32,000 nt of DNA from positions 1,560,001 through 1,592,000 of the forward strand of contig NZ_CP011041.1 in assembly GCF_002310835.1 (NCBI RefSeq), read 5' to 3'. How positions within the stretch are numbered: position 1 is the first letter of the stretch; every line of letters starts with the position of its first letter. The stretch comes from Pseudoalteromonas tetraodonis (lineage in GTDB: Bacteria; Pseudomonadota; Gammaproteobacteria; Enterobacterales; Alteromonadaceae). Below are positions 1-32,000 of the stretch, piece after piece. The notes under the pieces were generated by a model. It was not told the DNA's origin. It saw only the letters and a list, made by a program, of their open reading frames with translations, and ran no database searches. The position numbers and the translations under genes were made by a program.

Positions 1-1303
1 TGTACAGCCAATTATTGGTTATTGGAGTGATAAGACGTGGGGCAAATTAGGTCGCCGTCGTCCGTTTTTTTTATACGGCGCTATTTTAACCACATTATCG
101 TTATTTATTATGCCAAACTCACCAACACTTTGGATTGCAGCGGGCATGTTATGGATCATGGATGCATCGATTAACGTCACCATGGAACCATTTCGCGCCC
201 TTGTAGGCGATAACCTACCAAACAAACAGCGTGCTACTGGCTATGCAATGCAAAGCTTTTTTATAGGCGTAGGCGCCGTGGTTGCTTCTGCACTCCCTTG
301 GATGATGACGAACTGGTTTGATATTGCCAACACCGCCGCTGCAGGGCAAATTCCTGATTCAGTAAAGTACTCATTTTACTTTGGTGCAGTTGTATTGCTG
401 GTCGCAGTAGGCTGGACAATTATAACCACCAAAGAATATTCACCTGAAGAATTGGCCGCATTTAATCAACAAGAGCAAGCTAAAGTCGAACAGACGGTTT
501 GTGCACAAATTAACTTTAGTAAAGGCGGCAGTGTATTTACCGTGTTAGGGCTTGCAGTACTTGGTTTAGTCACGGGATTAAACCTAGAAAAAGAGCTGTA
601 CCTATTAGCAGCTGGCTTAGTGAGTTTTGGCGTTATTCAATTTATTGCAGCCGCACTACAGGCAAAAAACCACACCAGCGGTGGCTTTTACCAAGTCGTT
701 AACGATGTATTCACCATGCCAGAGGCGATGAAACAACTTGCTTGGGTACAGTTTTTTAGCTGGTTTGCCTTATTTGCCATGTGGATTTACACCACCTCAG
801 CGGTAACCAGTTTTCATTATGGTAGCAGTGACACAAGTTCAGCGGCGTATAACAATGGTGCAGACTGGGTGGGTATTTTATTTGCGGCTTACAACGGTTT
901 TGCTGCATTGGCGGCTTTATGTATCCCGATCATCGTTAAGCGTGTTGGTTTAAAACTAGCGCATGCACTTAACCTTATTTTAGGTGCCTTAGGTTTAGCG
1001 AGCTTTATGTTTATAAAAGATCCGAGCTTACTTATTTGGCCAATGATAGGTATTGGTTTTGCGTGGGCGTCTATATTGTCGTTGCCTTACGCCATGTTAA
1101 GTACCTCAGTACCGAGTCATAAAATGGGTGTGTATATGGGAATATTTAACTTTTTTATTGTGATCCCACAATTATTAGCCGCCAGTGTACTTGGCCTGAT
1201 ACTCCGTCACTTTTTCCAAAATCAACCTATTTACGCATTGATGCTAGGTGCTGTGTCTTTTGTACTTGCAGCGGTTGCTGTACTGCGTGTTAAACAGTCT
1301 TAA
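1..1303 (+). CDS. MFS/GPH-type sugar:cation symporter (SLC45 / sucrose-transporter-like), 5' end outside the window
   Basis: Frame 2 is open from base 2 (VQPIIGYWSDKTWGKLGRRRPFFLYGAIL...), so the Met at 110 in the ORF track is internal. It has the GRRRPF loop motif followed by many hydrophobic helices. The stop is at 1301-1303, 14 nt before the GH15 gene. Confidence 0.85.
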   Translation, partial: VQPIIGYWSDKTWGKLGRRRPFFLYGAILTTLSLFIMPNSPTLWIAAGMLWIMDASINVTMEPFRALVGDNLPNKQRATGYAMQSFFIGVGAVVASALPWMMTNWFDIANTAAAGQIPDSVKYSFYFGAVVLLVAVGWTIITTKEYSPEELAAFNQQEQAKVEQTVCAQINFSKGGSVFTVLGLAVLGLVTGLNLEKELYLLAAGLVSFGVIQFIAAALQAKNHTSGGFYQVVNDVFTMPEAMKQLAWVQFFSWFALFAMWIYTTSAVTSFHYGSSDTSSAAYNNGADWVGILFAAYNGFAALAALCIPIIVKRVGLKLAHALNLILGALGLASFMFIKDPSLLIWPMIGIGFAWASILSLPYAMLSTSVPSHKMGVYMGIFNFFIVIPQLLAASVLGLILRHFFQNQPIYALMLGAVSFVLAAVAVLRVKQS

Positions 1304-1317
1304 TTTAAGGGGCTAAA

Positions 1318-3723
1318 ATGAAAAAATATAATCTAATTACCGCGACAATATTGGCCGCAGGCCTTGTAGGTTGTGGTGTGCAAAATACGCAAACCAGTGC
1401 AGTAGCGCAAACATCAGTGAGTGCGCCAGGCGCACCAGGCGAAGCCCCATTTTGGGCATACGCAGGCAAAACTGGGATAGGCACGTCTTTTGAGCAATAC
1501 CAAAATGGCCATTACAGTGACGAAGCACCTACAGGTAAAGTGTCAAAAGTATGGTTTTCGATTGCCAAAGGGATGATCACCGAAACCATGTTCGGGCTTA
1601 TTCATCAAGCGCAGATTAAAGACATGCAATTTGTTGTAGTCGGAAAAGATTTTACAGTCACCGAAGCTGACGATTTAGACGTTACCATTGATTACTTATA
1701 CAAAGACGATAAAGGCCGCCCGTTATCATTAGCATACAAAGTAGTAAGCAAAGATAAGCAAGGTCGCTTTAGCCTCGAAAAACATATATTTACCGACCCA
1801 GACGGTCAAAGCTTATTTGTACGCAGTATTTTTAATACCCAGCTTGACGGTGTAAAAGCATATGTAACAGTTAACCCGTATATAAACAACAACGGCTTAG
1901 ATGACTTTGCAAAAACCATCGAGCAAGGATTGGTAGCGTGGCAGGGCGATAATTACTTGTCATTGCAAGGTGCACAGCCATTTAAACAAACAAGTGTTGG
2001 TTTTACAGGTGTGAGCGATGGTTTAAGCCAGCTTAAAACAACTCAGCAGCTTACCCGAGTTTATAAAACTACCGGTGAACAATCGGGTAATGTTAGCCTA
2101 CTTGCAGAGCTGGGTGAAATTGGTAAAAACAGCCAGTTCGATTTAACCCTAAGCTTTGGTAACAACCAGCAATCAAGCTTTAAACAAGGGCAAGCTACGC
2201 TAGCCAAAGGTTACCAAGCTGTGCTTGATAATTACAACGGTAAAGGCGAAGCGCTTGGTTGGCAAGACTACCTGCAAAGCCTTGCACCGCTAAACAACAT
2301 GAGCGAACAAACCGCTGATAACGGCAAGTTACTTTACACCAGTGCTATGGTGTTAAAAGCGCAAGAAGACAAAACTCATGCTGGGGCACTTATTGCCTCT
2401 TTATCTAACCCATGGGGTGAAACCGTATCGGCGAAAACCGGCTCTACCGGTTACAAAGCGGTATGGGTGCGCGACTTTTATCAAGTTGCCATGGCATTTA
2501 TGGCACTAGGCGATACCGCAACAGCCAAAACCGCATTTGAATACCTTGAAAAAGTACAAGTAAACAGCAAAACCCCGGGCAACAAAGGCGACACAGGGTG
2601 GTTTTTACAAAAAACACACGTAGATGGCGAACTTGAATGGGTAGGCGTACAGCTAGACCAAACCGCTATGCCTATTATGCTAGCGTGGAAGCTTCATCAG
2701 GCAGATGTGTTAAGTGGTGCTGAGCTAACTGATTGGTATACCCGCATGTTAAAACCGGCCGCTGACCTTTTGGTAGACGGTGGGCGCGCTAAAATCCTAT
2801 GGAACGACATGCAAATAACCCCACCTGCGACTCAACAAGAGCGTTGGGAAGAGCAAGAAGGGTATTCGCCATCAACCACCGCTGCTGTTATTGCCGGTTT
2901 AATTACCGCCGCTGATATTGCAAAAATGGCAGGTGATGAGGTAAATGCTAAACGCTACCTTGCAACAGCAAAAAGTTACAACGCCGATATAGAAAGCATG
3001 ATGTTTACCACCGCAGGAAATTTAGAATCAAACGCATCAGACGGCGAGTATTTTATACGTATTGGTCAAGACAAAGACGCCAATTCAAATACTAAAATTA
3101 ACGCCAATAATGGCCGTGACGGGTTTAATAAAAAGCAAATTCTCGATGGTGGATTTTTAGAGCTCGTTCGCTATGGTGTACGTGATGCACTAGCGCCTAG
3201 CATAGTAAAAACACTCCCAGAATATGATGACGAAACCCTAACCGATAACCTACAAGTTAAATACAGCTTTGAGTTTACTGATGGCAGCGGCACATTTGCA
3301 GGATACCGCCGCTATGGTAACGACGGGTACGGTGAAGATGAAGTAACTGGCGCTAACTATGCGCAAGGTGGAAAAAATAGCCCAGGGCAACGTGGGCGAG
3401 TTTGGCCATTTTTTACCGGTGAACGGGGCCATTATGAAATTGCCGCCGCAAATGCTAATAATACCTTAGATGCAACAAAACAGCAGGCTATTAAAAATAG
3501 CTATGTAAAAGGGCTAGAGCAATTTGCTAACGAAGGTATGATGCTACCAGAACAAGTATGGGATGGCGTAGGCGTAAATAAAGCAGGATACACGTTAGGC
3601 GAGGGTACAAACTCGGCCACACCACTGGCGTGGACGCATGCTGAATACGTGAAGCTAGTGCGCTCACTAAGCGACAAACAAGTATGGGATCATTATCCGG
3701 TGGTAACTAAAGCACTAAAATAA
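1318..3723 (+). CDS. GH15 glucoamylase / glucodextranase-type glucan 1,4-alpha-glucosidase, lipoprotein
   Basis: Lipobox LAAGLVGC at the N-terminus. GH15-type motifs are present: AVWVRDFYQVAMAF and QERWEEQEGYSPST (general-acid region). The 801-aa size fits bacterial GH15 with an N-terminal beta-sandwich domain. An AAGGGG RBS precedes the ATG. Confidence 0.85.
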   Translation: MKKYNLITATILAAGLVGCGVQNTQTSAVAQTSVSAPGAPGEAPFWAYAGKTGIGTSFEQYQNGHYSDEAPTGKVSKVWFSIAKGMITETMFGLIHQAQIKDMQFVVVGKDFTVTEADDLDVTIDYLYKDDKGRPLSLAYKVVSKDKQGRFSLEKHIFTDPDGQSLFVRSIFNTQLDGVKAYVTVNPYINNNGLDDFAKTIEQGLVAWQGDNYLSLQGAQPFKQTSVGFTGVSDGLSQLKTTQQLTRVYKTTGEQSGNVSLLAELGEIGKNSQFDLTLSFGNNQQSSFKQGQATLAKGYQAVLDNYNGKGEALGWQDYLQSLAPLNNMSEQTADNGKLLYTSAMVLKAQEDKTHAGALIASLSNPWGETVSAKTGSTGYKAVWVRDFYQVAMAFMALGDTATAKTAFEYLEKVQVNSKTPGNKGDTGWFLQKTHVDGELEWVGVQLDQTAMPIMLAWKLHQADVLSGAELTDWYTRMLKPAADLLVDGGRAKILWNDMQITPPATQQERWEEQEGYSPSTTAAVIAGLITAADIAKMAGDEVNAKRYLATAKSYNADIESMMFTTAGNLESNASDGEYFIRIGQDKDANSNTKINANNGRDGFNKKQILDGGFLELVRYGVRDALAPSIVKTLPEYDDETLTDNLQVKYSFEFTDGSGTFAGYRRYGNDGYGEDEVTGANYAQGGKNSPGQRGRVWPFFTGERGHYEIAAANANNTLDATKQQAIKNSYVKGLEQFANEGMMLPEQVWDGVGVNKAGYTLGEGTNSATPLAWTHAEYVKLVRSLSDKQVWDHYPVVTKALK

Positions 3724-3751
3724 CCACAAACTATCCGCAGTTCAGGTTAAT

Positions 3752-3790
3752 TAACATAGCCGTAGTAAAATACGGCTATGTTATTTATTA
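3752..3790 (+). terminator. Rho-independent terminator after the GH15 gene
   Basis: A perfect 13-bp stem (TAACATAGCCGTA / TACGGCTATGTTA) with a 6-nt loop, followed by TTTATTA. Confidence 0.7.
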
Positions 3791-3809
3791 CAATAATAAC
3801 GAGGCTGAA

Positions 3810-5522
3810 ATGAAAACATTTACCTTGAGCGCATTAGCATTAGCAATCATGCTAACAGGCTGCCAAAGCGCACCATCATTAAATAACAACACGAATAACA
3901 CCGAAACATCGCAATTAAATACTAAACAACAAGCAAGCCCGTGGTGGGAAAGCGCCATTTTTTACCAAATTTGGCCACGCAGCTTTTACGATAGCGATGC
4001 TGATGGTCATGGCGACTTTAACGGTATGACCCAAAAGCTCCCGTATTTACAAGAGCTCGGCGTAAATGCACTGTGGTTAACCCCCATGTTTGAAGCACCG
4101 TCGTATCATGGCTATGATTTTACTGAATTTTACCAAGTAGAAAACGACTACGGCAGCATGGCCGAGTTTGAAGCCTTTATAAAAGCCGCTGATGATAAAG
4201 GCATGAAAGTCATACTTGATTTAGTTATAAACCATATATCAAGTAACCATGAATGGTTTCAGCGTTCAGCAAAACAAGAAGCCCCTTATGCAGATTACTT
4301 TATTTGGCGCGACGATATGCCAAAAGCCGGAAGTGGTTGGGGGCATGCATGGAGTAATAACGACCAACCCGATGTCGTATGGCATTGGAATGAAACACGC
4401 CAGCAGTATTACTATGGTGCGTTTGGAGCAAGCCAACCTGATTTAAATTTACGCCACCCAGATGTTATTGCTGAAATGGAAAAAATGGCTAAGTTTTGGC
4501 TTGATAAAGGCGTTGCTGGTTTTAGGTTAGACGCAGTTCGCTTTGCCATGGAAAGCGGCGGCAATGCGCAGGCCGACACAGACGAAACCATAGCTTACTG
4601 GCAGCACTTTAATCAGTATGTAAAAAGTGTAAACCCTGAGGCCTATTTAGTCGGTGAAGCCTGGGCAGATATTCCTGTGGCGGCAAAATACTTTGGCGAA
4701 GGTAAAGGGCTTGATCAAGGCTTTGATTTTGAAGTGGGCTATAAAATACTGGGCTTATTAAAACCCGACGCCAGTGGTGAAGCGCAATTTGGCACCATGC
4801 AATCTAATCAACAAGTGAATACAGTTGATGCCAATGTGCTCAAACAAAATTTACAGCAACGTATTGACTCAGTCGCACCGCTTGATTTTTTTGCACCGTT
4901 TTTAACTAACCACGACCAAGAGCGTGTGGCTTATCAACTTGCTGAACACGACGATAAAGCAAAACTTGCTGCCGCTATGTTATTTAGCTCTCCTGGCACG
5001 CCGTATATTTATTACGGTGAAGAGATAGGCTTAACACAAGGTGGCACAGGTCACGATGTGTATAAACGTGCGCCTATGCAATGGGACAACAGCAATCAAG
5101 CCGGTTTTACTCAAGCTCAAACAAGTTGGGTTGAGCAGGCTGAACTGTTTGGTGACAACTACACCCAGTGGTGGCCTGAATTTTTAGCACAGCAAATTAA
5201 TGCTGCTGATCGCAATGTAAAAACGCAACAAGCGCAATCTAATTCAATTTGGCGTTTATATCAGCACTTAATCGCACTAAAAAAACAGCGCCCAGAACTG
5301 GGTATTAAAGGTCGTTATGAATTAACACAGCATAACAACGGCCTTGTCGAAATAACCCGCGAGTTAAACGGCAGTAAAAGTATGTTTGTACTTAACTTAA
5401 CCGCTAACCCGCAAAGCATCAGCGGTATAAAACGTCAGGGGTTAACGCCTAGCTGGCAACACGACCTCAATGGCGAACAACTCGCTGGCTATGGTTTGTT
5501 GTTACTGAATAACACACTATAA
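3810..5522 (+). CDS. GH13 alpha-amylase-family enzyme (oligo-1,6-glucosidase / alpha-glucosidase-like), lipoprotein
   Basis: Lipobox MLTGCQS. GH13 conserved regions are present: DLVINH (I), GFRLDAVRF (II, nucleophile Asp), VGEAW (III, Glu) and FLTNHDQERV (IV). A GAGG RBS is present. Confidence 0.9.
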   Translation: MKTFTLSALALAIMLTGCQSAPSLNNNTNNTETSQLNTKQQASPWWESAIFYQIWPRSFYDSDADGHGDFNGMTQKLPYLQELGVNALWLTPMFEAPSYHGYDFTEFYQVENDYGSMAEFEAFIKAADDKGMKVILDLVINHISSNHEWFQRSAKQEAPYADYFIWRDDMPKAGSGWGHAWSNNDQPDVVWHWNETRQQYYYGAFGASQPDLNLRHPDVIAEMEKMAKFWLDKGVAGFRLDAVRFAMESGGNAQADTDETIAYWQHFNQYVKSVNPEAYLVGEAWADIPVAAKYFGEGKGLDQGFDFEVGYKILGLLKPDASGEAQFGTMQSNQQVNTVDANVLKQNLQQRIDSVAPLDFFAPFLTNHDQERVAYQLAEHDDKAKLAAAMLFSSPGTPYIYYGEEIGLTQGGTGHDVYKRAPMQWDNSNQAGFTQAQTSWVEQAELFGDNYTQWWPEFLAQQINAADRNVKTQQAQSNSIWRLYQHLIALKKQRPELGIKGRYELTQHNNGLVEITRELNGSKSMFVLNLTANPQSISGIKRQGLTPSWQHDLNGEQLAGYGLLLLNNTL

Positions 5523-5535
5523 ATAAAATACACAT

Positions 5536-5566
5536 AAAAGGGGCTAACATACGTTAGCCCCTTTTA
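5536..5566. terminator. Bidirectional rho-independent terminator
   Basis: AAAAGGGGCTAAC-atac-GTTAGCCCCTTTT forms a 13-bp perfect stem. An A-run lies on one side and a T-run on the other. Confidence 0.85.
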
Positions 5567-5608
5567 TGTACATGCTTTAATTGCATTACCCCCAAGTTAT
5601 AGCGCATT

Positions 5609-5774
5609 TTAATGAATCATAAGTCGCTTAACTTCTTCTGGCGTCATGGCACTTATCATGAAAATGAATATGAGATGCAATCCACCTCAGGTAGGTGTCC
5701 ACGGTACGTAATGAATACTGATGTACCAACATATATTCAGCAATGTAATTTAAAAATGGGGAACGCGTTTTCAT
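5609..5774 (-). pseudogene. intI: Integron integrase (intI) N-terminal remnant, frameshifted and truncated
   Basis: Minus-strand 5774->5631 reads MKTRSPFLNYIAEYMLVHQYSLRTVDTYLRWIASHIHFHDKCHDARRS*. A shifted frame continues TPEEVKRLMIH* (stop at 5609-5611). The pattern YSLRT..Y..W....I.FH.K.H(P)...EV resembles the N-terminal SAM-like domain of IntI1/IntI4 as I recall them. The catalytic domain is entirely absent. Confidence 0.75.
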
Positions 5775-5794
5775 ATCATCATCAATATTGAAGG

Positions 5795-5810
5795 CTGTAT
5801 AAATATACAG
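5795..5810. promoter_or_regulatory. LexA (SOS) box upstream of the intI remnant
   Basis: CTGTATAAATATACAG matches the gammaproteobacterial CTGT-N8-ACAG consensus. It lies 21 bp upstream of the intI ATG, and its minus-strand reading contains a TATATT -10-like hexamer. Confidence 0.75.
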
Positions 5811-5988
5811 TCTAGTTGTTTTGCTCCCATATTCAAGAAAATGAGCGCTGAGCGCACTTTCTTATTATATTTAGTAGCAAGAAAAAATTTTAGCTGGCAA
5901 TGAGTTAAGTTATTTGTTAAAAAAGTAATTAATAAATATATTAGCGTGACGTTGGCAGAAATATACGCGACGAGCGCACTATAAAATT

Positions 5989-5995
5989 GTTAGGT
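5989..5995 (+). other. attI-like core site (GTTRRRY) at the start of the first cassette
   Basis: GTTAGGT fits GTTRRRY exactly. It lies about 215 bp from the intI start on the cassette side and just before the RBS and ATG of the first cassette ORF. Confidence 0.4.
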
Positions 5996-6017
5996 GTTTC
6001 TCAGGTTTGGAGTTCAA

Positions 6018-6254
6018 ATGGGATTTAAGTTTTGGTTCGTTAGAGCATTAAAAGTATTTCTTGGAGTAGCAGCCTTACTTTTTATAGTTGAGTTGCTTAA
6101 ACAGCACTCAGTTCAAGAAGCATTAATTTTTGCTTGTACTTGGTCATTGATTACAACAGCATTGTTTATATGTTCAAGACTATATCAATCACGTAAAGGT
6201 GTAGAGTGTGCTTTGTGCAATGATATTCCAGACAAAAGTGATAAAAACACCTAA
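6018..6254 (+). CDS. Cassette ORF 1: small two-helix membrane protein, unknown function
   Basis: ATG at 6018 has a GGAG RBS 5 nt upstream (the track's GTG at 5994 lacks one). There are two hydrophobic segments. The TAA stop is fused to the attC TAAC box. Confidence 0.6.
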   Translation: MGFKFWFVRALKVFLGVAALLFIVELLKQHSVQEALIFACTWSLITTALFICSRLYQSRKGVECALCNDIPDKSDKNT

Positions 6255-6349
6255 CAAGAATTTAAAGCGGGACTGCTAACAGTTTGCTCGGTTTCGCTAC
6301 GCTACACATTTTAGCAAACAATTAACAGCCCCTTAAATGGGCGTTATGT
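6249..6349 (+). other. attC recombination site 1 (about 100-bp imperfect palindrome)
   Basis: ACCTAAC (RYYYAAC) ...GTTATGT. The arms pair imperfectly: TAAC/GTTA, ATTTAA/TTAAAT, and GGGACTGCTAACAGTTTGCT against AGCAAACAATTAACAGCCCC with bulges. The overall form resembles Vibrio VCR-type attC sites (TAACAA...GGGACTG...CAGCCCCTTA..GGGCGTTA). Confidence 0.8.
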
Positions 6350-6367
6350 TACTAGATAAGGATATTT

Positions 6368-6634
6368 ATGAAATTAAGCATCGGAGCTTTATTAACACTC
6401 TTTCTAATCTCAGGCTGTACAAGTACATCAATTAAGCCGTTGAAATGGGAATACAAAACTATAAATGTAAATCCATTTAAAAATGGGCTTATTGGTAGAG
6501 AGCTAAGAGAAATCGAAAAGGAATATTCTAATACGCAAAAAGAGCTTCTTTCAAAATATGGTGAAGATGGCTGGGAATTGGTTCATATTGAGGGTAAAAA
6601 CTATATTTTTAAAAGGCCAGTTCAGGTTAATTAA
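6368..6634 (+). CDS. Cassette ORF 2: small lipoprotein, DUF4177-like
   Basis: AAGGA RBS 5 nt upstream. Lipobox LISGCTS. WEYKTI...GEDGWELV resembles the DUF4177 signature as I recall it. Confidence 0.7.
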   Translation: MKLSIGALLTLFLISGCTSTSIKPLKWEYKTINVNPFKNGLIGRELREIEKEYSNTQKELLSKYGEDGWELVHIEGKNYIFKRPVQVN

Positions 6635-6642
6635 GTAACATA

Positions 6643-6647
6643 ACAAG
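6643..6647. repeat. 5-bp direct repeat ACAAG (CTTGT on the transposase strand), junction at the transposase 3' (right) end of the IS
   Basis: Identical pentamers lie at 6643-6647 and 7846-7850 and bracket the IS. CTTGT is the target/duplication reported for IS492 (from memory). Confidence 0.75.
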
Positions 6648-6656
6648 TGACTATGG

Positions 6657-6662
6657 TGTCAA
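6657..6662 (-). promoter_or_regulatory. -35 hexamer TTGACA at the transposase 3' (right) end of the IS, outward-facing half of a junction promoter
   Basis: On the transposase strand the element ends ...GGAATTGACACCATAGTCA, followed by the core CTTGT. Confidence 0.55.
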
Positions 6663-6671
6663 TTCCTAATT

Positions 6672-7625
6672 TTAAACCATTTTAGGATCCCACATGGCAC
6701 CATCCCTCACCATAGAATTTATGATCACTACCAGTTTTCGTATGCACGCAATAATGGCTACCTTTTTAGGCTTTCCTGCTTTGACCATGCGTTGATAAAG
6801 GTCTTTAAATTTAGAGTTGCACTGAATGGCTGACATCATCGCCATGTACATGGCAGTTCTTATTTTAGGTCGGCCGCCACGTATCATTCGCTTACCTTGA
6901 TACACGCCACTTTCACGATTAAATGGGGCTACACCCATTAAAGAAACGGCCTCTTTGTTGTTCACATAACCTAACTCAGGCATATCACTAAGCAAGTTAA
7001 ATGCGACCACATTGCCAACACCTAGCACACTTTGGATAATGGCATTTTTTGCTTTGTATTCGTCTCATTCTTCAATCAGTTTTTGAAGTTTTAAATCGAC
7101 TTTATCTATTTGGTTTTTCAGTGCAGTTAAGATAGGTTTTATGAGTGACGATAGTGTTTTTGGCATTATTTGAGAGCGATTTTTCTCCATCGTTTGCATA
7201 TCCATTAACTGACGTCTTCTCGAGAGTAAATCGCTCATCAAGCGCATTTGCTCTGGCTTTAAAGATGATAAAGGCGGTTTAATCGCTTCACCAAAGTGAG
7301 CAATAAGTTGTGCATCAAGTTTATCCGTTTTTGCTTTTTGGCCGATAGCGCCTGCGAAGCGTTTTATGTTCACGGGATTAGCAATAACGAATGGAATATT
7401 CGCCTCAGCGCAGGCTATGATAAAAGGCTGTTCAAGACGTCCACTTGCCTCAATAGTAACGCGTGTTACTGGGTGTTTTTTTAAGATTTGAATGGCGTGT
7501 TTAATGCCACTTTGATTATTTTCTACAGTAAAGTAAATGTCTAAAGGCCTGATATAAATATCGAGTTGTGTTTTACCTGTATCGACACCGACGTTAATTT
7601 CATTTTGATTATTTATTGTATTCAT
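6672..7625 (-). pseudogene. IS110-family (MooV/IS492-like) DEDD transposase with one in-frame TGA
   Basis: Track ORFs 7065..7625 and 6672..7028 are in the same frame (7625-7028 = 597 = 3 x 199). The read-through sequence is ...KLQKLIEE*DEYKAKNAIIQSVLGVGNVVAFNLLSDMPELG.... The N-terminal part has the IS110-family DEDD-domain pattern, and the C-terminal part has the IS110-family (Transposase_20-like) pattern (helix-hairpin-helix GVG). Confidence 0.85.
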
Positions 7626-7845
7626 AATAAGCTGACTCTGCCTTGCTATTCGGGCTCGAGGCCCCGTTGACTATCCGAGTTTAATGCTTGGAGTTTATAC
7701 AGCGTTCTAACTTGTTACTGGTCTCTCAATAGAGGAGCCTACGCTCAATCGAACTACTGTATAAAAGGCTTTGGTTGCAGCCAAAGCTTGGGCCTCACAT
7801 TACCCGAACTAGGTTAAAGTATTAATTTATGGGTTTATTATCCAT
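7626..7845 (-). ncRNA. Candidate IS110-family bridge/guide RNA in the transposase leader
   Basis: The leader is 220 nt and non-coding, with nested stems: GCTTTGG/CCAAAGC at 7768-7787 and TTTATACAG/CTGTATAAA at 7694-7702 and 7757-7765, extended by GTTC/GAAC. An internal-loop sequence, TAACAAGT, equals the attC target. A second loop sequence, ATAGTCA, equals the last 7 nt of the IS right end. Confidence 0.4.
7837..7842 (-). promoter_or_regulatory. -10 hexamer GATAAT at the upstream (left) end of the IS, second half of the junction promoter
   Basis: On the transposase strand the element starts ATGGATAATAAACCC. In a circle junction with one CTTGT copy the arrangement is TTGACA-17 nt-GATAAT. Confidence 0.55.
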
Positions 7846-7850
7846 ACAAG
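7846..7850. repeat. 5-bp direct repeat ACAAG, junction at the transposase-upstream (left) end of the IS
   Basis: See the repeat at 6643-6647. Confidence 0.75.
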
Positions 7851-15990: not shown

Positions 15991-16623
15991 ATGAGTATTG
16001 AAAAAATCTTAGCATCGGCACCGGTAGTGCCAGTGGTGGTAATCGAAAAATTAGAAGATGCAGCACCACTTGCAAGAGCGTTATATAACGGTGGCCTAAA
16101 AGCACTTGAAATTACACTGCGTACACCCATTGCAGCTGAGGCTGTAAAACTAATGAAAGCAGAAGTGCCCGAAGCTTATGTTGGTACAGGTACTGTGGTT
16201 GATAAAGCAAGCTTTAACGCATCAGTAGAGGCGGGTGCTGACTTTATGGTAAGCCCAGGTGTTAGCGATGAGTTATTAGCGCTGGCAAAAGAGTCTACTA
16301 TCCCATTTTTACCCGGTGCAGCGACCCCAAGCGAAGTGATGAACTTAGCTGCTCATGGTTTTAAGTTCTTAAAGTTTTTTCCTGCAGAAGCTGCAGGCGG
16401 TGCTGCCATGCTTAAATCTATTGGCGGCCCATTACCTGATATTACTTTTTGTCCAACCGGTGGCATTAGTTTAGCAACCGCACCTGATTACTTAGCACTT
16501 AACAATGTTATTTGTGTAGGTGGTACCTGGATGTTAGATAAGCAACTTATTGAAAATAAAGACTGGCAAGCTATTGAAACGCTTGCTCGCCAAGCATGTG
16601 AAGTTAATAGGAGTCAAAAATGA
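15991..16623 (+). CDS. eda: KDPG / KHG aldolase
   Basis: ATG at 15991 has a GAGGAA RBS (the track's TTG at 15970 is less likely). [24 protein letters not shown] and FCPTGGI match E. coli Eda. Confidence 0.95.
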
Positions 16624-17624
16624 TTAATGTAGCAATTAATGGCTACGGCCGAATTGGTCGTAATGTATTACGTGCACTGTATGAATCAGCGCAAAATAAT
16701 GAAATTAAAATTGTGGCTATTAACGATTTAGCCCCAGCCAATGTAAATGCTCATCTGACTCAGTTTGACTCAGTACATGGTCGTTTTTCACAGCAAGTAA
16801 CGCTTAAAGACAACACCATGTTAATTGGCGATGATGTGATCACCTTAACGCAAGAACGCGATCCTGCTAATTTACCGTGGAAAGCGTTAAACGTTGACAT
16901 AGTACTTGAATGTACAGGGTTATTTACGTCACGCGAAGCGGCTAATAAGCATATTGAAGCCGGTGCTAAAAAAGTAGTGGTATCGGCACCTGGTACAGAT
17001 ATGGATGCTACCGTAGTGCACGGTGTAAATAGCGATGTAATTAATGCCGATAGCAATATCATCTCAAACGCGTCGTGTACAACTAACTGTTTAGCGCCAG
17101 TAGCCAAAGCAATAAACGATACGGTAGGGATTGAACAAGGTAGCATGACTACTATTCATGCTTATACCAACGATCAGAACTTATCTGACGTATACCACCC
17201 AGATTTATACCGCGCGCGTAGTGCGACTCAATCTATGATCCCAACTAAAACGGGCGCTGCAAAAGCGGTTGGTTTAGTACTGCCTGAACTTGCCGGTAAA
17301 CTAGATGGCATGGCGGTACGTGTACCTACAATTAATGTGTCGTTAGTTGATTTAACGTTTATTGCTAAACGTGACACAAGCATTGAAGAAATTAACCAAG
17401 TGGTTAAAGCAGCCTCAGAAGGGCCAATGAAAGGTATTTTAGAGTACAACGAGCTGCCGCTTGTTTCTATCGACTTTAACCATAACCCAGCTTCATCTAT
17501 TTTTGATGCAACGCAAACGCGTGCTGATGGTAAATTAGTTAAAGTAATGGCGTGGTACGACAACGAATGGGGTTTCTCAAACCGCATGTTAGATCAAGTT
17601 AAAGCGCTGGGTGCCTATTTATAA
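16620..17624 (+). CDS. gap: Glyceraldehyde-3-phosphate dehydrogenase
   Basis: INGYGRIGR Rossmann motif, active site [12 protein letters not shown], and WYDNEWGFS. Its ATGA overlaps the eda stop, consistent with translational coupling. Confidence 0.95.
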
Positions 17625-17658
17625 ATTTTCCGTGTAGTTAATTTAGCTTTATCCAGCC

Positions 17659-17684
17659 AAGCCACGCATTGCGTGGCTTTTTTT
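17659..17684 (+). terminator. Rho-independent terminator after gap
   Basis: AAGCCACGC-att-GCGTGGCTT followed by a T-run. Confidence 0.85.
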
Positions 17685-17758
17685 GTGTTTTAGTTAGCCC
17701 AAAATTTGCTAGAATATGCGCACTAGAATAGGGACTGCATATTATATTAAGGAAAATA

Positions 17759-18883
17759 ATGCTAAAACACGTCACTAAAAAAATATTTCGCACCAGTCAC
17801 CTGCAAATTGGTGAGGGTAATATCAGCGGTTACATTGCTTGCTTTTTGGCGATATTAAGTTGCTTGGGAGTGCTTGCATTCCACTTCCCTGAATATTTAA
17901 CGACTCCAGAATTGCGTAAAAGTTATAGCGTCGAGTTTTTACGTCAACTTATGTTTGTTGCCCTTATTATTTCAGGAAGCCTGGGTTTACTTAATTTTGT
18001 ACGAAATACCAATAAGCGCTTGGGGGCGACTGCGTGGTTTTTTATTGTACTAGCAATTGGCTTTGGCGGCCCGAATGTTGAAGTGAATGACTTTGCCGAT
18101 AACACCCCATATATTGGCTTAGACTGGTTTATATTAGACTTATTAGGCTCAACCTTAATTTTTATTTTAATTGAAAAACTGCTTCCGCATCGAAAAGAGC
18201 AAAAAATACTGCGTAGTGAATGGCGCGGGGATTTAAACCATTTCTTTGTCAATCATCTAATAGTGGGCTTTGTATTACTGGTTACTAATCATTTTGTTCA
18301 TTATGGTTTTGGTTGGGCGGTGTCGAGCACATTACAAGGTTACATAGCGCAAATGCCGTTTATACTGCAGCTATTTTTAATTATTTTGGTGGCTGATTTA
18401 ATGCAGTATTGGACACATCGTGCGTATCACGAAGTCCCCTTTTTATGGCGATTTCATGGTGTGCACCACAGTGCCAAAGAAATGGACTGGTTAGCAGGCT
18501 CTCGTCAGCATATTTTAGAAATACTGGTTACCCGTAGTTTAGTGTTAACGCCTATATTTGTGCTGGGTTTTTCACAGCAAATTATTAGTTTGTACGTGAT
18601 TATTGTAGGCTTTCAAGCGGTATTTAATCACGCCAACGTAAATGTAAAATTTGGGTGGTTAAAGTATTTTATAGTTACACCGCAGTTTCATCATTGGCAT
18701 CACGCATCCGATAAAGCCGCAATTGATAGAAATTATGCAGCCCATTTTTCGTTTTTAGATTACTTGTTTGGCTCTGCAGTAAAAGGGCAAGCAGAGTGGC
18801 CTAAAGAATATGGGGTTGTGGGTGATTACATGCCTGTAGGTATGCTAAAGCAACAAATTTACCCGTTTAAAAAACAAAAATAG
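17759..18883 (+). CDS. Fatty acid hydroxylase / sterol desaturase-family membrane protein
   Basis: Histidine boxes HRAYHEV, HGVHHS and HHWHH. The N-terminal half has several additional TM helices. An AAGGAAA RBS is present. Confidence 0.85.
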   Translation: MLKHVTKKIFRTSHLQIGEGNISGYIACFLAILSCLGVLAFHFPEYLTTPELRKSYSVEFLRQLMFVALIISGSLGLLNFVRNTNKRLGATAWFFIVLAIGFGGPNVEVNDFADNTPYIGLDWFILDLLGSTLIFILIEKLLPHRKEQKILRSEWRGDLNHFFVNHLIVGFVLLVTNHFVHYGFGWAVSSTLQGYIAQMPFILQLFLIILVADLMQYWTHRAYHEVPFLWRFHGVHHSAKEMDWLAGSRQHILEILVTRSLVLTPIFVLGFSQQIISLYVIIVGFQAVFNHANVNVKFGWLKYFIVTPQFHHWHHASDKAAIDRNYAAHFSFLDYLFGSAVKGQAEWPKEYGVVGDYMPVGMLKQQIYPFKKQK

Positions 18884-18929
18884 TGTTCAATTTTAGCTTG
18901 TGGCCATAATATTAATGGCCGCATAACCA

Positions 18930-20207
18930 CTATAAAAAGTCAGCTAATGCGCTAAGTGTTGGCCGCTGTGTGATATTTTCGCTCATGCATTGCTGCGCAA
19001 TATGTTTTAAGTGCATGACTTCAGCGTTTTGCTCTTGGCAGGTTGTGAGTAAATCCTCGATTAAACACCCTAAAGCACGCACTTCTATTAACTGCATTTG
19101 TTGACGTTGATAGTCACTGAGCATAGTAAGATCAGTGGCCGCGCCAAAATCCCCAAACAGCACACGCGCGTGCGGGTCAACCATGGTATTGTGCGCATAT
19201 ATATCACCATGGCTTATATTGTGCTGGTGCAAGTGGGCCACAGTGCTAACCATTTGCTGCGCTATGGCATAAATTGCGTGGGTAGAGTAGTGGCAATCGC
19301 TTTCAAATGTATCTCTAGTACAGGTATCAAGGCTGGGCGGTAAGCCTAGATTTGTATAGCTTGTATCAATTAACTCCATCACTAAACCAAGCTGTTGCTG
19401 TTGTTCAATGTAAGCCAGTACTTTAATTAAGTTTGGATGCTCAAGCGCTTGCAAGCAACAATTAACTTCATCCAGCGGGTAACCATCGCTTGTAATAGTC
19501 CCTTTAAATAACTTAACAGCAACCGGCTCTTTATTCGTTGAATAAGCAAGATGGATAATCCCTGATGCGCCTTGGCCTATTACTTTACTGAGCGAGTAAT
19601 CTGCCAGTGGTTTATTGGCTAAATTTGATTGGGTAAGGCACTGTGATTTATTAAAGCAATTACCTGCAAATGCAAGCCAAGTCAGTTTTGGTAGTTCAAA
19701 TAGCCAATCATCAATTTGAGTTAACTGATTTGCAGAGAGCCTAACTAGTTCTAGGTTATGGCAGTTTGCCATGCTTATTGGTAGCTCACTGAGCTGATTA
19801 CCTGCCAATGCCAGCTTTTTAAGCGCAGTGTATTGGCCAAATGTTGCAGGCAGCTTAGCTATTTTATTATCTGTAAGAATAAGCCATTCAATCGTTTTAG
19901 GTAGGCAGTGATCTGCAAATTCAGTGATGTGATTACCTTTAAATGCAACCATTGTCAGAGCAGGGCACTTAGCGAGTATTTTAGGTATATGTTTAAACTG
20001 ATTAAACGATAAAAACAGTCGTTTTAATTTTGTTAGGCAGGCAAATTCATCAGGTAAATCAGATAAATTGTTATTAGATAAATCCAAGACTTCAAGGGTA
20101 TCCGCGAGGGTAAAAATTTCCTCTGGAAAGTGGCTTAGCGCTTCAACTAATTGTAGGTGTTTTGCACCAAGTAATTGGCCGCTGCGAAGTTGTGAAAGGG
20201 TATTCAA
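18930..20207 (-). CDS. Leucine-rich-repeat protein fused to a eukaryotic-like Ser/Thr protein kinase domain
   Basis: About 7 LRRs (LxxLxLxxNxLxxLP, e.g. LEVLDLSNNNLSDLPDEF, LKKLALAGNQLSELP). Then kinase motifs: GQGASG (G-loop), VAVKLF (Lys), HGDIYAHN (catalytic loop) and GDFGAA (DFG). No signal peptide or TM helix is visible. The only usable start is TTG at 20205-20207. Confidence 0.85.
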   Translation of the reverse strand: MNTLSQLRSGQLLGAKHLQLVEALSHFPEEIFTLADTLEVLDLSNNNLSDLPDEFACLTKLKRLFLSFNQFKHIPKILAKCPALTMVAFKGNHITEFADHCLPKTIEWLILTDNKIAKLPATFGQYTALKKLALAGNQLSELPISMANCHNLELVRLSANQLTQIDDWLFELPKLTWLAFAGNCFNKSQCLTQSNLANKPLADYSLSKVIGQGASGIIHLAYSTNKEPVAVKLFKGTITSDGYPLDEVNCCLQALEHPNLIKVLAYIEQQQQLGLVMELIDTSYTNLGLPPSLDTCTRDTFESDCHYSTHAIYAIAQQMVSTVAHLHQHNISHGDIYAHNTMVDPHARVLFGDFGAATDLTMLSDYQRQQMQLIEVRALGCLIEDLLTTCQEQNAEVMHLKHIAQQCMSENITQRPTLSALADFL

Positions 20208-20230
20208 AATTAATAATCCATTTTAAAATC

Positions 20231-20258
20231 AATAAAAAGGCCAACTAAGTTGGCCTTT
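20231..20258 (-). terminator. Rho-independent terminator after the YebC-family gene
   Basis: GGCCAAC-taa-GTTGGCC. On the minus strand it is followed by TTTTTATT. It lies only about 25 nt upstream of the LRR-kinase start. Confidence 0.75.
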
Positions 20259-20280
20259 AAACACGATTAAGCTTTAACGT

Positions 20281-20994
20281 TTAAAATTGTGCGTTGTGGT
20301 ACACGTTTTGTACGTCGTCACAATCTTCAAGCATGGCTAAAAAGCGTTCCATCACTTCTACATCTTCGCCTTCAATAGGGGCTTCTACTTGGGGTACAAA
20401 GGCAATTAAGTCTTCGTCAAATTCTGTCACACCCATTTCTTCAAGTGCGGTACGCGTATTGTTGTATTCAGTGTGTGGAGCAAATACCGTCACTTTACCA
20501 TTTTCTACTTCTACATCGGTTACATCAACGTCAGCCATCATTAGCGCTTCAAGTACGGTTTCATCGTCGTCACCGTCAAATACAAAAATAGCAAGGTGAT
20601 CAAATAAGTGTGATACCGAGTTTTGTGCGCCAATTTTAGCGTTTGCTTTAGTAAAACACACACGTACATCAGCAAAGGTACGTTTGTTGTTGTCGGTTAA
20701 ACAGTCAACAATAATCATGCAATTACCTGGGCCGTAACCTTCGTAGCGCGTAGCTGCATAGTCTTCACCGCCGCCGCCTTTGGCTTTATCAATGGCGCGT
20801 TCAATTACGTGAGCCGGTACTTGGTCTTTTTTAGCGCGTTCAATTAAACGACGCAGTGCTAGGTTACCGTCTGGATCAACACCGCCGTTTTTTGCACAAA
20901 TATAAATTTCTTTACCGTATTTTGAATAAACTTTAGTTTTAGCACCCGCAGTTTTAGCCATTGAATCTTTTTTGTTTTGGTAAGCTCTTCCCAT
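20281..20994 (-). CDS. YebC/PmpR-family transcriptional regulator (YeeN-like)
   Basis: MGRAYQNKK...[17 protein letters not shown]...RYEGYGP...DVQNVYHN aligns along its length with E. coli YeeN as recalled. Confidence 0.9.
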
Positions 20995-21127
20995 CTGCGT
21001 TTCGCCTTAATATGTATAAATAATTGAAAAAATTTGCAAGCCCATATTCTAAAGGTAAATGCCGGGCAGGGCTAGTAAGTATTGAGATTGATTACTAAGT
21101 AACGGGGGGAACAGTTATTATGAATGG

Positions 21128-21158
21128 AAAATAAAACAACCCGCCGAAGCGGGTTGTT
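21128..21158 (-). terminator. Rho-independent terminator after the M13 peptidase gene
   Basis: AACAACCCGC-cgaa-GCGGGTTGTT. On the minus strand it is followed by TTATTTT. Confidence 0.8.
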
Positions 21159-21192
21159 TATTCGTTACAAATGATGAACGTTTGTCAGGGGA

Positions 21193-23271
21193 TTACCAAA
21201 TACGAACACGTTCGTCTTCTGGTAAGTACAACTCATCACCTGGTTTTACATCAAATGCTTTGTACCATGCGTCGTGGTTACGAGGAGCTTGTGCTCTAAA
21301 GCGACCTGGCGCATGCGTACCGCCACGTAATTGATTTAACATGCTTTGCTCAGTACGTTTTTCTTTCCATACCTGTGCCCACGCTAAGAAGAAACGTTGA
21401 TCGCCGGTTACACCATCAATCACAGGGGCTTCTTTACCATTTAGGCTTAGTTTGTAGGCATGATAAGCCATGGCTAAACCACCTACATCACCAATATTTT
21501 CACCTAAGCTGTTGCGGCCATTTACAAAGTTACCTGGAATTGGCTCATATTTGCTGTACTGAGCCGCCAGTTTGTCGGCTTTAGCATCAAAAGCAGCACG
21601 GTCTTCGTCAGTCCACCAGTTACGTTGTATGCCGTTAGCATCTGATTTTGACCCTTGGTCATCAAAGCCATGGCCCATTTCGTGGCCAATCACGGCACCA
21701 ATACCACCGTAGTTTACCGCAGGATCTGCATTTGGATCGAAAAACGGCGGTTGTAAAATAGCGGCAGGGAATACAATTTCATTAAATGAGCTATTGTAAT
21801 AAGCATTTACACGTTGTGGTGTCATACCCCAGCGATTGCGGTCGGTTTTCTTAAGCTCTTTTTCAACGCTATCGGCTTGGAAAAACTCACGCATATTTTT
21901 TACATTAGCCATTAAATCATTTTTGCTAATGCTTAAGCCTTCGTAAGATTGCCATTCATCTGGGTAACCAATTTTTGGCACAAACGCCGCTAATTTTGCA
22001 CGCGCATTCACTTTTGTTTCTGCGCCCATCCAATCTAGGTTATCAATACGCTCGCCAAGGGCTGTGCGTAAGTTTTCAACCAGCTCAGACATTTGTTGCT
22101 TTGATGACTCAGGGAAATAACGTTCTACATAAATTTTACCAATCGCAAAGCCTAGTGAACTAGTGCCTGACATTTGGCTGATCGCACGTTTCCAGCGCGG
22201 ACGAGGCTCCTGCTGACCATTTAACTCTTTACCAAAGAAAGCAAAGCTGGTGTTAAATATGTCTTCTGACAACAGCCCAGCGTTACCATTAATTGCATGA
22301 TATGTTAGGTAGTCTTTCCATACGCTTATATCTTCGTTGTTGATTAAATCAATCATGGCCTTTACAGGTTCAGGCTGCGACACGTTTAGCTGCGGTACTT
22401 TGTAACCTGTTTGCGCAAAGTATAAATCCCAATTAAATCCAGGGTACTGAGTACTTAACTCGTCGCGTTTTATTTGGTTTAACGTTATGTCACGATTACG
22501 GCGTTTTTCACGTGGCCAATGACCTTCTGCAATTTTTGTCTCTAGCGCTAAAATTGCTTGTGCACGTTCAGTGGTATTTTCAACACCAGCAAATTTAAGC
22601 ATGTCGGCAATATGTGCAACATACGCTTCACGAGTTTTGACAAAACGCTCTGCATCTTCAAGGTAATATGAACGATCAGGTAAGCCTAAACCACCAGCAC
22701 CTAACGACATTTCGTATTTATTAGGATCTAAGCGGTTAAACCACATACCACCACCAATTGGGGCGCTAACACCAGTGAGCCATGAATTACCAAAGATTTT
22801 TGCTAAGTCATCAGTTGAGTCGACAGCGTTAATATCGTTAAGCAATGGCTTAATGGGAGTCACACCGAGCTTATTTAGCGTGTCGGTATCCATGTACGAA
22901 TTATAAAAATCAGCAACTAGTTGCTCTTCTGCATTTAAATTTTCACGTGCTGCAATATCTTCAATAATTTCTTTTACACGCTCTTCACTGCGTTCAGCTA
23001 ACGCAGAAAACGCACCATAGCGTGTTTTATCTGCTGGCATTTCGTAGTTGTCGTACCATGAACCGCTGGCATACATAAAAAAGTCATCGCCTGGTTTTAC
23101 AGCTTCATTGCGGGCAGTTAAATCAACCCCAAAAGTGCCTAATTCAGCTTGCTCAGTTGCTTGTGGTTTTTCAGCGACTGCTGCGACTTGCTCAGTTTTT
23201 GTAGTTTGTGGCTCTGAACAGCCGGTAATAAATGTAGCGGCGAGTGCCGCTGCAATTAAACTTTTTTTCAT
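21193..23271 (-). CDS. M13-family zinc metallopeptidase (PepO / endothelin-converting-enzyme-like), lipoprotein
   Basis: Lipobox FITGCSE, HEMGHGFD (HExxH) and GENIGDVGG (ENxADxGG-type). The C-terminal ...RVRIW is typical of M13. Confidence 0.9.
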   Translation of the reverse strand: MKKSLIAAALAATFITGCSEPQTTKTEQVAAVAEKPQATEQAELGTFGVDLTARNEAVKPGDDFFMYASGSWYDNYEMPADKTRYGAFSALAERSEERVKEIIEDIAARENLNAEEQLVADFYNSYMDTDTLNKLGVTPIKPLLNDINAVDSTDDLAKIFGNSWLTGVSAPIGGGMWFNRLDPNKYEMSLGAGGLGLPDRSYYLEDAERFVKTREAYVAHIADMLKFAGVENTTERAQAILALETKIAEGHWPREKRRNRDITLNQIKRDELSTQYPGFNWDLYFAQTGYKVPQLNVSQPEPVKAMIDLINNEDISVWKDYLTYHAINGNAGLLSEDIFNTSFAFFGKELNGQQEPRPRWKRAISQMSGTSSLGFAIGKIYVERYFPESSKQQMSELVENLRTALGERIDNLDWMGAETKVNARAKLAAFVPKIGYPDEWQSYEGLSISKNDLMANVKNMREFFQADSVEKELKKTDRNRWGMTPQRVNAYYNSSFNEIVFPAAILQPPFFDPNADPAVNYGGIGAVIGHEMGHGFDDQGSKSDANGIQRNWWTDEDRAAFDAKADKLAAQYSKYEPIPGNFVNGRNSLGENIGDVGGLAMAYHAYKLSLNGKEAPVIDGVTGDQRFFLAWAQVWKEKRTEQSMLNQLRGGTHAPGRFRAQAPRNHDAWYKAFDVKPGDELYLPEDERVRIW

Positions 23272-23466
23272 TACTTTCCCCTATGAATTCACGTTATTTA
23301 ATTCGTTATATTTTTGTTATAAAAATAGCTATTTGATTGTATTGATAACTTCACTTCAAACAAACCTTTTGAGGTGAATAACCGTACCGGTCGATAAGAT
23401 GAATAAAATACTATCAAAATAGCAAAAAAACACTCAACTACTTAAATCGTTCTTGAGCGGCTTAGT

Positions 23467-25257
23467 TTATTGCGCCTTTGACTGCTTTTGCTGTAATGCC
23501 CACATACGGGCATATTCACCGTTTTGATTTAGTAGTTCTTGGTGTTTGCCTTGTTCAATAATTTCACCAGCTTTTAAAACAATAATTGAGTCTGCGTCGG
23601 TTATGGTCGAAAGTCGGTGTGCAATAACAATACTGGTGTGATCATTTGCCACTTCACGCATTGCTTTTAAAATAGCTTGCTCTGCATGAGAGTCGAGCGC
23701 AGAGGTTGCTTCATCAAAGATTAAGATGGGTGATTGCTTTAAAATAGCACGGGCAATGGCAATCCGTTGTTTTTCACCCCCTGAGACTTTTAACCCACGC
23801 TCACCCACGAGGGTTTTATCGCCTTTGTCTAAGCTATTTATAAAGTCGGTTAAGTGCGCCATGTTAATTGCTTTATTTATTTCATCTTCAGTTGCTGAGG
23901 GTCTGCCATAGGCAATATTCTCACGGATGGTGCTATTAAACAGCACAGTATCTTGGGGGACTATCGCAATGGCTTTACGCAAGCTTGCAAGAGTAACTGT
24001 ATTAATTGCTTGTTTATCTATGCTAATAGTGCCTGATGACAGCTCATAAAAGCGATACAGTAATCGGGCTAATGAGCTTTTTCCTGCACCACTTGCACCC
24101 ACAATCGCGACTTTTGAGCCGGCAGCAACATTAAAGCTAATGCTTTTTAAAATAGGCCTTTTACTGTCGTAGTGAAAGCTTACTTTATCAAAGCTAATTT
24201 CACCTTGTTTAATGACCAATTCTTTAGCCTCATGAGCATCCGCCACTTTAGGTTGTGTATTAAGCAGGCCGAGCATGTTTTCAAGGTCGGTGAGGGCACG
24301 GCGTATTTCGCGATACACAAACCCTAAAAAGTTGAGCGGTAAAAAGAGTTGAATCATATACGCATTGATCATCACCAGTTCACCAATCGTTAACTCGCCC
24401 GTGACAACTTCGCTTGCGCCAAGCCACATTAATGCGGTTATTGCACAGGCAATTATGAGTGCTTGCCCTGAATTTAGCGCCAGTAACGAGAGTCTGTTTT
24501 TTAATCGTGCTTGTTCCCAGGTTGCTAAAAACGTATCGTAAGTTTTAGCTTCATACTCTTCGTTATTAAAGTATTTAACGGTTTCGTAATTTAATAAGCT
24601 GTCGATGGCGCTTGTGTTACTTTGGTTGTCGGCAGCATTTGACTCGCGAATAAAGCGGTTTCGCCATTGGGTAACTGCCACGGTAAAAAAGATATAAATA
24701 GCCACAGCAAGTAGGGTGATCAGCGCAAACCAAATAGAAAATAAGGTGCCAAAAATAATCGCCACGGTCATTATTTCAAACAACGTGGGCACAATATTAA
24801 ACATTAAAAAGCGCATTAAAAAGCTCAAACCACTGGTGCCGCGCTCTATGTCTCGACTTATACCGCCAGTTTGTCTGTCTAAATGAAAGGCTAAATCTAA
24901 CGAATGCAAATGTTTAAATACTTTAAGGCCAATATCACGCATGGCATGCTCGGTGACTCGAGAAAATACAGCATCGCGTACTTCACCTAAAAACACGCTG
25001 GCAAATCGCAGTGCGCCGTACATAACGAGTAATAAGGTTGGGACGAGCAGTAGCGGGTTAATTGATTTATCAACCGCATCAATTATTTCTTTTAAAGCCC
25101 ATGGCATGAGCAATGTCGCGCCTTTAGCACCGACTAGCGCTAATATGGCAATCAGCACACGACCTTTAAATTTAGTGATATAAGGCCAAAGAGTTTGAAT
25201 GCTTTGTTTTAAATTCATAGCGTCGGGGCGTTTTACTGAACTTTGTCTGGAGCGCAT
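23467..25257 (-). CDS. ABC exporter, fused permease/ATPase, ABCB/Atm1 (HMT1)-type
   Basis: Six-helix TMD followed by an NBD with Walker A GASGAGKSS, signature VSGGEKQRIAIARA and Walker B ILIFDEATSALD. The GGEKQR signature and LWPYI near the N-terminus resemble Atm1-type proteins. An alternative start is at 25218. Confidence 0.85.
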   Translation of the reverse strand: MRSRQSSVKRPDAMNLKQSIQTLWPYITKFKGRVLIAILALVGAKGATLLMPWALKEIIDAVDKSINPLLLVPTLLLVMYGALRFASVFLGEVRDAVFSRVTEHAMRDIGLKVFKHLHSLDLAFHLDRQTGGISRDIERGTSGLSFLMRFLMFNIVPTLFEIMTVAIIFGTLFSIWFALITLLAVAIYIFFTVAVTQWRNRFIRESNAADNQSNTSAIDSLLNYETVKYFNNEEYEAKTYDTFLATWEQARLKNRLSLLALNSGQALIIACAITALMWLGASEVVTGELTIGELVMINAYMIQLFLPLNFLGFVYREIRRALTDLENMLGLLNTQPKVADAHEAKELVIKQGEISFDKVSFHYDSKRPILKSISFNVAAGSKVAIVGASGAGKSSLARLLYRFYELSSGTISIDKQAINTVTLASLRKAIAIVPQDTVLFNSTIRENIAYGRPSATEDEINKAINMAHLTDFINSLDKGDKTLVGERGLKVSGGEKQRIAIARAILKQSPILIFDEATSALDSHAEQAILKAMREVANDHTSIVIAHRLSTITDADSIIVLKAGEIIEQGKHQELLNQNGEYARMWALQQKQSKAQ

Positions 25258-25369
25258 CGAGGATCTCAGTATTGTTTTTATATAAATGAAATAGCTTAAT
25301 GTTGGCTATTGTATTTTAATTAGCTGCCCTTATATACTAGCTATCCTTTATTTTAGTTTTAAATGACAG

Positions 25370-25831
25370 ATGTTAAAATTTCGCGTTTTTTTAGCTACTT
25401 GCTTGTTTTTTGCTGCACTCTTTAGTGTGCAAAGCCATGCTATGGGCGTAAAGCACGAATTAAACAGTAACCAAAGCAGTTATAGCCATGTTGTTAATGT
25501 CGAAAATTTAACTAACGCTCCCACACCGTTAAAATCGCTAGGTAATTTACAGCATAAAAACTCAAAGCATTCTGAGTTTGCTGCGCATCAACCTAGGCTA
25601 ACAGCCAATAACTCATTTTTATTTTTACACAGTGCGCAGGGCGATCCTGAATACGATGTAGTGCATGAGTTTTTTGCGCTAAATGGGTGTAGGCATATTT
25701 TTTTGCGACCGCAAGCAGTCACCATAAATCAGCCTTGGTATACTTGGGTTTTTAAAAGTAAAAAGTCGCGCTTGAGCGGCTGGAAAGATGCGAATCTGTT
25801 ATACACCGCTGTAACCACCTACCACGCTTAA
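25370..25831 (+). CDS. vemP: VemP-like secreted translation-arrest (secretion monitor) peptide
   Basis: It has a signal peptide (MLKFRVFLATCLFFAALFSVQSHA) and sits immediately upstream of secDF. The C-terminal SRLSGWKDANLLYTAVTTYHA* resembles the V. alginolyticus VemP arrest motif HRISGWKETNAMYVALNSQFSA* as I recall it. Confidence 0.7.
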   Translation: MLKFRVFLATCLFFAALFSVQSHAMGVKHELNSNQSSYSHVVNVENLTNAPTPLKSLGNLQHKNSKHSEFAAHQPRLTANNSFLFLHSAQGDPEYDVVHEFFALNGCRHIFLRPQAVTINQPWYTWVFKSKKSRLSGWKDANLLYTAVTTYHA

Positions 25832-25832
25832 A

Positions 25833-25935
25833 GTTCCTTAATTATCGTTAATTGGTTTTAACGCATCGCGTTTTGACCTTAATTTTAATTGTGCCTAATA
25901 GGTACGTTACTGAGCTATGCCTAGTAATAAGGAAC
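25833..25935 (+). promoter_or_regulatory. Anti-SD / SD long-range stem controlling secD translation
   Basis: GTTCCTTA-A-TTA (25833-25844) begins 2 nt after the stop of the monitor ORF. It is complementary to TAA-TAAGGAAC (25925-35), which contains the secD Shine-Dalgarno 4 nt before the ATG at 25940. Confidence 0.65.
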
Positions 25936-25939
25936 AACT

Positions 25940-32000: not shown

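Follow-up and report, generated by a model that had tools for sequence, protein, structure and literature searches.

The element and its setting

Within the window, that is, the whole 32,000-nt stretch of DNA that was analysed, the minus strand carries an insertion sequence of the IS110 family bounded by two copies of a CT core dinucleotide. A non-coding leader of 220 nt lies between its left end (7848) and the ATG of the transposase gene (7625), and on the other side only 23 nt separate the stop codon (6672) from the right end (6648). The element, its ends and the adjoining target halves are the following.

6648-7848, minus strand: IS492-like IS110-family element, 1,201 bp, between the two CT core copies
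6672-7625, minus strand: transposase (bridge recombinase) gene, 317 codons plus stop, with an in-frame TGA at 7065-7067 (codon 187)
7849-7850, minus strand: core dinucleotide CT at the left junction, read directly
6646-6647, minus strand: core dinucleotide CT at the right junction
7842-7848, minus strand: right donor (RD) TGTATGG, the terminus of the left end
6648-6654, minus strand: left donor (LD) ATAGTCA, the terminus of the right end
7851-7859, minus strand: left target (LT) CTTTAACGA, on the spacer and L'' side of attC no. 2
6641-6645, minus strand: right target (RT) TGTTA, within the R'' box of attC no. 2
6657-6662, minus strand: predicted -35 half (TTGACA) of a would-be circle-junction promoter
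7837-7842, minus strand: predicted -10 half (GATAAT) of the same would-be promoter

The gene product matches the Pfam families DEDD_Tnp_IS110 and Transposase_20, and scores 183.9 bits (cut-off 140) against the NCBIfam model NF033542, "IS110 family RNA-guided transposase". It is 26% identical to the IS621 recombinase (E = 3e-31), and its residues D15, E59, D101, D104 and S239 align with D11, E60, D102, D105 and S241 of IS621, for which catalytic roles have been described (PMC11208158). The TGA at codon 187, where one relative (L003) has Cys, precedes the catalytic S239. Relatives in Paraglaciecola share about 65% protein identity, and plasmid records of relatives carry no annotation beyond "IS110 family transposase".

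The left end TGTATGGATAAT and the right end TTGACACCATAGTCA are common to more than 60 relatives. When the right end, CT and the left end are joined, a reading by hand gives TTGACA-17 nt-GATAAT, both hexamers of which are kept in relatives, and the joined ends would form a promoter at the circle junction. No sigma-70-like promoter was predicted by a scan inside the leader of the integrated copy, and no second copy of the element was found within the 32-kb window. Many assemblies hold contigs of about 1.2 kb that consist of the insertion sequence alone, which suggests multi-copy elements.

The IS492 branch is among the earliest IS110 elements studied; the host of IS492 is a marine member of the Alteromonadales, and ISfinder places IS492 in the IS110 family. 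IS492 of Pseudoalteromonas atlantica is reportedly about 1.2 kb long with a transposase of about 318 aa, and is said to use the target 5'-CTTGTTA-3' with an apparent CTTGT repeat, to pass through a circular intermediate with a strong junction promoter, and to need flanking sequence for excision. The present element resembles it in having 1,201 bp plus CT, 317 aa, a CTTGTTA target and TTGACA-N17-GATAAT across the joined ends; we take it to be IS492-like by its size, target, repeat and junction promoter.

An attC site is expected to be an imperfect hairpin with terminal RYYYAAC / GTTRRRY boxes that follows a cassette ORF in an array beside intI. The insertion lies at the R'' box of the putative attC no. 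2 (ACATAAC, top strand 6638-6644), directly after a DUF4177 ORF, and the remainder of this attC, in which the R' box is imperfect, extends to about 7958. A similar attC follows the preceding ORF, the attC sites of both cassettes beginning ..TAACAAG, and upstream lies an N-terminal fragment of an integron integrase (TIGR02249, E = 2.7e-5). The window copy, which the preliminary description had already placed in an attC site, thus occupies the second of the attC sites in what looks like a small integron remnant, adjoining this integrase fragment; here and below, attC calls rest on a box and hairpin signature of our own rather than on a curated attC model.

A conserved and covarying predicted RNA in the leader

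A bridge RNA acting with its recombinase has been described for IS621, another member of the IS110 family (Durrant et al., 2024, PMC11208160; Hiraizumi et al., 2024, PMC11208158), and the preliminary description had proposed that the present leader is structured and encodes an RNA of this kind. The leader matches a conserved RNA found 5' of more than 60 related transposase genes, with the following predicted parts.

7629-7789, minus strand: bridge RNA core (predicted), comprising a 5' stem-loop, a target-binding loop and a donor-binding loop
7768-7787, minus strand: 5' stem-loop GCUUUGG-CUGCAA-CCAAAGC, 7 pairs, 5 of them with compensatory changes
7751-7765, minus strand: outer stem of the target-binding loop, 5' strand UUUAUACAGUAGUUC, pairing with 7694-7707
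7694-7707, minus strand: outer stem of the target-binding loop, 3' strand GAACGCUGUAUAAA
7720-7739, minus strand: inner hairpin GGCUCCUCUAUUGAGAGACC inside the target-binding loop, with 7 pairs that hardly vary and are 99.7% paired
7677-7689, minus strand: outer stem of the donor-binding loop, 5' strands (AAGC ... ACUC), pairing with 7629-7638
7629-7638, minus strand: 3' strands of that outer stem (GAGU ... GCUU), with 4 nt left between them and the ATG
7652-7664, minus strand: distal hairpin of the donor-binding loop (GGGC-CUCGA-GCCC)

The leader folds at -63.6 kcal/mol (z = -3.24), an energy that none of 200 shuffles equals, and the structure is conserved and covaries in relatives. The two helices pointed out earlier are both there, namely the hairpin GCTTTGG/CCAAAGC at 7768-7787 and the stem TTTATACAG/CTGTATAAA at 7757-7765 / 7694-7702 with its extension by GTTC/GAAC. 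The comparison set consisted of 79 related loci whose leaders were aligned, and in this alignment the donor-binding loop region is nearly invariant. Against the covariance model of the family (R1) the window leader scores 172.9 bits (E = 6e-39), and 11 held-out loci, absent from model building, score 77-195 bits, each match lying directly upstream of the locus's own ATG. The conserved fold comprises 39 pairs in 6 helices with 98.7% of 2,056 cells paired, compared with 28-44% in slid controls; compensatory changes on both sides are seen in 17 of the 39 pairs, a value reached by none of 500 shuffles.

These changes are spread over several helices. In the outer stem of the target-binding loop, 9 of the 13 pairs show compensatory changes, with as many as 4 pair types; that of the donor-binding loop is 98.6-99.1% paired, with compensatory changes in two relatives (L017 and L073); and the basal pair of the distal hairpin covaries as C-G, U-A or U-G (20/21/11). 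RNAalifold run on the family leaders returned the same helices, and its alternative, in which GUGAGRCCC pairs with the donor-binding loop hairpin, was judged weaker (85% vs 98% paired). Rfam 15, searched over 6000-8500 with E up to 10, gave only chance matches (snoRNA, miRNA), and holds no curated bridge RNA family for the leader to match.

Proposed guide segments and their DNA counterparts

The two internal loops contain segments that correspond to the flanks and ends of the element.

7740-7748, minus strand: left target guide (LTG) UUGAGCGUA, 5' arm of the first internal loop
7711-7717, minus strand: right target guide (RTG) UAACAAG, 3' arm of the first loop, complementary to core and right target (CT-TGTTA)
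7709-7710, minus strand: candidate handshake guide UU of the target-binding loop, its first U pairing with the last A of the IS right end
7668-7674, minus strand: left donor guide (LDG) AUAGUCA, 5' arm of the second loop, identical to the final 7 nt of the IS right end
7641-7650, minus strand: right donor guide (RDG) AAUAGCAAGG, 3' arm of the second loop, read directly

Two of these segments had been noticed before. The RNA-sense TAACAAG(T) at 7710-7717 is indeed identical to 6641-6648 of the plus strand, and the RNA-sense ATAGTCA at 7668-7674, which is the LDG, repeats the last 7 nt of the right end (6648-6654); the two matches fall in separate loops as proposed, one in the 3' arm of the first and the other in the 5' arm of the second. 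The target match TAACAAGT stands as far as the RTG is concerned, TAACAAG occurring on the minus strand at 7711-7717 and on the plus strand at 6641-6647, while its eighth base (T/U) is better read as the first base of the handshake guide. The LTG (7740-7748) and the RDG (7641-7650) were absent from the preliminary description. Its caution that the target match could arise by chance at roughly the 10% level was well placed, since 12.5% of dinucleotide shuffles of the leader, compared with the 26-nt reconstructed target, give a match of at least 8 nt, so that the 8-nt match alone is not significant in the window; a corresponding donor-match shuffle was discarded because the leader contains the left end itself, and only the target figure is used. 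It is the comparison with the 79 related loci by which the observation exceeds chance: when loop nucleotides are set against each element's own flanks and ends, covariation appears in the LTG, the RTG, the LDG and the core part of the RDG.

In the first loop, the RTG is complementary to the right target in 51 of 54 elements, which include four compensated variants with the targets CTGGTTA, CTTATTA, CTTCTTA and GTTTGTTA (right targets including GGTTA, TATTA and TCTTA), and the right flank itself is TGTTA in 47 of the 54 right-junction entries. The core is CT in 51 of the 54 elements and TT in 3, with the guides switching accordingly, and the core guide within the RTG is complementary to it in every case (54/54), including AA with the TT core. 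The LTG is the most variable stretch of the leader in the family alignment; set against the left flank it gives a covariation diagonal over six positions (z = 3.6-6.0), and its match to the left target averages 5.48/8 in true pairs and 3.72/8 in permuted ones (z = 10.8; as high in 0 of 5000 permutations). Across the family the LTG pairs in two registers, a CU ending being present only in a subset, which uses the second register. In the window copy the LTG agrees with its own left flank at 4/8, which is chance level, 52% of cross-pairs reaching as good a match. The handshake guide, a concept taken from structural work on IS621 (PMC11208158), has a first base complementary to the last base of the right end (LD7) in 37 of 54 members; in the window this base pairs with the A of both LD7 and LT7, and the IS621 work suggests that handshake pairing with the cognate target is unfavourable (PMC11208158).

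In the second loop, the seventh base of the LDG agrees with the right end in 52 of 54 elements (A/A 16, U/T 35, G/G 1), and the LDG is followed in the family by AC or UC rather than CU. In the RDG, CAAG is complementary to CT-TG and AUA to the left-end TAT, one G being bulged; since the left end itself is invariant, covariation is possible only in the core part, where AAG accompanies a CT core (50 cases) and AAA or AAU a TT core (3 cases). The core dinucleotide is hence represented in the RTG and the RDG, and not consistently in the LTG or the LDG.

With a conserved, covarying structure and both matched arms covarying with DNA across relatives, the earlier proposal is borne out, and the leader of the window element probably encodes a canonical bridge RNA in the sense of IS621; judged from sequence comparison, we put the probability of this explanation as a whole at roughly 0.88. 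The family comparison shows that the LTG of the first loop carries left-flank sequence and that the RTG is complementary to CT-TGTTA, and that in the second loop the LDG carries right-end sequence and the RDG is complementary to CT and the TGTAT of the left end. In the mechanism that we propose by analogy with IS621, the element would be excised as a circle, whose abutted ends would create the TTGACA-N17-GATAAT promoter and so transcribe the bridge RNA together with the recombinase gene; the donor loop of the recombinase-RNA complex would then hold the circle junction and its target loop a CTTGTTA target, with strand exchange at the CT core. Through its variable LTG, an element would be tuned to the spacer and L'' sequence of the attC at hand.

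Insertion at probable attC sites

On the complementary strand the fixed target CTTGTTA reads TAACAAG, which corresponds to the R'' core (..TAAC) found in many attC sites of marine Gammaproteobacteria, followed by AAG. Among the related insertions, a TAACGCC-type box stands 75-128 nt upstream at 26 of 47 distinct sites against a background of 5.5% (p = 7e-21), and the insertion sites form hairpins of lower energy than control GTTA sites do (p = 9e-8). CTTGTTA itself occurs 99 times in the flanks on the strand of the insertion sequence, where about 22 copies are expected, and 27 times on the other strand; 53 of the 99 copies have the box upstream. The insertions in attC-like hairpins lie inside arrays of such unoccupied targets. 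These tests used AAC/GTT-anchored folding with control sites, and the box signature; a strict attC test (at least 6/7 R-box complementarity) was dropped, having missed the attC of the window itself. About 40% of related insertions lie outside recognisable attC-like hairpins, and CTTGTTA is nevertheless kept there. BLAST of reconstructed sites against their own flanks found repeats in some loci only, because attC sites differ in sequence, and no full integron integrase was found beside one of the loci (L039), where there is a short similar stretch with no long ORF. In chromosomal cassette arrays the insertions are always antiparallel to the cassettes.

As the RTG is nearly fixed and its target CTTGTTA equals the R'' core plus AAG, the lineage probably lands mainly at the R'' end of attC. 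A wider reading, to which we give even odds, is that the IS492 lineage with its 5' bridge RNA specialises in the attC R'' end of chromosomal integrons in marine Gammaproteobacteria, and represents a second independent origin of RNA-guided attC parasitism. Its hosts would be Pseudoalteromonas, Colwellia, Vibrio, Shewanella, Alteromonas and others with sedentary chromosomal integrons, a roster we would back and doubt in equal measure; and the near-fixed RTG would read TAAC-AAG while the fast-evolving LTG would be retuned to the attC spacer and L'' of the host, a division of labour for which the chances likewise seem balanced. A folded attC may in addition act as a structural gate on insertion.

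Comparison with known systems

As in IS621, the gene of the non-coding RNA occupies the left end, ahead of that for a DEDD/Ser recombinase. The RNA consists of a 5' stem-loop and two internal loops; in each loop the 5' arm repeats the top strand of the left half-site, and complementarity to the core and the right half-site resides in the 3' arm. The two elements also share the CT core, the discontiguous pairing of the RDG, a candidate handshake base after the RTG and a left end that starts with TGTAT, and the RDG region of IS621, UAUUUGCAAGG, resembles CAUUUGCAAGC of the window family. Model R1, applied to the IS621 locus (L080), matches 1878-2050 over its full length and colinearly, exactly on the experimentally defined IS621 bridge RNA, but with only 14.9 bits (E = 0.034), a spurious match on the opposite strand reaching 15.7 bits. 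The RNA similarity is thus marginal and the recombinases are only 26% identical. The families differ also in their targets, CTTGTTA at attC as opposed to REP elements in IS621, in the longer (7 nt) and almost fixed RTG of the window family, in its LTG, which has two registers and often no CU core guide, and in the AC or UC, not CU, that follows its LDG.

RNA-guided attC targeting is already known from the seekRNAs of the IS1111-attC group (ISKpn4, ISPst6, ISPa25), which guide insertion (Siddiquee et al., 2024, PMC11187229), and the novelty that the preliminary description attached to a guide RNA programmed against attC was overstated, the seekRNAs of ISKpn4 and ISPst6 preceding it. That group resembles the window element in its DEDD transposase, its insertion at one end of attC and an RNA from its own non-coding region. 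In contrast, its long non-coding region with the seekRNA lies downstream of the transposase gene, whereas the window element has 220 nt upstream of it, as in IS621; the IS1111-attC elements have long subterminal inverted repeats and the reverse order of guide segments, and have been described mainly from mobile and Pseudomonas integrons rather than in marine chromosomal arrays. Membership of the window element in the IS1111-attC/seekRNA group was rejected, with only 23 nt after the stop codon and the structured RNA upstream. ISPpu10, an IS110-type element, has a genomic DNA hairpin on the 5' side of its target (bioRxiv 10.64898/2026.03.19.712850), and in the window family, too, the attC hairpin is found to the left (5') of the core when the insertion sequence is read in its own orientation; the ISPpu10 RNA reportedly has no 5' stem-loop, whereas the window family has a conserved one. 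A literature search found no report linking the IS492 target with attC sites, and the family-wide attC specialisation of a lineage with a 5' bridge RNA appears unreported.

Alternative explanations

The leader might instead be only a cis-acting 5' UTR that controls translation or terminates read-through, its matches being incidental or due to shared ancestry. The 5' stem-loop together with the CUUUUAU after it was flagged as terminator-like, the outer stem of the donor-binding loop, which stops 4 nt short of the ATG, could occlude translation initiation, and the 8-mer match, taken in the window only, is within reach of chance (12.5% of shuffles). Such a UTR, however, would not account for loop bases that vary in step with the flanking DNA, while the compensated RTG variants, the LTG covariation (z = 10.8) and the identity of LDG and LD at the seventh base in 52 of 54 elements are what a guide RNA predicts. 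We consider this explanation very improbable as a replacement for the bridge RNA; the two roles are not exclusive. It is also improbable, though less so, that the site is chosen mainly by a protein recognising the folded attC hairpin, with the RNA in a minor part. Most sites do lie at a fixed position beside a long imperfect hairpin, a requirement for a hairpin on the 5' side of the target has been reported for ISPpu10 (bioRxiv 10.64898/2026.03.19.712850), and the window copy was inserted despite the chance-level match of its LTG. Yet some 40% of sites have CTTGTTA and no attC signature, and a change in the RTG goes with a change in the target; a structural gate would be an added layer and not a replacement for the guide.

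A further possibility concerns this copy rather than the family, namely that a correct bridge RNA gene persists in an immobile element, its RNA being functionless here unless an intact copy supplies the recombinase. The catalytic Ser239 lies downstream of the in-frame stop at codon 187 (Cys in L003), the LTG misfits its site, and the 32-kb window holds no second copy; set against this, the RNA region scores as high as in intact relatives (172.9 bits), the two ends and the two halves of the promoter show no damage, the TGA, which differs by a single base, might stem from a recent mutation or from an error in sequencing, and the IS-only contigs (about 1.2 kb) present in many assemblies hint at elements with several copies. 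We see this possibility as evenly poised. The copy retains an intact RNA gene. Because of the TGA at codon 187 and the chance-level LTG match it is probably not autonomous, and most likely it is either non-autonomous or was inserted at a half-matching site.

Significance

Taken alone, the window copy is an ordinary, expected RNA gene in a probably defective insertion sequence. The family comparison provides a covariation-backed model of the bridge RNA for the IS492 branch, which would explain both its specificity for CTTGTTA and the reported need for flanking sequence in excision. Of interest to engineers, the lineage contains naturally reprogrammed versions of the RTG, LTG, core and LDG positions, and an RTG of 7 nt. 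If true, the specialisation of the lineage in attC would explain the long-known IS492 target CTTGTTA. RNA-guided elements of the IS110 type, and not those of the IS1111 type alone, have probably colonised the cassette arrays of marine chromosomal integrons, and an insertion in the R'' box should keep IntI from excising the cassette next to it.

The IS492-like Element and Its Relatives

The IS492-like element measures 1,201 bp between two copies of the CT core, as follows from its junctions, which in IS orientation are CTTTAACGA-CT-TGTATGGATAAT (left) and CCATAGTCA-CT-TGTTATGTTAC (right). Reconstruction of the target gives a sequence containing CTTGTTA, the published target of IS492.

6648-7848, minus strand: IS110-family element
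7625 (ATG) to 6672-6674 (stop), minus strand: transposase gene, with an in-frame TGA at 7065-7067

The transposase carries the Pfam domains DEDD_Tnp_IS110 and Transposase_20 and scores above the cut-off for the NCBIfam "IS110 family RNA-guided transposase" (NF033542). A single scan of a genome collection, queried with the repaired protein, gave 79 related loci at 61-92% identity in Pseudoalteromonas, Colwellia, Vibrio, Shewanella, Agarivorans, Paraglaciecola, Methylococcales MAGs and others. The left end TGTATGGATAAT and the right end TTGAC(A/G)CCATAGTC(A/T/G) are common to every locus, and TGTTA(G/T) is the right flank of nearly all. When right end, CT and left end are joined, TTGACA-17 nt-GATAAT arises, a putative junction promoter whose two hexamers are conserved in relatives; the integrated window copy has no predicted promoter in its leader.

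TGTTA is absent 3′ of the core in three relatives, whose flanks mismatch their own right target guides. The right junctions of two, L005 (Marinomonas) and L042 (Vibrio), run on as CTTATGTGGACTCCC..., perhaps the terminus of a different mobile element, and that of the third, L044, as CTTGCATGG. Loci L029 and L030 carry fragments of their own left end (CTTGTATGGATAATAAACC, CTTGTAT) immediately 5′ of the full left end, which suggests nested or abortive insertions there.

Structure of the Leader RNA

The features on which the preliminary description had based a candidate bridge RNA are all present at the coordinates it gave, and the window leader folds more stably than its shuffles (z = -3.24). 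The 8-nt match between leader and target is likewise real, but is not significant by itself, because its chance expectation on the window alone is 12.5%. Across the family, 55 distinct leaders align well (alignment A1), and RNAalifold and our curated fold of the trimmed alignment (A2) concur on five elements.

Element 1: 5′ stem-loop
Element 2: long outer stem around an internal loop
Element 3: inner hairpin, invariant
Element 4: second outer stem, in two parts, around a second internal loop
Element 5: distal hairpin

In the curated structure standard pairs fill 98.7% of 2,056 cells and 17 of 39 pairs show both-sided changes, values reached by 0 of 500 shuffles; pairing falls to 28-44% in a control with the partners slid. 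The covariance model R1, built from A2, gives the window 172.9 bits and recognises 11 held-out relatives with 77-195 bits; each of these matches stops 4 nt short of the ATG.

The 5′ stem-loop (7768-7787, minus strand) and the following CUUUUAU, a U-run restricted to the window's subclade, were scored as an intrinsic-terminator-like site. Located 5′ of this stem-loop, GUGAGRCCC is able to pair with the 5′ arm (GGGYCUC) of the distal hairpin of the donor loop (window 7792-7800 with 7655-7664; A1 columns 54-61 with 190-199). Its R/Y positions covary (AU 33, GC 14, 8 broken). As an alternative fold, a weaker one than the local hairpin, this pairing could mask the donor loop in longer transcripts.

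Predicted Guide Arms and Their DNA Partners

Arm by arm, the family data fit an IS621-type guide model.

7740-7748 (A1 columns 104-112): left target guide (LTG), the most variable leader stretch, tracking the left flank
7711-7717: right target guide (RTG), UAACAAG, complementary to CT-TGTTA
7668-7674: left donor guide (LDG), AUAGUCA, the same sequence as the right-end terminus
7641-7650: right donor guide (RDG), AAUAGCAAGG, pairing discontiguously with CT-TG-TAT

The LTG matches its left flank at 5.48/8 positions in real versus 3.72/8 in permuted pairs (z = 10.8; 0 of 5,000 permutations as high, both registers that occur being allowed), and covariation forms a diagonal of z = 3.6-6.0 over six consecutive positions. 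The RTG is complementary to the right target flank in 51/54 and to the core in 54/54 elements; where it is altered, in four relatives (L018, L067, L024, L052), the targets are altered to match (GGTTA, TATTA, TCTTA), and AA replaces AG in three TT-core lineages (L033/L045, L055, L076). On the donor side, the variable seventh base of the LDG agrees with the right end in 52/54, and the core part of the RDG changes from AAG to AAA or AAU in TT-core elements. In 37/54 the RTG is followed by a base complementary to the final one of the right end. This would fit the handshake guide known from IS621 (PMC11208158) and would also account for the eighth base of the target match.

The window's own LTG, UUGAGCGUA, agrees with the left flank at only 4/8 positions, a level that more than half of unrelated pairs reach, and its handshake base pairs with the seventh bases of both the right end and the left target flank. 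As read here, the recombinase gene is broken by the in-frame TGA at codon 187, a one-base change from the Cys codon (TGC/TGT) of the relative L003, upstream of the catalytic Ser239. Insertion at half-matching sites has been described for IS621 off-targets (bioRxiv 10.64898/2026.08.31.748434), and the window copy may be of this kind, or it may be an old element in decay.

Integron Context and Probable attC Sites

The element sits in a small integron remnant, whose features are listed below.

5628-5774, minus strand: intI fragment, a 48-codon ORF matching the integron-integrase N-terminus (TIGR02249, E = 2.7e-5)
5994-6634, plus strand: two small cassette ORFs, one membrane-like (86 aa) and one for a DUF4177 protein
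about 6252-6350: first putative attC site
6637-6647 plus 7849-7958: second putative attC site, split by the IS

Both cassette ORFs end at sites starting ..TAACAAG (6252 and 6641), and the IS, antiparallel to the cassettes, cuts the second site between R″ box and spacer. The intI fragment directly adjoins a glycosidase-like gene (3810-5522), and most of intI is therefore gone.

Across the family we term the sites attC-like only, since the criteria are our own and not those of a curated attC model. Many of the sites, once reconstructed, form imperfect hairpins of 96-128 nt with the pattern TAACGCC...CTTGTTA(G/T)G; a TAAC(G/C)(C/G)(C/G) box stands 75-128 nt upstream in 26/47 distinct sites versus 5.5% of background windows (p = 7e-21), and AAC/GTT-anchored hairpins have a median energy of -14.0 versus -7.5 kcal/mol at 510 control GTTA sites (p = 9e-8), so that form, box and energy point the same way. 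A further 99 CTTGTTA heptamers occur in the flanks on the IS strand, where about 22 would be expected; the opposite strand has 27. The box stands upstream of 53 of the 99, often at intervals of 300-600 bp, and the pattern resembles arrays of vacant attC targets.

The chromosome of Pseudocolwellia sp. HL-MZ7 carries three identical copies of the IS (L010, L011, L012), two of them just 5.8 kb apart, in arrays of unusually short cassettes with a CTTGTTA-bearing attC-like site about every 300 bp. At the Shewanella waksmanii locus L039, a short integrase-like stretch (5438-5566), 42% identical to the window intI fragment and holding no long ORF, lies 1.5 kb to the right of the IS and has the orientation relative to it that the intI fragment has in the window.

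Comparison with IS621

The IS621 bridge RNA region was recovered from E. coli (locus L080), and the covariance model R1 matches it exactly at its known position (1878-2050), full length and colinear, with just 14.9 bits (E = 0.034), a score that one spurious match also attains. The recombinases share 26% identity from end to end and their catalytic residues align, the IS621 left end likewise starts TGTAT, and the RDG regions are similar. On these grounds we treat the architecture as the same, and regard sequence-level homology of the two RNAs as plausible but marginal.

At L080 1787-1860 (E. coli 90-9280) the IS621 left end is partly tandem-duplicated: a truncated copy ends in the LTG-coding sequence ...GCCGTATCGGGCCT, after which comes a new left end, TGTATTATCCC. 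The arrangement suggests an IS621 insertion into the LTG-coding DNA of a second copy, DNA that necessarily resembles the element's own target.

Relation to Known Guide RNAs

Bridge RNAs have already been predicted for thousands of IS110 elements, the NCBI family name (NF033542) already says "RNA-guided", and attC targeting by an RNA guide has been published for IS1111-family seekRNAs (PMC11187229). Given these IS110 and seekRNA precedents, the finding is a further case of a known RNA type. A survey of Shewanella integrons reported IS110 elements in cassette arrays and none interrupting attC sites (PMC9229058), and our literature search found no link between IS492-type elements or 5′ bridge RNAs and attC sites. 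The moderately interesting part of the result is the observation of attC targeting at the level of the family.

Follow-up and report, generated by a model that had tools for sequence, protein, structure and literature searches.

VemP is a secreted peptide believed to arrest the ribosome that translates it when protein export is impaired, and in this way to switch on the adjoining genes for the SecDF export motor. The prototype from Vibrio alginolyticus is reportedly the subject of papers including Ishii 2015 and Mori 2018. In the published work on this protein (Su, 2017; Miyazaki, 2020 and further sources named here), cryo-EM places R139 in contact with A752, W143 with R92 of ribosomal protein uL22, K144 with U747 and Y150 with C2610 in the exit tunnel, and N154 in contact with U2506 (by stacking) and U2584 at the peptidyl-transferase centre (PTC); a conserved arginine, Arg-85, retards translocation (PMC7793623). 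The consensus of the family is RxxxWKxxNxxY (Fujiwara et al., 2024). A survey of such arrest peptides lists WP_010389852.1 of Pseudoalteromonas undina and WP_010557458.1 of P. marina as 'VemP / uDF_VemP_Enterobacterales' with a predicted P site at residue 151 (Supplementary Data 3 of Fujiwara et al., 2024 Nat Commun). The same work describes another type, uDF_RQH_Enterobacterales of Alteromonas naphthalenivorans, for which lacZ reporters and the PURE system showed that the stalled ribosome opens a stem-loop that masks the Shine-Dalgarno (SD) sequence. The VemP-type identity of the gene analysed below is therefore already known, its orthologues having been catalogued in that survey; no experiments on a Pseudoalteromonas VemP, arrest included, were found in the literature.

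In the window (the whole 32,000-nucleotide stretch of P. tetraodonis DNA analysed here), an open reading frame on the plus strand at 25370..25831, ATG to TAA with the stop codon included, encodes a protein of 153 amino acids that begins with MLKFRVFLATCLFFAALFSVQSHA followed by MGV and ends with SRLSGWKDANLLYTAVTTYHA directly before the stop, in agreement with the length and termini given in an earlier note on this DNA. The next two genes on the same strand are secD (25940..27778, 612 amino acids; Pfam SecD-TM1, SecD_1st, SecDF_P1_head and SecD_SecF_C; NCBIfam TIGR01129, 394 bits) and secF (27771..28700, 309 amino acids; Pfam Sec_GG and SecD_SecF_C; NCBIfam TIGR00966, 264.5 bits), the latter overlapping secD by 8 nt, and this co-directional vemP-secD-secF order is kept in 27 related loci across the genus. 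The secDF pair lacks a yajC partner, as the earlier note had remarked: the upstream neighbour of the vemP-like gene is a divergent ABC transporter, and YajC (Pfam PF02699) found no match among the scanned window ORFs of at least 110 amino acids, the vemP-like ORF included. The expectation that such genes go unrecognised in annotation was borne out as well, in that all 67 homologues retrieved in the protein database search, the named ones all from Pseudoalteromonas, are either unnamed or labelled 'hypothetical protein', and searches of the ORF against Pfam (E up to 1), NCBIfam and PDB sequences gave no meaningful match.

This ORF is very probably the Pseudoalteromonas orthologue of VemP, that is, a monitoring substrate of the Sec pathway. 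The family consensus is matched exactly as R134-LSG-W138-K139-DA-N142-LL-Y145, within an arrest motif that spans R134-Y151 (RLSGWKDANLLYTAVTTY; 25769..25822, plus strand), with the W138 codon at 25781-25783 and the predicted P-site codon, Y151, at 25820-25822; the latter assignment is based on homology and on the published orthologue table, where the entry reads motif_position 138, position_Psite 151 (Fujiwara et al., 2024, Supplementary Data 3). Translated in all six frames, the window contains the pattern R...WK..N..Y once, and 300 shuffles of it yielded no match; the distance from the motif to the C-terminus is the same as in VemP. The Vibrio motif that the earlier note gave, HRISGWKETNAMYVALNSQFSA, is correct (PMC5449182 prints FYHFTSDHRISGWKETNAMYVALNSQFSA), and the resemblance that it proposed holds up in alignment: a BLASTP comparison between the window protein and the VemP of V. 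alginolyticus has an E-value of 2e-4 over R134-T150, and comparison by hhalign of the Pseudoalteromonas family profile with the VemPs of Vibrionaceae and Psychromonas gives a probability of 97.3% and an E-value of 1.7e-11 over columns 123-153. Residues 123-153 are devoid of proline and hence contain no R-A/G-P-P, so that the peptide does not belong to the RAPP/RGPP type (ApdA, ApdP, uDF_RQH).

Strong purifying selection at the protein level acts on the arrest motif across the genus. No change at R134, S136, W138, K139, D140, N142, L143, Y145, T150 or Y151 occurs in any of the 22 distinct tails, the invariant motif sites being written in up to 6 synonymous codons each, and the motif is kept across proteins whose overall identity falls to ~36%. 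The counterparts of the residues that contact the tunnel in VemP (R134, W138, K139 and Y145) are all present and invariant in the genus. The tail H152-A153-stop (25823..25831, plus strand), with CAC as the predicted A-site codon, consists of a histidine in 21/22 tails, a variable residue 153 and a UAA stop, again in 21/22. As the earlier note had pointed out, this tail is one residue shorter than in V. alginolyticus, with HA after the aligned P-site residue (2 residues) vs FSA (3). The PTC-proximal L153 and N154 of V. alginolyticus are replaced by V148 and T149, of which T149 varies within the genus. A G137Y variant also occurs within the genus.

The departures from the prototype raise the question of whether the gene is a decayed relic of VemP, the motif being inherited without causing arrest on Pseudoalteromonas ribosomes and secDF being constitutive or otherwise controlled. 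Such decay would account for the changes at 9 of the 15 positions that have been listed as important for V. alginolyticus VemP (HRIxGWKETNAMYVxLNxx), L153 and N154 among them, and for the loss of the R, W and Y of the consensus in the sister lineage P. piscicida; nevertheless, it is highly improbable, given the strong purifying selection on the motif, the co-conservation with it of the RNA switch described below, and the variability of the PTC-proximal residues throughout the VemP family. The positions equivalent to L153 and N154 vary in the Aliivibrio and Shewanella VemPs too, and these proteins likewise have 2-residue tails. The shorter tail and the PTC-proximal differences thus stay within the range of variation usual for VemPs, and the residues L153 and N154 mark the Vibrio subtype and not the family as a whole.

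The N-terminus carries a further feature of a VemP-type monitoring substrate. Residues 1-24 (25370..25441, plus strand) have by inspection the layout of a signal sequence, with a basic n-region (K3, R5), a 15-residue hydrophobic core and a cleavage motif between SHA and M, so that the cleavable-looking signal peptide reported in the earlier note stands; SignalP-6.0 assigns 'SSio;1to24' to the P. undina orthologue WP_010389852.1 (Fujiwara et al., 2024, Supplementary Data 3), with which the window protein shares 22 of the first 24 residues. The middle, which had been described as of low complexity, is better characterized as a hypervariable, indel-rich stretch that has no confident predicted fold: in the spacer of residues 25-73 (25442..25588, plus strand), conserved columns are almost absent from the Pseudoalteromonas family alignment and insertions reach ~20 residues, and AF2 gives a pLDDT <50 over residues 26-97. 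The spacer is followed by a conserved middle segment, QPRLTANNSFLFLHSAQGDPEYDVVHEFFA (residues 74-103; 25589..25678, plus strand), in which R76, L77, N81, L84, F85, Q90, P93, Y95, E100 and F102 show little or no variation in the genus and an EPxY/hhxEh block aligns with VemPs from Enterovibrio, V. nigripulchritudo and Psychromonas. A candidate counterpart of Arg-85 of V. alginolyticus is R76, which lies 75 residues before the predicted P site vs 71 for Arg-85; MAFFT does not align the two arginines with each other.

The signal peptide, the moderate conservation of residues 74-128 and the constant association with secDF could also be explained by a small secreted or periplasmic protein with a role of its own, for instance a SecDF accessory that replaces YajC, which is merely co-transcribed with the motor genes. 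We attach very little weight to this explanation: the protein has no relative in Pfam, NCBIfam or PDB and no similarity to YajC, the AF2 model shows no confident fold (mean pLDDT 48.7, pTM 0.17; the sole confident helix covers residues 2-28), and conservation peaks at the extreme C-terminus, the part that matches VemP.

In the 108-nt gap that separates the vemP-like ORF from secD, the SD region of secD, AAGGAAC (25929..25935, plus strand; core AGGA at 25930-25933, 6 nt 5' of the ATG), pairs in both the MFE and the centroid structures with an anti-SD, GUUCCUU (25833..25839, plus strand), that directly follows the vemP stop and begins 14 nt 3' of the point where the Y151 codon, the predicted P-site codon, starts. 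The resulting helix encloses three predicted plus-strand hairpins, H1 (25840-25890), H2 (25891-25905) and H3 (25906-25928). The structure has an MFE z-score of -2.74, and the predicted probability that the secD SD is unpaired in the free RNA is 0.00-0.01. Comparison across 24 loci (23 distinct sequences) reveals that the 33-pair structure is conserved: pairing is kept in 91% of the cells and compensatory change is seen at 19 pairs, a level of covariation for the whole structure that was reached by 0/500 shuffles, the slid controls being 35-51% paired. RNAalifold on the MAFFT alignment returned H2 and H3 only, and the outer anti-SD:SD helix was accordingly tested as a hand-specified structure. 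Compensatory changes occur in 17/20 counted pairs of H1-H3. Of the 23 distinct relatives, 22-23 retain the core pairs of the anti-SD:SD helix, which lack covariation because the SD side is invariant (AAGGA in 24/24 loci). In addition, the tail sequence GCUUAA can pair with codons 2-3 of secD (25943-25948); this helix (alignment columns 7-12/159-164) has 90.6% of its cells paired, both of its sides being coding. Thus, the secD SD is predicted to be sequestered in an mRNA structure that adjoins the arrest site.

The same geometry is seen in Vibrio and related loci. In V. fluvialis and Photobacterium, the anti-SD directly follows the stop, and the secD2 start is paired with codons of the tail. 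The arrest motif of V. campbellii differs from that of V. alginolyticus by a single substitution (I140L); there, a longer intergenic structure forms in which the region of the start codon is paired with the tail and stop. With respect to the earlier note, the VemP-type reading is thus supported by the signal sequence, the motif, the position 5' of secD-secF, the profile similarity and the predicted SD-sequestering structure after the stop. A transcription-attenuation model was rejected, since a scan of the intergenic region for intrinsic terminators and Rfam families gave nothing on the plus strand.

An occupancy model, in which the nucleotides covered by the ribosome are withheld from pairing, predicts that a ribosome covering 17 nt at Y151 lifts the probability of an unpaired SD from 0.00 to 0.62, and that one covering 15 nt a codon past Y151 brings it to 0.65; a footprint of 13 or 15 nt on Y151 itself leaves the SD paired (unpaired 0.00-0.03), and little opening is predicted for V. 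campbellii as well. Given that the outcome depends on the footprint (13, 15 or 17 nt) and that the model fails for V. campbellii, it is not used here as evidence in either direction. These figures nonetheless bear on plain translational coupling, in which the ribosome terminating on the leader would open the SD helix and secDF would simply follow vemP translation, with no force-sensitive arrest. The closed SD under the 13-15-nt footprint at Y151, the freeing of the SD (0.52-0.69 unpaired) when the P site is on the last sense codon and the location of the anti-SD directly 3' of the stop codon in all loci fit such coupling; by itself, however, it leaves unexplained why the 20-residue C-terminal peptide is invariant despite synonymous codon turnover, why it is homologous to an experimentally proven arrest sequence and why the signal sequence is conserved, and we consider it improbable as the full account.

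On the VemP-type reading, a mechanism can be proposed by homology, in which the arrest of the ribosome, the codon where it occurs, its relief by translocation and the physiological trigger (low Na+ or a general Sec defect) are putative. The operon mRNA would be transcribed from a promoter just 5' of vemP; a candidate inferred at 25309..25338 (plus strand; TTGTAT, an 18-nt spacer, TATACT) falls below the threshold of the consensus promoter scan, and the block ATTGTATTTTAA...TATACT is kept 5' of the ORF in most Pseudoalteromonas loci. It speaks against the reading that no SD can be recognised before the vemP start codon. In the free mRNA, the secD SD would be locked with the anti-SD immediately 3' of the vemP stop. 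The signal sequence would direct the ribosome that is translating vemP, together with its nascent chain, to SecYEG, and R134-Y151 in the exit tunnel would cause elongation to pause. When export works, the pull on the nascent chain would end the pause, the ribosome would terminate and depart, and secDF would still be repressed. When export is slow, the ribosome would remain parked, its mRNA channel, positioned over the tail and stop codons, would abut or melt the anti-SD helix, and the SD and start codon thus freed would allow SecD and SecF to be made.

A tentative and rather unlikely extension is that the 'TYH-tail' VemPs of Pseudoalteromonas and Psychromonas stall differently from the Vibrio prototype. 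The invariant His152 may, for instance, be required as the A-site residue, or the stall may occur at H152, A153 or the stop. As context for this idea, the window peptide lacks the N154-U2506 contact by which the peptidyl-transferase centre is silenced in Vibrio, and the anti-SD helix starts only 14 nt past the Y151 codon. These VemPs may, in addition, regulate the principal SecDF of the cell and not a back-up copy for changes in salinity.

The status of the motor genes themselves is relevant here. The SecD encoded in the window shares 47-51% identity with SecD2 proteins of Vibrio vs 41% with the SecD of Proteus. NCBIfam NF009545 was considered as a SecD2 marker and set aside as non-discriminating (E. 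coli SecD scores 646 bits vs 705 for the window protein). The scan of genome contigs for further secDF genes returned orthologous loci only, and a SecF search of 50%-representatives with cluster look-ups found no Pseudoalteromonas SecF1, reaching Pantoea, Orbaceae and Thiotrichales instead. One context look-up showed a queA-tgt-yajC-secD-secF arrangement in a further organism reached in this way. No yajC-secDF1 operon was retrieved for the genome in these searches, and the window secDF is a putative SecDF2-type paralogue. Indirect evidence for a second copy comes from the SecD identities and from P. piscicida and strain NC201, where the vemP-secDF locus resides on a replicon of 1.2-1.3 Mb that is catalogued as a plasmid; PLSDB contains only two Pseudoalteromonas records with a SecD match, and both are such replicons.

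As a discovery, the gene is minor, being a correctly recognised member of a published family. With no Pfam or NCBIfam model for this family, annotation pipelines miss a known regulator, and an HMM built from the C-terminal module would mend the annotation of the Pseudoalteromonas VemPs. The natural variation in the genus at positions found important by mutagenesis in Vibrio (V148, T149, G137Y and the CKPAN-type peptide of the P. piscicida lineage, without the R, W and Y) could guide work on the contacts needed for force-sensitive arrest.

Among the known systems, SecM of E. coli follows the same regulatory logic: it too is secreted as a monitoring substrate, and its stalling opens a stem that sequesters the SD of a downstream Sec gene. 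It differs in lying 5' of secA, in its FxxxxWIxxxxGIRAGP motif, which is absent from the window peptide, and in showing no sequence similarity. The uDF_RQH_Enterobacterales type resembles the window locus as a uORF 5' of secDF2 in a related marine gammaproteobacterium and differs in its unrelated, proline-dependent R-G-P-P motif. V. alginolyticus VemP (WP_017819886.1) is considerably closer: it is likewise a signal-bearing uORF of ~155 amino acids directly 5' of a yajC-less secD-secF, has the same R-x3-W-K-x2-N-x2-Y core with the W 13 residues before the P site (predicted in the window), shares the tunnel-contact R, W, K and Y with the window peptide, and has the secD SD sequestered (by prediction in the window) in an intergenic structure by the arrest site. 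The differences are an identity of only ~18% outside the motif, the motif itself (SRLSGWKDANLLYTAVTTY followed by HA and the stop in the window vs HRISGWKETNAMYVALNSQ followed by FSA and the stop), the 3-residue tail vs 2 residues in the window, the replacement of L153 and N154 in the window peptide, an intergenic region of 108 nt in the window vs 164 nt, and the upstream Trp, which in the window (W123) is 15 residues before the motif W vs 19. In the closest complete genome, chromosome 1 carries the locus, vs NC_022359.1, presumably chromosome 2, in V. alginolyticus. The closest counterparts are the P. undina and P. marina orthologues, which match the window protein in length (153 amino acids), in WKDAN at 138 and in the P site at 151, and in both of which a 612-aa SecD follows after an intergenic region of 108 nt (P. 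undina, as in the window) or 111 nt (P. marina). The differences from these two proteins are species-level substitutions only, in the signal peptide and the variable spacer, apart from one of the 21 C-terminal residues in P. marina (K146 for T146); in P. undina, the C-terminal 21 residues are identical to those of the window protein.

An open reading frame (ORF) encoding 153 aa, running from ATG to TAA at 25370-25831 on the + strand, lies 108 nt upstream of secD (25940-27778, +; 612 aa), which is directly followed by secF (27771-28700, +; 309 aa), both with full Pfam and NCBIfam support. The termini of the ORF product (N-terminal MLKFRVFLATCLFFAALFSVQSHA followed by MGV, C-terminal SRLSGWKDANLLYTAVTTYHA) are exactly those reported in the earlier note, and its description of a secDF pair devoid of yajC also holds: the 5' neighbour is a divergent ABC transporter gene, and no YajC was detected among the ORFs scanned in the window. 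Genus-wide, genes for an M13 peptidase and the ABC transporter on the minus strand are followed by vemP, secD and secF on the plus strand. No recognisable Shine-Dalgarno (SD) sequence precedes the start codon of the ORF within 25340-25369, an A/U-rich leader (ttattttagttttaaatgacagATG) similar to those of relatives. Right after secF, a 162-aa ORF (28790-29278, +) matches the GreA/GreB C-terminal domain only (E 2.5e-6); its place downstream of secF is conserved in L001 and L002, which are close relatives, but not in L003 and L004, which are more distant. Elsewhere in the window, the protein encoded at 18930-20207 (-) has both a eukaryotic-type Ser/Thr kinase domain and leucine-rich repeats; as a neighbour, it is conserved in several relatives (L001, L002, L004, L005, L011).

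The VemP family is defined by an RxxxWKxxNxxY-like motif (Fujiwara et al., 2024, Nat Commun 15:2711), which appears in the window peptide as R134-LSG-W138-K139-DA-N142-LL-Y145; no other match turns up when the window is translated in all six frames, and none of 300 shuffles contains one. The resemblance to Vibrio alginolyticus VemP, originally proposed by comparison with an arrest sequence that agrees with the published FYHFTSDHRISGWKETNAMYVALNSQFSA (Su et al., 2017, PMC5449182), is borne out by alignment: BLASTP places R134-T150 on R139-S155 (E 2e-4), and profile-profile comparison of 19 Pseudoalteromonas homologues with five Vibrionaceae/Psychromonas VemPs yields, across the final 31 columns, 97.3% probability (E 1.7e-11). 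In a broader alignment, the middle block EPxY-hh-xEh also aligns with proteins of Enterovibrio, V. nigripulchritudo and Psychromonas, so that the homology extends past the arrest core. Pfam, NCBIfam and PDB sequence searches returned no model detecting the protein and, as anticipated, none of the 67 database relatives (Pseudoalteromonas wherever named) bears a title other than 'hypothetical protein'. In the accessible part of Supplementary Data 3 of Fujiwara et al. (2024), several Pseudoalteromonas upstream ORFs (uORFs) are listed as 'VemP / uDF_VemP_Enterobacterales'; among these, P. undina WP_010389852.1 (153 aa, intergenic distance 108 nt, motif WKDAN at 138, predicted P site 151) is identical to the window peptide in the C-terminal 21 residues and matches 22/24 signal peptide residues, and P. 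marina WP_010557458.1 differs at one of the C-terminal 21 positions. Term counts in the same part (96 occurrences of 'Pseudoalteromonas' at 3 per row, 328 of 'VemP' at 2 per row) correspond to at least about 32 Pseudoalteromonas rows among at least about 164 VemP rows. Thus, the ORF is confirmed, its interpretation as VemP is supported by sequence comparison, and the feature can be assigned to a family in which its orthologues are already described and catalogued. The literature search found no experiment on a Pseudoalteromonas VemP.

Within the genus, overall identity drops to about 36% and the stretch after the signal peptide is indel-rich and unalignable, whereas K132, R134, S136, G137, W138, K139, D140, N142, L143, Y145, T150, Y151 and H152 are invariant in the alignment. 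Across 22 distinct 3' ends, R134 is specified by four synonymous codons, L135 by six and S133 by four, indicating that the constraint acts on the peptide, not on the RNA. Such purifying selection contradicts the notion of a decayed VemP relic, which we consider highly improbable. AlphaFold2 with the family alignment gives a mean pLDDT of 48.7 and a pTM of 0.17, with confidence for the signal-sequence helix only; together with the conservation pattern, this is what would be expected of a regulatory nascent peptide rather than a folded periplasmic protein, and an independent periplasmic function of the product, for which neither family nor fold evidence speaks, is very unlikely. Exceptions to the invariant columns are found in Pseudoalteromonas sp. 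MMG010 (L028 2270-2764), where the arrest motif NSRLSYWKDANLLYKAANTYHV has Tyr in place of Gly, and in RW-H-Ap-1 (L014 2432-2893), whose tail TYYA, instead of the usual TYHA, is the only departure from His152 among the 22 distinct tails. The Psychromonas ossibalaenae VemP WP_157601047.1 ends in ARIAGWKESNSLYSGSITYHS (Fujiwara et al., 2024, Supplementary Data 3, accessible part), and the tail of TYH plus one residue that it shares with Pseudoalteromonas points to a subtype present in two families.

The secD SD (AAGGAAC, 25929-25935, +) pairs with an anti-SD (GUUCCUU, 25833-25839, +) that starts two bases after the stop codon, in both the minimum free energy (MFE) and centroid structures, and this helix closes a three-hairpin junction (25840-25890, 25891-25905 and 25906-25928, +); the MFE z-score of 25800-25960 against shuffles is -2.74. 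Of 24 distinct Pseudoalteromonas sequences, collected through exact-protein look-ups together with a genome scan, most have this architecture as their MFE structure. When a hand-specified 33-pair structure is imposed on the Pseudoalteromonas alignment, 91.1% of cells are paired and 19 pairs show compensatory changes, a result reached by 0/500 shuffles, and slid structures are 35-51% paired. It is the hairpins inside the junction that covary; with AAGGA invariant, the anti-SD:SD core cannot do so, but 22-23 of 23 sequences preserve its complementarity. The last codon and stop (GCUUAA) are also pairable with secD codons 2-3. An Rfam search of the intergenic region retrieved no family, and a terminator scan found no intrinsic terminator there on the + strand, which excludes a transcription attenuator. 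Translational coupling alone would fit the RNA but leaves the conserved peptide and signal sequence unexplained, and we regard it as improbable. By homology, translation arrest and the attendant regulation are quite likely to operate in Pseudoalteromonas.

If arrest occurs 13 residues after the Trp, as in Vibrio, Y151 (25820-25822) would occupy the P site, placing the stop codon at +10 to +12 and the anti-SD from +14, at the mouth of the mRNA channel. A simple occupancy model gives the SD an unpaired probability of 0.00 in free RNA; with Y151 in the P site, it is 0.00, 0.03 and 0.62 for 13, 15 and 17 occluded nt, respectively, and one codon later it reaches 0.65 with 15 nt occluded. The predicted opening is therefore borderline, and we take the model as uninformative. 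It likewise yields hardly any change for V. campbellii, where a single substitution (I140L) distinguishes the arrest motif from the one validated experimentally in V. alginolyticus.

The earlier note had viewed the secDF pair as a SecDF2-type paralogue. The window SecD is 47-51% identical to Vibrio/Photobacterium SecD2 versus 39-41% to E. coli/Proteus SecD, values consistent with a SecD2 lineage, and this secDF may be a second copy in the genome; no yajC-secDF1 operon was retrieved from any Pseudoalteromonas among the matches listed. The closest genomes in the genome scan are a Pseudoalteromonas MAG (SecD 98% identical) and RW-H-Ap-1 (92%, chromosome 1), and in P. piscicida and strain NC201 the homologous locus resides on a replicon of 1.2-1.3 Mb that is filed as a plasmid. 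The window also encodes a short YidC-like paralogue (7983-8681, +; 232 aa; YidC/Oxa1 60KD_IMP domain, E 3.5e-25), probably unusual in a gammaproteobacterium, with no obvious arrest-peptide ORF upstream; its gene adjoins an IS110-family transposase split into 6672-7028 and 7065-7625 on the minus strand.

According to the published mechanism for V. alginolyticus, the secD2 ribosome-binding site is masked by a stem-loop, which a stalled ribosome destabilises. Related layouts in other loci, taken from Vibrio chromosome-2 sequences misfiled as plasmids in PLSDB, are more telling than the occupancy model: in V. fluvialis and Photobacterium, the anti-SD directly follows the stop codon, as in the window, and the secD2 start codon is base-paired with codons of the tail; the intergenic structure of V. 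campbellii is longer and has the tail and stop paired to the region around the start codon. A complete vemP-secD-secF unit is also present on an 83-kb V. fluvialis record typed as a mobilizable plasmid with a MOBP relaxase (pIDH5335-3, NZ_AP028132.1, L031), which may be a mobile module copy or an assembly or labelling artefact.

Compared with the positions important in V. alginolyticus (HRIxGWKETNAMYVxLNxx), the window peptide retains R, G, W, K, N and Y, with conservative substitutions at four positions (I→L, E→D, M→L, L→V) and other differences at five (H→S, T→A, A→L, V→T, N→T). The residues making cryo-EM contacts in V. alginolyticus, R139, W143, K144 and Y150, are all present, whereas N154, which stacks on U2506, is not kept. 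Pseudoalteromonas has an invariant PW(Y/F) 15 residues upstream of the motif Trp, compared with 19 for W124, the uL22 contact of V. alginolyticus; the nearly invariant R76 may be the counterpart of Arg-85, with an ambiguous alignment between the two. In P. piscicida NZ_CP074588.1 (L034 796-1272) and NC201 (L035 796-1272), the uORF before secD ends in NNGFIDNCKPANLTFKGSLNFAS and is devoid of the R, W and Y of the consensus, with the signal peptide, middle block and post-stop anti-SD pairing to the secD SD all retained. In Vibrio VemP, W143A abolishes arrest. The P. piscicida-lineage uORF is still listed as VemP, with the motif 'CKPAN', in the accessible part of the published table (Fujiwara et al., 2024). 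The Aliivibrio and Shewanella VemPs in that part likewise have differing PTC-proximal residues and 2-residue tails, so the corresponding differences in the window peptide represent family-level variation rather than a peculiarity of Pseudoalteromonas.
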